Of a DNA stretch of 64,000 nucleotides, positions 1 through 64,000 are shown one piece after another. The first letter of the stretch is position 1. Each line of letters opens with the position of its first letter. The notes under the pieces were generated by a model, which did not search any database, was not told the origin of the DNA, and saw only the letters and a program-made list of their open reading frames with translations. This stretch comes from Alphaproteobacteria bacterium 32-64-14 (lineage in GTDB: Bacteria; Pseudomonadota; Alphaproteobacteria; Caulobacterales; Hyphomonadaceae): contig NCEM01000008.1 of assembly GCA_002280725.1 (NCBI GenBank), positions 28,053 to 92,052 of the forward strand, written 5' to 3'. The position numbers were made by a program, and so were the translations under genes.

Positions 1-3000
1 AGGAGCGGGGTGGCCGCGGCTCTTCATCAGCAACTCGTCCTCGGCTGTCGGCTTGGTCGCGAGGCGGCCAGCCAGCGGGCTGAGCCAGCGCTCGAACTGA
101 TCGACGAACGAGTAGACGACGGGAACGAGGATCAGCGACAGCACAGTCGACGAGATCAGGCCGCCGATCACCGCAATGGCCATGGGCTGGCGGAAGCCCG
201 CGCCCTCGCCGATGCCAAGCGCGGTGGGCAGCATGCCCGCCGACATGGCGACCGTCGTCATCACGATGGGACGCGCGCGTTCACGGCAGGCTTCGAACAG
301 CGCTTCGTACGTCGCCTTGCCGCGTTGCTGCGCCTCGATCGCGAACTCGACCAGCAGGATCGCGTTCTTGGCCGCGATGCCAAGCAGCAGCACGCAACCG
401 ATCATCACCGGCATGGAGATCTCCTTGCCCGTGATCACCAGAGCGAAGAACGCGCCGGAGAACGACAGCGGCAGGGACGACAGGATGACCATCGGCTTGA
501 AGACCGATTTGAACAGCAGCACCATCACCGAGTAGATCAGCGCGACGCCTGCCATCAGAGCGACGACGATGCCGCCGAACATCTGCATCTGGGCCTGTTC
601 GTTGCCCACGCGGGCGCGCATGACGACCGCCGTGCCGGCTTCTTCAGCGGCGAGGATGGCCTTCATGGTCTCGGTGCCGTCGATCGCCTCAGTGGCGTCG
701 CCAGACGTCTTGCCCGGCGCGAAGTCCGCCTGCACCGACGCCATGCGTTTGCGATAGAGACGCTGAATGTTGCCGGGGCCGGCTTCGTAGGAGAGGTCAG
801 CCACAGCGGCCAGCGTCGTGAACCCGCCATTCAGCGTCGGCACGCGCAGCTGTCCAAGTTCCGCGATGTCCGTCCGGATCGAGTCCGGCAGGCGCACGCG
901 GATTGGCAGGCGGCGCTCGCCTTCCGAGAATTTCGGCGTGTTGGCCTCGATATCACCGGAGGTGGCGATACGCGCGACCTGCGCGATAGCATCGGTCGAC
1001 ACGTTGAGGCGCGCGGCCTCTTGCGTGCGCGGCCGGATAATCAGCTCGGGTCCTGGAGGCTCCGGCGACAGGCGCGGATTCTGGATCGCGTCGAGATCCT
1101 TCATCTCGTTCAGCAGCGCCAACTGCGCCTTGTCGAGCGCGGCCGCGTCTTCGCTTGTGAGCAAGATGTTGACGTCCGAACCGCCCGGTCCGCCGCCTGT
1201 CATCAGGGCAGTCACGCGGATATCCGGAATCTGTTTCAGCAGGGGACGGATGTGCTGCTTGAGCTCCTCGGTCGACATCTCGTGATGGTCGGCCATCACG
1301 ACAGTAGCCGACCCGGACGTGAGACCCGAGCCGCCACCGCCGCCGCCAGCCGCGGCCGCCTGGCCGCCTGCCCCGCCGGTGCCGATCGAGATGAAGACGT
1401 CCTTCACATCGGGCTGGGCCATCAGCAGGGTGTTGAGGTCAGCCGCCGAACGCTCCATCTGCTCGCGGGTCGAGCCCGGCGGCGCAGAGATGTTGAACAT
1501 GATGTAGCCGGGGTCTTCCGTCGGGATGAACCCTTTCGGCAGGATGGCCACGAAGAAGATGGTCGCGAAAAACGACAGGCCGCCGATCAGCGAGGCCAGG
1601 ATGCGGTGGCGCAGCGACCAGGCGAGCGAAACTTCATAGAAGCCCGGCAGCTTGCGCACATCACGGCCATGATGCTTCGCGGCCGTTGGCTTGAGGAAGT
1701 AAGCTGCCATGAGGGGCGAGACGAAGCGCGCAACCAGCAGCGAGAAGATGACAGCCACGGCGACCGTGATGCCGAACTCGATGAAGAACTGGCCGGGCAT
1801 CCCGCCCATGAACGATGTCGGCAGGAACACGACGACGATCGACGCGGTCGTCGCCAGAACAGCGAGGCCGATGGCGTCGGCGCCCTCCATTGCGGCGCGG
1901 AAGGGCGTATAGCCCGCAAGCGTTCGCTTCTGGATGTTCTCGATCTCCACAATCGCGTCGTCGACAAGGATGCCGATAACGAGCGTGAGGGCGAGCAGCG
2001 TAACGACGTTCAGCGAGAAGCCGAACAGCGAGATCACGAAGAAGGTCGGTATCAGCGACAGCGGCATGGCAAGCGCCGCGATAACGGTCGCACGCCAGTC
2101 GCGCAGGAACAGGAACACGACGAGCGCCGCGAGGATCATGCCCTCGACCAGCACGGCTTCGGTCGCGTGGAAGTTGGCCTTGGTGTCGTCGGTCATCGAG
2201 AAGATCTTGGTGATCTTCAGGCCGGGATTTGCGGCCTCGAGGCGCGCAATGGACGCCAGAACGCCGGTCTCGACCTCAACCTCGGATGCGGCATCGACCT
2301 TGACGACGTTGAAGCCCGCCACCGGACGGCCGTTAAGCCGCGCGAAGGAGCGGATTTCGGCCGACCCATCGCCCACTTCAGCGATGTCAGCCAGCTTCAC
2401 GTAGGAGGAGCCGCCGCGCAGCGGAATGGTGAGGTTGCGCAGTTCATCGACGGTCAGCGTTTCGCCAAGCGTGCGGATCGTCGTTTCCGATCCGCCCACG
2501 GCCGCGCGGCCGCCGCCATAGTTGCGGTAGTTGCGCTGCAGGGCTGCGTTCACATCGGCCGCGATGACGCCCACGGCGTTCATGCGCACGGGATCGAGCA
2601 CCACGTTGATCTCGCGGTTGACGCCTCCGACGCGGGAAATCTGGCCGACGCCCTTCACGGACTGCATGTCGCGCGCGATGCGGTCGTCGATGAACCAGGA
2701 GAGATCGGTCGCCGACAGTTCCGGGTGCGAGACCGCGAACGTCATCAGCGAGCCGCCCGTAAAATCGAGCGCGCTGATGATCGGCGGCTGGATCGACTGC
2801 GGCAGTTCTGTGCGGATCTGGTTGACCCGCGCCTCGACGTCGTCCTTGGCCTTCTGCAGGTCGATGCCGATCTCGAACTGGATGATCGTCGTCGAAACGC
2901 CCAGCGTTACGCTGGACTGCAGGGTCTCGATGTTCGGCAGGCTGGCGATCGAGTTTTCGACCAGGCGCGTTACCTGGTTTTCAAGCTCGGTCGGGGCAGC

Positions 3001-3165
3001 GCCCTCCTGGATGACGGTCGCGACCACCATCGGGAAGGAGATGTTCGGGAACTGCTTCACCGGCAGGCGCGAATAGGAGAACATGCCGGCGACGATCAGC
3101 AAGGTAAAGGCGACCACAACCGGTATCGGGTTGCGGATCGCCCAGCTTGAAATTGGCAGGTTCAT
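1..3165 (-). CDS. RND (AcrB/HAE1-type) efflux permease; 3' end lies outside the window
   Basis: Absent from the ORF track because no stop codon is reached. Reverse-complement translation from ATG at 3165 gives MNLPISSWAIRNPIPVVVAFTLLIVAGMFSYSRLPVKQFPNISFPMVVATVIQEGAAPTELENQVTRLVENSIASLPNIE..., a canonical RND pump N-terminus. The listed 10..3150 (+) ORF is its antisense shadow. The start abuts the stop of the adaptor gene at 3167. Confidence 0.9.
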   Translation of the reverse strand, partial: MNLPISSWAIRNPIPVVVAFTLLIVAGMFSYSRLPVKQFPNISFPMVVATVIQEGAAPTELENQVTRLVENSIASLPNIETLQSSVTLGVSTTIIQFEIGIDLQKAKDDVEARVNQIRTELPQSIQPPIISALDFTGGSLMTFAVSHPELSATDLSWFIDDRIARDMQSVKGVGQISRVGGVNREINVVLDPVRMNAVGVIAADVNAALQRNYRNYGGGRAAVGGSETTIRTLGETLTVDELRNLTIPLRGGSSYVKLADIAEVGDGSAEIRSFARLNGRPVAGFNVVKVDAASEVEVETGVLASIARLEAANPGLKITKIFSMTDDTKANFHATEAVLVEGMILAALVVFLFLRDWRATVIAALAMPLSLIPTFFVISLFGFSLNVVTLLALTLVIGILVDDAIVEIENIQKRTLAGYTPFRAAMEGADAIGLAVLATTASIVVVFLPTSFMGGMPGQFFIEFGITVAVAVIFSLLVARFVSPLMAAYFLKPTAAKHHGRDVRKLPGFYEVSLAWSLRHRILASLIGGLSFFATIFFVAILPKGFIPTEDPGYIMFNISAPPGSTREQMERSAADLNTLLMAQPDVKDVFISIGTGGAGGQAAAAGGGGGGSGLTSGSATVVMADHHEMSTEELKQHIRPLLKQIPDIRVTALMTGGGPGGSDVNILLTSEDAAALDKAQLALLNEMKDLDAIQNPRLSPEPPGPELIIRPRTQEAARLNVSTDAIAQVARIATSGDIEANTPKFSEGERRLPIRVRLPDSIRTDIAELGQLRVPTLNGGFTTLAAVADLSYEAGPGNIQRLYRKRMASVQADFAPGKTSGDATEAIDGTETMKAILAAEEAGTAVVMRARVGNEQAQMQMFGGIVVALMAGVALIYSVMVLLFKSVFKPMVILSSLPLSFSGAFFALVITGKEISMPVMIGCVLLLGIAAKNAILLVEFAIEAQQRGKATYEALFEACRERARPIVMTTVAMSAGMLPTALGIGEGAGFRQPMAIAVIGGLISSTVLSLILVPVVYSFVDQFERWLSPLAGRLATKPTAEDELLMKSRGHPAP

Positions 3166-3166
3166 G

Positions 3167-4318
3167 TCACTGGCCTCCCGGCGTGGCGGCAGGTTGCGCC
3201 GCTGCGCCGTCGATTGGCTTGATCACATCGCCATCGAGCGTGAAGGCCGATCCCGTGGCGAGCACGCGCGCGCCGGCTGCTGGACCTTCGACAAGCTCAA
3301 CGAAATCGCCAGCGCGCTGGCCGAGCTTCACGGGCGTCTGCTTGACCATGTTCTTGTCGTCCACAACCATCACCGACGCGCCGCCCGACTCATAGCGGAT
3401 CGCGCTGGCCGGAACCGACAGCACGCCAGCCGACGCGGCGTTGAAGCGCGCTTCAGCAAAGCTGCCCGGACGCAGGTTGGCGTCGAACGGCAGGGCTACG
3501 CGGGCGCGGCCAAGGTTGGTGTTGCTGTCGACGCGCGGCGAGATGAAGCGAACCTTGCCGGTGATCGTCTCGCCAGTGCCAAGCGTCACGCTGACGGTAT
3601 CGCCGATCTTCACGTGCGCGAGCGCGGTATCCGGCATCTCGGCGTCGAGTTCGATCAGGCCATCACGCGCGATGCGGAAGTAGGGCGTGGCGCTGCCGCC
3701 CGAAATGTCGCCCGGCCGCAGGGCCCGCTGCAGCACGGCGCCGGCAACCGGCGCGCGCAGCGTCATGCGCGACTGGCGCACCTTCATCTCGTTCACATTG
3801 GCCTGCGAGGCCAGCAGCGACGCTTCCGAACTGGCGGCTTCCATGCGGCTCTGGTCCAGCGCGGCCTGCGAGACGGCGCCCTCCTTCGCGAGCGACTCGG
3901 CGCGATCGAGCTGGCTGCGGCGGAACGTGACGGTGGCTTTCTGCGTGGCCAGCGTGGCTTCGGCCTGGGCGATCTGCGCCTGCAGCAGCGTATCGTCGAG
4001 CTGCGCCAGGGCTTGCCCCTGCTTCACCCAGTCGCCTTCATCGACGTACACGCGCGACACGCGATAGCCGGCGAGTTCGGAGCCGACAGCCGCTTCCTCG
4101 CGCACCACGAGACGGCCGGTCGCCCGGACTTCGTCGGACAGGTCGCGCAGTTCGACATGCGTGATCCGCATCGACTGGGCGTCCGCCGTATCGGTCTTTT
4201 CGGCGGCCGCAGCCTCCTCGGCCGGGGCGGGCTTGCCGCCGCAGGCGTGCAGCGTCAGGGCCATCATGCCAGCGCCGGCGATCGCGGCGGCCGACGTCAG
4301 GTTACGGCGCATTGTCAT
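3167..4318 (-). CDS. RND efflux periplasmic adaptor (HlyD/AcrA family) lipoprotein
   Basis: ORF 3167..4606. The best start is ATG 4318 (MTMRRNLTSAAAIAGAGMMALTLHAC, a lipoprotein signal plus lipobox, with AAGGA 9 nt upstream). Coiled-coil hairpin and barrel pattern typical of membrane fusion proteins. Lies immediately upstream of the RND pump. Confidence 0.85.
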   Translation of the reverse strand: MTMRRNLTSAAAIAGAGMMALTLHACGGKPAPAEEAAAAEKTDTADAQSMRITHVELRDLSDEVRATGRLVVREEAAVGSELAGYRVSRVYVDEGDWVKQGQALAQLDDTLLQAQIAQAEATLATQKATVTFRRSQLDRAESLAKEGAVSQAALDQSRMEAASSEASLLASQANVNEMKVRQSRMTLRAPVAGAVLQRALRPGDISGGSATPYFRIARDGLIELDAEMPDTALAHVKIGDTVSVTLGTGETITGKVRFISPRVDSNTNLGRARVALPFDANLRPGSFAEARFNAASAGVLSVPASAIRYESGGASVMVVDDKNMVKQTPVKLGQRAGDFVELVEGPAAGARVLATGSAFTLDGDVIKPIDGAAAQPAATPGGQ

Positions 4319-4650
4319 TGTCTTCTGTCCTTGCGCGTTCAGTGAGGAGGTCTTGGTGTCTATCGCGGAAGCTTGGCCTGCTGCCCCGCCCCCCGCCCTG
4401 AGGACGGACGAGGACCGGAGAAACCGACGCATCTTCTCTGGAATTGTATCTGTAGCATTGGATTTGCGGGCTGGATGTGACGAAGCTCCGGCTGCCCCGA
4501 GAGGGGCGCCAGCCAGATTTCGTGGCGCAACCTCGCCTTCGCCCATGTCCATGGACGTGACGTCGTTGCCGGCCGGGGTCTCTACGGGGAGGTCCATCGC
4601 GCCCAACTCGGAAACTCTAGCGTTTCCCTATCCTATTCTGTTATAGACTG

Positions 4651-4685
4651 CAAACGTGGTGTTCGCGTTAAGTCGATCACGTTTG
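4651..4685. promoter_or_regulatory. Inverted repeat CAAACGTG-N19-CACGTTTG; candidate TetR operator
   Basis: Perfect 8-bp inverted arms at 4651-4658 and 4678-4685, 18 nt upstream of the tetR-family start and inside the divergent efflux/regulator intergenic region. Confidence 0.3.
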
Positions 4686-4702
4686 GTAATTTCGGAGCCA
4701 TA

Positions 4703-5308
4703 ATGCAGGCCCTCGAGGAAGCAGCCCCAGCGGACTCTCCCCGCGAGAGAATTCTGTCGGCCGCACGCAAGATTTTTCTCGATGGACCGCCTGAGCAGGC
4801 GACCATGGACGCCGTGGCCCACCAGGCCGGGATGTCCAAGAAAACCATCTACCGCGAGTTCAAGAGCCAGGTGGAGCTTCTGGGCGCCCTGCTGTTCGAG
4901 AACGTAGCCGACATGGGCGCATTCCCCCCGCCCAAGCAGGGGGATGACATCGAGCTCGAACTGTTCGGCGTGCTGGCCCGCATGGTCACGCACTTTACCT
5001 CACCCCGCTCGATGGCGTTGGCGCGGCTGATCATATCGGAAGTGCGCCGTTATCCCGAACTGATGAACGCATCGAAGCCGCGCGGCTTCCCGCGCGAGAT
5101 GCTGGCCAACTGGCTCAGTTCCCCGGTGGTCCGCGCCAAGTACATGATCGAGGACGCAGACGACGCTGCCGCCATGCTGTTCGGAATGGTGATGCAGGAT
5201 TCCGGCTTCAAGCTCATCGTGGTCAACAACGCGACCATGCCGCAACACCAGATCGAGGACCGCGCCCGGCGCGCCGTGAAGATCTTCCTGCGCGGCGTGC
5301 AACGCTAG
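4703..5308 (+). CDS. TetR/AcrR family transcriptional regulator
   Basis: N-terminal HTH RERILSAARKIFLDGPPEQATMDAVAHQAGMSKKTIYREFKSQVELL. GGAG lies upstream of ATG 4703. Divergent from the RND operon. Confidence 0.85.
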   Translation: MQALEEAAPADSPRERILSAARKIFLDGPPEQATMDAVAHQAGMSKKTIYREFKSQVELLGALLFENVADMGAFPPPKQGDDIELELFGVLARMVTHFTSPRSMALARLIISEVRRYPELMNASKPRGFPREMLANWLSSPVVRAKYMIEDADDAAAMLFGMVMQDSGFKLIVVNNATMPQHQIEDRARRAVKIFLRGVQR

Positions 5309-5337
5309 GATCTCGCCTAGCATCCAAACAAACAGTA

Positions 5338-5366
5338 AAGGGCCGGTCCATCAGGATCGGCCCTTT
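5338..5366. terminator. Hairpin between convergent genes (AAAGGGCCG-loop-CGGCCCTTT)
   Basis: 9-bp perfect stem (5338-5346 / 5358-5366) with A- and T-rich flanks on either side, located between the tetR-family stop and the stop of the 5398..6576 gene. Confidence 0.5.
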
Positions 5367-5397
5367 GCCTATGTGCAAGGCGCGCTGGCCTGATGGC

Positions 5398-6576
5398 TTA
5401 CTCGCCTTCTTCGTCCAGCGCCGTGTCGAGACCGCGATTCATGCCCGCGAGAATGCCCGGAAGCGCGTGGTTTCCTTCATGGCAGGCGTACTCGTAGATC
5501 TGCTCCGACGAGCGGCGCATCGGCATCTGGCCGGTCCAGGTCTGCGTGTAGCTCACGGGATCGATCACCTCGAAGGTGTAGTCGATCTCTGCATCCGACA
5601 CGCGCCGGAAACGCTCGATGACCTTGCCGTCCTTGGACAGTGGAATGCGTCCGCGCGCCTGAAGCTCGTGCGGATTGCGCGTTTCGACGACCAGCGCGTC
5701 GCCTTCCCACCAGCCGATGGAATCGCCGAACCACTGCTCGATGTTGTCAGGCAGCGGCGTGATCGACGCACCCGGCTGCTTGATGCGCACGATGCGAGCG
5801 TCATGGTTCATCTCGATCTCAAGCAGGATGTGATCGCGCGTCTGCACAATGCGGATGTGGTTGTTGTACATCGCATTGGTCAGCGGCGGACCGCCCTGGT
5901 TGGCGAACGACACGAGGCAGCGGTCGCCCAGTGTGCGGATTTCCGGGCCTGTATTGTTGATCGCCGTCGCCGACGCCATGCGCGAGCCCGCAGCCGCGTT
6001 GCCACTGCGGTTATACGGAATCTGGCCATTGGCAGGCGATGTGATCCACGACGAACGCCACTCGCCATTCACCTTCGCGAACTCCGAACCCGGATCGATC
6101 CAGAAGGCGTTGTAGCCCGCATCCGCATTGCGGTCGGTGAACACGCCTGCCTCGGGATCGGTGCGGCGCTGTGAGTCGCGGAACGATGCGGTGTAGCCCG
6201 CGCGGTTGGTCGCGTCTGCGATCTTGTCGTTCGGGATCACCAGCGTGTCGATGCCGATGTTGGCGTTGCGGCCCGTCGCGCGCGTGAGCGTCGTTAGCGA
6301 TGCGGTGGACCACACGCCTTGGAGGTCAGCCTTGCCATCGGACGTGCGCGGCGCCTTGTAGGCGGGATCCCACGGTCCGAGGTCGCGGAAATACGGCACG
6401 GCGCTGACATACGCCTTGTCGCCCGCGATGGTCGTTGGTCCGTCGACGGGGGCATCGGTCTCGTCCGCAAAGCCGACGCCAGAGGTTGCGCCCTGCCGCT
6501 GTGCATGGGCGGGCTGCATCGTCATCAGCATGGCGCCGATGGCCGCAGCCGAAGTGGCCAGTATCCGTCGATTCAT
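5398..6576 (-). CDS. Exported protein of unknown function
   Basis: 392-aa ORF with a signal peptide (MNRRILATSAAAIGAMLMTMQPAHA-Q) and a GGAGAGGGAG RBS. GC3-rich codon usage. I recognise no family. Confidence 0.7.
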   Translation of the reverse strand: MNRRILATSAAAIGAMLMTMQPAHAQRQGATSGVGFADETDAPVDGPTTIAGDKAYVSAVPYFRDLGPWDPAYKAPRTSDGKADLQGVWSTASLTTLTRATGRNANIGIDTLVIPNDKIADATNRAGYTASFRDSQRRTDPEAGVFTDRNADAGYNAFWIDPGSEFAKVNGEWRSSWITSPANGQIPYNRSGNAAAGSRMASATAINNTGPEIRTLGDRCLVSFANQGGPPLTNAMYNNHIRIVQTRDHILLEIEMNHDARIVRIKQPGASITPLPDNIEQWFGDSIGWWEGDALVVETRNPHELQARGRIPLSKDGKVIERFRRVSDAEIDYTFEVIDPVSYTQTWTGQMPMRRSSEQIYEYACHEGNHALPGILAGMNRGLDTALDEEGE

Positions 6577-6704
6577 GTCCTCGCTCCCTCTCCTGCGCTG
6601 CGGGGACTTGCATGGCCCTCCGCTGTTTGCGCAGCGTCAACCTAAAGGCGCTCGCTGTCGAGCGCGACGCCAGCGTCAACGCGGCCACTTCCGCGTGAAC
6701 ACAG

Positions 6705-7091
6705 TCAGCCGTGACTGAACGGGGACAGCAGCATCCACACGCCTTCGCGCGCCGCCGGGCGGCGTTCCACCAGCAACCGGGCGACCTGGCTGTCATCGTG
6801 GAAGGCCGCGCCGACCGCGCTGTCGAGCATCGCCTTCGCGAGGTTGTCGAGATCCATGTGCGGCGGATCGCCGGTGAACTCCATCGCGATGTGCGCCGAC
6901 CAGTCGCCCCAGCGCGGCCGTACCGGAAACCGTAACCGGAAGAACTCCTTGAGCAGCGGCTTGTAGTATTTGGCCTGTGTCGTGAGCCCCTCGACCTGCA
7001 ATTCCAGCGTACCGTTCTTCTCAACACGGGCCTGCACCTTGCCATGCCGCGTCCAGGGGGTCTGCGAGGGCTCTGTTAGCGTGTCGTCCAA
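6705..7091 (-). CDS. RusA-family Holliday junction resolvase-like protein
   Basis: The C-terminal half carries the RusA catalytic pattern DLDNLAKAMLDSAVGAAFHDDSQVARLLVER (compare E. coli RusA [26 protein letters not shown]). TTG start at 7091 with GAGGG 5 nt upstream; the exact start is uncertain. Confidence 0.6.
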   Translation of the reverse strand: MDDTLTEPSQTPWTRHGKVQARVEKNGTLELQVEGLTTQAKYYKPLLKEFFRLRFPVRPRWGDWSAHIAMEFTGDPPHMDLDNLAKAMLDSAVGAAFHDDSQVARLLVERRPAAREGVWMLLSPFSHG

Positions 7092-7154
7092 GGCGCCCTC
7101 GTGGACAGGGGGAAATGGCCCGTATAGGGCAAGGCAGCTGACTGGATACCAAGC

Positions 7155-7895
7155 ATGCTCAACCCCCGCCTAGACCTTGCTGCTCTCAGCGCCGAATTCG
7201 CCAAGGATGGCCGGATTCGCATCCGCGACGTGCTCGACCCCGCTGTGGCCGCGGCGATTGCAGCCGAAATGGCGGGGCTGCCCTGGAAGGTGTTCTGCGC
7301 CACGGGCTCTGGCGTCGCCGTCATCGACCCGGCGGAAATGGCCGGCTGGGACCGGGCCCGGCAAACCGAGCTCAGCCGCTCCCTGCTGCAGGCCGCCAAC
7401 CGCGCCGAGGGGTTCGCCTATTTCGGCTACCGCATGACCGAGGCCTGGAAGGATGGCGCGCCGGACACCGCGCTCGGCCGCTTCTACCGGGGCCTGACCT
7501 CGCCCGAGACAATGGCCGCGATCCGCACGATCACCGGCTCGAACGCCTTCGACGGCGCTTTCGCACAGGCGACCGACTACCGCCCCGGCCATTATCTCAC
7601 CCGCCACCTCGACGATCCGAAGGGCGAGCATCGCAAGTTCGCCTTCGTCTGGGGCTTCACCCGGACATGGGACCCGGACTGGGGCGGCCTGCTCCAGTTC
7701 TTCGACGCCGACGCCCAGCCGACGCAATCGGTCTCGCCCGGTTTCAACACGCTCGACCTGTTCGACGTGCGGCACGTGCATTCGGTGACGCTGGTTGCGC
7801 CCTACGCAGGAAATCCGCGTCAGGCGGTTTCGGGTTGGTACGTTTCCGGCGACCCACTGCATCCAATGGGATATACGCACACCAAAGGCGGATGA
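7155..7895 (+). CDS. 2OG-Fe(II) oxygenase superfamily protein (prolyl-hydroxylase-like)
   Basis: 246 aa with an HxD...H arrangement (YLTRHLDD ... VRHVHSVTLV) and the double-stranded beta-helix region pattern GGLLQFFD. Confidence 0.6.
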   Translation: MLNPRLDLAALSAEFAKDGRIRIRDVLDPAVAAAIAAEMAGLPWKVFCATGSGVAVIDPAEMAGWDRARQTELSRSLLQAANRAEGFAYFGYRMTEAWKDGAPDTALGRFYRGLTSPETMAAIRTITGSNAFDGAFAQATDYRPGHYLTRHLDDPKGEHRKFAFVWGFTRTWDPDWGGLLQFFDADAQPTQSVSPGFNTLDLFDVRHVHSVTLVAPYAGNPRQAVSGWYVSGDPLHPMGYTHTKGG

Positions 7896-7979
7896 TCGCC
7901 GCGCCGCTTTGACGGCTTGAACCCAAGGCCCGGCAGGTCTAGTCCCAGCGCACGATTTCCACCGCCGGGGAGCTGACTT

Positions 7980-9374
7980 ATGGCCGGAAACAACCGCACC
8001 GAAACCGACACCTTTGGCCCAATCGAGGTCGCGCAGGACCGGTATTGGGGCGCACAGGCGCAGCGCTCGCTCGGCAACTTCAAGATCGGCTGGGAAAAGC
8101 AGCCCGCCCCCATCGTCCGCGCCCTGGGTATCGTGAAGCGCGCCGCCGCCGAAGCGAACATGGAGCTTGAAAAGCTCGACCCCAAGATCGGCAAGACCAT
8201 CGTCAAGGCTGCGCAGGAAGTCATCGACGGCAAGCTGCACGATCACTTCCCGCTCGTCGTGTGGCAGACAGGCTCGGGCACGCAGTCCAACATGAACGCC
8301 AACGAGGTGATCTCGAACCGCGCCATCGAGATGCTGGGCGGCATGATGGGTTCAAAGAAGCCGGTCCACCCGAATGACCACGTCAATATGAGCCAGTCGT
8401 CGAACGACACGTTCCCAACCGCGATGCACATCGCCTGCGCCGAACAGATCTCGACCGACTTGCTCCCAGCCCTCGAGCATCTCCACGCCGCGCTCAAGCA
8501 GAAGTCGGCTGACTGGAAGAAGATCATCAAGATCGGCCGCACGCACACGCAGGATGCAACGCCGCTCACCCTCGGCCAGGAATTCGGCGGCTATGCCAAG
8601 CAGATCGAGAACGGCATCGCGCGCATCAAGTCGACCCTGCCCTCGCTGATGGAACTGGCGCAGGGCGGCACCGCCGTCGGCACCGGCCTCAACGCGCCGA
8701 AGGGCTTCGACAAGCTGGTCGCCGCGAAGATCGCCGAAATCACCGGCCTCGCCTTCAAGACGGCCCCGAACAAGTTCGAGGCGCTGGCTGCGCACGATGC
8801 GATGGTCATGTCCCACGGCGCGATCACAACTGTCGCCGCCTCCTGCTTCAAGATTGCCAACGACATCCGCTTCCTCGGGTCGGGTCCGCGCGCGGGTCTG
8901 GGCGAACTCGCCCTGCCGGAAAACGAGCCGGGCTCGTCGATCATGCCGGGCAAGGTCAACCCGACGCAGTGCGAGGCGCTGACGCAAGTCTGCGCCCACA
9001 TCATGGGCAACAACGCCGCCATCAGTTTCGCCGGATCGCAGGGCCATTTCGAGCTCAACGTCTTCAACCCGATGATGGCCTACAACTTCCTGCAGTCCGT
9101 TCGCCTGCTGGCCGACGCTGCGATCTCCTTCACCGACAACTGCGTCGTCGGCATCGAGCCGCGCATCGACAACATCGCAAAGGGCGTCGAGAACTCGCTG
9201 ATGCTGGTCACCGCGCTCAACGGACGCCTCGGCTATGACGCCTGCGCCAAGATCGCCAAGACTGCCCACAAGAACGGCACCACGCTCCGCGAAGAAGCCG
9301 TCGGCGGCGGCTACCTGACCGATGCTGAGTTCACGAAACTCGTTCGTCCCGAAAAGATGATCGGTCCGAAGTAG
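7980..9374 (+). CDS. fumC: Class II fumarate hydratase
   Basis: 464 aa with the fumarate lyase signature [16 protein letters not shown] and the N-terminus [34 protein letters not shown]. Confidence 0.95.
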
Positions 9375-9377
9375 TTC

Positions 9378-9400
9378 GAAAGCGCCATTACGCTTTTTCG
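9378..9400 (+). terminator. Short hairpin plus T-run after fumC
   Basis: GAAAGCG-ccatta-CGCTTTTTC lies 4 nt after the fumC stop. The stem is short. Confidence 0.35.
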
Positions 9401-9497
9401 GTCCTACCTGACGCGCTGACACGGATCTCCAGGCCACTACCCGGAGATTTCGTTACGACAGTCGTGACACGGCTGCAGGGGATGGCTAACTACGGCC

Positions 9498-11261
9498 ATG
9501 CCCTACAACGCTCCCATATCCCAGATCGCCCACACGCTCTCCCGCATTGCGCGGCTGGATGAGCTTGCTGCAACGGGGGCTTTTCCCAATTTCGATGCAG
9601 ATCTCGTCGCCCCCATCCTGGACGAAGCGAACAAGCTGGCGCGCGACGTGCTCGCGCCGCTCAACCCCATCGGCCACAAGACCGGCGCGAAGCTGACCGA
9701 TGCCGGTGTCGTCGCCGCGCCCGGTCTGTCCGACGCCTATCGTCAGTTCGTCGAAGGCGCCTGGATGAGCCTCGCCTTCCCGGAAGCCTTCGGCGGACAG
9801 GGGCTGCCCAAGCCGCTGGCGCTGGCCGTATTCGAGATGATCCACGGCGCCAACATGGCGTTCGGCCTCTGCCCGCTTCTCTCGTTCGGCGCCATCGAGG
9901 CCCTGCTCGCCCACGGCTCGCCGGAGCTGCAGCAAACCTATCTGCCCAAGCTGATCTCGGGTGAGTGGACCGGCGCAATGAACCTCACCGAGCCGCAGGC
10001 CGGATCGGATGTCGGCGCGCTGACCACCAAAGCCGTGCCGAATGGCGACGGCTCGTACGCCATCACCGGCCAGAAGATCTTCATCACGTGGGGCGACCAC
10101 GACATGACGCCGAACATCATCCAGCTGGTGCTCGCGCGCCTGCCGGATGCGCCGCCGGGCTCCAAGGGCATTTCACTGTTCGTCGCACCGAAATTCTTTG
10201 TGAACGCGGACGGCTCGCTGGGCGAGCGCAACACGTTCAAATGCATCGGCCTCGAGCACAAGATGGGCATCCACGCCTCGCCCACCTGCGTCATGGAATA
10301 CACCAACGCGAAAGGCTGGCTTGTCGGCGAAGCCAACAAGGGCCTCGCCGCCATGTTCACGATGATGAACTCCGCCCGCCTGAATGTAGGCCTCGAAGGC
10401 GTCGCTGTCGGCGAAGCCGCGCTGCAGGCGGGCATCGCCTACGCGCAGGAGCGCAAGCAGGGCTCCGTGCCTGGCGAGAAGGGCTCAGTCGCCATCATCC
10501 GCCACCCGGATGTGCAACGCATGCTGGCCACCATGGCCGCCAATGTGCAGGCCGCGCGCGCCATCTGCTACGCCTGCGGCGCCGCCGCCGATCTTGCCGA
10601 ACATCATCCCGACGAAGCCACGCGCAAGGCCGCCAAGGCGCGCGAGGACCTGCTGACGCCGCTCGCGAAAGCCTGGTCGACGGACCGCGCCATCGACGTC
10701 ACCAATTCCGGCGTGCAGATCCATGGCGGCATGGGTTTCATGGGCGAAACCGCCGCCGCACAATTCTATCTCGACGCCCGCATCACGCCGATCTACGAAG
10801 GCACTAACGGCATCCAGTCGATCGACCTCGTCGGCCGCAAGCTCTCGATGGATGGCGGCGCCGCGATGCGCGCCCTGCTGGACGATGTGCGCACCACGGC
10901 GCGCGACGCGCGCGACACCAACCAGCCGCAGCTGGTCGCCATCGCCGATCATCTCGAAACCGCCGCCGGCGCACTTGAGTCCGCCACGGTGTGGATGATC
11001 GCGACGATGGGCTCGGCGCGCGACGTCGCATTGTCCGGCGCCACAAACTATCTGCGTCTCGCCGGCGATGTGGTCGGCGGCTGCCTGCTCACCCGCGCCG
11101 CCCTGAGCGAGATCGGCGCCGCCGGCCAAGATGCGGACAAGTCCGTTGCCCTCGCCGCGTACTTTGCGGAAGATACGCTCGCGCGCGCGCCAGCCGCCGT
11201 CGCCAGCATCACGCGAGCCTCGCAAGCGCTGCAAGACCTCGGCGCCCAACTCTGGGCTTAG
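9498..11261 (+). CDS. Long-form acyl-CoA dehydrogenase family protein
   Basis: 587 aa with an ACAD middle and C-terminal pattern (TEPQAGSDVGALTTKA, GQKIFITWGDHD, IHGGMGFMGETAAAQFYLDARITPIYEGTNGIQ) plus an extra C-terminal domain. Confidence 0.85.
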   Translation: MPYNAPISQIAHTLSRIARLDELAATGAFPNFDADLVAPILDEANKLARDVLAPLNPIGHKTGAKLTDAGVVAAPGLSDAYRQFVEGAWMSLAFPEAFGGQGLPKPLALAVFEMIHGANMAFGLCPLLSFGAIEALLAHGSPELQQTYLPKLISGEWTGAMNLTEPQAGSDVGALTTKAVPNGDGSYAITGQKIFITWGDHDMTPNIIQLVLARLPDAPPGSKGISLFVAPKFFVNADGSLGERNTFKCIGLEHKMGIHASPTCVMEYTNAKGWLVGEANKGLAAMFTMMNSARLNVGLEGVAVGEAALQAGIAYAQERKQGSVPGEKGSVAIIRHPDVQRMLATMAANVQAARAICYACGAAADLAEHHPDEATRKAAKAREDLLTPLAKAWSTDRAIDVTNSGVQIHGGMGFMGETAAAQFYLDARITPIYEGTNGIQSIDLVGRKLSMDGGAAMRALLDDVRTTARDARDTNQPQLVAIADHLETAAGALESATVWMIATMGSARDVALSGATNYLRLAGDVVGGCLLTRAALSEIGAAGQDADKSVALAAYFAEDTLARAPAAVASITRASQALQDLGAQLWA

Positions 11262-11272
11262 CTGGTCTGGAG

Positions 11273-12751
11273 CTAGCTGGCGGAAGCTTCAGCCGAACGC
11301 TTTGGCGCGGTCGCCAACGCAACCATCACGTAGGCCGCCAGCGCTCCCACCACCGAAAACACGAACCCGCCTTCCCAGCCGAAGAACAGCATCGGCATGT
11401 TGGTCTGCGTGTCCTCGTTGACGAGCGGCGCCATCAGGACGCCGACATGTCCGTCGCCGACGAAGCTCAGGAGCGAACCAACGATCAGCGCGGACACCGC
11501 CGCGCGCTCGTCGCCGAACTTCGTGTGCAGGCCAAACAGCAGCGCCACCACGATACCTGCAGACCCGAATGAGGAAGCGAGGTCGACCAGCCCCTTGATC
11601 GTCTCGCCCGACGCCGCAATGAAGAGCGCGACCAGGCCAGCTGTCGCCGTCATCGCGCGGCCGACGCGCACCTTGGCCTTCTCGGACAGGTTCGGGAAAG
11701 AAGGCTCGACGAGATTGCGCGTCGTCAACGCCGAAACGGCCAACAGCGTCGTATCCACAGTGGAGAGGATGGCCGACACCAGCGCCCCCATCAGGATCAC
11801 ATACATGGCCGGATGGAGATACTGCTCTGCCAGCTCAGGCAGGAATGCATCCTGGCCCGAAGGCACGAAGCCGGCAGCCGCGCCAACCAGGCCAATGACG
11901 ACCGGCACCATGCCCACGGCAAGGTAGAGACCGGCCGCAATGTAGCAGCCCTTCCGCGCAGCCGAGGCAGAGGTTGCGCCGAGGAAGCGGGCGATCGCCT
12001 CCTGCGCCACCAGCGATCCCACGATCGGGATCATCCATCTGTTGAGCGTGGAGAGGAAGCTCTCCGGTTCACCCGCCTCGTTGAAGCCCGAGAAGGAGAG
12101 TTGTTCGGGCCTGATGCTTGAAAGCGAGAACCCGTCCGTCATCAGAACCACGATCAGCAGGACCGCAAGGCCAACGATCAGGATGGAGCCCTGCACGATA
12201 TCCGTGATGACATCGCCCAGCAGGCCGCCCACGGTCGTGTAGACGATGATCACCGCCGCGCCGATGAGCAGCCCCACCGTCAGGTCAAGCCCTGTCACCG
12301 CCGCCACGATCTCGCCCATCGCAAGCAGTTGCGCAGACGCCCAGATCACCGATGTCGGTATGCTGAGGACTGCCGCCATCCAGTTGGCCGTCGGGCCGAA
12401 GCGCTGGCGGAAGAAGTCCACGAAAGTGATGACGCCCGCCTCGCGCATCTTGAACGCGAGGAATGTCGCCATGCCCAACAGCGCCAGCGTGTACCCGAAC
12501 GGGTCGGCGCTGCCGCCCGCCAGCCCCTCCTGCGCCACCGCCCCGGATGCGCCCATGACAGACTCAGCGCCAAACCAGGTCGCGAACACGGACATGGCCA
12601 CGGCATAGACACCCAGCCTCCTGCCCGCGACGAAGTAGTCCGCCTCCACCTTGATGAAGCGCGACGCCATGTAGGCGATGGCGAATTGCAGGAACAGGTA
12701 GCCGACCAGCGTAATCGCGAGCCAGTTGTTCAAGTCACGCCTCCCCGGCAT
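11273..12751 (-). CDS. Sodium:solute symporter family (SSF) transporter
   Basis: 492 aa and polytopic, with an SSF N-terminal pattern (DYFVAGRRLGVYAVAMSVFATWFGAESVMGASG). An alternative TTG start at 12733 has a better RBS (GGGGAGG). Confidence 0.85.
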   Translation of the reverse strand: MPGRRDLNNWLAITLVGYLFLQFAIAYMASRFIKVEADYFVAGRRLGVYAVAMSVFATWFGAESVMGASGAVAQEGLAGGSADPFGYTLALLGMATFLAFKMREAGVITFVDFFRQRFGPTANWMAAVLSIPTSVIWASAQLLAMGEIVAAVTGLDLTVGLLIGAAVIIVYTTVGGLLGDVITDIVQGSILIVGLAVLLIVVLMTDGFSLSSIRPEQLSFSGFNEAGEPESFLSTLNRWMIPIVGSLVAQEAIARFLGATSASAARKGCYIAAGLYLAVGMVPVVIGLVGAAAGFVPSGQDAFLPELAEQYLHPAMYVILMGALVSAILSTVDTTLLAVSALTTRNLVEPSFPNLSEKAKVRVGRAMTATAGLVALFIAASGETIKGLVDLASSFGSAGIVVALLFGLHTKFGDERAAVSALIVGSLLSFVGDGHVGVLMAPLVNEDTQTNMPMLFFGWEGGFVFSVVGALAAYVMVALATAPKRSAEASAS

Positions 12752-12867
12752 CCGGCCCCGTCCGGGGCTCCCCGTTGGACCAGTCTTAGATCAGCTTGCT
12801 GCCGGGTAGAAGTGAGGGCGCAGCCGCTTTCGCAGGGCGTGCACGCGGCGGCGCTGGAACAGACGCC

Positions 12868-13878
12868 CTACCGGTGCCGCCGCCCCTCGGCGTCGAACAC
12901 CAGCACCTTGCCACGATCCACAAAGAGATTGAGCACAGCCCCCGGCGGCGGCGGCTCGGCCGCGATCAGCGGCGACAGCCACGTCTCGCGCGCAAAGCCC
13001 ACCCGCTTGTAGGTCCGGTCCGCGATCTGCTGCTCGCCAATCGCCCGCACGACAAAGCGGACGCAGCCCGGCGTCTCGCGCGCCATGGTGGAATCATCCG
13101 GCCGGAACGCCAGCACACACGGCCCCGAGGCTGGCAGGCTCACGCCCTGCGGCGGCGTCAGGCTCGTGCCATCGGCCAGCCGCCCGCGGCCATCCTTCAT
13201 CGTCATCGCCAGCGTGTTGAGCGATGGCCACGCCGTCGTCTGTGCTGACGCGAAGTTGGCCGGGCTCGCAAACACGCCGGCGACCGGCCCCGCCTGCTGC
13301 ACATGCCCGCCCGACAGCACGACCGTATCCCCGCCCAGACCCAGCGCCTCGTCCGCCCCGCCGGCGGCAAGCACAACCACTGCGCCGCACTCAGCCACCA
13401 TCTGCGCAAGGTCCGGCACGAACTGCGCGCGCTGGTCCGCCGGAAGGCCGCTGGCCGGCGCATCGAGCAACAGCAGCGCCGGCTTCTCCAGCCGCGCCTT
13501 CGCAATCGCCAACCTCACCCGCTCCCCGGCATCGAGCGCGCTCACCACAGCCGAAAGCTTCCCCGAAAGCCCCACGCGGGCCGCCACACCCGCATCAATG
13601 ATCTTGCCGACCTTCTGGCCTGACTTAGCGGCGCCCGCAGACCCGACCCTGACAATGCGCAGCTTGGCCCGCTTGGCCTGCCCGATGTCGCGGCCATTTA
13701 GCCGGATTTCCCCGCCCTGCAGCCGCTCCGCGCCTGCGAGCAGCTTCAGCATGATGTCTCGCGTCGCTGGTGACAGGCCGAGCAGGCTGGTGGGTGTTTC
13801 GCGCGCGCAGGCGAAATCCACGCCTGAAAGCAGGGGCTCCCGGCCTGCTGCGCGCAATGCCTGCTTCAGTTCCAGCAT
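12868..13878 (-). CDS. MalK/UgpC-architecture ABC ATPase homologue with degenerate catalytic motifs (NBD plus TOBE-like C-terminal domain)
   Basis: From MLELKQALRAAGREPLLSGVDF the order of an ABC NBD is kept, but every motif is degraded:
- Walker A reads GLSPATRDIM instead of GxxGxGKS/T.
- The signature reads LDAGE instead of LSGGQ.
- Walker B reads LLLLDAPASGL instead of hhhhDEP.
- There is no H-loop His.
The C-terminus resembles a MalK regulatory domain. Same strand as the symporter and 116 nt upstream of it. Confidence 0.65.
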   Translation of the reverse strand: MLELKQALRAAGREPLLSGVDFACARETPTSLLGLSPATRDIMLKLLAGAERLQGGEIRLNGRDIGQAKRAKLRIVRVGSAGAAKSGQKVGKIIDAGVAARVGLSGKLSAVVSALDAGERVRLAIAKARLEKPALLLLDAPASGLPADQRAQFVPDLAQMVAECGAVVVLAAGGADEALGLGGDTVVLSGGHVQQAGPVAGVFASPANFASAQTTAWPSLNTLAMTMKDGRGRLADGTSLTPPQGVSLPASGPCVLAFRPDDSTMARETPGCVRFVVRAIGEQQIADRTYKRVGFARETWLSPLIAAEPPPPGAVLNLFVDRGKVLVFDAEGRRHR

Positions 13879-14178
13879 GCGGCGGCCCGGCCTGAACTGA
13901 GGTTTACCATCTGAACGCCCGCGGGACACTGCAGGCCAATACGACGGCCTGAACGGAATTATCTCGCCCCGGGAGAGTCCGTCAAACGCCGGGCACAAAA
14001 TGGTCCAAGATCGCCTGTAAACGCTGCAATATCGATCTTGCGACACCCTGTTACCACTCTGAAATCTCCGTGAGACAGGGACGGATTAGCAAGCGGTTGC
14101 CATTTAACTTGGCGTATGAAGACGGCAACGGCGGCGTCCCGCCCGGCATGCCCAAGGCGGACGAACGGAAGGCTAGAG

Positions 14179-15855
14179 ATGAACAAGAAAATTCTGATCG
14201 GGATCGCAGGGACCGCCATCGTCGCGATCGGCGCAGCCGCCATCATGTTCGGCGGCGGCGCCAGCGCGGCGACGGGCAAGTACACGTACGAGACCGTCAC
14301 CGTCGACAAGGGCGATGTCTCCCGCGTCGTCTCCGCCTCGGGCGCCGTGCAGCCGCGCGAGAAGATCGAGGTCGGCTCGGAAGTCTCCGGCAAGATCACG
14401 GCGATCTATGTCGACTTCAACGACCCGGTGAAGCGCGACCAGATCCTCGCGCAGGTCGATCCCGAAACTTTCCGGAACGCGCTCGAGCAGGCGCAGGCCC
14501 GGCAAAAACAGGCGCAGGCGGCGGTCGACAACGGCCGCGCCTCCATCAACCGCGCCAAGGTCGCGCTCGATGTCGCCGAGAAAGCCTACAACCGCCAGAA
14601 GCTGCTGTTCAACGAGCAAGCCATTTCGCAGCAAGCCTGGGAACAGGCCGAGCAGACCTTCATCAATGCCCAGCTTTCGCTTGAGACCGAACAAGTGTCG
14701 CTGAAGTCCGCGCTCGCGGGCCTCGATACCGCCCGCGCCAGCGTGCAGGACGCGATGACCAAGCTTGAGCGCACCAAGATCCGCTCGCCGATCGATGGCG
14801 TCATCCTCGGCCGCGATGTCGAAGTGGGCCAGACGGTCCAATCCTCGCAGACGGTCGCGAAATTCTTCACGGTCGCAGCCGACCTCTCGCAGATCGAGAT
14901 CGAGGCAGCCGTGTTCGAATCCGACATCGGCGGCATCGACACGGGCGACTCAGTCGTCTTCACGGTCGACGCTTTCGCCGGCGAACGCTTCCAGGGTTCG
15001 GTGGTGCAGGTGCGCCAACTCGGCGTCGAGCAAGCCAACGTCGTGATGTATACGGTGGTGGTCAACGCACGTAATCCGAACGGCAAGCTCCTGCCCGGCA
15101 TGACGGCGAACGTGGAGATCACGGCGGATCGCGTTGCAGACACACTCCGGGTGGACTTCGATGCGACGCGCTTCCAGCCGCCCAAGGACATCATGGACGC
15201 CATGCGCGAAGAGATGGAGCGCTCGGGTCAAGGCGGTGGACAGGGTGGCGGACAAGGCGGCGCTCCCGGCGCCGGACATGGCGCGCCCGCAGGCGCAGGC
15301 GGCGCGCAGACCGTGGCCTTTGAAGGCGGCGGCAATCGCGGCGGTGGCGGCGGACCGGGTGGCCCCGGCGGCGGCATGCAGACGCAGATGCTGGAGATTC
15401 TGAAGACAGCAGGCGTCGAGGATGCGCGCGCGCAGAAGATCATGACCGAGATGCAGGCCGAGATTCAGAAGGTCATGGCGTCGATGGCCCCGGCCGCAGC
15501 ACAGCCTTCCGCCGGGCAGATCCTCGGCGGCGGCGGCTTCGGCCCGCCTCCCAGCATCGTGCAGCAGCAACAGCGCCAGGAACGCATGACCAAGATGCAG
15601 CAGACGCAGGAAAGCGTGCTCCGCCGCAACCTCAACGAGGAAGAATACGCCGTCGTCGCCAAGGCGCGCACGGAGATGCAGTCGCAGAAGCGCGTCACCG
15701 TCTACAAGGTCAACGACGAGGGTGAGCTTGAGCGCCACCAGCTCATCATCGGCCTGAGCGACGGCGAGAACGCGCAGATCATCCGCGGCGCCGAAGCCGG
15801 CGACACGTTCGTTGTCCGCGCAACGGCTGCGGATGCCGCGAAGCCCAAGTCGTGA
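14179..15855 (+). CDS. MacA-type (HlyD family) periplasmic adaptor with a large Gly/Gln-rich insertion
   Basis: ATG 14179 (MNKKILIGIAGTAIVAIGAAAIMF) follows GGAAGG. Lipoyl, hairpin and barrel regions are recognisable (EVSGKITAIYVDFNDPVKRDQILAQVDP ... TKIRSPIDGVILGRDVEVGQTV). First gene of the ABC efflux operon. Confidence 0.85.
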   Translation: MNKKILIGIAGTAIVAIGAAAIMFGGGASAATGKYTYETVTVDKGDVSRVVSASGAVQPREKIEVGSEVSGKITAIYVDFNDPVKRDQILAQVDPETFRNALEQAQARQKQAQAAVDNGRASINRAKVALDVAEKAYNRQKLLFNEQAISQQAWEQAEQTFINAQLSLETEQVSLKSALAGLDTARASVQDAMTKLERTKIRSPIDGVILGRDVEVGQTVQSSQTVAKFFTVAADLSQIEIEAAVFESDIGGIDTGDSVVFTVDAFAGERFQGSVVQVRQLGVEQANVVMYTVVVNARNPNGKLLPGMTANVEITADRVADTLRVDFDATRFQPPKDIMDAMREEMERSGQGGGQGGGQGGAPGAGHGAPAGAGGAQTVAFEGGGNRGGGGGPGGPGGGMQTQMLEILKTAGVEDARAQKIMTEMQAEIQKVMASMAPAAAQPSAGQILGGGGFGPPPSIVQQQQRQERMTKMQQTQESVLRRNLNEEEYAVVAKARTEMQSQKRVTVYKVNDEGELERHQLIIGLSDGENAQIIRGAEAGDTFVVRATAADAAKPKS

Positions 15856-15868
15856 TCGGGCCCCGGTC

Positions 15869-16588
15869 ATGACCACCACACAGGCGATCATCTCCTGCCG
15901 CAACCTCACCAAGGTTTACCGGATGGGAGACCAGGAGGTCCGCGCGCTCGACGGCGTCGATCTCGACATTCACGAGGGCGAGTTCGTCGCGATCATGGGC
16001 CCGTCGGGTTCGGGCAAGTCATCGCTGATGAACCTCATCGGCGCACTTGATCGCCCAACGTCAGGCGAGATGTGGATCAACGGCCGCGCCCTCTCTGAAA
16101 TGTCGCGCGATGAACTGGCCGATCTCCGTAACGAGACGCTCGGCTTCGTCTTCCAGCAGTTCAACCTGCTGGCCCGCCAGGACGCTTTCCAGAACGTCCG
16201 CCTCCCTCTTCGCTATGCCCGCAAGGACATTGGCGACATGGATGCGCGCGCGAAGGAATGCCTCGAACTCGTCGGGCTGGGCACGCGCATGGACCACCGC
16301 CCCATGCAGCTCTCCGGCGGCCAGCAGCAGCGTGTGGCGATTGCACGCGCCCTGTCGAATCGCCCGCGCATCCTGCTCGCGGACGAGCCGACCGGCGCGC
16401 TCGATTCGAAGACCACGGTTGAAATCATGCACCTGATGCAGGACCTCAACCGCCAGGGCATTACCGTTGTCGTGATCACGCACGAGAACGAAGTCGCCGA
16501 ATACGCCAGGCGCCAGATACATTTTCGCGACGGCAAGATTGAAACCGATAGCGCGCATCCCGAACTAAAGCGCGCGAGTGGAGGCTAG
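15869..16588 (+). CDS. ABC transporter ATP-binding protein (MacB/LolD type)
   Basis: Walker A GPSGSGKSS, signature LSGGQQQRVAIARAL, Walker B ILLADEPTGALD. The start MTTTQAIISCRNLTKVY is at 15869. Confidence 0.9.
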   Translation: MTTTQAIISCRNLTKVYRMGDQEVRALDGVDLDIHEGEFVAIMGPSGSGKSSLMNLIGALDRPTSGEMWINGRALSEMSRDELADLRNETLGFVFQQFNLLARQDAFQNVRLPLRYARKDIGDMDARAKECLELVGLGTRMDHRPMQLSGGQQQRVAIARALSNRPRILLADEPTGALDSKTTVEIMHLMQDLNRQGITVVVITHENEVAEYARRQIHFRDGKIETDSAHPELKRASGG

Positions 16589-16592
16589 AACA

Positions 16593-17831
16593 ATGAAAGT
16601 CGGCCTTGCCGCCACCTCCGCTGCGGAGGCGCTGTTCTCCAACCCGCTGCGCAGCCTGTTGACCATGCTGGGCATCATCATCGGCGTCGCGTCGGTGATG
16701 GTCATGATGTCCATCGGCGAGGGCGCCAAGGCCCAGATCGAGGCCCAGATTTCCAGCGTCGGCACCAACGTCCTCAACCTTCAGCCCGGCAGCATGAACC
16801 GCGGCGGCCGCAATCACGGCGGCGGCTCGGCCCGCCCCTTCAACGAGGCGGACATCTCGGCAATCGGCCAACTCTCCTTCGTGGAAGAGGTCACCGGCAC
16901 ACTTTCGGGACAGGCGAACGCCGTCTCCGAAGAGACGAACTGGACCACAACCATACAGGGCGGCACGTCTTCCTTCTTCTCGGTCAACAACTGGCCGGCG
17001 GTCGAAGGCCGCATATTCACCGAACAGGAAGTCCAGGGTGGCGCAGCAGTCGCCTTGTTGGGGAAAACGGCGGCCACGAACCTCTTCCCGCGTGGCGATG
17101 CGCTGGGCCAGCGCATCCGGGTCAACGGCGTCCCGATCGAAATCATCGGCATTCTGGAGACCAAGGGCCAAAGCGGCGGGGGCGGCATGGGCCGCGACCG
17201 CGACGACATCATCGTCGCCCCGCTCAGCATGGTCCGAAACCGCGTAACTGGCGGAAACCGTTGGGTTTCTCGCCACGTCTCCAACATCCAGGTGCTGGTC
17301 CAGGACGGCTACGATGTCATCGAAGCGCAGGATGAACTCGCTACAATCATGCGTGAAAGACGCAGAGTTGAGCCCGGCGCGCAGGATAATTTCAGCGTTA
17401 TTAACTTCGCCGACATGATAAAGCAGCGAGCCGCCGTCGCCGAGAATATGAGCATGCTTCTTGCATTTACGGCCGCGGTATCGCTGATCGTCGGCGGGGT
17501 TGGTGTGATGAACATCATGCTTGTTTCGGTTACGGAACGGACCCGCGAGATCGGTTTGCGCATGGCCGTGGGCGCGCGAGGCGGCGATATTCTTCTTCAG
17601 TTCCTCGTCGAAGCCGTCGTCCTCTGCACATTGGGCGGTCTCATCGGCATGGCGATAGGATGGGTCGGCGTCTACGCATACGCGCAGATCGCGGCCGCAC
17701 CGATGCTCGTCTCCCCGATCATCATCGCAACTGCGTTGGGGGCGGCGGCCTCCGTCGGTCTGATATTCGGCTTCTTCCCTGCCCGCCGTGCAGCTCAACT
17801 CGATCCAATCCAGGCGCTCAGATATGATTAA
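16593..17831 (+). CDS. MacB/FtsX-type ABC transporter permease
   Basis: N-terminal TM helix plus periplasmic MacB_PCD-like region, and a C-terminal FtsX domain (MNIMLVSVTERTREIGLRMAVGARGGDILLQFLVEAV). GGAGG precedes ATG 16593. Confidence 0.9.
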   Translation: MKVGLAATSAAEALFSNPLRSLLTMLGIIIGVASVMVMMSIGEGAKAQIEAQISSVGTNVLNLQPGSMNRGGRNHGGGSARPFNEADISAIGQLSFVEEVTGTLSGQANAVSEETNWTTTIQGGTSSFFSVNNWPAVEGRIFTEQEVQGGAAVALLGKTAATNLFPRGDALGQRIRVNGVPIEIIGILETKGQSGGGGMGRDRDDIIVAPLSMVRNRVTGGNRWVSRHVSNIQVLVQDGYDVIEAQDELATIMRERRRVEPGAQDNFSVINFADMIKQRAAVAENMSMLLAFTAAVSLIVGGVGVMNIMLVSVTERTREIGLRMAVGARGGDILLQFLVEAVVLCTLGGLIGMAIGWVGVYAYAQIAAAPMLVSPIIIATALGAAASVGLIFGFFPARRAAQLDPIQALRYD

Positions 17832-19326
17832 TAACAAAATGACCCGCGGCGTCTCCGCGGGCGCTCTCGCGGCCGTCCTCTCCGCTTGCGGCCACCTCCC
17901 CATCGCAGAACCAGCCTTCGAAGCCATGGCGGACAAGCGCGCTGGCCTTCCCAGCGACTGGACCATCGGGCAGATGACAGGCGACACCACGGCCATCGTC
18001 GCCGACTACAGCGTGTTCCAGGACGCGCAGCTGATCGCCTACGTGCAGGAAGCGCTCGAGAACAACCGCACCCTGCGCGCCGCCATTGAAAGCGTGCGCC
18101 AGTCGGAAGCGGCGCTGCAGTCCACGCGGTCAGGGCTATGGCCATCGCTAGGCGCTTCGCTCGGCGTCAATGCGACTCAGGTCGATGGCGTTACCGGGGA
18201 TCTTGCCGCAAGTCCCCCGATCTTTCCGCGGGCTGCATCCTCGTTCTCGGATGAACGCTATTCCTTTCGGCTTACGGGCGCCTACAATCTCGATATTATG
18301 GGTAGCCTCTCCGCCTCAATCCAAGCATCAGCGGCCGGGTTACGTTCCAGCGAAGCCGTGTACGAGCAGGCTCGCCGCCAGATCGCAGCCCAAGTCGCGC
18401 GCTCCTACTTCGCAGTGATTGAACAGCGGCTGCAACTCGACCTTGATCGTCAGTCGCTCGACCGCCAGCGCCAGACCTTCCGAATTACGCAGACACGCTT
18501 CGACGCCGGCTCCATCGCACGCGATGAACTGGTGCTCGGCGAGTCACGTCTCGCGATAGCCGAAGACTCGATCCTCGCGACCGAAGCATCGCTGCGCGCC
18601 GCCGTGCGTGCACTGGAAACGTCCCTTGGACGCTTCCCGCAGAACAAGCTGTCGATCCAAGGCGCCCTGCCCGAGCCGCCAGCGACCCCGCCACTTGGCT
18701 TGCCGGAACTCACGGTCCGTTCGCGGCCAGATGTTGTGGCAGCGGAGTTGAACATGATTCAAACGTTTGCCAACACACGTATTCAAGAACTCGCGCCGTG
18801 GCCTCAACTCACGGCCAATGTGGGCGTTTCTCTACAAAACAGCGGGCTTTCTACTGACAATCTTTTCAGTTTGGATGGCCTCGCCTACACGATTGGGGCC
18901 TCCCTGGCGCAAACCATTTTTGATGGCGGCGCTATAGACGCCCGCATCAAGATCGCCAATTCGCAGGAGCGCGCAGCGCTTGAGCGCTATGGCCAGACTG
19001 TTATCAACGCCTACTCCGAGATCGTCGGAGCCATAGACCAGTTCGAAACGCTCGGATCGCGCAATGTCGCACTCCAGAAAGCGTCGGATGCGGCGCAGGA
19101 GGTTCTCCGCCTCGGCGAGCTAAAATACCAGGAAGGCTCTGAGAGTTTGCTGAATCTCTTTACAGTCCGCGACAGCGCCGAAGCTGCCCAAGCGAACCTC
19201 ATCGCCAACCGCCGCGCGCGCCTCGATCAGTGGATCGTGCTGCACACGGCGCTGGGCGGTGATCCGACGCGCGCAACGTCGCTGGCGACAGCGGCCAACA
19301 CGGCTGACGGCGCCAAGACGCAATAG
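17824..19326 (+). CDS. Outer-membrane efflux lipoprotein (NodT/OMF family)
   Basis: Lipobox LSAC. Two OEP repeats carry typical coiled-coil text (ALENNRTLRAAIESVRQSEAALQSTRSGLWPSLG ...). The start overlaps the permease stop (ATGATTAA). Confidence 0.85.
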   Translation: MINNKMTRGVSAGALAAVLSACGHLPIAEPAFEAMADKRAGLPSDWTIGQMTGDTTAIVADYSVFQDAQLIAYVQEALENNRTLRAAIESVRQSEAALQSTRSGLWPSLGASLGVNATQVDGVTGDLAASPPIFPRAASSFSDERYSFRLTGAYNLDIMGSLSASIQASAAGLRSSEAVYEQARRQIAAQVARSYFAVIEQRLQLDLDRQSLDRQRQTFRITQTRFDAGSIARDELVLGESRLAIAEDSILATEASLRAAVRALETSLGRFPQNKLSIQGALPEPPATPPLGLPELTVRSRPDVVAAELNMIQTFANTRIQELAPWPQLTANVGVSLQNSGLSTDNLFSLDGLAYTIGASLAQTIFDGGAIDARIKIANSQERAALERYGQTVINAYSEIVGAIDQFETLGSRNVALQKASDAAQEVLRLGELKYQEGSESLLNLFTVRDSAEAAQANLIANRRARLDQWIVLHTALGGDPTRATSLATAANTADGAKTQ

Positions 19327-19353
19327 GCCAACCACGCAATATCCTTCCAATAC

Positions 19354-19388
19354 ACGCCCGGAAGCACAGCTTTCGGGCGTTGTTTTTT
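19354..19388 (+). terminator. Rho-independent terminator of the ABC efflux operon
   Basis: ACGCCCG-13 nt-CGGGCGT followed by TGTTTTTTG, 28 nt after the OMF stop. Confidence 0.6.
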
Positions 19389-19471
19389 GCGCCGCGGACC
19401 CACCGGTTGACCGCGCCCCAGCCAAGACTAGTCTCCGCCGCGTTCCGAGAGTGGATCGAGTTTCCGGCAGG

Positions 19472-21292
19472 ATGAACGTGATGAGACAAGTGTTGTTTGG
19501 CGGCGCCGCCGCCCTGGCGATGGCGCTCGCTGGCTGTAACCAGACAACGGAAGCGGCCAAGGTCGATGCCGCGACTTTCCTCGCAAACGCCGAGAAGGAG
19601 CTGTCCGAATATTCCGACTACGCCTCGCGCGTCTCCTGGGTGAACGCCAACTTCATCACAGATGACACCGACTGGCTTGTCGCCCGCGCCGGCTCCGAAG
19701 GCACGCTGATGTCGGTGCGCCTCGCCAACGCGACGAAGGCGTATGAAGGCCAGACGCTGACGCCCGCGCAACAGCGCAAGATGAACATCCTGCGCTCCGG
19801 CATCACGATGCCCGCGCCGTCGACCGGCACGCCGGAAGAGCAGAAGGCAACCGCCGACGAACTCTCCGAAGTCATGACGCGCATCAGCTCGACCTACGGC
19901 AAGGGCAAGTTCACCATCGACGGCAAGGAGATGAACCTCGAAGAGCTCTCCGCCATCATCGCTTCTTCGCGTGACCCGCGGAAGCTGCAGCAGGCCTGGG
20001 AAGGCTGGCACACCATCTCCGTGCCGATGAAGACCGATTACGCCCGCATGGTCGAGATCGGCGCCGCCGGGGCGAAAGAGCTCGGCTTCTCCGACATCGC
20101 CGACATGTGGCTCGCCAACTACGACATGCCCTCCAAGGACATGGAGGCCACGGTCGAGAAACTCTGGGGCCAGGTCCAGCCGCTCTACGACGACCTGCAT
20201 TGCTACGTCCGCGGCAGACTCAACACCAGGTACGGCGACGCGATCCAGCCGAAAACCGGCCCGATCCGCGCCGACCTGCTCGGCAACATGTGGGCGCAGG
20301 ACTGGGGCAACATCACCGACATCGTGTCGCCGTCCTCCTCAAACCCCGGCTACGATCTCAATAAGGTGCTGGTCGCGAAGAAGTACGATCCGGTGAAGAT
20401 GGTGAAGACGGGCGAAGCCTTCTTCACCTCCCTCGGCCTCCCAGCTCTTCCCGAAACATTCTGGCAGCGCTCGCTGATCACGCGCCCGCAGGATCGCGAA
20501 GTGCAGTGCCACGCATCGGCCTGGGACATCGACAGCCTGGACGATATCCGCATCAAGATGTGCACGCAGGTGAACGCGGAGGACTTCTCCACCGTCCACC
20601 ACGAGCTGGGCCACAACTTCTATCAGCGCGCCTACAAGACGCAGGACTTCCTGTTCCGCAATGGCGCGCACGATGGCTTCCACGAAGCCATCGGCGATTT
20701 CATCGCCCTGTCGATCACGCCGGAATACCTGAAGCAGCTCGGCCTCATCAGTGTCGATCCGCCGGCCTCCGCCGACATGGGCCTGCTCATGGATCGCGCG
20801 CTCAAGAAGATCGCCTTCCTGCCCTTCGCCATCAAGCTCGACAAATGGCGCTGGAACGTCTTCCGCGGCTCCGTGACGCCCGAGCAGTACAACACGGCAT
20901 GGTGGGAGCTGTCGAAACAGTATCAGGGCATCGTACCGCCGGGCCCGCGTCCGGCTGATGCGTTCGACGCCGGCGCGAAGTACCACATCCCGGGCAACAC
21001 GCCTTACCTACGCTACTTCCTCTCGTTCGTGCTGCAGTTCCAGTTCCACAAGGCCGCTTGCGAACAAGCTGGCTGGACGGGTCCGCTGCATCGCTGCTCG
21101 ATCTACAACAACAGGGAAGTGGGCGCGAAATTCATCAAGATGCTCGAGATGGGCGCCAGCCAGCCCTGGCCCGATGCGCTCGAAGCCTTCACCGGCACGC
21201 GCGAGATGGACGCCTCGGCGCTCGTCGCCTATTTCGCGCCGCTGCAATCGTGGATGAAAGAGCAGAACGCCGGCCAGACCTGCGGCTGGTAA
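19472..21292 (+). CDS. M2-family (angiotensin-converting-enzyme-like) zinc peptidyl-dipeptidase, lipoprotein
   Basis: HEXXH motif as VHHELGHNFYQ and the third ligand motif FHEAIGDFIALS, both as in ACE. Signal and lipobox MNVMRQVLFGGAAALAMALAGC. 606 aa counted from ATG 19472. Confidence 0.85.
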   Translation: MNVMRQVLFGGAAALAMALAGCNQTTEAAKVDAATFLANAEKELSEYSDYASRVSWVNANFITDDTDWLVARAGSEGTLMSVRLANATKAYEGQTLTPAQQRKMNILRSGITMPAPSTGTPEEQKATADELSEVMTRISSTYGKGKFTIDGKEMNLEELSAIIASSRDPRKLQQAWEGWHTISVPMKTDYARMVEIGAAGAKELGFSDIADMWLANYDMPSKDMEATVEKLWGQVQPLYDDLHCYVRGRLNTRYGDAIQPKTGPIRADLLGNMWAQDWGNITDIVSPSSSNPGYDLNKVLVAKKYDPVKMVKTGEAFFTSLGLPALPETFWQRSLITRPQDREVQCHASAWDIDSLDDIRIKMCTQVNAEDFSTVHHELGHNFYQRAYKTQDFLFRNGAHDGFHEAIGDFIALSITPEYLKQLGLISVDPPASADMGLLMDRALKKIAFLPFAIKLDKWRWNVFRGSVTPEQYNTAWWELSKQYQGIVPPGPRPADAFDAGAKYHIPGNTPYLRYFLSFVLQFQFHKAACEQAGWTGPLHRCSIYNNREVGAKFIKMLEMGASQPWPDALEAFTGTREMDASALVAYFAPLQSWMKEQNAGQTCGW

Positions 21293-21313
21293 TCTGACTT
21301 GGGATACGAACAG

Positions 21314-21347
21314 AAACGCCGCTCCATTCGGGGCGGCGTTCTTGTTT
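21314..21347 (+). terminator. Rho-independent terminator
   Basis: AAACGCCGC-loop-GCGGCGTT followed by CTTGTTT, 22 nt after the peptidase stop. Confidence 0.5.
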
Positions 21348-21422
21348 GCGTGGGCGGATGTAAGCCCGGCTATCGGAATCGTGCAGTTGAACCCGGCAAC
21401 AGACAGGCCGACACTGCCTCCC

Positions 21423-21815
21423 ATGCCAGCCTTCATTGATCACATCTCGATACCGGTTTCGGATTTCGACGCTTCCGCTGGCTTCTACGACGCCGTGCTC
21501 GCAACACTGCGCATGGAGCGGCGAAAGCAGAACGACATCGGCCTCGGCTGGGGCCCGCCTGAAACAGCAGCGCCCATCTTCTGGATCATCGCGCCAAAGC
21601 TTGGCTCAGCTACCTCAGGCCTCGGCCTCCACATCAGCTTCCGCGCAAGAGACCGCGGCGAAGTCCACGCCTTCCATGAAACAGCGCTGCGCCTCGGCGC
21701 GCAGGACGCAGGCGCCCCGGGCCCACGACCGCACTATACGGCGGGCTTCTATGGTTGCTTCGTCCTGGATCCGGACGGCTTCAAGATCGAGGCTGTGGTG
21801 CGCGAGGCGCTCTGA
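21423..21815 (+). CDS. VOC (glyoxalase/bleomycin-resistance/dioxygenase) family protein
   Basis: MPAFIDHISIPVSDFDASAGFYDAVLATL ... FVLDPDGFKIEAV is the typical single-domain VOC pattern. Confidence 0.75.
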   Translation: MPAFIDHISIPVSDFDASAGFYDAVLATLRMERRKQNDIGLGWGPPETAAPIFWIIAPKLGSATSGLGLHISFRARDRGEVHAFHETALRLGAQDAGAPGPRPHYTAGFYGCFVLDPDGFKIEAVVREAL

Positions 21816-21953
21816 GCGGCCAAATCAGCCCCGCAGAGACGGATCGCGACGCTTTCAGCAGTTGAAATCCCCGGCGACTGGCGCGACTTTGCCCCAGCGG
21901 AAGATAGGCCCCAACGCAACATAGACTTGGGGTCTGCCCGGGAGGATGAGACC

Positions 21954-23858
21954 ATGAAACTGCGCAATCCCATCACTGCAGGCGTGCTCGGCCTCGGCGC
22001 AGGTGGGGCAGCCCTCGCGATTGCCGCACTTGCGACACCCATGCTCGCCCCCGCCGCTGTGGGCCAGGTCTCGCCCGATCATCCCGGCGCCGGCGTCTAT
22101 CAGAAGGCCTGCGCGGTTTGCCACGACAATCCCGGCGCCACCCGCGCCGCCGCGATCTCCGCCATCAAGCTGATGCCTGCAGCGCGCCTCAACGAGGTTC
22201 TGGCCCCGACCGGAATCATGGGCCCGATGGCCGCGAGCCTCACGCCCAAGGAAAAGACAGACCTCGTCGCATGGCTCACAGCCGGCCAGGCCACCGCCCC
22301 CGCGCAGTGGACCGACGCGCTTCTCTGCTCCGCGGACAAGCGCGGCGTCAGCGCCTCGGCCTCCATCGTCTCGCTCGGCTTCGGCGTCGACGCCAGCCAG
22401 ACCCGCAGCCTCTCCGCCGCGCAGGCCGGCATCAGCAAGGCCCAGCTCGGCAATCTCTCCGTCGCATGGGCAATTGCCTTCCCGGGACAAGGCTCTGGCA
22501 CGGGCGCGTCCGTCCTCAGCGACGGCACCCTCTTCGTCACGGGCGGCCAGCGTCTCATCGCGGTCGATGCCGCCACCGGCTGCGTGAAGTGGGCCTACGC
22601 CGCCAACTCGCGCAACACGCCTGCCCTTGGCGAGATCAACGGCCGCAAGGTCCTGGCCCTGTCTGTCGCCCGCGACATCCACGTGGTCGACGCCGCCAAT
22701 GGCGCACTAATCTGGAAAGCCAGCGGCCAGCCCGTCGATGGCACGGGCGGCTCGATCCGCGGCGGCGTCATCTTCGCGAAGGACAAGATCATCGTCCCGC
22801 TCTCGGCCTCGGGCGTGGCCGCAGGCATGAACCCGCGCTTCGAATGCTGCACCGGCCACGGGTCCGTCGTTGCGCTCAACGCCGCTGACGGCAGCCACGC
22901 CTGGGAATACCACACCATGCCGGAGGCGACCTACAACGGTCAGGTCAATTCGCTCGGCGTGAAGCAGCAAGGCCCCTCCGGCGCGCCGATCTGGTCAGTT
23001 CCCGTGTTCGACGCCAAGCGTAACCTTGTGATCGTCACCTCGGGCGAGAACACCTCGCACCCCGGTACGGATACGTCGGACGCCGTGATCGCTCTCAATG
23101 CCGGCACAGGCCGCGTCGCCTGGAAATTCCAGGCCATGGCCGCCGATATCTGGAACATGTCGTGCAGCGTCGAGACAGGCCAGAACGGCCCCAACTGCCC
23201 CGTCCTGTTCGGCGGCGACGGCCGCGACTACGACTTCGGCGCCGGCGCTGTGCTAACCAGCGCGAACGGGAAGGACATCGTCCTCGCGGGGCAGAAGTCC
23301 GGCCACGCCTGGGCGCTTGATGCCGATAGCGGCAAGGTGCTGTGGAGCCAGCGCGTCGGCGAAGGCACAGCCCTCGGCGGCGTCCACTGGGGCATTGCGA
23401 CTTACGGCGGCAAGCTGATCCTGCCGATCAACGACCCCGCACTTGGCGGCACAAACCCGAAAGCCAAACCCGGCGTGTTCACGTTCGACGTGGCGACCGG
23501 CAAACCCGGCTGGTCCTATGCGGCAACGGCCAATTGCGAAGGCGCCCGCGCCACCGCCGTTTCCGGATGCACCTCGCGCTATGGCTTCTCGGCTGCGCCC
23601 GTCGTCGTCGATGGCGCAATCGTCGGCGCAACGCTCGGCGGCGAAGTCATCATCCTCGATGGCGCTGATGGCCGCATGATCAACCGCATCGACACGGTCG
23701 GCCCGATCCCAACGCTCAACAAGGATGTCGCCGGCAAGGGCGGCTCGATCGACGCCCATTCGATATCCGCCGGCGCCGGCATGATCTTCATCAACTCCGG
23801 CTACGGCCAGTTCGGCCAGACAGCCGGCAACGTGTTGATCGCGTACAAGCCGAAATAG
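21954..23858 (+). CDS. Quinohemoprotein dehydrogenase: N-terminal cytochrome c domain plus PQQ-type beta-propeller (polyvinyl-alcohol-dehydrogenase-like)
   Basis: Signal peptide, heme motif CAVCH near the N-terminus, then repeated PQQ/BamB-like propeller blades (GTLFVTGGQRLIAVDAATGCVKW, VVALNAADGSHAWEY, AVIALNAGTGRVAWKF, HAWALDADSGKVLW). GGGAGGA RBS before ATG 21954. Confidence 0.75.
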   Translation: MKLRNPITAGVLGLGAGGAALAIAALATPMLAPAAVGQVSPDHPGAGVYQKACAVCHDNPGATRAAAISAIKLMPAARLNEVLAPTGIMGPMAASLTPKEKTDLVAWLTAGQATAPAQWTDALLCSADKRGVSASASIVSLGFGVDASQTRSLSAAQAGISKAQLGNLSVAWAIAFPGQGSGTGASVLSDGTLFVTGGQRLIAVDAATGCVKWAYAANSRNTPALGEINGRKVLALSVARDIHVVDAANGALIWKASGQPVDGTGGSIRGGVIFAKDKIIVPLSASGVAAGMNPRFECCTGHGSVVALNAADGSHAWEYHTMPEATYNGQVNSLGVKQQGPSGAPIWSVPVFDAKRNLVIVTSGENTSHPGTDTSDAVIALNAGTGRVAWKFQAMAADIWNMSCSVETGQNGPNCPVLFGGDGRDYDFGAGAVLTSANGKDIVLAGQKSGHAWALDADSGKVLWSQRVGEGTALGGVHWGIATYGGKLILPINDPALGGTNPKAKPGVFTFDVATGKPGWSYAATANCEGARATAVSGCTSRYGFSAAPVVVDGAIVGATLGGEVIILDGADGRMINRIDTVGPIPTLNKDVAGKGGSIDAHSISAGAGMIFINSGYGQFGQTAGNVLIAYKPK

Positions 23859-23875
23859 GCAGCCTCCGGACAACG

Positions 23876-23903
23876 AAAAGCCCGCGGCGATGCCGCGGGC
23901 TTC
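23876..23903. terminator. Bidirectional hairpin between convergent genes
   Basis: GCCCGCGGC-gat-GCCGCGGGC flanked by A-run and T-containing sequence, between the dehydrogenase stop and the tadC stop. Confidence 0.5.
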
Positions 23904-23930
23904 ATCGTTCCGAACCACCAGTAGACGCTT

Positions 23931-24971
23931 CTATTTCGCCGGTTCAGCAGGCTGCGCGGTGCTCTGCGCGGCAGCCGACGGCGGCGGCTTGCCAAGGCCC
24001 ATCGCATCGATCTTGATGAAGGCCGGCCCGAGAATAACGAGGAACAGCACAGGCAGGAAGAACACGATCATCGGCACGGTCAGCTTCGCAGGCAGCGCCG
24101 CCGCTTTCTTCTCGGCTTCCGTGATCCGCATCTCGCGGTTTTCCTTGGCCATCACGCGCAGCGCTGCGCCCATCGGCGTGCCGTACTTCTCGGCCTGCAC
24201 AAGCGCCATCGCAACGCCCTTGACGCCCGGATGGTTCGTCCGCTCGGAGAGGTTGTAGTAAGCCTGCCTGCGATCCTGCAGATAAGACAGCTCGGCGGTG
24301 GTCAGCGTGAGTTCCTCGGCCAGCTCAGGCGACGCCGTGCCGATCTCTTCGCCCACGCGCGCGAAAGCCTGCTCGATCGACATGCCGGACTCGACGCAGA
24401 TCAGCATCATGTCCAGCGAGTCAGGGAAGGCGCGCATGATCGAAGTGCGGCGCTTGGTGATCTTGTTTTCAAGGAATACGTTCGGGCCGTAGAAGCCCAC
24501 GGCAAAGCCGACAACCACCGCGCCGATCTTCATCGGCATCTGGAAACCGTGATCGTTGACGAACCAGATGTAGATGAAAGCGCCAATGCCGCAAATGATG
24601 GGCAACGCAAAGCGGCAGAAATAGAAGATCGAGACGGGCCTCGGGCCACGCAGACCCGCCTGGATCAGCTTCTTGGTGACGCCGGGATCTTCCAGCGCCT
24701 TGGCAAGGTCCAGCTTGTCGACGAATTTCTTCATCGTGCTGGTGTCCTGCACGCGCAGGGATTTCTTGGCCGCCTCGCCCTCCAGGGCCGCGCGGCTCTT
24801 CCGGCGCAACTCCTCGCGGCGGTTGGCCACCTGCTTGAGCCGGCTCGTCAGCTTGTCGTTGTTGAACGCGGGCGCCGCCAGCGTGACCACGGTCGCAAAC
24901 GTCGCCACACACGCCAGCGCCGAAGCAAGCGTTACCGGATCGGTGAGAAAGGAGACCCAATCGATGTCCAT
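23931..24971 (-). CDS. tadC: Tad/Flp pilus inner-membrane platform protein TadC (CpaH)
   Basis: Type II secretion system F-domain protein (FPDSLDMMLICVESGMSIEQAF ... ALVQAEKYGTPMGAALRVMA). Last gene of the cpa cluster. Confidence 0.9.
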   Translation of the reverse strand: MDIDWVSFLTDPVTLASALACVATFATVVTLAAPAFNNDKLTSRLKQVANRREELRRKSRAALEGEAAKKSLRVQDTSTMKKFVDKLDLAKALEDPGVTKKLIQAGLRGPRPVSIFYFCRFALPIICGIGAFIYIWFVNDHGFQMPMKIGAVVVGFAVGFYGPNVFLENKITKRRTSIMRAFPDSLDMMLICVESGMSIEQAFARVGEEIGTASPELAEELTLTTAELSYLQDRRQAYYNLSERTNHPGVKGVAMALVQAEKYGTPMGAALRVMAKENREMRITEAEKKAAALPAKLTVPMIVFFLPVLFLVILGPAFIKIDAMGLGKPPPSAAAQSTAQPAEPAK

Positions 24972-24986
24972 CGAATAGCCCCCGGC

Positions 24987-25988
24987 CTAGAAGTTGAAGT
25001 TGATCATTGACCGCATGATGTAGATGCCGGCGCCCATCAGGCCGGCTGCGATCAGCAGGATCAGATGACCGAGGTCCGTCGTGAACAGCGACATGATGTA
25101 GCTCGGCGTCGACAGATAGACGAGCAGCATCACGATCACCGGCAGCGAGCCGATGATCATTGCCGACGCCTTGGCTTCCGACGACAGCGCCTTGATCTTC
25201 TCGCGCAGCAGTTTGCGCGAACGCAGAACGGTCGACAGGTTGCCCAGCGCTTCTGAAAGGTTGCCGCCCGCGCGTTGCTGGATGGCCAGCACGATGTTGA
25301 AGAAGTTCACTTCCTGCGTCGGCGTGCGCTGATACATCTTCTGCAGCGCCTGATCGATGGGCACGCCCATCGCAAGCGCGTCGCACACCACCTGGAACTC
25401 TCCGCCCAGAGGCTGCGAGCTCTCACGCGCGATCATCTTGAGGCATTCGTTGAGCGGCAGGCCGGATTTGACGCCGCGAACGATCACGTCGATCGCATCG
25501 GCAAACTGGCTGATGAATTTCTTCTGGCGGCTCGCGATCGCCATGCCCAGAAACCAGCGCGGAAGGCCAAAAGCCGCCGCAAAGCCAATGCCTACGGGCA
25601 CCAGCAGCTGCAGGCCCTCGTTGAAGCCGCCAACGAAGAATGTCGCCGCAGAGGCGACAACGCCCGCGATCAGCGACCCGATCCAGAAAGCAGGCACGGT
25701 GATCTTGAGGCCGGACTGCTTGATGCGATCCTCGATCGACCGGCCGATCATCTTGTTCTGGCGTGTTGCTTCCTCACGATCGCGCAAGGCCTTCGTTGTC
25801 GATTCCATCTGCTTGCGGCGCGCGTTGGCGATGGGATCGCCCCCGCGCGTCTTGGTTCCGTCGCTGATCGCCTTGAGGCGCTTGTTCTGGACCTGGCTGT
25901 TGCCGCCGCCTGCGAAGGCGAAACCCAGCGCGGTAATCGCCACGAACGCGAGACCCGCGATCGCGTAGGTCATCATTTCCGGTGTCAT
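24987..25988 (-). CDS. tadB: Tad/Flp pilus inner-membrane platform protein TadB (CpaG)
   Basis: T2SS F-domain pattern (FADAIDVIVRGVKSGLPLNECL ... VLAIQQRAGGNLSEALGNLS). The start overlaps the cpaF stop (ATGA). Confidence 0.9.
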   Translation of the reverse strand: MTPEMMTYAIAGLAFVAITALGFAFAGGGNSQVQNKRLKAISDGTKTRGGDPIANARRKQMESTTKALRDREEATRQNKMIGRSIEDRIKQSGLKITVPAFWIGSLIAGVVASAATFFVGGFNEGLQLLVPVGIGFAAAFGLPRWFLGMAIASRQKKFISQFADAIDVIVRGVKSGLPLNECLKMIARESSQPLGGEFQVVCDALAMGVPIDQALQKMYQRTPTQEVNFFNIVLAIQQRAGGNLSEALGNLSTVLRSRKLLREKIKALSSEAKASAMIIGSLPVIVMLLVYLSTPSYIMSLFTTDLGHLILLIAAGLMGAGIYIMRSMINFNF

Positions 25989-27526
25989 CGGCTGTTCTCC
26001 TCGAGCGCATCGAGCGCCCGGCCAAGCTCGGCCTCCATGTTGAAATACTTGGCGCGCTCCCAGAAGCGCGGACGGCCAATGCCGGTGCCGCGGTGCGTGC
26101 CAATCAGCTTGCCGTCCTTGTCCTCGCCGTCGATCTCGTAACGCATCACGTCCTGGGTCACGATCACGTCGCCCTCGAGGCCCATGACCTCGGTGATCGA
26201 CACGACTTTCCGTGAGCCATCGCGCAGACGCGAGGCCTGGATAACCACGTCGATCGATCCCACGATCATCTCCCGGATCGTGCGCTGGGGCAGCGTGAAG
26301 CCGCCCATGGTAATCATCGATTCCAGACGCGACAGGCCTTCACGTGGCGTGTTGGCGTGCAGCGTACCCATCGAGCCATCGTGGCCCGTGTTCATCGCCT
26401 GCAGAAGATCGAACGCTTCGGGTCCGCGAACCTCGCCCACGATGATCCGGTCAGGACGCATACGCAGGCAGTTCTTGACGAGGTCGGTCATCGACACCCT
26501 GCCCTGGCCCTCGAGGTTGGGCGGACGGGTTTCGAGACGGACAACGTGCGGCTGCTGCAGCTGAAGTTCGGCGGCGTCCTCACAGGTGATGACGCGCTCG
26601 CCCGGCGCAATGAAGGCCGTCAGCGTGTTGAGCAGCGTCGTCTTGCCCGAACCCGTACCACCCGAGATCAGCACGTTGCAGCGGCAGGCGCCGATGATGC
26701 GCAGGATTTCGGCGGCAGGTTCGGAAACGGAGCCGAAGTTCACCAGGTCAGTGATCTTCAGCTTGTCCTTCTTGAACTTACGAATGGTGAGCGCGGGGCC
26801 GTCAATGGCCAGCGGCGGCCCGATGACGTTGACGCGCGAGCCGTCTGCAAGGCGCGCGTCGCAAATGGGGGAGCTTTCGTCAACGCGCCGTCCAACCTGG
26901 CTCACGATGCGTTGGCAGATGTTCATCAGCTGCGCATTGTCGCGGAAGCGGATGTTGGTGCGCTGGATCTTGCCCGCGACCTCGATATAGGTCGTGCCCG
27001 CGCCGTTGACCATGATGTCGGCGATGTCGTCGCGCGCCAGCAGCGGCTCGAGCGGGCCATAGCCCAGAACGTCGTTGCAGATGTCCTCGAGCAGCGTTTC
27101 CTGCTCGGCGACGCTCATCACCACGTTCTTGATCGAGACGATCTCGATCACGATGTCGCGGATTTCCTCGCGCGCGCTTTCCTGGTCAAGCTGCGCGAGC
27201 TGCGACAGGTCGATTGTGTCGATCAGCGCGTTGAAGACTTCGGTTTTCGTCCGGTAGTACTCGTCCGACCGGTTGTCGATCGTCGCAACCTTCTCCTTCG
27301 GCGGAGGCGGCGTGGCAATCTTGCTGGACGGCTTGGCGGCGGACGCTTGCGGCTTGGGCGGCGGTGGCGCAGCCGAACGCGGCGGAGGCGCAGGTGGATC
27401 GATCACGCCCGCAGCAGCAGCGCTCGGCTTCGGCGGCGGAGGGGGCGGCGTGGCGGAACGGGCCGCAACCGCCGCTTCAGGCGGCGGCGCCATGGGCGCG
27501 CCCGTCGTCGTACGCTTGCCGAACAT
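25985..27526 (-). CDS. cpaF: Tad pilus secretion ATPase CpaF/TadA
   Basis: Walker [15 protein letters not shown], the Asp and His boxes of VirB11/PilT-like ATPases, and a Pro/Ala-rich N-terminal extension of about 95 aa. Confidence 0.95.
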
Positions 27527-27535
27527 CCGTTACCC

Positions 27536-29257
27536 CTACTTGCGCAGTAGTTTTTTCAGCATCGAAGGCTTCGCCGTCTGCACTTCCCGGCCGGTGAGCT
27601 GGGCTGCAAGCTGGTCGAGACCCATCGCCACTTTCGATTCCGGCGCGACGTCGAAGATCATCTGGCCGTTGTTCGCCGCCGTGCCGAACAGCTGCGCATC
27701 GAACGGCAGCACCAGCGTCGGCTCCAGGCCGATCGCCTGTCCGAAATCCTTCGGCGGAATTTCCGGGCGCTTGGGCAGGCCGACCATGTTGAGCACCAGC
27801 TTCGGCGGATTGTCGTTCGGACGCGCCGCTCGCAGGAAGTCGATGAGGTTCTTGCCATTGCGCAGCGAGGCAAGATCGGGCCCCGCGACAACGATCAGTT
27901 CGTCAGCCGAGATCACGGTCGACTTGAACCAGTCGGTCCAGATGTGCGGCAGGTCGAGCACCATGAACGGCACCGATCCGCGCACCTGCTCCAGAACGCG
28001 CGTATAGGTGTCCGGATCGAGGTTGTACGTGCGGTCGAGCGTTGCTGGCGCCGTGAAGAGCGAAAGGCGATCCGTCGCCTTCGTGATCAGGCGGCCCATG
28101 ATCGCATCGTCGAAGCGATCGGGAGACATCAGGGCGTCGGCGATGGTCGCCGCCGTATCCTGATTGAAATCAAGCCCGGTGGTGCCAAAGTTCAGATCGA
28201 GATCAACCAGCGTCGCATTGACCTTGCAGCGCTCCGTCAGAGCCCAGGCGAGATTGTGGGCAACCGACGATGCGCCCACGCCGCCCTTCACGCCCGTGAC
28301 CGCCAGCGTCTTGCCCGCGAACGGCGCTTCCGGATCGGTGAAAAGCCCCGCGATGGCGCGGATCATCTGCACCGGCTCGATCGGCGCGACGAGATATTCC
28401 GAAACGCCGCGGCGCATCAACTCGCGATAGAGCCGGATGTCATTGGTCTGGCCAACGACGACGACCTTGATGTTCTCGTCGCAATACTCGGCCAGCGAGT
28501 CCAGCTCAGCCAGAAGCTGGCGCGGATCGCCCGAGCCTTCGATGATCAGCAGGTTCGGAGTCGTCTCATTGACATAGTACTGGGTCGCAGCTCCAACGCC
28601 GCCTTCCAGCACGTCCATCGCCACGTTCTTCATGCGGCGATCCTGCGTGATCGACCGCAGCATGCCGAGCGTCGAGGTGCGCGTGCAGAACGCATGGATG
28701 GTGATGCGCGGAATCGGGCGGTCGCCCGAGGTCTGTGCAACACCGAACGAATAGTCGAAGCCAAGGCCCTGCCCCGCAGCGTCGTCGGACACCGGTTCGG
28801 CTTCATACGCGGTCATCGGCGGCAGGTCTTCCACCGGCAGCTGAGCCGGCTTGGGCTGCAACCAGGCCGGCACTTCGGTCACGGCGTCGCTGTCCATCGG
28901 CGGCGGGGGCGGCGGCATGTCGTCGAATTCGGCCCCTGCCGGCGGTGGCGGCGGCTCTTCGCCAAACTCGTCGTCGAACGCATTCATGTCGTAGTCCGGC
29001 TCTTCCACCGAAGCCGGCGCATCGGCGAACACGACCGGCGTCTTGTGCTCCACGGCCTGCGCGGCGCGCGGGGGCGGCGTCATGAAGCCATCGTCGTCGA
29101 GACCGAAATCCGCTTCGTCGAACGATTGCGACTCTTCGACACCGCGTAGTGCTGCGGCGAAGGTCGCGCCGATTGGCGCGTCCATGTCGAGATCGAGATC
29201 CTGGGCAAGCTGATCCAGCTCGCCGTCGACATCAAACCTGTCCCGGGGTCCGCTCAT
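27536..29257 (-). CDS. cpaE: Pilus assembly protein CpaE/TadZ (receiver-like domain plus ParA/MinD-like ATPase)
   Basis: Deviant Walker A VTGVKGGVGASSVAHNLA, MinD-like body, and an acidic poly-Pro N-terminal extension of about 175 aa. Confidence 0.85.
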   Translation of the reverse strand: MSGPRDRFDVDGELDQLAQDLDLDMDAPIGATFAAALRGVEESQSFDEADFGLDDDGFMTPPPRAAQAVEHKTPVVFADAPASVEEPDYDMNAFDDEFGEEPPPPPAGAEFDDMPPPPPPMDSDAVTEVPAWLQPKPAQLPVEDLPPMTAYEAEPVSDDAAGQGLGFDYSFGVAQTSGDRPIPRITIHAFCTRTSTLGMLRSITQDRRMKNVAMDVLEGGVGAATQYYVNETTPNLLIIEGSGDPRQLLAELDSLAEYCDENIKVVVVGQTNDIRLYRELMRRGVSEYLVAPIEPVQMIRAIAGLFTDPEAPFAGKTLAVTGVKGGVGASSVAHNLAWALTERCKVNATLVDLDLNFGTTGLDFNQDTAATIADALMSPDRFDDAIMGRLITKATDRLSLFTAPATLDRTYNLDPDTYTRVLEQVRGSVPFMVLDLPHIWTDWFKSTVISADELIVVAGPDLASLRNGKNLIDFLRAARPNDNPPKLVLNMVGLPKRPEIPPKDFGQAIGLEPTLVLPFDAQLFGTAANNGQMIFDVAPESKVAMGLDQLAAQLTGREVQTAKPSMLKKLLRK

Positions 29258-29271
29258 GTCGCGCCTGCTTC

Positions 29272-29952
29272 CTAATTCACAGCCGAGCTGATAGCGCCGC
29301 TCGCGTCGTCGTTACGTTCGGCGGACGTCTTGTCGCCGCTGCGATACTTGCTCAGAACGATCGAACGGCGGCCGATGTCCGCCGGGTCCATCGGCTGGTC
29401 GCCGACAAGGTCCGACGGATTGGCGATCATCGCCGCAAGATTGACCGCAACCGCACAGCCCAGCGAAGGCATGGCCGAGTTGCTTGTCGTATCCGCGACA
29501 TCGACGGAGGACAGGTCCGGGCATCCCGGAACAACGGCGTTGTAAGTGCGGTAGCTGATGATCAGCGGCGCCGAACGTGCGCCCGTGCCGTCATACGTGC
29601 CTTCGGCGATCTGCACCTGGTCGATGCCTTCGGCCAGCATGACCGCGCGGGCGTCAGCCGATGCGCGCATTGCGGAAATGTCGTCCGGCCCGTTGCTCGG
29701 GCGCGAGATGATCATCGCGCCATGGCCTTCGTCCTGGTAGGCGAGCGCGAACTGGCGAACCGCGTCGCGTTCTTGCAGGCCAAGCTTCTCGCCCGGCATG
29801 ATCGAGCCGATCTTCAGCTCCGCCGTGGTTTCCTCGGCCACGATCTGCCTATGCATGCGGTTCGACCAGCCGATCTGCTCGTCGGTCTGCATGCAGCCAG
29901 CCAGCGTCAGGAGAGAGGCGGCTGCGAGTGCAATCTTGTGATGTGCTGACAT
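29272..29952 (-). CDS. cpaD: CpaD-family pilus assembly lipoprotein
   Basis: Lipobox LTLAGC. Size and position between cpaC and cpaE match the Caulobacter cpa order. Conserved Cys pair (VPGCPD ... LGCAVAVNLAAMIANPSDL). Confidence 0.8.
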   Translation of the reverse strand: MSAHHKIALAAASLLTLAGCMQTDEQIGWSNRMHRQIVAEETTAELKIGSIMPGEKLGLQERDAVRQFALAYQDEGHGAMIISRPSNGPDDISAMRASADARAVMLAEGIDQVQIAEGTYDGTGARSAPLIISYRTYNAVVPGCPDLSSVDVADTTSNSAMPSLGCAVAVNLAAMIANPSDLVGDQPMDPADIGRRSIVLSKYRSGDKTSAERNDDASGAISSAVN

Positions 29953-29963
29953 CTGCCCTGCCC

Positions 29964-31547
29964 CTAGTCGATGATGAAGCCGCTCGCGCCCTTGGGCGCG
30001 GCGGTGTTGCCCGTGGTGGCGCCCGGCACGGCATAGACGTCGTTCAGCTTGCCGAACAGAATCGTCCGGGAATCGCGCGCAGTCACGTAGCCGCGGTCCG
30101 GATCGCGGAAGCCCTGCGGATCGGTGGGATCAACCAGATAGGGCGTCACGATTACGACCAGTTCGGTCTCGTCGTTCTGGAAGTCGCGGCTGCGGAACAG
30201 CGCGCCAAGAATCGGAATGTCCTTCGCGCCTGGAACACCATCGAGGTTCTGTTTGGTCTGTTCCTGTATCAGACCCGCAATCACGAGGCTGCCGCCCGAG
30301 GGAATTTCAACCGTTGTCTCCGCGCGGCGTACTTTGAGTGCAGGAATCGTGAGCGTTTGCGCCGCGACCACCTGTCCTGTTGTGGGATCGACCGAGACGC
30401 CGGAGCCGGACTGAAAGCCGCCCTGCGTCGATAGCTCGGATACTTCAACTGACAGCTGCAGCGAGATGCGTCCCTCGGAAAGTACCACTGGCGTATAGCC
30501 AAGGCCGACGCCGAACGGCTTGAACTCGATTGACACCCTGCCGTTGTTCTGCGCCACCGGCACCGGGAACTCGCCGCCGACGAGGAACTTGCCTGCTTCG
30601 CCCGAAATGGCGGCAAGGTTCGGTTCAGCCAGCGTGCGCACGATGCCGACGCGCTCAAGCGCGTTGATCTTGGCGCCGACGGAGCCCTGCTGCGCACCGT
30701 CGACGACGTTCTGATAGCCCATGTTGGCGACAAGACCACCGAGCGACGTACCCGCGACCGGGAAAGCGTTCGAGGTGCCCGCCGACAGCGTCTGCTCCCA
30801 CGCCGGCTTCAGCACGGCGCCGGTCAGCTCCGGCAGACCGGTGATCGGGTTGAGCGCTGTTTCCAGCATGCGCGGCATCAGCTCGCCGAAGCTCATCGAC
30901 CCCGACAGGTTGATTCCCATCTGCTTGATCACCGAGCGCTGCATCTCGACGAAGCGCACCTTCAGCGTGACCTGGTCCTTGCCCTCGATCGCCATCATGT
31001 TGAGGACGCTGGTGTCGTCCTTGGCGTAGGTGCGCGCGAGTTGCAGCACGCGATCCGCGCCCGACAGGTTCGGAACCGAACCCGCGAGGATGATCTTGCC
31101 GTTCACCGCTTCAACCTGAACCTTTGAGCCCGGAACGTGACGCTTGATCAACCCACGCAGCTGATCCATGCCGGCGACGCCATCGGTCACCGAGATTTCC
31201 AGCGTCTTCACCTTGCGGCCCGAATGGTCGAGGAACACGATGTTGCTCTCGCCGGGGGCTACGCCCATCACGGCGACGCGGCGGCGGTCACGCGCGACCA
31301 CGTTGGCGATCTTGTCGTTGGCGATGATCACGTCGCCGATGTCGGCGTCGAACTCGATCATGTAGGACTTGTTGACGGTCAGCGTCAGCACTTCGGTCGA
31401 TTCCGGCGCGGTCGCTTCCGGGATCGTCATGCGCTGTGCGGGCGAACCTGCGAGGTCGCCGCTGGCGGGGGGCTGCGCGAAGGCCTGGGCCGTCAGCGCG
31501 AGCGCGCTGGCGAAGCTCAGCAGGATGAAGTTGCGATTGAACGACAT
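29964..31547 (-). CDS. cpaC: Tad secretin CpaC/RcpA
   Basis: Signal peptide MSFNRNFILLSFASALALTAQAFA, a pilus N-terminal domain, and a secretin C-domain (VPGAKDIPILGALFRSRDFQNDETELVVIVTPYLV). ATG 31547 with GAGG 8 nt upstream is preferred over TTG 31559. Confidence 0.9.
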   Translation of the reverse strand: MSFNRNFILLSFASALALTAQAFAQPPASGDLAGSPAQRMTIPEATAPESTEVLTLTVNKSYMIEFDADIGDVIIANDKIANVVARDRRRVAVMGVAPGESNIVFLDHSGRKVKTLEISVTDGVAGMDQLRGLIKRHVPGSKVQVEAVNGKIILAGSVPNLSGADRVLQLARTYAKDDTSVLNMMAIEGKDQVTLKVRFVEMQRSVIKQMGINLSGSMSFGELMPRMLETALNPITGLPELTGAVLKPAWEQTLSAGTSNAFPVAGTSLGGLVANMGYQNVVDGAQQGSVGAKINALERVGIVRTLAEPNLAAISGEAGKFLVGGEFPVPVAQNNGRVSIEFKPFGVGLGYTPVVLSEGRISLQLSVEVSELSTQGGFQSGSGVSVDPTTGQVVAAQTLTIPALKVRRAETTVEIPSGGSLVIAGLIQEQTKQNLDGVPGAKDIPILGALFRSRDFQNDETELVVIVTPYLVDPTDPQGFRDPDRGYVTARDSRTILFGKLNDVYAVPGATTGNTAAPKGASGFIID

Positions 31548-31555
31548 GGGATACC

Positions 31556-32440
31556 TCAACCTGCCGGCGCCGTGGAGACCGTCTCGGTCCCGTAGCGATA
31601 GACACGCACACCTTCGGCATCCTGCGAAACGCCGTCGCGATAGGCGCGGCCGGTCCCCGTCGCGCCTTGCGGCTGCGCGAGATCGGCCACCGAGCGAAGC
31701 ACCAACGCAAGATCGCCGGCCTTCTTCGCGGTGTTCAGCAGCGTCGCATCGCGATCGGAAAGCTCGAGCGTGGCGCGCGAGCCCATGATCACTTCCGCCT
31801 GCCCCGTGCGCGGGGCTGCTTCGCCTTCTGCGGCGGGCGGCGCGCCATAGATGTTGTCGATAGCAAGCACGCGGACGTTTGCGAGGATCAGGTCAGAGCG
31901 CACGCCCTGCATGGCGCTCGCCGACTTGGCGCCGCCGGTGTCCACTTCGCGCGTCACGATCACGTCGACGCGGTCATTGGGAACGATGAAGCCGCCAGCG
32001 GCGGTTTCCGGCTCGATCTCGAACGAGACCGCGCGCATGCCCGGCGTCAGCATCACCGACATGAAGCCGGCCGTGCCCGGGTGAACCAGTTTGGAGATCG
32101 TGACGGGCTCGCCCTTGACGAGTTCCACGCGCGCAACGGCGCCGACCATCTTGTCGAGCGCTTCGGCATCCGCTTCCTGCACGATGAACGCATCCATCGG
32201 CGCATCCGCCGGCCAGTCCTGCCAGGCAAGATCGCCGGCCGCGACGAAACGCCCGATCGGGATCGGGTTGTTGGCCACAAGCACTTTCTTGACGGGAATT
32301 TCGACGGGCGCGGGCGCCGCCATCACCGGTATCTCGGCGGCCGCAGCGGCAGAAGGCGCCTGGACGGTGCGCACGAGGAACACAGCGCCGATGGCCGCAA
32401 CAGCCGCTACCAGTAGAATGATCAGTCGCACGGGCGACAT
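31556..32440 (-). CDS. cpaB: Flp pilus assembly protein CpaB/RcpC (SAF domain)
   Basis: N-terminal TM helix (MSPVRLIILLVAAVAAIGAVFLV) and SAF/RcpC pattern (VLVANNPIPIGRFVAAGDLAWQDWP). GGAGGG RBS before ATG 32440. Confidence 0.85.
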   Translation of the reverse strand: MSPVRLIILLVAAVAAIGAVFLVRTVQAPSAAAAAEIPVMAAPAPVEIPVKKVLVANNPIPIGRFVAAGDLAWQDWPADAPMDAFIVQEADAEALDKMVGAVARVELVKGEPVTISKLVHPGTAGFMSVMLTPGMRAVSFEIEPETAAGGFIVPNDRVDVIVTREVDTGGAKSASAMQGVRSDLILANVRVLAIDNIYGAPPAAEGEAAPRTGQAEVIMGSRATLELSDRDATLLNTAKKAGDLALVLRSVADLAQPQGATGTGRAYRDGVSQDAEGVRVYRYGTETVSTAPAG

Positions 32441-32606
32441 GAAGGCCCTCCGCCGAGTCCCCAAAGGCCTGAAAGGGGCCCTATCCTGAGGCGGCAGACT
32501 TCCACGAGCGCTCTAAGGGAGAGTTAAGACGCCGGGGCGAAGGGCGTTAACAGATCCCGCTCCGGCTTAACCTTTTCAGCGCAGCGTCATCGCGATGCGT
32601 GCAGTT

Positions 32607-33113
32607 TCAGACAGTCACGGCTGCAAGCCCCGCTGCAATCACGGGCGATCCAGGCGCCGCAAGCAGCGCGCCGATCGCAATCGCCACCGCATAGGGCGCG
32701 CCCTCGTCCGGTGACTTGAGTCGCACGAGCCAGGCCTGCTTCGGCTCGAACTTCATGCGGCGCAGGACGATCAACACGCCGGCGAGCGCACCGCCCGCGA
32801 TCGCCATGCCCATCACGAAGGGCGCGCTCGCTGCAAGACCTGTCCACAATGAAGCCGCCGCGATGACCTTCGCATCGCCGCCGCCGAACACGTTCATGTA
32901 GAAGAGGCCCGCGCACACAACCAGCACGATGGCGCCGAACACGAGATGCATGCCGATTACGTCGAACGGCAGACCCGCCGTCAGCGCTGCGGGAATGAAG
33001 GCCACGCCAAGCACGATGGAAACCCAGTTCGGAATCGTCATCGTCGAGATGTCGTGCCACGCGGCGTAGATCAGCAGCAGCGGGAAACTCAGACACAGCA
33101 GCGACGTGATCAT
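32607..33113 (-). CDS. cpaA: A24-family prepilin peptidase CpaA/TadV
   Basis: Polytopic 169 aa carrying both catalytic Asp contexts (AAWHDISTMTIPN and FGGGDAKVIAAASLW). Confidence 0.85.
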   Translation of the reverse strand: MITSLLCLSFPLLLIYAAWHDISTMTIPNWVSIVLGVAFIPAALTAGLPFDVIGMHLVFGAIVLVVCAGLFYMNVFGGGDAKVIAAASLWTGLAASAPFVMGMAIAGGALAGVLIVLRRMKFEPKQAWLVRLKSPDEGAPYAVAIAIGALLAAPGSPVIAAGLAAVTV

Positions 33114-33184
33114 CTTCCACCCAAGCAACCAGACGATCAAACTACAGTATTTCGCTGAAGGAATTCTTGACCGAATAAGTATTC

Positions 33185-33224
33185 GCAAAAAGAAAGAAGC
33201 CGCGGACCGAGGGTCCGCGGCTTC
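33185..33224 (-). terminator. Strong hairpin plus T-run downstream of the pilin gene (terminator/attenuator)
   Basis: 13-bp perfect stem GAAGCCGCGGACC-gag-GGTCCGCGGCTTC (33196-33224), followed on the minus strand by TTTCTTTTTG. Lies between flp and cpaA. Confidence 0.6.
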
Positions 33225-33258
33225 CGATCTTGCCGCCAGCCAATTGGCCGGCGCCGGA

Positions 33259-33420
33259 TTACATGGAGCCGGAGATCGTCGTGAACGTCGAGTTGGCCGA
33301 CTGGCCAAGCTGGCTGACGCCACCGATCACGGCGACGGCGATCAGAGCGGCGATCAGGCCGTACTCGATGGCGGTCGCGCCCGACTTGTTGTTCAGGAAC
33401 TTCTTCATGAGGTTTTTCAT
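33259..33420 (-). CDS. flp: Flp-family type IVb pilin
   Basis: MKNLMKKFLNNKSG/ATAIEYGLIAALIAVAVIGG carries the Flp motif with a G/A cleavage site and the EY pair. GGAGAAG RBS before ATG 33420. Confidence 0.9.
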   Translation of the reverse strand: MKNLMKKFLNNKSGATAIEYGLIAALIAVAVIGGVSQLGQSANSTFTTISGSM

Positions 33421-33648
33421 ATTTGCTTCTCCGCTATGCATGGCTTCTTTTTTCCCACTCGCGAAGTACCATCACCCGCTGTAGGTATGTTGAGTTCTAC
33501 ATGAGCTGGATTGATATCGCGTAAAACGAACAAGAAATTTGCGAGTATTCGTGTTCATTTGCGCTTAACTACGATCGTTAGTCTTCGGTTCAATACTTTG
33601 AACAGATCGCAAACGCGGAGCGCCCTCGCCGGCTCCAAAATCGCTGCA

Positions 33649-33746
33649 GTAGAGTCTGTAGAGTCTAATGACTCAACGCACGCGAACGGCGCGCTTCCAC
33701 ACGCGATGCAATACCCGCGCCTGCGCGCATCCTTAGCCTTTGATTC
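33649..33746. promoter_or_regulatory. Tandem 9-mer (GTAGAGTCT x2 plus degenerate AATGACTCA) carrying three GANTC sites at 9-bp spacing, with a fourth GANTC nearby
   Basis: GAGTC at 33652 and 33661, GACTC at 33670, GATTC at 33742. All sit in the comparatively AT-rich 374-bp divergent region between flp and the 33795 gene. Confidence 0.4.
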
Positions 33747-33794
33747 AGTGTTGCTGCCTATCGTCGGCGGCGAATGCCCGCTGGGGAGACAGCC

Positions 33795-34235
33795 ATGCCA
33801 AAGAAATTTCTGGCCGCGCTTGCGATGAGCCTGGCGCTCGCGCCCGCAGCCCTCGCCGATCCGTTCGCTGTGAAAGTCGATCAGACCGTCACGCTGAAGC
33901 TGTCCGCTCCCGCCAACTCGGTCGTCATCGGCAACGCCACCGTCGCGGATGTCTCGGTGCACGACGCCAAGACGCTGCTGATCACCGGCAAGGCATATGG
34001 CTCCACCAACCTCACCGTCCTCGATCGCGCCGGCAACACGATCTACACCAACCAGCTGATCGTCGGCGGCGAAGATTCGACCGGCCTCACGATTGTTCGC
34101 GGCGGCGGCACCTATTCCTACTCGTGCGTCGACAAGTGCCGCGCAACGCCGATGGTTGGCGACGTGCCCGCGCACTTCTCCGATGTCATGGGCACCGTCA
34201 CCGGCAAGGCCGCGACCGCCAAGGGCAGCGACTGA
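33795..34235 (+). CDS. Secreted stand-alone 'pilus formation protein N-terminal region' domain protein
   Basis: Signal peptide MPKKFLAALAMSLALAPAALA. The body (VTLKLSAPANSVVIGNATVADVSVHDAKTLLITGKAYGSTNLTVLDRAGN) parallels the N-domain of the CpaC secretin in this window (LTVNKSYMIEFDADIGDVIIANDKIANVVARD...GESNIVFLDHSGR). Confidence 0.7.
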   Translation: MPKKFLAALAMSLALAPAALADPFAVKVDQTVTLKLSAPANSVVIGNATVADVSVHDAKTLLITGKAYGSTNLTVLDRAGNTIYTNQLIVGGEDSTGLTIVRGGGTYSYSCVDKCRATPMVGDVPAHFSDVMGTVTGKAATAKGSD

Positions 34236-34306
34236 CCCTTCGAGACTGATCGTAAATCCTGCAAAGCCCGCCCGCACATCGCCGGCGGACTTTGTGTTTG
34301 CGGCGC

Positions 34307-35800
34307 CTAGTGAGCCGGCCCCTCGAACTCCAGCGCACCCTTCGCGCCAGTCGTCTTCTTCAGCGTGAACATCAGGCCAAGCCCCGCCGCCAACAGCAGC
34401 AGGATCGGCGAGAAGCCGATGCGCTGGTCGTTGAACGTCCGCGTCGCCCACTCGATCATGGTGGGCCCAAGCCACACGGTCGCCGTGCTCGACAGCGCGA
34501 ACAGCCCGAAGAACTCGGCCATCCGCTCCCTGGGCGCCAGCGTGATGATCATGTAGCGGCTCGCCGCAATGTTCGCCGCCGCCAGCATCGCGATGAACGC
34601 GGTGATCGTCATGTAGAACACGTCCGGCAGCGTATCGAACAGGCCGAGGCCATGCAGCTGCCCGCCCGCCGGCACGAGGCCATAGAGTATGCTCTCGCGG
34701 GTCGTGCCCAGCGCGATCAGCACAACGGCGCACAGCGCCGCGAGCTGAACCATGATCGCCTTGCGCGCCCCCAACGCGCGATCCAGCACAGGCGCCAGCC
34801 ACAGCCCGCCGATGGCGCCGAAGATCGACGCCCAGATGCCATAGATCCCGCCCTCGGCCACGCCCCAGCCCAGCACGCCGGTCGAGAACACGCCGCCGAT
34901 GGCCAGCAGCGCGATGATCCCATCCTTGAAGATCAGGCACGCCAGCAGGTACTTCATCGCCTCGGGGAACTGGCGGAACAGCCCGCGCACATAGCCGACC
35001 AGGCCCTTCAGCTTGCCGATCGGATCGAACTTGCCATCGCTGGCGAACACCTCGCGCGCAGCAGTGCTCCACTTGCCGCCCGGTGGCGCGCCATCGGGCG
35101 TGTAGAGAAAGAACGGAACCACGAACACGATCAGCCATAGCGCCATGAACGGCCCTGCCCCGCGCTGAAGCATGTACTCGCCCTCGGCCCCGCCCAGATA
35201 ACCGGCGGTCAGCGCGATCACCACGACAACGCCAAGCCCCAGCGCTGACGCCAGCTGCCCGAGCCCGATACCGCCGCCCGAGATCTGCGACAGCGATTCC
35301 GGATTGCCGGCCGTGCGCAGCATCGCGTTGTGCATCATCTCGGAATACGTGTAGCCGACGAAGCCGAGGATCAGGAACATCATCGTTCCCATAACGCCCA
35401 GGCCCGCCGCGGGCGGCGAGAACACGCCGCTCGCGTCCACCGAGCCCGGCAGCGACCACCACAGCGACACGCCGCTGACCACCAGCATGGCGAGGAACAC
35501 GAACATCACCGGCTTGCGCGCGCCGCCCCGGTCCATCATCGAGCCCAGGATCGGCGCCGTCAGCGCCCCGATCACGCCGGCCCATTTTGTCGCCTCGGCC
35601 ACCGTCGCCTGCCCGTTCACCGGATCGCCGACAACGAACTGCGCGAAGTACGGCGGGAAGACGTACGTGACGATCAGCATGAAGTAGGGGTTGCGAGCGA
35701 ACTCGAAGAGCGCCCACGAAAAGCCCGCAGGTTGCATCAGCCCGCCGACACGCGCGTGCGTCGGGGCGGCTGCCTTCCTGTTCGCGGTTCCGTCCGTCAT
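34307..35800 (-). CDS. MFS transporter, UMF1/Atg22-like family
   Basis: 497 aa and polytopic. N-terminal SWALFEFARNPYFMLIVTYVFPPYF is the UMF1-type pattern. Confidence 0.8.
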   Translation of the reverse strand: MTDGTANRKAAAPTHARVGGLMQPAGFSWALFEFARNPYFMLIVTYVFPPYFAQFVVGDPVNGQATVAEATKWAGVIGALTAPILGSMMDRGGARKPVMFVFLAMLVVSGVSLWWSLPGSVDASGVFSPPAAGLGVMGTMMFLILGFVGYTYSEMMHNAMLRTAGNPESLSQISGGGIGLGQLASALGLGVVVVIALTAGYLGGAEGEYMLQRGAGPFMALWLIVFVVPFFLYTPDGAPPGGKWSTAAREVFASDGKFDPIGKLKGLVGYVRGLFRQFPEAMKYLLACLIFKDGIIALLAIGGVFSTGVLGWGVAEGGIYGIWASIFGAIGGLWLAPVLDRALGARKAIMVQLAALCAVVLIALGTTRESILYGLVPAGGQLHGLGLFDTLPDVFYMTITAFIAMLAAANIAASRYMIITLAPRERMAEFFGLFALSSTATVWLGPTMIEWATRTFNDQRIGFSPILLLLAAGLGLMFTLKKTTGAKGALEFEGPAH

Positions 35801-35963
35801 GAGCGCTCCCCGGCTGAAGACGCCGGATGTTGTTGTCGATACTCGGCCATGCCTCGCGGACTGTCGATCCGCATCACAGCCGCGACTTCACGAATCCCGA
35901 ACCGGGGATTCGAAAACTCAGGGGAATCCCTGCATGTGTTTGCCGGCAATGACCAGTCCGGTC

Positions 35964-37433
35964 CTAACGGAAAGGCGGCTCGTAGAACGAGCGCAGCTTG
36001 CGGGAGTGCAGTGCATCGCCGCCCGCACGGGCAAGACTCTCCAGGGTCTCGATGCCGATGCGAATGTGCTCGCCGATGGCGCGCTCGTAAAAGCGGTTTG
36101 CTGCACCTGCTAGCTTGATCTCGCCATGCAGCGGCTTGTCAGACACGCACAGCAGAACGCCATAGGGCACGCGCATGCGATAGCCGTTTGCGGCAATGGT
36201 CGCGCTCTCCATGTCGATGGCGATGGCGCGCGACTTGTTGAACCGCTTGGCCGAGTCGGTGAAGCGAAGTTCCCAGTTGCGATCGTCGGTCGTCACCACG
36301 GTCCCGGTGCGCAGGCGCTGCTTCAGGGAATCGCCTTCCTCGCCCGTCACTTTCTCGGCCGCTTCCTGCAGCGCGACCTGAACTTCCGCGATCGGCGGAA
36401 CCGGAATGTCGCGCGGCAGAACAGCGTCCAGCACATGGTCATCACGCAGATACGCATGCGCGAGCACATAGTCGCCAATGCGCTGCGAGTGGCGCAGGCC
36501 GCCGCAATGGCCAACCATGATCCAGCATTCGGGCCGCAGGACAGCAAGATGGTCCGTGATCGTCTTCGCGTTCGACGGCCCGACGCCGATATTCACCAGC
36601 GTGATGCCCGAGCGGCTGTCGTCGGTCATCAGGTGGTAGGCCGGCATCTGGTGCTTGCGCCAAGGCCCGTCATTCACTTTCGCCGCGCCGTCCTTGGTCT
36701 TCGCATCGATCACGATGCCGCCCGGCGCCGACAGCTTCGTGTAAGGCCCCGGCTGCTTCAGCCGCTCGATCGACCACTCAACGAAGTGGTCAACATAGCG
36801 GTGATAGTTCGTGAACAGGATGTAGCGCTGCACATGCTCGAACGGCGTGCCGGTGTAGTGCTTGAGTCTCTGAAGGGAAAAATCGATGCGCGGTCCATCG
36901 AACAGCGCCAGCGGCCGCACGCCATCGGTGTTGAAAAACCCGCCATCCTGGATTTCGGCGTCGATCACCTCGTCGCCGATCAGCTCCAGCCGCGGCGTCG
37001 GAAACCAGCGCGCGAACTCCGCCGGCGGCAGCGCCTCGGCATCGATGCTCGACGCATGCTCGAGCACATACGGATACGGGATCTCGGATTTCGAGGACAC
37101 GACATCCAGATGCACATCGAAGTCCGCGCAGATCTGCTCAAGCTGTTCGAGGAAGTAACCGCGGAAAAAGGCCGGCTGCGTAATCGTGCTGACATACAGC
37201 CCCGCCTCCGACAGCTTGGCGAAAGCGCGCGACAGGGGCGGCACAGGCCCATGCGGATCATAGGCGAGCCGCAGCTCGGGATAGCAGAAATCGCCGCGCA
37301 GGCGCGCCTGAGGATCGGGCGTCTCGCCCCGTGTCACGAACGCTTCCAGCGCCGCACGCAGTCTTCCGACCGCTGCGTTGTAAAGCTCGGTTGCCTTGTC
37401 GATTGCCTGTGTGGGGGAGAGTTTGGCTGTCAT
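35964..37433 (-). CDS. amn: AMP nucleosidase
   Basis: 489 aa with an Amn N-domain plus PNP/UDP phosphorylase fold (ITLVNIGVGPSNAKTITDHLAVLRPECWIMVGHCGGL ... AIAIDMESATIAANG). Confidence 0.9.
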   Translation of the reverse strand: MTAKLSPTQAIDKATELYNAAVGRLRAALEAFVTRGETPDPQARLRGDFCYPELRLAYDPHGPVPPLSRAFAKLSEAGLYVSTITQPAFFRGYFLEQLEQICADFDVHLDVVSSKSEIPYPYVLEHASSIDAEALPPAEFARWFPTPRLELIGDEVIDAEIQDGGFFNTDGVRPLALFDGPRIDFSLQRLKHYTGTPFEHVQRYILFTNYHRYVDHFVEWSIERLKQPGPYTKLSAPGGIVIDAKTKDGAAKVNDGPWRKHQMPAYHLMTDDSRSGITLVNIGVGPSNAKTITDHLAVLRPECWIMVGHCGGLRHSQRIGDYVLAHAYLRDDHVLDAVLPRDIPVPPIAEVQVALQEAAEKVTGEEGDSLKQRLRTGTVVTTDDRNWELRFTDSAKRFNKSRAIAIDMESATIAANGYRMRVPYGVLLCVSDKPLHGEIKLAGAANRFYERAIGEHIRIGIETLESLARAGGDALHSRKLRSFYEPPFR

Positions 37434-37562
37434 CGCGGGAAATTAAAGATGTCGGCCGCCTCAGTCAACGCGGCGCTTGGGCCCAGTCGGCGACTGTCCT
37501 GTGGACGCCCGCCTCCGCCGCCCCCTGCACGCCGTCCCTGGCCTGCCGCGCCGGAAACCGCC

Positions 37563-39470
37563 TCAGCTTCGCGCCAGCACCACCACCGAATCCGTCGGCA
37601 GATAGCGCCGCATCTCGTGGCGCGGAGGATTCACCACCACGCCGCCCAGCTTGCGGTTGGCGGCATCGACCGTGATCTTGTGGCCGAACGCCACCTCGCC
37701 CCGGCGCCGCGCCGCCTCGATCACCGTGTAGAAGCTCACCGGCTTGCCCGCCGCCACATAGTCCGTGATCGGCCGGACATAGACTTCCGACCCCTCCTCA
37801 TCCAGCAGGTCCGCGAAGATCGCCGAGATGTAGCGGTTCTCGGACGCCTGCGCGAGCATCAGGCTGACCAGCTGGTTCGAGACCACGAAATCGTCCGCGC
37901 GCGTCACTTCGGCCAGCGCGCGGTTGCGCGCATCCAGCATCTCGCTCACCACATTGATCGGCTTGCCTGCCGCCTCCGACAACTTGCGAAGCTGCAGCAA
38001 CGCCACCAGCGTGCGCGTATCGGCCGATTGCGCCGCCATGTTGTCTGTATAGCCCAGCACGATGACATGGTGGAACGAGGTCACATCCAGCGGCTTCAGC
38101 GTCGCCTCGCGCGTCGTGTCCTTCACCTGGTGCGTCACGGCGAGATTGTCGAACGCGCCCGTGATCTTCGCGACCTCGGCCTCGAACTGCGGCGCATCCG
38201 CCACGACCATCAGGCTCGATCCCGGCAAGGTGTAGCGTGACAGCTCGGACGCAATCGCCGGCCCGCGCCTGTTCCAGCCCAGCATGAGAATGCGCTTGGG
38301 CGCCGCCGCCGTCGGCTGGCTGTTGCAGATCACGCTCGCATCGATGTCCGCGCGCACACCGCTGCGAATGCGGATACCCTGCCTGTCCTGCGCCACCACG
38401 ACAGCCTTGTCGGTGTCGCTGATCAGCGTGTCCATCGGCGGGTTCAGCTGCACCTCATGCTCGCCCGCAAGGCCGATCAGCGCGCCCTCCTCGAATACGC
38501 CCAGCGCATCGCCGAACGTCAAGCCCGCCAGCCCCTCCACCTTGTGCGTATAGATCTCGTTACCCTCGAAGCTCAGCAGCTCCGCAAACACGCCGCTCAG
38601 GCCAGACTGCCGCGTCGACTGCACCAGGATGCGCGAGATCAGGTCGTCGGCCAGCACAAGCTGCACCTCGTCCCCGCCCACCGTGCGCGCCAGCTCGATA
38701 TTGTGCGCCTCGCGGATCTCCGCGACCACCTGCAGCCGGCTCGCGCCACGGTCGGGCGCATTGGTCACCGCAAGGATTGTCTTGATAACCTGCGCATCGG
38801 GATCATCGCCGTCCGGCGCCAGCACGATGATCGACTTCGCAGCGTTCGGATTCACGATGGCGAGGTCGTTGAGGTCGCACGGGTCCCCGCTGCGGCAGAT
38901 CACGTCGACGCCCTTGAGCCCCGGCGCCTTGGCCGCGATCTCGTCTTCCATCTCCACCTTGTCGCGCGTCGCGAGGATCACCACACGCGCCGCCTTCTGG
39001 CCTTCATTCGCCAGCGCCAGCTCCCCCAGGATGTCCACCAGCGAGGGCGACCAGTTGAGGATGATCGTGTGCCCCTGCTCCAGCACGCGCGAACGTCCCT
39101 TGCGCAGCTCGGCGATCTTCGCCTCAAGCCCTGAACTGAGAACGCCGATCAGCGCCGAGAAGATGAAGATGCCCGCAATCGTCACCACCAGCATCACGAT
39201 CCGGTACGGCCAGCCATTGTCGCCGCCGACCGTGCCCGAATCGAGCGTCCGCATCAGCGATTCCCAGCCGGTCTCGATAAAGCCGTGCTGCTCGCCGCCT
39301 TCAGGCGCGATGCCGGCGATCACGATGAACGCACTCGCGATGATGATGATCACCAGCGACAGCGCCGCCAACCAGCCGATCAGCGCAATCGTCCCCGCCG
39401 ACATGCTCTTGTCGAACAGGTAGCGCCCACGCTCCTGCCAGCTCGGCTTCTGCCGCTCGTCCTGGTCCAT
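37563..39470 (-). CDS. CASTOR/POLLUX-related ion channel with tandem RCK-like domains
   Basis: Two TM helices flank a pore segment WESLMRTLDSGTVGGDNGWP (compare the plant CASTOR WLSWTFVADSGNHAD). A large cytoplasmic region has two NAD-binding-like RCK lobes (HTIILNWSP..., RILMLGWNRRG...). ATG 39470 (MDQDERQK). Confidence 0.75.
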   Translation of the reverse strand: MDQDERQKPSWQERGRYLFDKSMSAGTIALIGWLAALSLVIIIIASAFIVIAGIAPEGGEQHGFIETGWESLMRTLDSGTVGGDNGWPYRIVMLVVTIAGIFIFSALIGVLSSGLEAKIAELRKGRSRVLEQGHTIILNWSPSLVDILGELALANEGQKAARVVILATRDKVEMEDEIAAKAPGLKGVDVICRSGDPCDLNDLAIVNPNAAKSIIVLAPDGDDPDAQVIKTILAVTNAPDRGASRLQVVAEIREAHNIELARTVGGDEVQLVLADDLISRILVQSTRQSGLSGVFAELLSFEGNEIYTHKVEGLAGLTFGDALGVFEEGALIGLAGEHEVQLNPPMDTLISDTDKAVVVAQDRQGIRIRSGVRADIDASVICNSQPTAAAPKRILMLGWNRRGPAIASELSRYTLPGSSLMVVADAPQFEAEVAKITGAFDNLAVTHQVKDTTREATLKPLDVTSFHHVIVLGYTDNMAAQSADTRTLVALLQLRKLSEAAGKPINVVSEMLDARNRALAEVTRADDFVVSNQLVSLMLAQASENRYISAIFADLLDEEGSEVYVRPITDYVAAGKPVSFYTVIEAARRRGEVAFGHKITVDAANRKLGGVVVNPPRHEMRRYLPTDSVVVLARS

Positions 39471-39588
39471 GTCCGTGATTCCCGACAGCTCGCCGCGACT
39501 GTCGCCACAGCCCCCGCCACAGCGCAAGCAGCCTCTCGCAGCACGCGCGGAGCCGCTTCAGGGCTGAACGGGGAAAGTGCGCTGGCGG

Positions 39589-40023
39589 TTAGTCCAGCTT
39601 GCCGAACGTGCCGACGACCTTGTCGAACAGCTTCATCGCGACTTCCGGCCTGCGCGCGATCAGCAGGCCAAGGCTCGACAGCACCACGATGGAGGCGATC
39701 GGCTTTTCGCTGATGATCTTCTTCGTCACCTCGACCGGCAATTCCATGAGGCCGAGCACCAGGGCGACCGGGTCCATGTCGCCCATCAGGTTTTCAGGCT
39801 GCGGCTCGGGTTTCTTCTTGGCGGTGCCGACCCATAGCGCAATCGCGGCGATGGCCAGCAGCCCAACGCCCACGACGGCCAGCGCCGCAGGCCACGCCAT
39901 CCACTCCGCCAGCTGCCACGCAGCCGCCACCGTCAACGCCGCAAGGCCGGCAAGCGCGAGCATCACGCCCACGACTGCGGCGATGGCGAGATCCTTGGCG
40001 CGGTCGAAGAAGGTGTCGAACAC
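39589..40023 (-). CDS. YqjE-like inner-membrane protein ('phage holin family' / DUF1469-type)
   Basis: 144 aa with two central TM helices. Sits immediately downstream of a DUF883 gene, as in the E. coli yqjD-yqjE pair. GTG start. Confidence 0.5.
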   Translation of the reverse strand: MFDTFFDRAKDLAIAAVVGVMLALAGLAALTVAAAWQLAEWMAWPAALAVVGVGLLAIAAIALWVGTAKKKPEPQPENLMGDMDPVALVLGLMELPVEVTKKIISEKPIASIVVLSSLGLLIARRPEVAMKLFDKVVGTFGKLD

Positions 40024-40046
40024 GTGCAGCCCCCGGGCTTCCGCCG

Positions 40047-40349
40047 CTATTTGCGGCTGGAGAGCGAGGCGAAGATGTAGCCGGCGGCCAGCGCGATACC
40101 GATCGCGGCGAACGGATGCTCGCGCACCTTGTCGCCAACCGCATCGCGGAACTCGACGGCCTTGTCGCCAGCGTCACCGGCGAATTCCTTGGCGCGCGCA
40201 GCCGCTGCCTTGGCCTGGCCCGAAGCAAGGCTGCCCGTGTCCTTCAGCAGCGTCGCGAGGTCCTCGCGCAGCGCCTTCATGTCGGCCTTCAGTGTGTCGA
40301 GGTCGGCCTTAGAGCCTGGCGTTCCGCCGGCGCTTGTGGGTGACGACAT
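40047..40349 (-). CDS. DUF883 (ElaB/YqjD/YgaM) tail-anchored stress protein
   Basis: 100 aa: coiled-coil (DLDTLKADMKALREDLATLLKD) plus the C-terminal anchor HPFAAIGIALAAGYIFASLSSRK typical of the family. Confidence 0.75.
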   Translation of the reverse strand: MSSPTSAGGTPGSKADLDTLKADMKALREDLATLLKDTGSLASGQAKAAAARAKEFAGDAGDKAVEFRDAVGDKVREHPFAAIGIALAAGYIFASLSSRK

Positions 40350-40502
40350 GGGTTACTCCCGGTGCGAGCTGTGAAGCAGACTATACGTGCTGGCTTCATA
40401 TAGGGTTTCATCCGTCCACGAATATGGCGGACAGCGTTAATCCCTGAAAACCATGCACGATGAGGGCCGCGAAGGCCCTTCTCGCAACAGGCGACTGCCA
40501 GG

Positions 40503-41454
40503 CTACTCTGCAGCAACCCGCTTCTGCGCCTTGTCGAACTGGCCCCATACGCCCTCGGCGCCGTGCCATTCGCCGCCAGTCGCGCCCTTGGAGTATTCCG
40601 TCGCGCGCTGTTCGAAGAAGTTGGCGTGCTCGACCCCGTTAAGGATTTCCGACAGCCACGGGATCGGGTGCTCCTTCACGCCATAGATCGCCGGCAGCTT
40701 GAGCTGGCCCAGGCGCCAGTCTGCGATGTACCGGATGTAGTTCTTGATGTCCTGCGCGGTCATCCCCTGCACCGGGCCCATCGAGAAGGCCAGGTCGATG
40801 AAGGCGTCCTCCATCCGCACCACGGTGCGGCAGCACTCGATGATGTCGTTCTTCACCTCGTCCGTAAGCGCACCGGTTTCCGCCGCCAGCGTGTGGAACA
40901 CGCGGATCATGCCCTCGCAGTGCAGCGACTCATCCCGCACCGACCACGACACGATCTGGCCCATGCCCTTCATCTTGTTCATGCGCGGGAAGTTCATCAG
41001 CATCGCGAACGAGGCAAACAGCTGCAGGCCCTCGGTGAACGCGCCGAACATCGCGACGGTGCGCAGGATGTCCGCATCCGTCTCGACGCCGAACTTCTGC
41101 ATGTAGTCGTGCTTGTCCTTCATCTCCTTGTACTGGGTGAAGGCCGAGAACTCTGAAAACGCGGCTGTAGCGCTCCATGTAGTTGTCGTTCACTTCCACG
41201 TCCGACTGCGTGAAGAAGCGGAAGATCTGCGTCAGCAGCGCGCGCTCGGAATCGTTCAGATTGGCTGCCCAATCCTTCACGTCCTCACCGAGCGGAACTT
41301 CCTCCGGCATCCAGTGGATCTGCTGCTGGCGCTTCCAGAAGTCGTAGGCCCACGGATAGCGGAACGGCTTGTAGGAGTGCGACGGCGTCAGGATGCCCGC
41401 GCGCGCGGCGCTCGCTTCATCTGATTTCACGGGGGTTTTGGCGTCGTCAGCCAT
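40503..41454 (-). pseudogene. nrdB: Class I ribonucleotide reductase beta subunit (R2), disrupted by internal deletion plus frameshift
   Basis: Two ORF fragments lie in different frames. 41454->41155 encodes ...FRYPWAYDFWKRQQQIHWMPEEVPLGEDV...FRFFTQSDVEVNDNYMERYSRVF. From about 41153 a different frame encodes EFSAFTQYKEMKDKHDYMQKF...FTEGLQLFASF...RDESLHCEG...NFFEQRATEYSK. The span is 952 nt, not a multiple of 3. The expected helix with the first ExxH and the radical Tyr is not encoded in any frame. Confidence 0.8.
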
Positions 41455-41487
41455 GAGAATCTCCAGCCATCCCAGCAGTACGGCCGC

Positions 41488-41533
41488 GCACCATATCTAG
41501 GAGCTTTGGCCAGTCGCAACCACTATATCTTGA
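41488..41533 (-). promoter_or_regulatory. Two candidate NrdR boxes upstream of nrdB
   Basis: Plus-strand GCACCATATCTAGGAG (41488-41503) and AACCACTATATCTTGA (41518-41533), centres 30 bp apart. Both resemble the NrdR consensus acaCwAtATaTwgtgt. They lie 34-80 nt upstream of the nrdB ATG. Confidence 0.5.
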
Positions 41534-41693
41534 TGACCAAGGTTAATTATTCCTTGCATCATCACCCAGTAGGCGAGTCTCACACAATCCGTCCCGCTGG
41601 CCAGAGCGCGCGCCAGCAGCATCCACAACGAATTGGTCGCGGGGCGGGTGCATGATCAGGCCAGAAGCCCGCGCCGCCAGCCACACCAACAGC

Positions 41694-41812
41694 GTCATCC
41701 TCGGGTAAGCGAAGCGCATCCCGGGGATCCCGGTTATTGGCCGCCATGGGAAAAGCGACGAATCCCGTTGCCGCTTCCAACCGGGATTCTCGGCACAAGG
41801 CCGAGAATGACC
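41694..41812. repeat. MITE-like repeat, family B copy 1 (119 bp)
   Basis: GTCATCCTCGGGTAAGCGAAGCGCATCCCGGGGATC ... CCAACCGGGATTCTCGGCACAAGGCCGAGAATGACC. The ends are nearly identical to the copy at 46474-46592 and are mutually inverted (GTCATCCTCGGG / CCGAGAATGAC). Confidence 0.7.
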
Positions 41813-41889
41813 ACGCCTGCGCCATCATCCCCAAACGCAAACGGGCCGCCCAAGGGCGGCCCGCGAAAACTCCCGAAAAACCGATCCGC

Positions 41890-42642
41890 CTAGTGGCGCA
41901 GCGTGAAGCTGAAGGCCGCAAACTGCTCGCGTATCTTGACGTCGTGGTCGCCGGCGATGTCGTTGTAGCGCAGCTTCCGCTCAACCAGTCCGAACGACAT
42001 CTGCGAGTTGTCGCCCGTGGAGAACGCGATGCCGACCTGGAGGTCGCCCACCGTCGCCTGATCGCGCAGGCTGGCGCCGTCCATGGCGCGGTTGTCAGCC
42101 ACGTTCCAGACCAGCGCCTCGTTGTCGGCGCCGACGAAGAAATACCAAGAGGGGGCCATCGCCCCTTTGCCACGCAGATCGCGATCGACCAGGTTCGTAC
42201 CGACGCGGAATTCCGCGCCCGCGCTGGCCACGTTGCTGCCGGCGCGGTTGCGCTGGATCTGGGCGCGGGGCGTGAATGACATGTCGAGGCCAAGGCCGGT
42301 CGACTCACTCGAAGCCGCGAAGGAGATTTCACCGCCGAACCGTTCGCCCTTGAGCGTCCGGACGGGCATCGGCGTTGCGAGGTCCAGCGCCTCGAACCGG
42401 GCCGAAGCAAGCGGGCTGGCAAGGCGCGAGGGCCCGAACTGGCTGCCGACGCTGAGCGGCAGGCCGAAATCCTGTTCGGTCGGGTTGGCGAGGATGATCT
42501 CGCGCGGCGGATCGCCGGTCTGAAAGGATTGAGGACCATTAACCGGTCCGACGGACAGCACGATGGCTTCCGGATCGGCCGGTGGCGTCGCGCACGTGAG
42601 GCACGAAGCGAAGACGAAGCTACCTGCTAGACTGGCAATCAT
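41890..42642 (-). CDS. Outer-membrane beta-barrel protein, possibly LpxR/DUF2219-like
   Basis: Signal-like N-terminus MIASLAGSFVFASC, alternating beta-strand pattern and an aromatic C-terminal strand (QFAAFSFTLRH). The segment SWYFFVGADNEALVWNV...DG resembles DUF2219 text. The family call is tentative. Confidence 0.5.
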   Translation of the reverse strand: MIASLAGSFVFASCLTCATPPADPEAIVLSVGPVNGPQSFQTGDPPREIILANPTEQDFGLPLSVGSQFGPSRLASPLASARFEALDLATPMPVRTLKGERFGGEISFAASSESTGLGLDMSFTPRAQIQRNRAGSNVASAGAEFRVGTNLVDRDLRGKGAMAPSWYFFVGADNEALVWNVADNRAMDGASLRDQATVGDLQVGIAFSTGDNSQMSFGLVERKLRYNDIAGDHDVKIREQFAAFSFTLRH

Positions 42643-42826
42643 TTTAACTGCTCGTCCCAGACATGAACAACCCGAAGGCTGATCCCACCAAATTACCAAA
42701 ACCATAACGGAGTTGGTGAAATTGTGTTCCCGCCTCGGGCCCCAGGCCCGCTAAATCTTTAACGAGCCTAGTCCAAAAGGCCTCTGCGAACAACTATTCG
42801 CCCTCAGCCCCACCCCCCATAAGCAA

Positions 42827-42850
42827 GAAGGCGGCCCGGAGGCCGCCTTC
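42827..42850 (-). terminator. Hairpin after nrdA
   Basis: GAAGGCGGCC-cgga-GGCCGCCTTC lies 32 nt downstream of the nrdA stop. The T-tail on the minus strand is weak (TTGCTT). Confidence 0.4.
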
Positions 42851-42881
42851 GCGTATTGGTCGCTGAATCCACTCGTGATTT

Positions 42882-44741
42882 CTACTGGCAGGCGAGGCAC
42901 TCGTCGTAGTCGGTGCGCCCTCTGCCCATGTCCATTTCGACTTTTTCCCGATCCGAGCCAGCAAAGCCCGCGCGCTGGATCGATTTCGACCGGCAATAGT
43001 AAAGCGACTTGAGGCCCTTCTCCCACGCCGTCCAGTGCAGCATGTGGAGATCCCACTTATCGATGTCGGCCGGCAGGAACAGGTTAAGCGACTGGCCCTG
43101 GCAGATGTAGGGGGTGCGGTCAGCCGCCAGTTCGATGATCCAGCGCTGGTCGATCTCGAAGGCGGTGCGGAACACCAGCTTCTCCTGCCCGGTCAGGCAA
43201 TCCAGGTGCTGCACCGAACCCTCGTTCTCGAGGATCGAGGCCCAGATGCCCGGCGTGTTGTTGCCGGTTTTCTCCAGCACCTGCTCGAGGAAGGGGTTCT
43301 TCACCGAGAATGAGCCCGACAGGGTCTTGTGCGTGTAGATGTTGGCCGGGATCGGCTCGATGCCCGCCGACGTGCCGCCGCAGATGATCGAGATCGACGC
43401 CGTCGGCGCGATCGCCAGCTTGTGGCTGAAGCGCGCCATCACGCCCATGTCTTCCGCATCCGGGCAGGCGCCCCGCTCTTTCGCCAGCTTCACCGAAGCC
43501 GCATCCGCGCCACGGCGCAGGTGCTTGAACATCACATTGTTCCACGACTTGGCCGTGGACGATTCCATCGCAACGCCCTGGCTCTGCAGGAACGAGTGGA
43601 AGCCCATCAGACCAAGGCCAACCGAGCGCTCGCGCTTGGCCGAATAGACCGCGCGGTGCATTTCCGGCGGCGCACGCTTGATGAAGTCTTCCAGCACGTT
43701 GTCGAGGAAGCGGAAGATGTCATCGAGGAAATTCTCGTTGCTCTTCCACTCGAGGAACTTCTCGGCGTTGACCGACGAGAGGCAGCAGACTGCCGTACGG
43801 TCAACGCCGAGATGGTCCGGGCCCGTGTGCAGCATGATTTCCGAGCATAGGTTCGACTGGCGGACCTTGAAGCCCAGCTGTTTCTGGTGCGCCGGCATCG
43901 CGTTGTTGGTGGTGTCGGTGAACAGCAGGTAGGGCTCGCCCGTCGCCATCCGCAGCTCGAGGATCTTCTGCCACAGCTTGCGGGCGGAGATCTCTTTCAT
44001 CACTTCACCGGTCTTCGGCGACTTCAGTTGGAACGGCGCGTCCTGGCGCACGGCTTCCATGAACTCGTCGGTGATGTTGATGCCGTGGTGCAGGTTCAGC
44101 GACTTGCGGTTGAAGTCGCCGGCCGCCTTGCGGATTTCGAGGAACTCCTCGATCTCCGGGTGGAACACGTCGAGATAGCAGGCCGCCGAGCCGCGGCGCA
44201 GCGAGCCCTGCGAAATCGCCAGCGTCAGCGAATCCATCACGCGGATGAAGGGGATGATGCCCGACGTCTGCCCGTTCTGGCCGACCTTCTCGCCGATCGA
44301 GCGGACTTCGCCCCAATAGGTGCCGATGCCGCCGCCGTTCGAGGCAAGCCACACGTTCTCGTTCCAGGTCTCGACGATGCCGTCCAGCGAGTCGGAGACG
44401 CCATTCAGGAAGCACGAGATCGGCAGGCCGCGATCGGCCCCGCCGTTCGACAGCACAGGCGTCGCCGGCATGAACCAGAGGCGCGAGATGTAGTCGTAAA
44501 TCCGTTGCGCATGTACGACATCATCCGAGTACGCCAGAGCGACTCGGGCAAACATGTCCTGGTACGACTCACCCGGCAGGACGTAGCGGTCATCCAGCGT
44601 CTTCTTGCCGAAATCGGTCAGGAGGGCGTCACGCGAGGGGTCGGTCTTCACGCCCTCGACGACCCGCAGACCGCTCTGCGCCTTGGGCTTCCCACGGCGG
44701 GCGGCGGTCTTGTCTTCGGTGAGAACGGCTTCTGCGGACAT
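42882..44741 (-). CDS. nrdA: Class I ribonucleoside-diphosphate reductase alpha subunit (short form without ATP-cone)
   Basis: 619 aa with catalytic-site text (LPISCFLNGVSDS, NLCSEIML, CCLSSVN) and the C-terminal redox Cys pair (DYDECLACQ). Confidence 0.9.
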   Translation of the reverse strand: MSAEAVLTEDKTAARRGKPKAQSGLRVVEGVKTDPSRDALLTDFGKKTLDDRYVLPGESYQDMFARVALAYSDDVVHAQRIYDYISRLWFMPATPVLSNGGADRGLPISCFLNGVSDSLDGIVETWNENVWLASNGGGIGTYWGEVRSIGEKVGQNGQTSGIIPFIRVMDSLTLAISQGSLRRGSAACYLDVFHPEIEEFLEIRKAAGDFNRKSLNLHHGINITDEFMEAVRQDAPFQLKSPKTGEVMKEISARKLWQKILELRMATGEPYLLFTDTTNNAMPAHQKQLGFKVRQSNLCSEIMLHTGPDHLGVDRTAVCCLSSVNAEKFLEWKSNENFLDDIFRFLDNVLEDFIKRAPPEMHRAVYSAKRERSVGLGLMGFHSFLQSQGVAMESSTAKSWNNVMFKHLRRGADAASVKLAKERGACPDAEDMGVMARFSHKLAIAPTASISIICGGTSAGIEPIPANIYTHKTLSGSFSVKNPFLEQVLEKTGNNTPGIWASILENEGSVQHLDCLTGQEKLVFRTAFEIDQRWIIELAADRTPYICQGQSLNLFLPADIDKWDLHMLHWTAWEKGLKSLYYCRSKSIQRAGFAGSDREKVEMDMGRGRTDYDECLACQ

Positions 44742-44795
44742 CGAAATCTCTCGTAAGAGGCCAAAATTCGTTAATTCCGGCCAGAACCGGCGAAA

Positions 44796-44843
44796 CCCAA
44801 TGGATTGGTATCCGGCGCCAGCCCCGACGCTAGATATAGTGTC
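44796..44843 (-). promoter_or_regulatory. Candidate NrdR box pair upstream of nrdA
   Basis: CGCTAGATATAGTGTC (44828-44843) is a good match to the NrdR box. A weaker partner ACCCAATGGATTGGTA (44796-44811) lies 32 bp away centre to centre. Both are 55-100 nt upstream of the nrdA ATG. Confidence 0.45.
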
Positions 44844-45090
44844 ACCCCATCCCTAATGGACCGTCAACGGCCCGGCGCGGGGAATCTTTTCGCTTATCCA
44901 CGGAAGAGAAATTAGGGGATTTAGAGCTCGTTAACCATTGACGTTTGATACGCCAACCCGGCGGCCGACTCGGGGCCCAGACCCGGAAGTCCCGGGCGGG
45001 ACGTCATTTTCCGGTCTTGCCTGGTCCACCGTCAGCCTTGCCGCCCACGTCGCGAGCGGGCTAGCTGACCGCGCAATCGCGGAGGGCGGC

Positions 45091-46434
45091 ATGACCATCA
45101 AACGGACAATTGGCAAACGCATCGGCCTTATCAGCGCCCTCGCCCTGCTCGCGGCCTGCGCCAGCGTGCCCGCCCTGCTCGCCACGGCGCAACAGACGCC
45201 TGCCGCCGCATCCGACACCTACATCCATGCCGGCCGCCTGCTTGCCGATCCGGCGAGCGGCCGTGTGCTCACCCAGCAGACCATCCTCGTGCGCGATGGC
45301 AAGATCGTCTCGATCACCGCCGGTTACACCTCCGCCCCCCGCGGCGCGAAGGTCGTCGATCTCAAATCGGGCTTCGTGCTCCCCGGCCTCATCGACAGCC
45401 ACGTCCACATCACCAGCGAGCAAGGCCCTGACGCGCGTCTCAACCAGTTCATGATGACAAGCTCCGACGGCGCCATCGCCGGCGCGGGCTATGCGCTGAA
45501 GACGCTGCAGGCCGGCTTCACGACGGTCGCCGACCTCGGCGCCGATGCCGAAGCCATCCTCGCCCTGCGCAACGGCGTCGCGAAAGGCATCATTCCCGGC
45601 CCGCGTATCATCACCTCGGCAGGCGCGATCAGCGTCCACGGCGGCCATGGCGACGCCAACGGCATCCCGCACGACATGGCGATGTTGCTGCGCGGCCCCG
45701 GCGTCTGCTCCGGCGCGGATGATTGCGCCCGCGCCACCCGCGAGCGCGTGCGCGATGGCGCCGACCTGATCAAGATCACCGCCACCGGCGGCGTTCTGTC
45801 CAACACAGCAGCCGGCCTCGGCCAACAATTCACCGACGACGAACTGAAATCGATCGTGCAGGCCGCCCACGCGATGGGCCGCCGCGTGACCGCGCACGCC
45901 CACGGCGCCGATGGCATCAACTCTTTCCTGCGCGCAGGCGGTGACTCCATCGAGCACGGCACCTACGCCAACGAAGAGTCCGCCCAGCTGTTCAAGGCCA
46001 ACGGCGCGTACCTGATCCCCACACTTCTCGCCGGCGATTTCGTCGCGCGCGAAGCGGCCAAGCCCGACACCTTCCTCCAGCCCGCACAAAAGGCAAAAGC
46101 CCTCGAAGCCGGCCCGAAGATGCAGGACATGCTGCGCCGCATGCACGCGGCCGGCGTCAAGATCGCCTTCGGCACCGACACCGGCGTTTCCGCCCATGGC
46201 GACAACGCGCAGGAGTTCGCCCTCATGGTCGGCGCCGGCATGACGCCGCTGCAGACCATCCAGGCCGCCACCGTCAACGCCGCCGGCCATTTCAGCCTGA
46301 CCGCTGAAATCGGCTCCATCGCGGCTGGCAAGACCGCCGACATCATCGCGGTAGGCGGTGATCCGCTCACCAACGTGCGCGAACTGGAGTCAGTCGACTT
46401 CGTGATGGCCAAGGGCAAGGTCTACAAGCAGTAG
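45091..46434 (+). CDS. Amidohydrolase-family metal-dependent hydrolase, lipoprotein
   Basis: GGAGGG precedes ATG 45091. Lipobox LLAAC. HxH motif (LIDSHVHI) and later His/Asp ligands (AHAHG, FGTDTG). Confidence 0.8.
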   Translation: MTIKRTIGKRIGLISALALLAACASVPALLATAQQTPAAASDTYIHAGRLLADPASGRVLTQQTILVRDGKIVSITAGYTSAPRGAKVVDLKSGFVLPGLIDSHVHITSEQGPDARLNQFMMTSSDGAIAGAGYALKTLQAGFTTVADLGADAEAILALRNGVAKGIIPGPRIITSAGAISVHGGHGDANGIPHDMAMLLRGPGVCSGADDCARATRERVRDGADLIKITATGGVLSNTAAGLGQQFTDDELKSIVQAAHAMGRRVTAHAHGADGINSFLRAGGDSIEHGTYANEESAQLFKANGAYLIPTLLAGDFVAREAAKPDTFLQPAQKAKALEAGPKMQDMLRRMHAAGVKIAFGTDTGVSAHGDNAQEFALMVGAGMTPLQTIQAATVNAAGHFSLTAEIGSIAAGKTADIIAVGGDPLTNVRELESVDFVMAKGKVYKQ

Positions 46435-46473
46435 GACGAGCCACCCTCTCCCCTGCGCAACCACACCACCGGT

Positions 46474-46592
46474 GTCATCCTCGGGTAAGCGAAGCGCATC
46501 CCGGGGATCTCGGTTGGCTCGTCAGCGGAATACGACAACGTATCCCGCTGCAGGCCCCAACCGGGATTCTCGGGACAAGCCCGAGAATGACC
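46474..46592. repeat. MITE-like repeat, family B copy 2 (119 bp)
   Basis: Same length as the copy at 41694-41812 and near-identical terminal ~36 nt. The centre is diverged. Confidence 0.7.
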
Positions 46593-46620
46593 TCGCAAGT
46601 TGCAACACCGCGATCTCGCG

Positions 46621-46710
46621 CCTCGTCCTTCGACAGGCTCAGGATGAGGCGCTCTCTCGCTGTCGGTGCTTAGGCCTCATGCTGAGCCTGTCGAAGCACG
46701 AGGCCGTGCT
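46621..46710. repeat. Palindromic hairpin repeat, family A copy 1
   Basis: CCTCGTCCTTCGACAGGCTCAGGATGAGGCGCT-loop-AGGCCTCATGCTGAGCCTGTCGAAGCACGAGGCCGTGCTC. About 28-bp inverted arms. Confidence 0.7.
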
Positions 46711-46724
46711 CGCCGGTAGCTCAC

Positions 46725-47741
46725 TTACTGCGCCGCGCCCGCCGCCAACACGCGCTCGATCTCGCGCCAGTCGACGATCTTGAAGTTCTGGTCGATCTCC
46801 GCGGTCGGGTTGGCGTCGTCCTGCACGACCAGCACGCCGGCCGGAAACCCAGGCAGCGGCGCGGACGAGGCATCCAGCCCGTCCGTCACGCTCGTGCCGT
46901 CCACCTTGCCATCGGCGCTCGGGCCGATCTTGAAGACGCCCAGCGCCGCGTGTGGCGGCTTGCGATCGTAGATCACGTAGCGGTCGGCGCCCTGCGCAGA
47001 CGCCACCAGATAGCCCGCGCCGTCCGCCTTCAGATACAGCGACACGCCCTCGACATCGGCCACAAGACCCGTGCCGCTGCCGGCCTTGTCGATGCTGCGC
47101 GGGATCATATCCTCCGACAGCAGGTCCACGACCCACAGGCCAACATTTTCTTCGCCCACGAACAACCGCCCTCCGTCGTCATCGATCACACAGCCCTCGA
47201 TCTGCGAGCCAAGCTTGATCGTGCGCCGCTCCGAAATCTGCACCGGGCCAGCGCCCGTGTCGGTCACGCGCCAGAACTCCACCAGCCCGTCCTTGTAGGT
47301 GACGACCGCATTGAGGTTGCCCTGGATGCGGCCGATGCACACGCCGTAAGGCTCGATGCTGGCGAGCTTGGTATCGCCCGCATGCGTCACCATCGCCGTC
47401 GCCGGGTCGATGCGGAACCAGCTCAGTGCGTTGACGCCGTCATTGCTGGCGACCGCAAGATTGCCGCGAAGATCGACATTGTTGGACAGGCCAACCGGAA
47501 GACGCTGCTTCTCCGAGCCATCGAGCCCGTACACATAGACGCCGACATCCTTGTTGGTGCCAAGGATCAGGCTCTGCGCCGCATTGGTCGGGTGAACCCA
47601 CACGGCCGGATCATCCGCCGCATCGCCCGTCGATCCCATGCCAACCGTCTCGACGGCCGCCGGAACGACACGCGCCACAACGTTATCAGTGGCGCAGGCG
47701 CCCGCGAGCAGGAGCAGCGAAAGAGCGGCGTGCGATTTCAT
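46725..47741 (-). CDS. Beta-propeller phytase (3-phytase), lipoprotein
   Basis: Lipobox LLLAGAC, then DDPAVWVHP and EGCVIDDDGGRLFVGEENVGLWV, both characteristic BPP motifs. Confidence 0.8.
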   Translation of the reverse strand: MKSHAALSLLLLAGACATDNVVARVVPAAVETVGMGSTGDAADDPAVWVHPTNAAQSLILGTNKDVGVYVYGLDGSEKQRLPVGLSNNVDLRGNLAVASNDGVNALSWFRIDPATAMVTHAGDTKLASIEPYGVCIGRIQGNLNAVVTYKDGLVEFWRVTDTGAGPVQISERRTIKLGSQIEGCVIDDDGGRLFVGEENVGLWVVDLLSEDMIPRSIDKAGSGTGLVADVEGVSLYLKADGAGYLVASAQGADRYVIYDRKPPHAALGVFKIGPSADGKVDGTSVTDGLDASSAPLPGFPAGVLVVQDDANPTAEIDQNFKIVDWREIERVLAAGAAQ

Positions 47742-47893
47742 CTCAAGTCCTCATCAACTCGAAGAACAGGAGCAGCTCCGCCCCGGGGTCAATCAGGACG
47801 GAGCCGCATCAGGCAGGCGTCCCTGCCCTGGAACGAATAGCGTCGCGGCGGCGCCAAGGCCGGGTTAGAACGCTACTTTCAGCTTGTGCTCCA

Positions 47894-50674
47894 TCAGAAG
47901 TTGAAGCGCACGCCCATCGTGTAGCGAGGGCCAAACCGCTCGATCTCGATCGGATAGAGTTTCGAGTCCGCGTATCGTATCGCCCTTGCATCGCCGATAT
48001 TGGCGGCGTCGAAGAACATTTCCAGGTTGTCGCTCACCTGATAGCGCACGGAGAGATCAAGTTCCTCGTCGTCATCCCAGTAGATGTCACCGTTGCTGAC
48101 GGGTTGAAGGATGCCCGTCGTACCGACTAGCGCGTAGTCACCAACCGATTGACGCCACGCGGTGCGGAACTGATACGCTAGGCGCACAGAGAAATCGTAC
48201 TTCTCGTAAGTGAGCTGAAGGTTGTAGACCTCGTCCGAGGTGCCCGGCAGGGAGATGACTCGCTCTGGGCTGGCGGCGGAGGCTGAGGGGATCGTCACTT
48301 CGCTTTCGGTCCAGGTGGCCGAGGCCCCCACGCCAAAGCCGCCAAGCCAATCCGGCAGATTGTTGCGCGCCACGAGATCCTGCGCCGTCTGGGCATAGAA
48401 CACCTCGAAGCCCTGCAGCCAGCCATCGCCGCCATTGGTGATGCCGCTGAAGGTGTAGTCATCCCGGTTCGGGTTCGTCGTGGTGTTGAAATCGGCGATG
48501 CCAAACGTGCGCGACTTGAAAAACAGGACGTCGCTGATGTCCTTGTAGAAGATGCCCGCCGAGAAGAAGCCCTCCGGCTCCATGTACCATTCATAATACA
48601 AGTCGATCCCCTGCTGCTTCTCCGGCTTTGCATCAGGATTGCCGCCCGAGACCGTCTGCAGTGAGTCGTTGAAAGTCAGGTTGGGGCGCAGGTCATCGAA
48701 GTCCGGCCGCGAGGCAGACGTGGTGAGGCCGAGGCGCAGCTTCATCTCGTCATTGACGTCCCAGTTGAAGTGAGCGCTCGGATAGACCTGCACTTCGTCC
48801 TTCTCGACCGTCACGAACTGGCGGGTCGCGCCGAAGGCGGCAATCGCCGAGCCGGAATTGGTGATTTGCTCGACCCGGGCGCCGGCAACGACATTGCCCC
48901 AGTCGAAATCAAATGTTCCCATCGCGTAACCGGCAATGATCTCCTCATTGACCTTCCACCAGTTGGCGGATGTGTCGATCTGCGCCGCCACGCCCGACTT
49001 CTGGAGCATGAGCGCGTAGTCTTCCAGCGCTGACTTCGAGTGATAGCTGAAGGCATATCCCAGCGCGTTGTCGGCGAGATAAGGCTTCTTCAGGAACAGG
49101 TTGCTCCAGGAAGCAGTCGGCCCGGTCGCGAGGATTTCCGGCGGGGTCAGGCCGGCCGAAACCAACCGCGCGCGCGTGGCTTCCCATACCTGTTCGTCAG
49201 ATTTCTTGATGCGGTTCGTGTACATGAAGCCGGTCGCGAAATCGACCGGGATGCCGGCGAGGTCAAACTCGTTGCTGGCGTCGAACTTGAAAGTCGCGGC
49301 CTGCGTTTCGTCGCCGCCAGTGCGGCGCTGGATCGCCAGAAAGTCCCAGCGCAGGTCGTCGACCGAGTTGATCGGCGTTCCCAAGGAGCGCGTCGCGCCG
49401 GCGGCCACCGTGCGATAGAGGCGGACGACATGATCTCTCGGGTTGGTGAAATCGTACACAATCGAGGGACGATCCGCCGCACTCGACGGGCTCTGCCACG
49501 TTGGCAGCGCAGGGCCGTCGCGGCCGTCGGCTGTGTAGGTATAGTTGAGACGCCAGGACAGATCCCAGCCAAACATGTCGCCGTGCTCACCGCCAATGGT
49601 GGAAGTGTAAATGTCTTCCTCTGACTCAAGCGAGTTGGTGTTCACGTTGAGGCGCGCACCATAAACCGTGCCCGTGAACGGCAGTATCGTCCCGTTGTCG
49701 CGCGCTGTGTTGAAGGACTGGCCCGCAGCGTTGGCGCCCTGGTCGAAACGGAAGATGTAGTTCGAGCGAAGCTCTTCGTCTGTGTAGTTGGTCCACACGG
49801 TATTCCAGAACACCGCGTTGTCGTCGTCGATCTCGTAGTCTGCGCGGAAGGACAGCGACTGGTTTTCACGTGTGAGCCGATAGAGCTTGTTCTCAAATTC
49901 GCGGGCAACCCGATCCGTCGGGCGCGCGGCGCGCGGCTGAAGATAGGGGTCTGTTTCCTGGTTTTCGGTCACCATGTTGCGGCGGTAGTAGGAGCCTTGC
50001 GCGAGAAGGCCGAGTTTCCCATCGAGGAAGCGGTCCGAGATCACGAAGTTGCCATCGAACTCCTCGCCGCCGCCCAGCGAGACAAGGCCAAGCGCCAGCT
50101 TGCCCTTGATGGTAAGACCGTCATTGTCGAACGCTGAACGGGTAACAATGTTGACGTTGCCCGCCACGGTGTCACCCGGCATGTTGGGCGTGATTGCCTT
50201 TGATACGATGACCTGTTTCGAGAGCGCCGACGGTATGTTGTCGAAGCGCGTCGCGCGGCCTTCCGGCGATACGATCGGCAATCCGTCGAAAGACAGGGTT
50301 GTCCAGTAGTTCGGCGTGCCGCGCAGGTTCACATAGCGCGCCTGGCCTTGATCACGCTCAAGACCGACTCCCGGCAGGCGGCCAATCGCGAAGGCGATGT
50401 TCTGGTCGGGAAGGTTGCCAATGGCGTCGGCTGAAAGCACCGACACGATCGAATCAGACTTGCGCTGGATCTCAAGCGACGCGGCTGCCGATTCTGCGAG
50501 CGGGCGGCGGCCAGTGATGACGACGCGATCTTCATCGGCCGGCTCTTCCACTGGAGCTGCGCTCTGATCCACCGTCGCAGGAGCCGTCTGGGCGAAGGCC
50601 GGCTGGATCGCCGCCAATGAGATCGCCGCGCCTGCAACGCCGGCCAGGTGTGCGGCCTTCAGCTTCTTCGCCAT
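47894..50674 (-). CDS. TonB-dependent receptor
   Basis: Signal peptide, plug domain (DRVVITG..., NLPDQNIAFAIGRLPGV, YVNLRGT), a barrel of about 700 aa and the terminal ...YTMGVRFNF. Confidence 0.9.
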   Translation of the reverse strand: MAKKLKAAHLAGVAGAAISLAAIQPAFAQTAPATVDQSAAPVEEPADEDRVVITGRRPLAESAAASLEIQRKSDSIVSVLSADAIGNLPDQNIAFAIGRLPGVGLERDQGQARYVNLRGTPNYWTTLSFDGLPIVSPEGRATRFDNIPSALSKQVIVSKAITPNMPGDTVAGNVNIVTRSAFDNDGLTIKGKLALGLVSLGGGEEFDGNFVISDRFLDGKLGLLAQGSYYRRNMVTENQETDPYLQPRAARPTDRVAREFENKLYRLTRENQSLSFRADYEIDDDNAVFWNTVWTNYTDEELRSNYIFRFDQGANAAGQSFNTARDNGTILPFTGTVYGARLNVNTNSLESEEDIYTSTIGGEHGDMFGWDLSWRLNYTYTADGRDGPALPTWQSPSSAADRPSIVYDFTNPRDHVVRLYRTVAAGATRSLGTPINSVDDLRWDFLAIQRRTGGDETQAATFKFDASNEFDLAGIPVDFATGFMYTNRIKKSDEQVWEATRARLVSAGLTPPEILATGPTASWSNLFLKKPYLADNALGYAFSYHSKSALEDYALMLQKSGVAAQIDTSANWWKVNEEIIAGYAMGTFDFDWGNVVAGARVEQITNSGSAIAAFGATRQFVTVEKDEVQVYPSAHFNWDVNDEMKLRLGLTTSASRPDFDDLRPNLTFNDSLQTVSGGNPDAKPEKQQGIDLYYEWYMEPEGFFSAGIFYKDISDVLFFKSRTFGIADFNTTTNPNRDDYTFSGITNGGDGWLQGFEVFYAQTAQDLVARNNLPDWLGGFGVGASATWTESEVTIPSASAASPERVISLPGTSDEVYNLQLTYEKYDFSVRLAYQFRTAWRQSVGDYALVGTTGILQPVSNGDIYWDDDEELDLSVRYQVSDNLEMFFDAANIGDARAIRYADSKLYPIEIERFGPRYTMGVRFNF

Positions 50675-50723
50675 TTGGGAAACCCTTCCATCCGTTCGAT
50701 GGGCGGGGCTCTAGTGATGAGTC

Positions 50724-50741
50724 ATGACAGGCGGCCAACAG
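50724..50741 (-). promoter_or_regulatory. Candidate Pho box (CTGTTGG-CCGC-CTGTCAT)
   Basis: Two 7-mers at 11-bp periodicity on the minus strand, about 50 nt upstream of the TonB-dependent receptor ATG. The second half matches the CTGTCAT consensus half-site exactly; the first matches 5 of 7. Confidence 0.3.
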
Positions 50742-50839
50742 ATATGTTGCGGTTGCATGACGCCTCGCGCCTGTGCTTTTGCGGACGCGCCATGCGAAGA
50801 GGCGATTGCGACAGAAACGCGACAACGCTATGAGGCGCC

Positions 50840-51535
50840 ATGCCCATACAGATCATTGGAATCGATGCGGACGACACCCTCTGGCACAACGAGCCGGTGT
50901 TCCGTCTCACGCACAAACGCTTCAACGAATTGCTTGGGGATTTCGCGGGCGAAGACGCGCTGGAAGCGAAACTGGCCGCCGTTGAACGCGAGAACATGAA
51001 GTCCTACGGCTACGGCGCAAAAGGCTTCACGCTGTCGATGCTCCAGACCGCGATGGAGGTCTCCGAGGGCAATGTCTCAACCAAAGTGCTGAAAGAGATT
51101 CTCGACGCCGGACGCGAGATGATGACGCATCCGATCGAACCCTTGCCCGGAGTCGAGGAAGCTCTCAAACAGTTGAAGGATCGCGGCCGTCTCGTCCTCA
51201 TCACGAAGGGCGATCTGTTCCATCAGGAATCAAAACTCGCGGCCTCCGGCCTCGGCTCGCATTTCTCCGGCGTCGAGATCGTGTCGGAGAAGACGCCGGA
51301 GATTTACACCAAGGCCTTCGCCCGCCATGGCGGCGCGGCCGAGACATCCCTGATGACCGGCAACTCCGTGAAGTCCGATATCCTGCCCATGCTGAAAGCA
51401 GGCGGTTACGCCGCTCTGATCCCCTATCCGCTGGTCTGGTGGGCGGAAGCCGCCGAGAAGCCCGACGGCCACCCGAAATACCGCGAGGTCGCCGCGCTCG
51501 CCCTCGTCAACCAGTGGCTCGACGAGATCGGCTAG
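50840..51535 (+). CDS. HAD-superfamily hydrolase
   Basis: Motif I IGIDADDTLWH, motif II LITKG, motif III/IV K...GNSVKSD. Confidence 0.8.
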   Translation: MPIQIIGIDADDTLWHNEPVFRLTHKRFNELLGDFAGEDALEAKLAAVERENMKSYGYGAKGFTLSMLQTAMEVSEGNVSTKVLKEILDAGREMMTHPIEPLPGVEEALKQLKDRGRLVLITKGDLFHQESKLAASGLGSHFSGVEIVSEKTPEIYTKAFARHGGAAETSLMTGNSVKSDILPMLKAGGYAALIPYPLVWWAEAAEKPDGHPKYREVAALALVNQWLDEIG

Positions 51536-51550
51536 CGTCCGCAAGCCCGC

Positions 51551-51645
51551 GCCGCATCCTTCGACAGGCTCAGGATGAGGCGCTAAGCAACATGGGTGGG
51601 AAAGGCCTCATCCTGAGCCTGTCGAAGGACGAGGCCGTGCTCACC
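51551..51645. repeat. Palindromic hairpin repeat, family A copy 2
   Basis: GCCGCATCCTTCGACAGGCTCAGGATGAGGCGCT-loop-GGCCTCATCCTGAGCCTGTCGAAGGACGAGGCCGTGCTCAC. Confidence 0.7.
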
Positions 51646-51654
51646 GGCGCCAGC

Positions 51655-52137
51655 CTACTCCACTGCCGCCCGCAGCTTGTCCCGCAGGCCCGCAACCGAC
51701 CCCCGCAGCCGCCAAATCTGCTCCACCGACATGCCAGCAGCTTCCAGCAGCTTGCCCGGAATGCACGACGCTTCCTTCAGCAGCTCGCGCCCCTTCCCCG
51801 TCAGCGACACATGCACCTGCCGCTCATCCTCCGCGCCGCGCGCCCGCGTCACAAACCCCGCCGCTTCCAGCCGCTTGATCAGCGGCGTCAGCGTGTTCGA
51901 TTCAAGAAACAGCAGCTCGCCCAACTCCCCCACGCCCTGCTCATCGGTCTCCCACAGCGCCATCATCACGAGATACTGCGGATAGGTGAGCCCCAGCGGA
52001 TCGAGGATCGGCTTGTAGACGCGGTTGAACGCCAGCCCCGCCGAATACACGGCAAAGCACAGCGACTGGTCCAAAAGGGGCTGTATGCCCCCGGCGGGAA
52101 TTTTCGGCATCGGTTTCGGATCGGGTTTCCTGCTCAT
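51655..52137 (-). CDS. ohrR: MarR-family organic hydroperoxide sensor/repressor OhrR
   Basis: Sensing Cys in LLDQSLCFAVYS, a winged HTH (LGLTYPQYLVMMALWE...) and divergent orientation to ohr. Confidence 0.85.
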   Translation of the reverse strand: MSRKPDPKPMPKIPAGGIQPLLDQSLCFAVYSAGLAFNRVYKPILDPLGLTYPQYLVMMALWETDEQGVGELGELLFLESNTLTPLIKRLEAAGFVTRARGAEDERQVHVSLTGKGRELLKEASCIPGKLLEAAGMSVEQIWRLRGSVAGLRDKLRAAVE

Positions 52138-52149
52138 GCCCTCAAAATA

Positions 52150-52225
52150 AATCGCGCGCGATTAAATCGCAAGGCTTGACCGGCCCGCCGAGCAAGCATA
52201 ATTCAATCGCACGCGATCAAATCGC
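52150..52225. promoter_or_regulatory. Two copies of a 21-bp unit AATCGC(G/A)CGCGAT(T/C)AAATCGC; candidate OhrR operators flanking a TTGACC...CATAAT promoter
   Basis: Copies at 52150-52170 (containing the perfect palindrome AATCGCGCGCGATT) and 52205-52225. TTGACC at 52176 and CATAAT at 52197 lie between them, in the ohrR-ohr divergent region. Confidence 0.4.
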
Positions 52226-52260
52226 CAACGATATTTATTTCGCAAACAAGGAAATCCACG

Positions 52261-52686
52261 ATGTCCGTGAAAGTCGTCTACACCACCACCGCCACCGCAA
52301 CGGGCGGCCGCGATGGCACAGCCCGCACCAATGATGGCGCGCTCGAAGTTGCCCTCGCCCTGCCGAAAGAGCTGGGCGGCAACGGCAAGGGCAACAACCC
52401 GGAACAGCTGTTCGCGGCCGGCTACGCCGCCTGCTTCATCGGCGCGATGAAAGCCGTCGCCGCGGGTGGCAAGCACGCTAAAGTCCCCGCTGACGCCACC
52501 GTCGCCGCCACCGTCGGCATCGGCCCGCGCGAGCCCAAGGGCTTCGGTCTCACCGTGAAGCTCGACGTGACGCTCCCCGGCGTCGACCGCGCCGCCGCCG
52601 AAGCGCTGGTGCACGAGGCCCACGAAGTCTGCCCCTACTCCAACGCCACACGCGGCAACATCGACGTCGCGCTGAACGTTCTCTGA
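52261..52686 (+). CDS. ohr: Organic hydroperoxide resistance protein Ohr
   Basis: 141 aa OsmC/Ohr fold with both catalytic Cys contexts (AAGYAACF and VCPYSNATRGN). Confidence 0.9.
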   Translation: MSVKVVYTTTATATGGRDGTARTNDGALEVALALPKELGGNGKGNNPEQLFAAGYAACFIGAMKAVAAGGKHAKVPADATVAATVGIGPREPKGFGLTVKLDVTLPGVDRAAAEALVHEAHEVCPYSNATRGNIDVALNVL

Positions 52687-52716
52687 TTGAATGTACGTGG
52701 GGGACGAGCGTGGCAC

Positions 52717-52854
52717 GCGCTCGTCCTTCGACGGACACACGCTTCGCGTGCTGCTCAGGATGAGCGCTCCCAGCATTCACGATCAGGGCCAATCAGGCGC
52801 GTAGCGCTCATGGTGAGCAGGCGGCGCAGCCGCCGTCCATCGAACCACGAGCGC
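52717..52854. repeat. Degenerate, expanded family A-like palindrome
   Basis: Nested inverted arms GCGCTCGTCCTTCGACGG...GCTCAGGATGAGCGCT // AGCGCTCATGGTGAGC...CCGTCCATCGAACCACGAGCGC. The left edge also forms a hairpin (52702-52726) directly after ohr. Confidence 0.4.
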
Positions 52855-52871
52855 GTGCTGGCAGACGCCAG

Positions 52872-53498
52872 CTACTGCGCCTTCTTCTCCTGCCCAAGCC
52901 CCATCACTGACCCGCTGGCCAGCACGTGCCCCTTCAGCGGTTCGATCAGTTCGGCATAGCTCTTCGGCGCAAAGTCCGCCGGCAGCAGTGTGTCCAGCGC
53001 GAAGACCTGGATGTGATAGCGATGCTTCGGCCCCGGCGGCGTGCGCGGCCCGAGATAGGGCTGCGTCGCGCCCTTGTAGTTCGGCCCATAGATAGACCCC
53101 GCCGGCTTCTCTTCAGGTTTCATCCCCACCTTCAACGACGTTTGCGAGGCGGGAATGTTCACGATCGACCAGTGCAGGATCGGCGCGCCGCGTGCGACGA
53201 AGTCGGTATCCTGCATGATGATCGCATAGCTCTGCGTGCCCTCAGGCCCATCGGTCCAGTGCAGGCCGGGGAATTCGTTCCCTTCATATTGCGTGTACTT
53301 GAACGGTATGTCGCCGCCCGCCGGCCATCCGCCGGACATCACGTCGATCTGCTTGAATTCATCTGACGTCGCCGGCAGCGTCACGATGGCGGCGAGATCC
53401 TTGCCCGCCTCAACCGCCGGGGGCGGTGGCGCGCCCTGCGCAAGAGCGGGCGCAGTAAATGCCGTCGCCAGTGCGGCGGCAATCAGGAGCTTCTTCAT
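52872..53498 (-). CDS. YbhB/YbcL-family PEBP (Raf kinase inhibitor-like) protein, secreted
   Basis: Signal MKKLLIAAALATAFTAPALAQG (ATG 53498, GGGAAGGA RBS). PEBP motifs: HWSIVNIP and PPGPKHRYHIQVFALD. Confidence 0.8.
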   Translation of the reverse strand: MKKLLIAAALATAFTAPALAQGAPPPPAVEAGKDLAAIVTLPATSDEFKQIDVMSGGWPAGGDIPFKYTQYEGNEFPGLHWTDGPEGTQSYAIIMQDTDFVARGAPILHWSIVNIPASQTSLKVGMKPEEKPAGSIYGPNYKGATQPYLGPRTPPGPKHRYHIQVFALDTLLPADFAPKSYAELIEPLKGHVLASGSVMGLGQEKKAQ

Positions 53499-53533
53499 TG
53501 TCGTTCCTTCCCTATGGCTCTTCCCGGCCACCC

Positions 53534-54781
53534 TTATGATTTCGGCACGACCTTCAGCAGCCGCGCATTCGGGCCATCGGTCAGCAGGTACAGCGCGCCA
53601 TCCGGCCCAACGCCGATGTCGCGATAACGGTCGCGCTCACGGTCGGAAAAGCTGAAGCGCTCCTCGCCCTTCACCTTTTCGCCCTCAACGCTCAGGCGGG
53701 CGACGAAGCTGGAGTTGAGACCCGCCGCGAACACGCTGCCCTTCCACGCGGGGAACAGGTTGGCGTTGTAATAGGTGAGCCCGCCCGGCGCGATCACCGG
53801 GTCCCAGTAGTAGAGCGGCTGTTCCATCCCAGCCTTGGCCGTGGCGCCCTCGCCGATCTTGCGCAGCGTGCCGCCATACTCGACGCCATACGTGATGGTG
53901 GGCCAGCCATAGTCCCTGCCCTTGCGCGCGATGTTGATCTCGTCGCCGCCCTGCGGCCCGTGCTCAAGCTCCCACAGATCGCCCGTCGCCGGATGCAGGA
54001 ACGCGCCCTGCACGTTGCGGTGGCCATAGCTCCAGATTTCCGGCAGCGCGCCATCCTTCGATCCGGCGAACGGATTGTCCTTCGGGATCGAACCATCCGT
54101 GTTGATGCGCACGATCTTGCCGAGCCCGCTCTTGAGATCCTGCGCCTGCACGCGGCCAGGCAGCACAGACCGCTCGCCCAGCGTGACGAACAGCGTGCCG
54201 TCCTTGGCGAACACGAGACGCGAACCGAAATGCAGGTTGGATTGCAGCGCCGGCGTCTGGCGCCAGATCACCTTGACGTTCTCGATCTTCGGCTGCGCGC
54301 CATCGACCAGCTTGCCAGATGCAACGGCCGTATTATTCGTCCCGTCGCTCTTCGGCTCGGCATAGCTCCAGTAGATGATCTGGTTGGTCGCGAATTTCGG
54401 ATCGAGCGCCACGTCCAGCAGACCGCCCTGCCCAAGCGCATGCACGGCCGGCACGCCATCCTTGATCGGCGGCGACAGCTTGCCGTCCTTGTCCGCAATG
54501 CGGAACTGGCCAGCCAACCGCTCCGTGATCAGGAACTTGCCGCCCGGCAGGAACTCCACCGCCCACGGGCTCGCAATCCCCGAGGCGACAACCTCCTTCA
54601 CATCATACGCCACATTGGATTTCACCTCCGGCGCGCGCGTCTGTCCCGGGAAGGCCGGCTTGTACGCGGCCTGGTTCGTCGGGCGCGTCTCGACCGCAGC
54701 GGGCGGCTGGGCAATCGCAACCAGGCTTGCTCCAGCGGCAATGGCGGCGGCTGACAGGGCAATCATGAGACGGGCGCGCAT
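53534..54781 (-). CDS. Soluble PQQ-dependent sugar (aldose/sorbosone) dehydrogenase, YliI-like
   Basis: Signal peptide plus a six-bladed propeller pattern ([64 protein letters not shown]). Confidence 0.85.
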
Positions 54782-54931
54782 GGATCAGGAGCTCCTGAGA
54801 AATTCCGGTTCAGGCCTCTAGGTAGTCCGGTTTGCCCGGCCGTACACCCGGAACCTGCATCACGGCGGCGCGAGCCCCTTGCCCGCAAGCGAACTCCTCA
54901 TCATTTTGAGGCCTCCGCCACGGAGCCTCCG

Positions 54932-55513
54932 ATGCGCTTCCTTCTTGCCATTCTCGCCCTGATCCTCGCGCCTGCCGCCTTCGCACAGAAGACCGAGCAG
55001 GCCGTTTTTGCAGGCGGCTGCTTCTGGTGCATGGAAAGCGACATGCAGGGCCTGCCCGGCGTCATCTCCGTCGAGTCGGGCTACACCGGCGGCGCCGAAC
55101 GCCATCCGAAATACAAGGACGTCGCGCGCCAGCAGACCGGCCACTACGAATCCGTGCGCGTCACCTTCGATCCCGCGAAGATGACGTACGAGCAGCTGCT
55201 CACCCGCTTCTGGCCGCTGATCGATCCCACCGACGATGGCGGCCAGTTCTGCGACCGCGGCCGCTCATATCTCCCGGCCATCTTCGTGACGCCTGACCAG
55301 AAAGCGGCAGCGCAAGCCTCGAAGCAGAAGATCATCGCCTCAGGCCGTGTGAACGGCGAAGTCAAAGTCCCCATCCTCCCCCTCGGCGAATTCTGGCCCG
55401 CCGAGGAAGAACACCGCAACTTCGCCAAGCGCAACGCCGACTACTACGCCGCCTACCGCCGCGGCTGCCAACGCGACGTGATCCTGCGTCAGGTGTGGAA
55501 GCCGGTGAGCTAA
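54932..55513 (+). CDS. msrA: Peptide-methionine (S)-S-oxide reductase MsrA with N-terminal signal peptide
   Basis: MRFLLAILALILAPAAFA-Q followed by the catalytic motif AVFAGGCFWCMES and GYTGG. Confidence 0.9.
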   Translation: MRFLLAILALILAPAAFAQKTEQAVFAGGCFWCMESDMQGLPGVISVESGYTGGAERHPKYKDVARQQTGHYESVRVTFDPAKMTYEQLLTRFWPLIDPTDDGGQFCDRGRSYLPAIFVTPDQKAAAQASKQKIIASGRVNGEVKVPILPLGEFWPAEEEHRNFAKRNADYYAAYRRGCQRDVILRQVWKPVS

Positions 55514-55616
55514 GTATCGAGGTACCGGTCGGGATCCAGGGCAGATTGCGATCCTTGTCCCACCTTGCAGCTTCATCCCCACCCAGAACTTAACTGGGGG
55601 GCCCAACTCACACCCC

Positions 55617-56018
55617 TCACCCCGCTCGCTTCGGCCCCTCCGGCCGCGAGCCGACGAACAGCGCGCTTGCCAGCAGGCACAGGCCGATCACCCACATCCA
55701 CACCGGCTCCATGTGTGCAAACAGCACGATCACGAACGACAGTATCATCGAGCCGATTGCGATGAACTTGATCTTGCGTGGAATGGCCCCATGCTGGCGC
55801 CAGGCCACCACCGTCGGCCCAAAGCGCGGATGGTTCACCAGCCACGCCTCCAGCTTGGGCGATGACCGCGCAAAGCATCCCGCTGCGAGGATCAGGAAGA
55901 TCGTTCCCGGCCAACCGGGCGCAATCACGCCCACTATCCCCACCCCGGTCAGCACAAGGCCGAGCAGGAAGAAGAACGGGCGCAACAGCGGATGGCCCTT
56001 TCGCGGTGCGTCAGTCAT
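55617..56018 (-). CDS. YbaN-family (DUF454) inner-membrane protein
   Basis: GIVGVIAPGWPGTIFLILAAGCFARSSPKLEAWLVNHPRFGP is the typical DUF454 core. Confidence 0.75.
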   Translation of the reverse strand: MTDAPRKGHPLLRPFFFLLGLVLTGVGIVGVIAPGWPGTIFLILAAGCFARSSPKLEAWLVNHPRFGPTVVAWRQHGAIPRKIKFIAIGSMILSFVIVLFAHMEPVWMWVIGLCLLASALFVGSRPEGPKRAG

Positions 56019-56104
56019 ACGGCGGTCGATCTTTGCGGCGCAACCAGCCTAGCCGCCCGCTCCCTCAAATTGCAACCTGTTCGCAAGAAGCAAGTTGCCG
56101 CGGA

Positions 56105-56440
56105 TCAAGTCGTGTTCGTCCGTGACGCCAGAATACTGCGGACCAGGCGCATCAAGAGCCGGACGATCCCCGCCGTTGGAAATGCCACGATCGACACGTA
56201 CGCGATCATGAACATGCCGCCGATCGGCGCTGTGGACCGCACACCGTTGAAAACGGTGAGCACCACGGAGACGAACACGAACACGCTGAATGCTGCCCAG
56301 AACCCCGCCGCCTCCCAGGCCACCTTCCGGAACAGAAGCGCGAATGCGGTGGAAAGGACGAATGTGCTCCACATCACCACGGGAACCAGGATGGAGTCCG
56401 GGTGGCCGTAGATGAAAACCGCCTTTAGCCACGCCATCAC
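56105..56440 (-). CDS. Small hydrophobic membrane protein, unknown function
   Basis: 111 aa with 3-4 predicted TM segments. Coding status rests only on ORF length, hydrophobic periodicity and GC3. Confidence 0.45.
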   Translation of the reverse strand: MMAWLKAVFIYGHPDSILVPVVMWSTFVLSTAFALLFRKVAWEAAGFWAAFSVFVFVSVVLTVFNGVRSTAPIGGMFMIAYVSIVAFPTAGIVRLLMRLVRSILASRTNTT

Positions 56441-56610
56441 GACGCTCCGCGCTTCCCGCCAACAGGCCCACCCTACCCAATCCTGTACCGAAAGTGCGGC
56501 TTTTCACACTTCCGGGATCGCTTCCCCCACGTCCTTCCCTGTAATCCCGGTTTCAGCCTAGTGTCCGCCCCGACGACCGGCCTGAGAGCCGGCGCTACAC
56601 AGGGGAGAAA

Positions 56611-58056
56611 ATGTCCACACATCCGTTTACGCTCGGATCGCGCTTGGCTCTGGCCGCCGCATCCTTCGCTATCCTGGCTGCTTGCAACCCAACTGAGCCC
56701 GCCAAGCCGGCCGAACCCGCCGTCGTCGCCAAGGCGTATGACGACGCCGCCTGGCCTGCCGCCCCCGCCGCAGACACCGCCGCGCTCGGCTTCACCGCGG
56801 AAGGCCTCGCCGCGCTCGACGCACGCATGGCCAAGTCGGTCGACGACCAGGACGTCGCCGGCATGGTCTACATCCTCGGCAAGGGCGGCGACATTGCCGC
56901 CTTCGGCGCGCACGGCATCCAGTCCGGCGACCCGAAGACCGGAACGCCCATCACCAAGGACAGCCTCTTCCGCATCTACTCCATGTCGAAGCCGATCACC
57001 GGCGTCGCCATGATGCAGCTCTACGAGAAGGGCCTGTGGCAGATGGACGATCCCGTCTCCAAGCACGTGCCCGAACTCGCGGGCCTGCAGGTGCTGACGT
57101 GGAAAGACGGCAAGCCTGTGATGAAGGATGGCAAGCCCGTGCTCGCCGCCGCCTCGCACGAGCCCACGATGAAAGAGCTGATGAGCCACACCGGCGGTTT
57201 CGGCTATGGCCTGTCGGGCGATGATCCGGTCAACACCGCCTTCCGCGACACGGGCGTTCTCGCCTCCGCAAACCTCGAAGAGATGATCGGCAAGATCAAG
57301 GACATCCCCCTGATCTACGATCCGGGCACGCGCTGGTATTACTCGGTGTCGGTCGATATACAGGGCTACATCGTCCAGAAGCTCTCGGGCCAGAAGTTCG
57401 GCGACTACCTGAAAGCCAACATCTTCACCCCGCTCGGCATGAACGACACCTCGTTCTTCGTCACCGACGCCACCAAGCCGCGCTTCACCGACGTCTATCA
57501 CTGGGACAAGGACAAGTCCGCGCTCGTCGCCAACGTCGATCGCCCCGACCGTCCGGGCTTCGACAATCCGGCCCGCCTCGAATCCGGCGGCGGCGGTCTC
57601 GTCTCCTCGACGCACGACTATGCGCGCTTCGCCCAGATGTTCCTCAACAAGGGCACGCTCGGCGGCAATCAGGTCATCAAGCCTGAGACGGTCGAACTGA
57701 TGCGCACCAACGCTATCGGCGACCTGCGCCTGTACTCGGACGGCACGACCGCCAACCCGGGCCTGCCCGGCGTCGGCTTCGGCATGGACTTCGCGGTCTA
57801 TGACGACACGTCCGTCACCGGCCAGCCCTACGGCAAGGGCACGCACTACTGGGGCGGCGCCGCCGGGACGTGGTTCTGGATCGATCCCGCCAACGACCTC
57901 TTCTTCGTCGGCATGATCCAGTCGATGGGCGGCGCGCGTCCCGATGCGATGAACTATCGCAACGAGTCCGCGAAGCTGGTCTACGGCGCCCTTGCCACCG
58001 CCGCAGCCGCCCCCGCGGCTCCGGCTGACGCAGCCAAGCCCACGACCACGCCGTAA
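56611..58056 (+). CDS. Serine hydrolase (class C beta-lactamase/esterase family), lipoprotein
   Basis: Lipobox ILAAC. SxxK as SMSKPITGVAMMQL and YSV (YxN-like) further on. 481 aa. Confidence 0.85.
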   Translation: MSTHPFTLGSRLALAAASFAILAACNPTEPAKPAEPAVVAKAYDDAAWPAAPAADTAALGFTAEGLAALDARMAKSVDDQDVAGMVYILGKGGDIAAFGAHGIQSGDPKTGTPITKDSLFRIYSMSKPITGVAMMQLYEKGLWQMDDPVSKHVPELAGLQVLTWKDGKPVMKDGKPVLAAASHEPTMKELMSHTGGFGYGLSGDDPVNTAFRDTGVLASANLEEMIGKIKDIPLIYDPGTRWYYSVSVDIQGYIVQKLSGQKFGDYLKANIFTPLGMNDTSFFVTDATKPRFTDVYHWDKDKSALVANVDRPDRPGFDNPARLESGGGGLVSSTHDYARFAQMFLNKGTLGGNQVIKPETVELMRTNAIGDLRLYSDGTTANPGLPGVGFGMDFAVYDDTSVTGQPYGKGTHYWGGAAGTWFWIDPANDLFFVGMIQSMGGARPDAMNYRNESAKLVYGALATAAAAPAAPADAAKPTTTP

Positions 58057-58150
58057 GTCTAGACCGACGGAAACAGGATCGGGCGGCGTTGGGACTTGTG
58101 AACCAGCGCCGCCCTTTTCTTTTTGGGACCAACGACGACACCCACCGCTT

Positions 58151-58247
58151 GTCATCCCGGGCGAGCGTAGCGAGACCCGGGAACCATTGTGCTGGTGTCG
58201 GGGTCGAGGAATGGATCCCGGCTCGCGCTAAGCGCGTCCGGGATGAC
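58151..58247. repeat. MITE-like repeat related to family B (copy 3, variant)
   Basis: GTCATCCCGGGCGAGCGTAGCGAGACCCGGGAACC...GGATCCCGGCTCGCGCTAAGCGCGTCCGGGATGAC. Terminal inverted repeat GTCATCCCGG / CCGGGATGAC. Confidence 0.6.
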
Positions 58248-58285
58248 AAACACGAGCACAAGACACACGAGGGAGACCAACCACG

Positions 58286-59617
58286 ATGAAGCGCTCAATG
58301 ACGGCCACCCGCTTTGGAAAACTCTGGCTCGCGGCGGGCCTCGCCAGCGTACTGGCCGCCTGCACCGCAATGGAAGCGGCCGCGCCCGCAGCTACTTCGC
58401 AGGCCGCAGCTCCCGCCGCCTCGACAGCCTGGCCGGCCGCCAAGGACGTCGTCGCCACACAATCCATCTTCACGCCCGCCGGGCTTCAGGCGCTCGACGC
58501 CCGCCTCAAGGAAGCCGTCGACAAGGGCGAGGTCGCCGGCCTGCAGTATGCGCTGGTGAAGGACGGCAAGCTGATCGCGTTCAACACGTTCGGCGCGCAA
58601 GCGTATGGCGGCCCCGCCGTCACCGAGAACACCATCTTCCGCATCCGCTCGATGACGAAGCCCATCGTCGGCGTCGCGATGATGCAGCTGTGGGAGAAGG
58701 GCCTCTGGAAGCCGGAAGACCCGGTCACCAAATTCCTGCCCGAGCTTGGCAATCTCAGAGTCGCCACCAATCGCGACTCGATCACTGAAGGCCTCGTGCC
58801 GGCCACGCGCGCGCCGAACATGAACGAGGTGATGACCCACACCGCCGGCTTCGGCTACGGCCTCTCGGCGGCCTCGGCGGTCGACAAGGAGTTCCAGCGC
58901 TCCAACCCGCACGCACAGCCCAACCTGCCCGCCGCCATGAAGCGCCTCGCCGAAATCCCGCTGCTGTTCCAGCCCGGCGAACGCTGGAGCTACTCCTACG
59001 CCGTCGATGTGCAGGCCGCCGCGCTCGAGAAAATGACGGGCACGACGCTGGGCGCCTATCTCGACGCCAACGTCTTCAAGCCGCTCGGCATGAAGGACAC
59101 GGCGTTCTTCCTGTCACAGCAGGACTACGACACGCGCCTCGCCACGGTGTACCAGCGCAGCGCTGCGGGCGAGAAGGAAGCCTTCCTCGATGGCTACAGC
59201 TTCACCGTCCGCAACCATCACGAATCGGGCGGCGGCGGCCTCACCTCGACCACGCACGACTATGTCCGCTTCGCGCAGATGATTCTCAACGAGGGCACGC
59301 TGGACGGAAAGCAGATCCTCAAGCCCGGCACCGTGAAGGTGATGATGTCGAACCACATCGGCGACACCAAAGGCGTGTTCGGCGGCGCAGGCTTCGGCTG
59401 GGGCGGCGCCGTGAAACTCGCCGAACCCACCGATGCAGCGCCCGCGCCCGTGGGCACGTATGACTGGTTCGGCATCGACGGCACATGGTTCTGGATCGAT
59501 CCCGCCAACGACATCGCCTTCGTCGGCATGATCCAGCGCCGCGGCAACCCCGGCCAGGGCGCGGTGAACCTCCGCGGCGAGTCACAACAACTCGTCTACA
59601 AGGCGCTGGTGAAATAG
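58286..59617 (+). CDS. Serine hydrolase (class C beta-lactamase/esterase family), lipoprotein; paralogue of the upstream gene
   Basis: Lipobox VLAAC. SxxK as SMTKPIVGVAMMQL. Long stretches are collinear with 56611..58056 (THTAGFGYGLS, GGGGL.S..HDY.RFAQM.LN.GTL, W.WIDPANDI.FVGMIQ). Confidence 0.85.
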   Translation: MKRSMTATRFGKLWLAAGLASVLAACTAMEAAAPAATSQAAAPAASTAWPAAKDVVATQSIFTPAGLQALDARLKEAVDKGEVAGLQYALVKDGKLIAFNTFGAQAYGGPAVTENTIFRIRSMTKPIVGVAMMQLWEKGLWKPEDPVTKFLPELGNLRVATNRDSITEGLVPATRAPNMNEVMTHTAGFGYGLSAASAVDKEFQRSNPHAQPNLPAAMKRLAEIPLLFQPGERWSYSYAVDVQAAALEKMTGTTLGAYLDANVFKPLGMKDTAFFLSQQDYDTRLATVYQRSAAGEKEAFLDGYSFTVRNHHESGGGGLTSTTHDYVRFAQMILNEGTLDGKQILKPGTVKVMMSNHIGDTKGVFGGAGFGWGGAVKLAEPTDAAPAPVGTYDWFGIDGTWFWIDPANDIAFVGMIQRRGNPGQGAVNLRGESQQLVYKALVK

Positions 59618-59775
59618 CTCTCTGGACCGCCGGGCCCCTGCTTGCCTTGCCGAAGCTCAAAGAGCGCAGGCAGGCCCGGCAATCGCTGCCAAGCAGCGAC
59701 ACATCGACAGACCTTCTCCGTCACGCCGCGTCTTAGCGGCGAGACGGCGAAGGTCTCGCGATCACGCCCACCGCG

Positions 59776-59868
59776 CCTCGTCCTTCGACAGGCTCAGGAT
59801 GAGGCGCTCCAGCACCATCGCCCCATAGGCCTCATCCTGAGCCTGTCGAAGGACGAGGCCGTGCTCAC
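59776..59868. repeat. Palindromic hairpin repeat, family A copy 3
   Basis: CCTCGTCCTTCGACAGGCTCAGGATGAGGCGCT-loop-GGCCTCATCCTGAGCCTGTCGAAGGACGAGGCCGTGCTCAC. Confidence 0.7.
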
Positions 59869-60016
59869 CAGCGCTCGAAAACCGGGGAAACACCTCTCCC
59901 CAATCCGTCGGAGACCCAAAAACAATCCCGCCCGATCTCAACGCACTGGCCGCAGAATTTGTAGGATAGAGCGCCGCAGACTCCGCCGGCCCATCGGCGG
60001 AGGTACACTGCCGCGC

Positions 60017-60964
60017 ATGTTGATCATCCAGCCCGAGCCAGAGTTCGACTACGAAGGCGCCCACGCCCCGGCGTGGCAGCAGCTGCGCGACTGGATGAGC
60101 CATGCCTCACACGCCATCCGCGCCGCGCCCGCCATGCTCACGCGCGCCGACATGCCGCCGATCAAGCGCTGGCTCTTCCTTCTCGAAGCCATGCTGCGCC
60201 GCCTCGTCCTGCTCGCCGCCATCACGCTGAAGCTCGACATCGTCCCGCGCTGGAGCCGTGCGCCGCGCAACACCGGCTCCACTCCGCCAAAACCCAAACA
60301 CCAGAAGGCCGCCAACCCCAACGCCTTCCGCCTGTTCTCCGTCACGTGGCCCAAGCCGCCGCCGCGCCCCAGCATAATCCTGCTCGATGCGCCGCCGCCC
60401 GTCAGGAAACAACGCCCGCCCATCCTCACGCGCGCCTTCTTCACCTGGCAGTCGGATACGCTGCTGCGCGCCGGCGCGAAGTCCGCGCCCGCAACAGCGC
60501 CCACGCATACCCTCACGCGCCGCCCCAACGATCTGCCGCGCGAACGGCCCGAGCCCATCGACGCGGATCTCCTGCCACACGGGCAAAGGGAGATCTTCTT
60601 CCCACCGCAACTCCTCAAACAGACCGCCGGGCGCCCGCCCGGCATGCCGCTGCAAACACCGCCGATGGCGCTCGAAACCAAGGCCGAACCCGCAACGCTC
60701 CCGCGCGAGGCGATGGTCGAACGCTTCCTTGCCATCGTGAAGCTGATCGCAAAGCCGCAGCCGCTCATCGATCGCGCCGCACGCGCCATGGCGCGCTGCC
60801 GCGAGATCGCCATGCGCCTCGGCGACGCCAGGCCGCCACGCCCCAACGCGCGCATGCGCGCCCTCATCCATCCCTTCTCATCCACGCTGATCCCGCTGCA
60901 CCTCGCCGCGACCCGCGCGCTGATGCACTTCGCCGCCAGCTATCACGACCCCGACACGAGCTGA
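60017..60964 (+). CDS. Pro/Arg-rich hypothetical protein (orphan)
   Basis: 315 aa from ATG 60017 (MLIIQPEPEFDYEGAH...). Strongly GC3-biased, host-like codon choice (CTG, CGC, GCC, ATC, AAG) supports coding. No domain recognised. A hairpin CCTCGCAGC-ttg-CTGCGAGG lies about 25 nt after the stop. Confidence 0.55.
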   Translation: MLIIQPEPEFDYEGAHAPAWQQLRDWMSHASHAIRAAPAMLTRADMPPIKRWLFLLEAMLRRLVLLAAITLKLDIVPRWSRAPRNTGSTPPKPKHQKAANPNAFRLFSVTWPKPPPRPSIILLDAPPPVRKQRPPILTRAFFTWQSDTLLRAGAKSAPATAPTHTLTRRPNDLPRERPEPIDADLLPHGQREIFFPPQLLKQTAGRPPGMPLQTPPMALETKAEPATLPREAMVERFLAIVKLIAKPQPLIDRAARAMARCREIAMRLGDARPPRPNARMRALIHPFSSTLIPLHLAATRALMHFAASYHDPDTS

Positions 60965-61058
60965 CCAGGCCTCACCGCAAACCACCCGCCTCGCAGCTTG
61001 CTGCGAGGTCGCGGGCGTATCTGGACCGCCGGGCCGCGAACATAACGAAGCCCGCGCC

Positions 61059-61151
61059 GCATCCTTCGACAGGCTCAGGATGAGGCGCTCTCTCAGACAC
61101 TGGTGGAGAAGGCCTCATCCTGAGCCTGTCGAAGGACGAGGCCGTGCTCAC
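61059..61151. repeat. Palindromic hairpin repeat, family A copy 4
   Basis: GCATCCTTCGACAGGCTCAGGATGAGGCGCT-loop-GGCCTCATCCTGAGCCTGTCGAAGGACGAGGCCGTGCTCAC. Shares the 5' extension AAGCCCGCGCCGCATCC with copy 2. Confidence 0.7.
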
Positions 61152-61203
61152 AGATGCGCCGAAATACAGCGAAGGCGGTAGGGATCCCCCTCAGACGAGT
61201 CCG

Positions 61204-62160
61204 CTAAGCGTCCTTCGCCAGAAATCCCTCGGTCAAAGCATCGATCGGCGGACGGCCAATGCGCTTGATCTCCCAGCGCAACTCCACGCCCGAGTTCGCC
61301 ATCACGGCAGCGCGCACATCCTCGCCAAGACCTTCGATATCCGCCGCCGTCGCATCGCCAAGATTCAGCAGAAAGTTGCAATGCAGCTCGCTCACCTGCG
61401 CCCCGCCCCGCTTCGCCCCGCGCATCCCGGCAGCATCAACCAGCTTCCACGACGAACGCTGGTTCGGCGTGCCCGGCGGATCGGGATTGGCGAAGGTGGA
61501 GCCGCCCGTCTTCTCGCGGATCGGCTGCGTTGTCTCACGCCGCGCCTTCAGCGCCTCGATACGTTCGAGGATCGCAGCAGGCTCATCCTTCGTTCCCTCA
61601 AACACAGCCTCAAGAAAGATCAGATCCTCAGGCGCTTCCGTATGGCGATAACTGAAATGAAAATCCGCATTCCTCAGCACGACACGATTGCCACGCCGAT
61701 CCAGCGCGCGCGCTTCCACCAGCACGTCCTTCGTCTCGCTGCCATAGCAACCCGCATTCATCCGCAGCGCGCCGCCAATCGTACCGGGCACGCCGGAGAA
61801 AAATTCGAGCCCCGCAATCCCCGCATTCGCCGCCGCCACCGAGACCCGGCCATCAAGCGCGGCCGCTCCCGCAGTCACCCGCAAACCCTCAGCGCTGACC
61901 TTTCCAAACGCCGGCCCCAACCGGATCACCACGCCGGCAATGCCGCCATCGCGCACGATCACGTTGGAAGCAGCGCCAAGAACAGTGACCGGAATGATCG
62001 GATCGAGCGCCTTCAGGAAATCAGCGAGATCGTCCTCGTCCTTCGGCAGGAACAGCGCATCCGCCGGCCCGCCAACACGGAACCAGGTAAACGGCGCAAG
62101 CTGTTCGTCGGCCAGAAGCTTGCCGCGCACAGCCGGAAGGCGATCGATGAAAGTGCTCAT
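61204..62160 (-). CDS. murB: UDP-N-acetylenolpyruvoylglucosamine reductase
   Basis: 318 aa with an FAD-binding PCMH pattern ([33 protein letters not shown]) and a MurB C-domain ([22 protein letters not shown]). Confidence 0.9.
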
Positions 62161-62208
62161 GCCGCAGGGATTAGCGCGGCTAGGCGCAGGAGGCTAGCGG
62201 CCCCGCGC

Positions 62209-62964
62209 TTACCTGCAGGCGTGTTGACCGCCGACATCGAGATGGAAGTGATTCTCGTGAGCGGTATTGTAGTCCGGCCCCAGCGTCACATCGAACAGGT
62301 CGCAAGCGCGCTGGCGAATCTCACGCAGGAAATCGCCCTCGGCGCCGCTCGAACGATAATCGCCCAGCACCGTGATCTCGCGTCCATCGGCCAGCACGAA
62401 GCCAGCGACATCAATGGCCTTGGCGAAGGCGTGCTCGGAGAGCTTGTCGGTGTCGGCGACATTGCGGCACTGGAATGTGCCGAACACCTTCACCTCCTGC
62501 ACCGGCGAGCCCAGATATTTCTCGGCCGCAGGGATCACCACATGGCGCTCCCACAGGTGAAGCTTGGCGGCGAGCGCGCAGGTCATCGGCAGGTCTTTCG
62601 GCGCGCCGGGGTTCGGCTCCCACGTGGCGAGCGACGACGAAATCTCGAGCGCTTCGGAATAGCCGCACTGGCCTTCCCGCTTCGCAGGAACTTCGGTGAA
62701 GGTAACCGAGGCGGCCGAGAGCGCGTCATGGCAGATCTCGACATCGCGCGAGAGCTTCTTCAGCGCCGACGGATCAGCGAGCGCGCTGAACAGGGTGAGG
62801 TCAACGCCGGGCGGCTTGGGCGGCGGCGCCGCGAAATCGGGACGCGCGAAAGCGGCGGGGGCGGAGGTCGCCTCGGCGCTGCGCAGGTTGGCGGCGCCAA
62901 AGCCCGCACCCAGAGCGATCACGAGGCCGACGCAGGCGGCGAGAAAGGAATGCGACTTGTTCAT
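62209..62964 (-). CDS. Extensin-like C-terminal domain protein (secreted/membrane-anchored)
   Basis: MNKSHSFLAACVGLVIALGAGF anchor. C-terminal family text FQCRNVADTDKLSEHAFAKAIDVAGFVLADGREITV...FLREIRQRACDLFDVTLGPDYNTAHENHFHLD. Confidence 0.7.
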   Translation of the reverse strand: MNKSHSFLAACVGLVIALGAGFGAANLRSAEATSAPAAFARPDFAAPPPKPPGVDLTLFSALADPSALKKLSRDVEICHDALSAASVTFTEVPAKREGQCGYSEALEISSSLATWEPNPGAPKDLPMTCALAAKLHLWERHVVIPAAEKYLGSPVQEVKVFGTFQCRNVADTDKLSEHAFAKAIDVAGFVLADGREITVLGDYRSSGAEGDFLREIRQRACDLFDVTLGPDYNTAHENHFHLDVGGQHACR

Positions 62965-63115
62965 ATCAACTCGGTTGCAAGCGCGGCGCCCGGACACCGC
63001 CGTCGAGCGACCATGAAAAGCGCTCGCGAGGTTACCGACAGCCTAACGGGCCGGCGGCTTTCCAACTCTTAAGGCTGGACCGAGGCGCCGTGTTAACCAT
63101 CCAAGTGGCTGTGAC

Positions 63116-64000
63116 TCAAACCTTCTTCAACTCGTCGGCGAGCGAATTGGCATGAGACGTGATGTCGCCTGCGCCGAGGCAGACAATCATTTCGGTGCCG
63201 GTCTTGACCGATTTGCGGATCTCGGCGGGAAGGTCCGACAGGCTGTCGATCGTCCGCGCGGCGCGGTGGCCGTGGTTAATCAGCTCCTTGACGAGCGTTT
63301 CATGGCTGACGCCGTCGATGGGCTGTTCGCCCGCCGCATAGACCGGCGCGACGATCACTTCGTCCGCATCGTTGAGGCAGGTCGCGAACTGCTCGAACAG
63401 GTCGCGCAGGCGCGTGTAACGGTGCGGCTGCACGACGGCGATGACGCGCTTGTCACGACCCTGCACATCGCGCGCAGCTTTCAGCACGGCGGCGATCTCG
63501 ACGGGGTGGTGGCCATAGTCGTCGATGATGCGCACGCCGTTCCAGTCGCCCACCGGCGTGAAGCGCCGCTTGACGCCGCCGAACTTCAGGAGCGCTGCGC
63601 GGATCTGTTCTTCCGTCCCGCCCAGCTCCCGCGCGACCGCGATGGCGGCGAGCGAGTTCTGCACGTTGTGACGGCCGGCCATCGGAAGCTTGAGGCCCAC
63701 CCAGCGCGTCTGATCCGTCTCGCCGCGCGCACGCAGGACGAGATCGAAGGTTGCGCCGTCTGCTTCGGAACGAACATTGACGGCCCACAGATCGGATTGC
63801 GGATTGAAGCCATACGTAATGCGGCGGCGATCCGGAATGCGCGAGGCCAGCGCCTGCACTTCGGGATGATCAGCGCAGAGCACGGCGAAGCCATAGAACG
63901 GCAGGTTCTCGACGAAGGTGTCGAAGCCTTTGCGCAGCGCCTCCATGGAGCCGTAATGGTCCATGTGCTCGGGATCTATGTTGGTGACGATGCAGACGGT
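63116..64000 (-). CDS. murC: UDP-N-acetylmuramate--L-alanine ligase; 5' part lies outside the window
   Basis: C-terminal two-thirds of MurC (FYGFAVLCADHPEVQAL, GRHNVQNSLAAIAVARELG, IDDYGHHPVEI, VVQPHRYTR). The reading frame continues past 64000. Confidence 0.9.
   Translation of the reverse strand, partial: TVCIVTNIDPEHMDHYGSMEALRKGFDTFVENLPFYGFAVLCADHPEVQALASRIPDRRRITYGFNPQSDLWAVNVRSEADGATFDLVLRARGETDQTRWVGLKLPMAGRHNVQNSLAAIAVARELGGTEEQIRAALLKFGGVKRRFTPVGDWNGVRIIDDYGHHPVEIAAVLKAARDVQGRDKRVIAVVQPHRYTRLRDLFEQFATCLNDADEVIVAPVYAAGEQPIDGVSHETLVKELINHGHRAARTIDSLSDLPAEIRKSVKTGTEMIVCLGAGDITSHANSLADELKKV

Follow-up and report, generated by a model that had tools for sequence, protein, structure and literature searches.

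A 104-nt gap disrupts nrdB in one assembly of an uncultured Hyphomonadaceae-like bacterium: assembly fault or young microhomology deletion

The ribonucleotide reductase (RNR) gene nrdB in the 64-kb stretch of DNA analysed here, to which we refer as the window, is disrupted in a manner far beyond chance: one contiguous block of 104 nt is gone, the reading frame shifts at the junction, and the allele as written is certainly a null whose product cannot function as an R2. There is nothing unusual or new about the gene itself, an ordinary NrdB, and what disrupts it is an assembly fault or else a young microhomology deletion. Of these we favour an artefact at the level of the assembly or the library, introduced for example while this assembly was being built, to which we give a probability of roughly 0.55; the same strain, assembled independently, carries the intact sequence.

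Anatomy of the nrdB lesion

The broken gene occupies the minus strand from 41454 to 40503, and frame translations bear out the earlier observation that it measures 952 nt from start to stop with its remainder in another frame. The 5′ ORF begins MADDAK and is native from M1 to F100 (41454-41155), the native part closing with NDNYMERYSRVF; beyond this it passes through 74 nonsense codons before the stop codon at 40930-40932. The remainder of nrdB continues in the +1 frame as (S)EFSAFTQYKEM and onward to VAAE and the stop codon at 40503, reading (S)EFSAFTQYKEMKDKHDYMQKF...FTEGLQLF...RDESLH...NFFEQRATEYSK...VAAE. The match to PF00268 is divided between the two frames, the 5′ fragment covering profile positions 3-75 and the 3′ fragment 117-281; positions ~76-116, where the first ExxH and the Tyr are found, are absent from the window allele. 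When aligned to chain A of 9dws, query residue 100 falls at chain residue ~92 and residue 101 at chain residue 126.

Alignment with nine full-length relatives (344-363 aa, the closest being 351 aa) sets the protein gap at exactly 34 residues, with identities of 93-95% to the six closest of the nine outside the gap, and alignment at the DNA level sets it at 104 nt, or 34 codons plus 2 nt. The sequence-only reading of this DNA had proposed one clean internal deletion with a frameshift, of length 2 mod 3, costing about 35 residues or roughly 100 nt, and both alignments agree with it closely. It had also proposed that the helix with the first ExxH and the radical Tyr was lost, and the missing residues R101-D134 (RPTEIKMMLASFSNMETIHIAAYALLLETIGMPD) indeed include E116, H119 and Y123, which in established numbering are E115, H118 and Y122 of E. 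coli R2. The downstream ligands are retained as it had stated, the E of FTEG and the ExxH of RDESLH both being read in the 3′ fragment. The 5′ fragment is 100% identical in amino acid sequence to the intact conspecific NrdB.

The deleted DNA, taken from the intact conspecific allele, is CGCCCGACAGAG...CCCGATTC. The trinucleotide TTC is present at both deletion borders, giving a 3-nt microhomology (41157-41155) that is also the end of the deleted segment, and several close relatives have GAT TCA GAG at the 3′ border of the segment; taken together, these show that one contiguous loss of 104 nt explains the junction GTT TTC|A GAG. Searches of the window by tblastn and blastn for the 34-aa or 104-nt segment at another position gave chance matches only. 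The features of the locus, together with gaps in a second assembly of the same strain described below, are listed in Table 1.

Table 1. Coordinates of features in the window, including the positions of gaps private to the same-strain assembly NCCQ01.
Feature	Position	Strand	Basis or remark
nrdB 5′ fragment, codons 1-100 (MADDAK...YSRVF)	41155..41454	-	with first metal ligand Asp (FTQSD)
Deletion junction GTT TTC|A GAG	41154..41157	-	104 nt gone between 41155 and 41154
Out-of-frame read-through, 74 nonsense codons (Arg/His/Gly-rich), then stop	40930..41154	-	frame translation
nrdB 3′ fragment, +1 frame, (S135)E136..E351 and stop	40503..41154	-	frame translation, PF00268, alignment
GGAG ribosome-binding site, 6 nt upstream of nrdB ATG	41461..41464	-	sequence reading
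Two NrdR-box-like cores, AGATATGGTG (41489-41498) and AGATATAGTG (41521-41530)	41489..41530	-	32 bp apart start to start
LpxR-like gene, 250 aa, between nrdA and nrdB, same strand	41890..42642	-	weak PF09982 match, no NCBIfam match
nrdA, intact class I alpha subunit, 619 aa, no ATP-cone	42882..44741	-	NF006577
NrdR-box-like core AGATATAGTG upstream of nrdA	44832..44841	+	motif scan
NCCQ01-private gap, 184 nt inside fumC	8136-8319		window and GCA_027312005.1 intact
NCCQ01 run of 38 N standing for 42 nt	~13547-13588		window intact
NCCQ01-private gap, 26 nt inside cpaC secretin gene	~30097-30122		window and GCA_027312005.1 intact
NCCQ01-private gap, 28 nt, 5′ part of beta-lactamase ORF	~56731-56758		window intact; outside compared GCA_027312005.1 stretch

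The intact gene is an ordinary class I RNR beta subunit (NF007186, PF00268) whose first ligand is Asp and whose radical site has a Tyr. Against NF007186, for which the cut-off is 237, the intact conspecific allele reaches 566 bits, and it aligns from end to end with chain A of 9dws, the closest solved structure (E = 3.7e-90); a literature search on 9dws or on the conspecific accessions found nothing. In alignment to the R2 of Chlamydia trachomatis (1syy/2ani), D85 of the intact protein is paired with E89, E116 with E120, H119 with H123, and Y123 with F127, which is a Tyr in the 2ani mutant. The ligand pattern of the intact allele is D...ExxH...E...ExxH, with a Tyr, the radical-site residue of class Ia/Ib enzymes, four residues past the first His, and matches D84/E115/H118/Y122/E204/E238/H241 of E. 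coli R2. Of the six ligands, the window allele retains D85, the E of FTEG and the ExxH of RDESLH, and the first ExxH (METIH) lies within the missing 34 residues; the radical-site Tyr (Y123) is deleted with it, and the split allele does not give a full-length ferritin-like domain above the family cut-off. Set against the class I R2 family, a frameshifted gene without the first ExxH/Tyr region is a broken member and not a variant.

Were this allele expressed, a protein begun at the normal start would have 74 nonsense residues after its 100 native ones, and the 3′ part would be without the Tyr and without one each of the Glu and His ligands. With E116, H119 and Y123 gone and the frame shifted, no dimetal-tyrosyl cofactor could form and the intact NrdA would be left without a radical source; from established R2 biochemistry, class I activity would be zero. 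The idea that programmed frameshifting or a split R2 might still yield a working protein from the two fragments is favoured by the retained ribosome-binding site and promoter elements and by nothing else. No frame can restore the three residues, the 104 nt being absent from the whole window; no relative lacks the segment among 72 loci that reach it; and the 3′ fragment, whose first in-frame ATG is at 41123, has no start or ribosome-binding site of its own before codon M146. We regard programmed frameshifting and a split gene as ruled out, the ligand-bearing residues simply being missing.

The 72 loci are part of a set of 80 related loci drawn from species-representative genomes of Hyphomonadaceae and Caulobacterales, the other eight contigs either ending before the segment or being without the search motif. 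The segment is kept in all 72, almost invariant, and nrdB is strongly conserved across the whole clade. The sequence-only reading had allowed that functional orthologues might naturally lack this segment; we find no such orthologue either in the 72 loci or among the closest database proteins, and on this comparative evidence the segment is not dispensable. There is no conspecific genome in the species-representative set, where the best match has 97% amino-acid identity.

Intact copies in the species and in the strain

Conspecific sequences are nonetheless available in other assemblies. Contig DAICXV010000001.1 (372 kb) of GCA_027312005.1 is collinear with positions 1-52741 of the window, as compared in three pieces, with few SNPs (at most 13 in any ~21-kb piece) and with the 104-nt nrdB gap as the sole indel. 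Its nrdB is intact and encodes 351 aa, corresponding to both window fragments, which are identical to it in amino acid sequence, plus the 34 missing residues. On the side of the 3′ fragment there are no mismatches to GCA_027312005.1 over 6172 nt, and none occurs within nrdB or in the 5.5 kb past its 3′ end. The intact 351-aa NrdB is present on seven contigs from seven samples, and two more conspecific contigs, although cut, also carry the 104 nt; in all conspecific contigs the alignment with the window breaks at 41155/41157. Contigs from SRR5352531 and SRR5352532 match the window at 99.9-100%. The sequence-only reading had named, as an outcome that would count against its view, the recovery of about 100 extra nt restoring an ORF of ~350 aa, and this is what every available conspecific assembly contains. 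We also note that seven SNPs relative to GCA_027312005.1 are clustered, with three in 32 nt (52182-52213), three in 5 nt (47246-47250, in a phytase gene) and a single one at 42780, a distribution which suggests strain mixing or small patches of recombination.

A closer comparison is provided by GCA_002279755.1 (NCCQ01), an assembly of the same strain, in which each contig piece shows 0-2 mismatches to the window; towards nrdA from the breakpoint there are 2 over 14.4 kb, and the 4.1 kb in the other direction have none. Contig 13 of this assembly extends from nrdA across the intact 104 nt as far as gene nt 492. Contig 44, which matches the window at 100% identity for 4.1 kb, has its first base at gene nt 402, where it reads TTCAGAGTTC (TTCAGAG), and it overlaps contig 13 by 91 nt. 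This start corresponds to window position 41157, the exact right breakpoint inclusive of the microhomology, so that an assembly boundary falls on the breakpoint to the nucleotide. Gene nt 402 is also the first base common to both alleles; one position earlier the intact allele has A where the deleted allele has T. The boundary would fit a graph branch made by junction-bearing reads at the point where the alleles first agree, and it would fit equally a left contig abutted to the same right-hand contig over a gap of ~100 nt and merged on 2-3 nt. A strain SNP was considered as the cause of the boundary and set aside; none of the known SNPs (gene nt 498, 501 and 519) lies directly next to the shared vertex of 91 nt, the nearest being at 498 where 493 is needed, which leaves room only for a hypothetical synonymous CTG/TTG difference at nt 493.

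NCCQ01 has gaps of its own, at positions where the window is intact (Table 1). Those in fumC, cpaC and the beta-lactamase ORF are frame- or gene-breaking, and two gaps between consecutive NCCQ01 contigs, of 73 and 95 nt, belong to the same size class. Because they occur where the window is intact, gaps of such size go with the assembly rather than with the strain. The two same-strain assemblies are thus separated by four short deletions that break genes, each private to one assembly, as against five SNPs, a ratio of deletions to SNPs that is unlike that of natural populations and points to a technical cause.

To find the deletion allele in other records, 13 plausible truncated or cut products, covering several start codons and cut points, were searched in a collection of 15 billion proteins. 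Twelve of them are absent from the collection, including the products of the 174-aa and 206-aa ORFs; the thirteenth, a cut product of 217 aa, was found only on NCCQ01000044.1 of the same-strain assembly, whose sister contig has the intact 104 nt. A degenerate pattern for the junction, which does match the window, gave no match in JGI metagenome contigs, and no Logan contig on record has its start or its end at the breakpoints.

Origin of the gap

An artefact could have arisen by either of two routes. Neighbouring contigs may have been joined over a gap of ~100 nt, by abutting them or by merging them where 2-3 nt overlap, or the assembler may have taken chimeric or minority reads; by either route the species, and this very strain, would carry an intact and conserved nrdB. 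In favour of an artefact are the intact conspecific and same-strain copies, the absence of the deleted allele from the other records searched, the conservation of the segment in relatives and, tipping the balance, the private gaps of NCCQ01. The lack of secondary decay agrees with this, nrdB, nrdA, the ribosome-binding site and the NrdR-like boxes being otherwise unchanged, as does the fact that a cell cannot do without nrdB if it has no other RNR. Against it, there is no other indel in 52.7 kb of the window, which indicates that its assembler was not generally sloppy; the start of contig 44 at the first shared base would also fit a graph branch from real junction reads; and the flanking homology is just 3 nt with no repeated k-mer, so that collapse of a de Bruijn graph on a repeated k-mer cannot explain the gap. 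Longer repeats or hairpins uniting the breakpoints were sought in the intact allele, which has only a weak 15-nt inverted pair and none that brackets the deletion. The fallback proposal of the sequence-only reading, that the assembly is collapsed here, is no less likely than a real mutation. The gap resembles the local misassemblies and abutted scaffold gaps of short-read MAGs, being short (these range from tens to ~200 nt), private and frame-breaking, with little flanking homology and a position coinciding with a contig boundary in the sister assembly, which itself has like gaps elsewhere as well as a run of N; it is unlike that class in that there is no run of N at the window site and in being a single event in 64 kb.

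A real but unfixed variant is a possible, though less probable, alternative to such an artefact. Very recent slippage or illegitimate recombination at TTC would have produced a subpopulation coexisting with intact cells, the window assembly having taken the deleted path and the sister assembly the intact one; that a real allele segregates beside the intact one within a single population, natural or enriched, of this uncultured Hyphomonadaceae-like bacterium can be put forward only tentatively. The 3-nt microhomology at the breakpoints speaks for such an event, the 100% identity of the flanks fits a very young event, and contig 44 starts at the first shared base, with the 91-nt overlap behaving like a branching vertex at k=91 and no known conspecific SNP adjoining either end of that vertex. 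The lesion likewise has the features of a spontaneous microhomology deletion or young pseudogene, namely one contiguous loss, a 3-nt direct repeat, a frameshift and no secondary decay, but it departs from these in that no other sample shows it and in that the strain's other assembly is intact. Null alleles of this sort in essential genes are normally purged, and this one would need a frequency high enough to become the main assembly path; yet the allele is in no other record, the left breakpoint is not the end of any contig on record, and the four gene-breaking deletions against five SNPs between assemblies of one strain form a technical pattern. If a segregating allele were nevertheless the true explanation, class I RNR would be conditionally dispensable, for example through a B12-dependent NrdJ or deoxynucleoside cross-feeding, and loss-of-function variants of a core enzyme could reach assembly-level frequency.

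A fixed loss, in which the strain is uniformly without nrdB, uses another RNR (NrdJ, NrdEF or a second nrdB) and keeps nrdA as a relic near decay, is unlikely, and the evidence gathered here argues against it. It is true that the allele as written is a certain null, and that many Alphaproteobacteria have a B12-dependent class II RNR in addition to class I. A search for a second RNR in the window, in which the 10 largest remaining ORFs were scanned with Pfam and phmmer was run with NrdA and NrdB against all six-frame ORFs, found none, and no cobalamin riboswitch or other known RNA near nrdA and nrdB reaches the threshold of any Rfam family. In Streptomyces, nrdAB lies behind a B12 riboswitch and nrdJ is present in addition, a redundancy which would explain survival without NrdB, but unlike that arrangement the window has neither nrdJ nor a cobalamin riboswitch, and the nrdB locus has NrdR-like boxes instead. 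Nor is the disruption supported by independent sequence from the same strain, GCA_002279755.1 having the intact 104 nt, or accompanied by secondary decay in the form of substitutions or loss of promoter or partner; there is no further lesion in nrdB, nrdA or the control sites, and nrdB is a gene that the clade strongly conserves. The earlier picture of a strain with a dead nrdB, another RNR and a decaying nrdA is thus unsupported, the same-strain and conspecific assemblies being intact and decay being absent. Were the loss fixed and real, the organism would be leaving the oxygen-dependent class I RNR behind, with a bearing on B12 ecology and RNR evolution. To any explanation other than those considered here we assign a very small chance.

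The favoured reading, an artefact, carries a practical message, in that, when one metagenome-derived assembly shows an essential gene with a frameshift, conspecific assemblies should be checked before gene loss is claimed. Short gene-breaking gaps that differ between assemblies of the same strain are a quality problem, and one that would inflate pseudogene counts for the lineage.

The nrdA partner, control sites and intergenic repeats

An intact partner for the beta subunit is encoded nearby. NrdA scores 1009 bits against NF006577, covering profile positions 10-604 of 604, and the window protein is found verbatim on four public contigs, DAICXV010000001.1 among them, in agreement with the earlier description of nrdA as intact. 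The alpha subunit is short, and its nearest solved relatives are 6dqw and 6dqx, which we take to be class Id alpha subunits. The gene order nrdA, LpxR-like gene, nrdB is kept in many Hyphomonadaceae-like relatives, although not in the relative L001.

The sequence-only reading had also described a ribosome-binding site and NrdR-like boxes as retained upstream of nrdB, and this holds: the GGAG is in place, as are two AGATATRGTG cores 32 bp apart. Members of the NrdR regulon carry tandem boxes in front of their nrd genes, at a distance of about 31-32 bp from each other. A scan for such boxes gives four matches where 1.55 are expected by chance, and six of 100 shuffles give as many, such that these are to be read as putative sites. 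Of the two putative cores at nrdB, the second is identical in L001 and the first differs there by one base.

Several repeats were noted in the surrounding DNA. An intergenic repeat of ~140 nt is present in two copies with 82% identity, one between the LpxR-like gene and nrdB (41678-41816) and the other between amidohydrolase and phytase genes (46458-46596), and has no Rfam match; most short-read conspecific contigs that enter nrdB from that side begin in, or just 3′ of, the copy next to nrdB. A second intergenic element, of ~100 nt, occurs four times (46617-46714, 51543-51650, 59771-59874 and 61048-61151), with copies 80-91% identical and no Rfam match at the gathering threshold; it matches itself on both strands and is therefore palindromic, resembling REP or MITE elements. 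Finally, two adjacent genes of the beta-lactamase family (PF00144), both on the plus strand at 56611-58056 and 58286-59617, are paralogues with ~64% nucleotide identity over ~1 kb.
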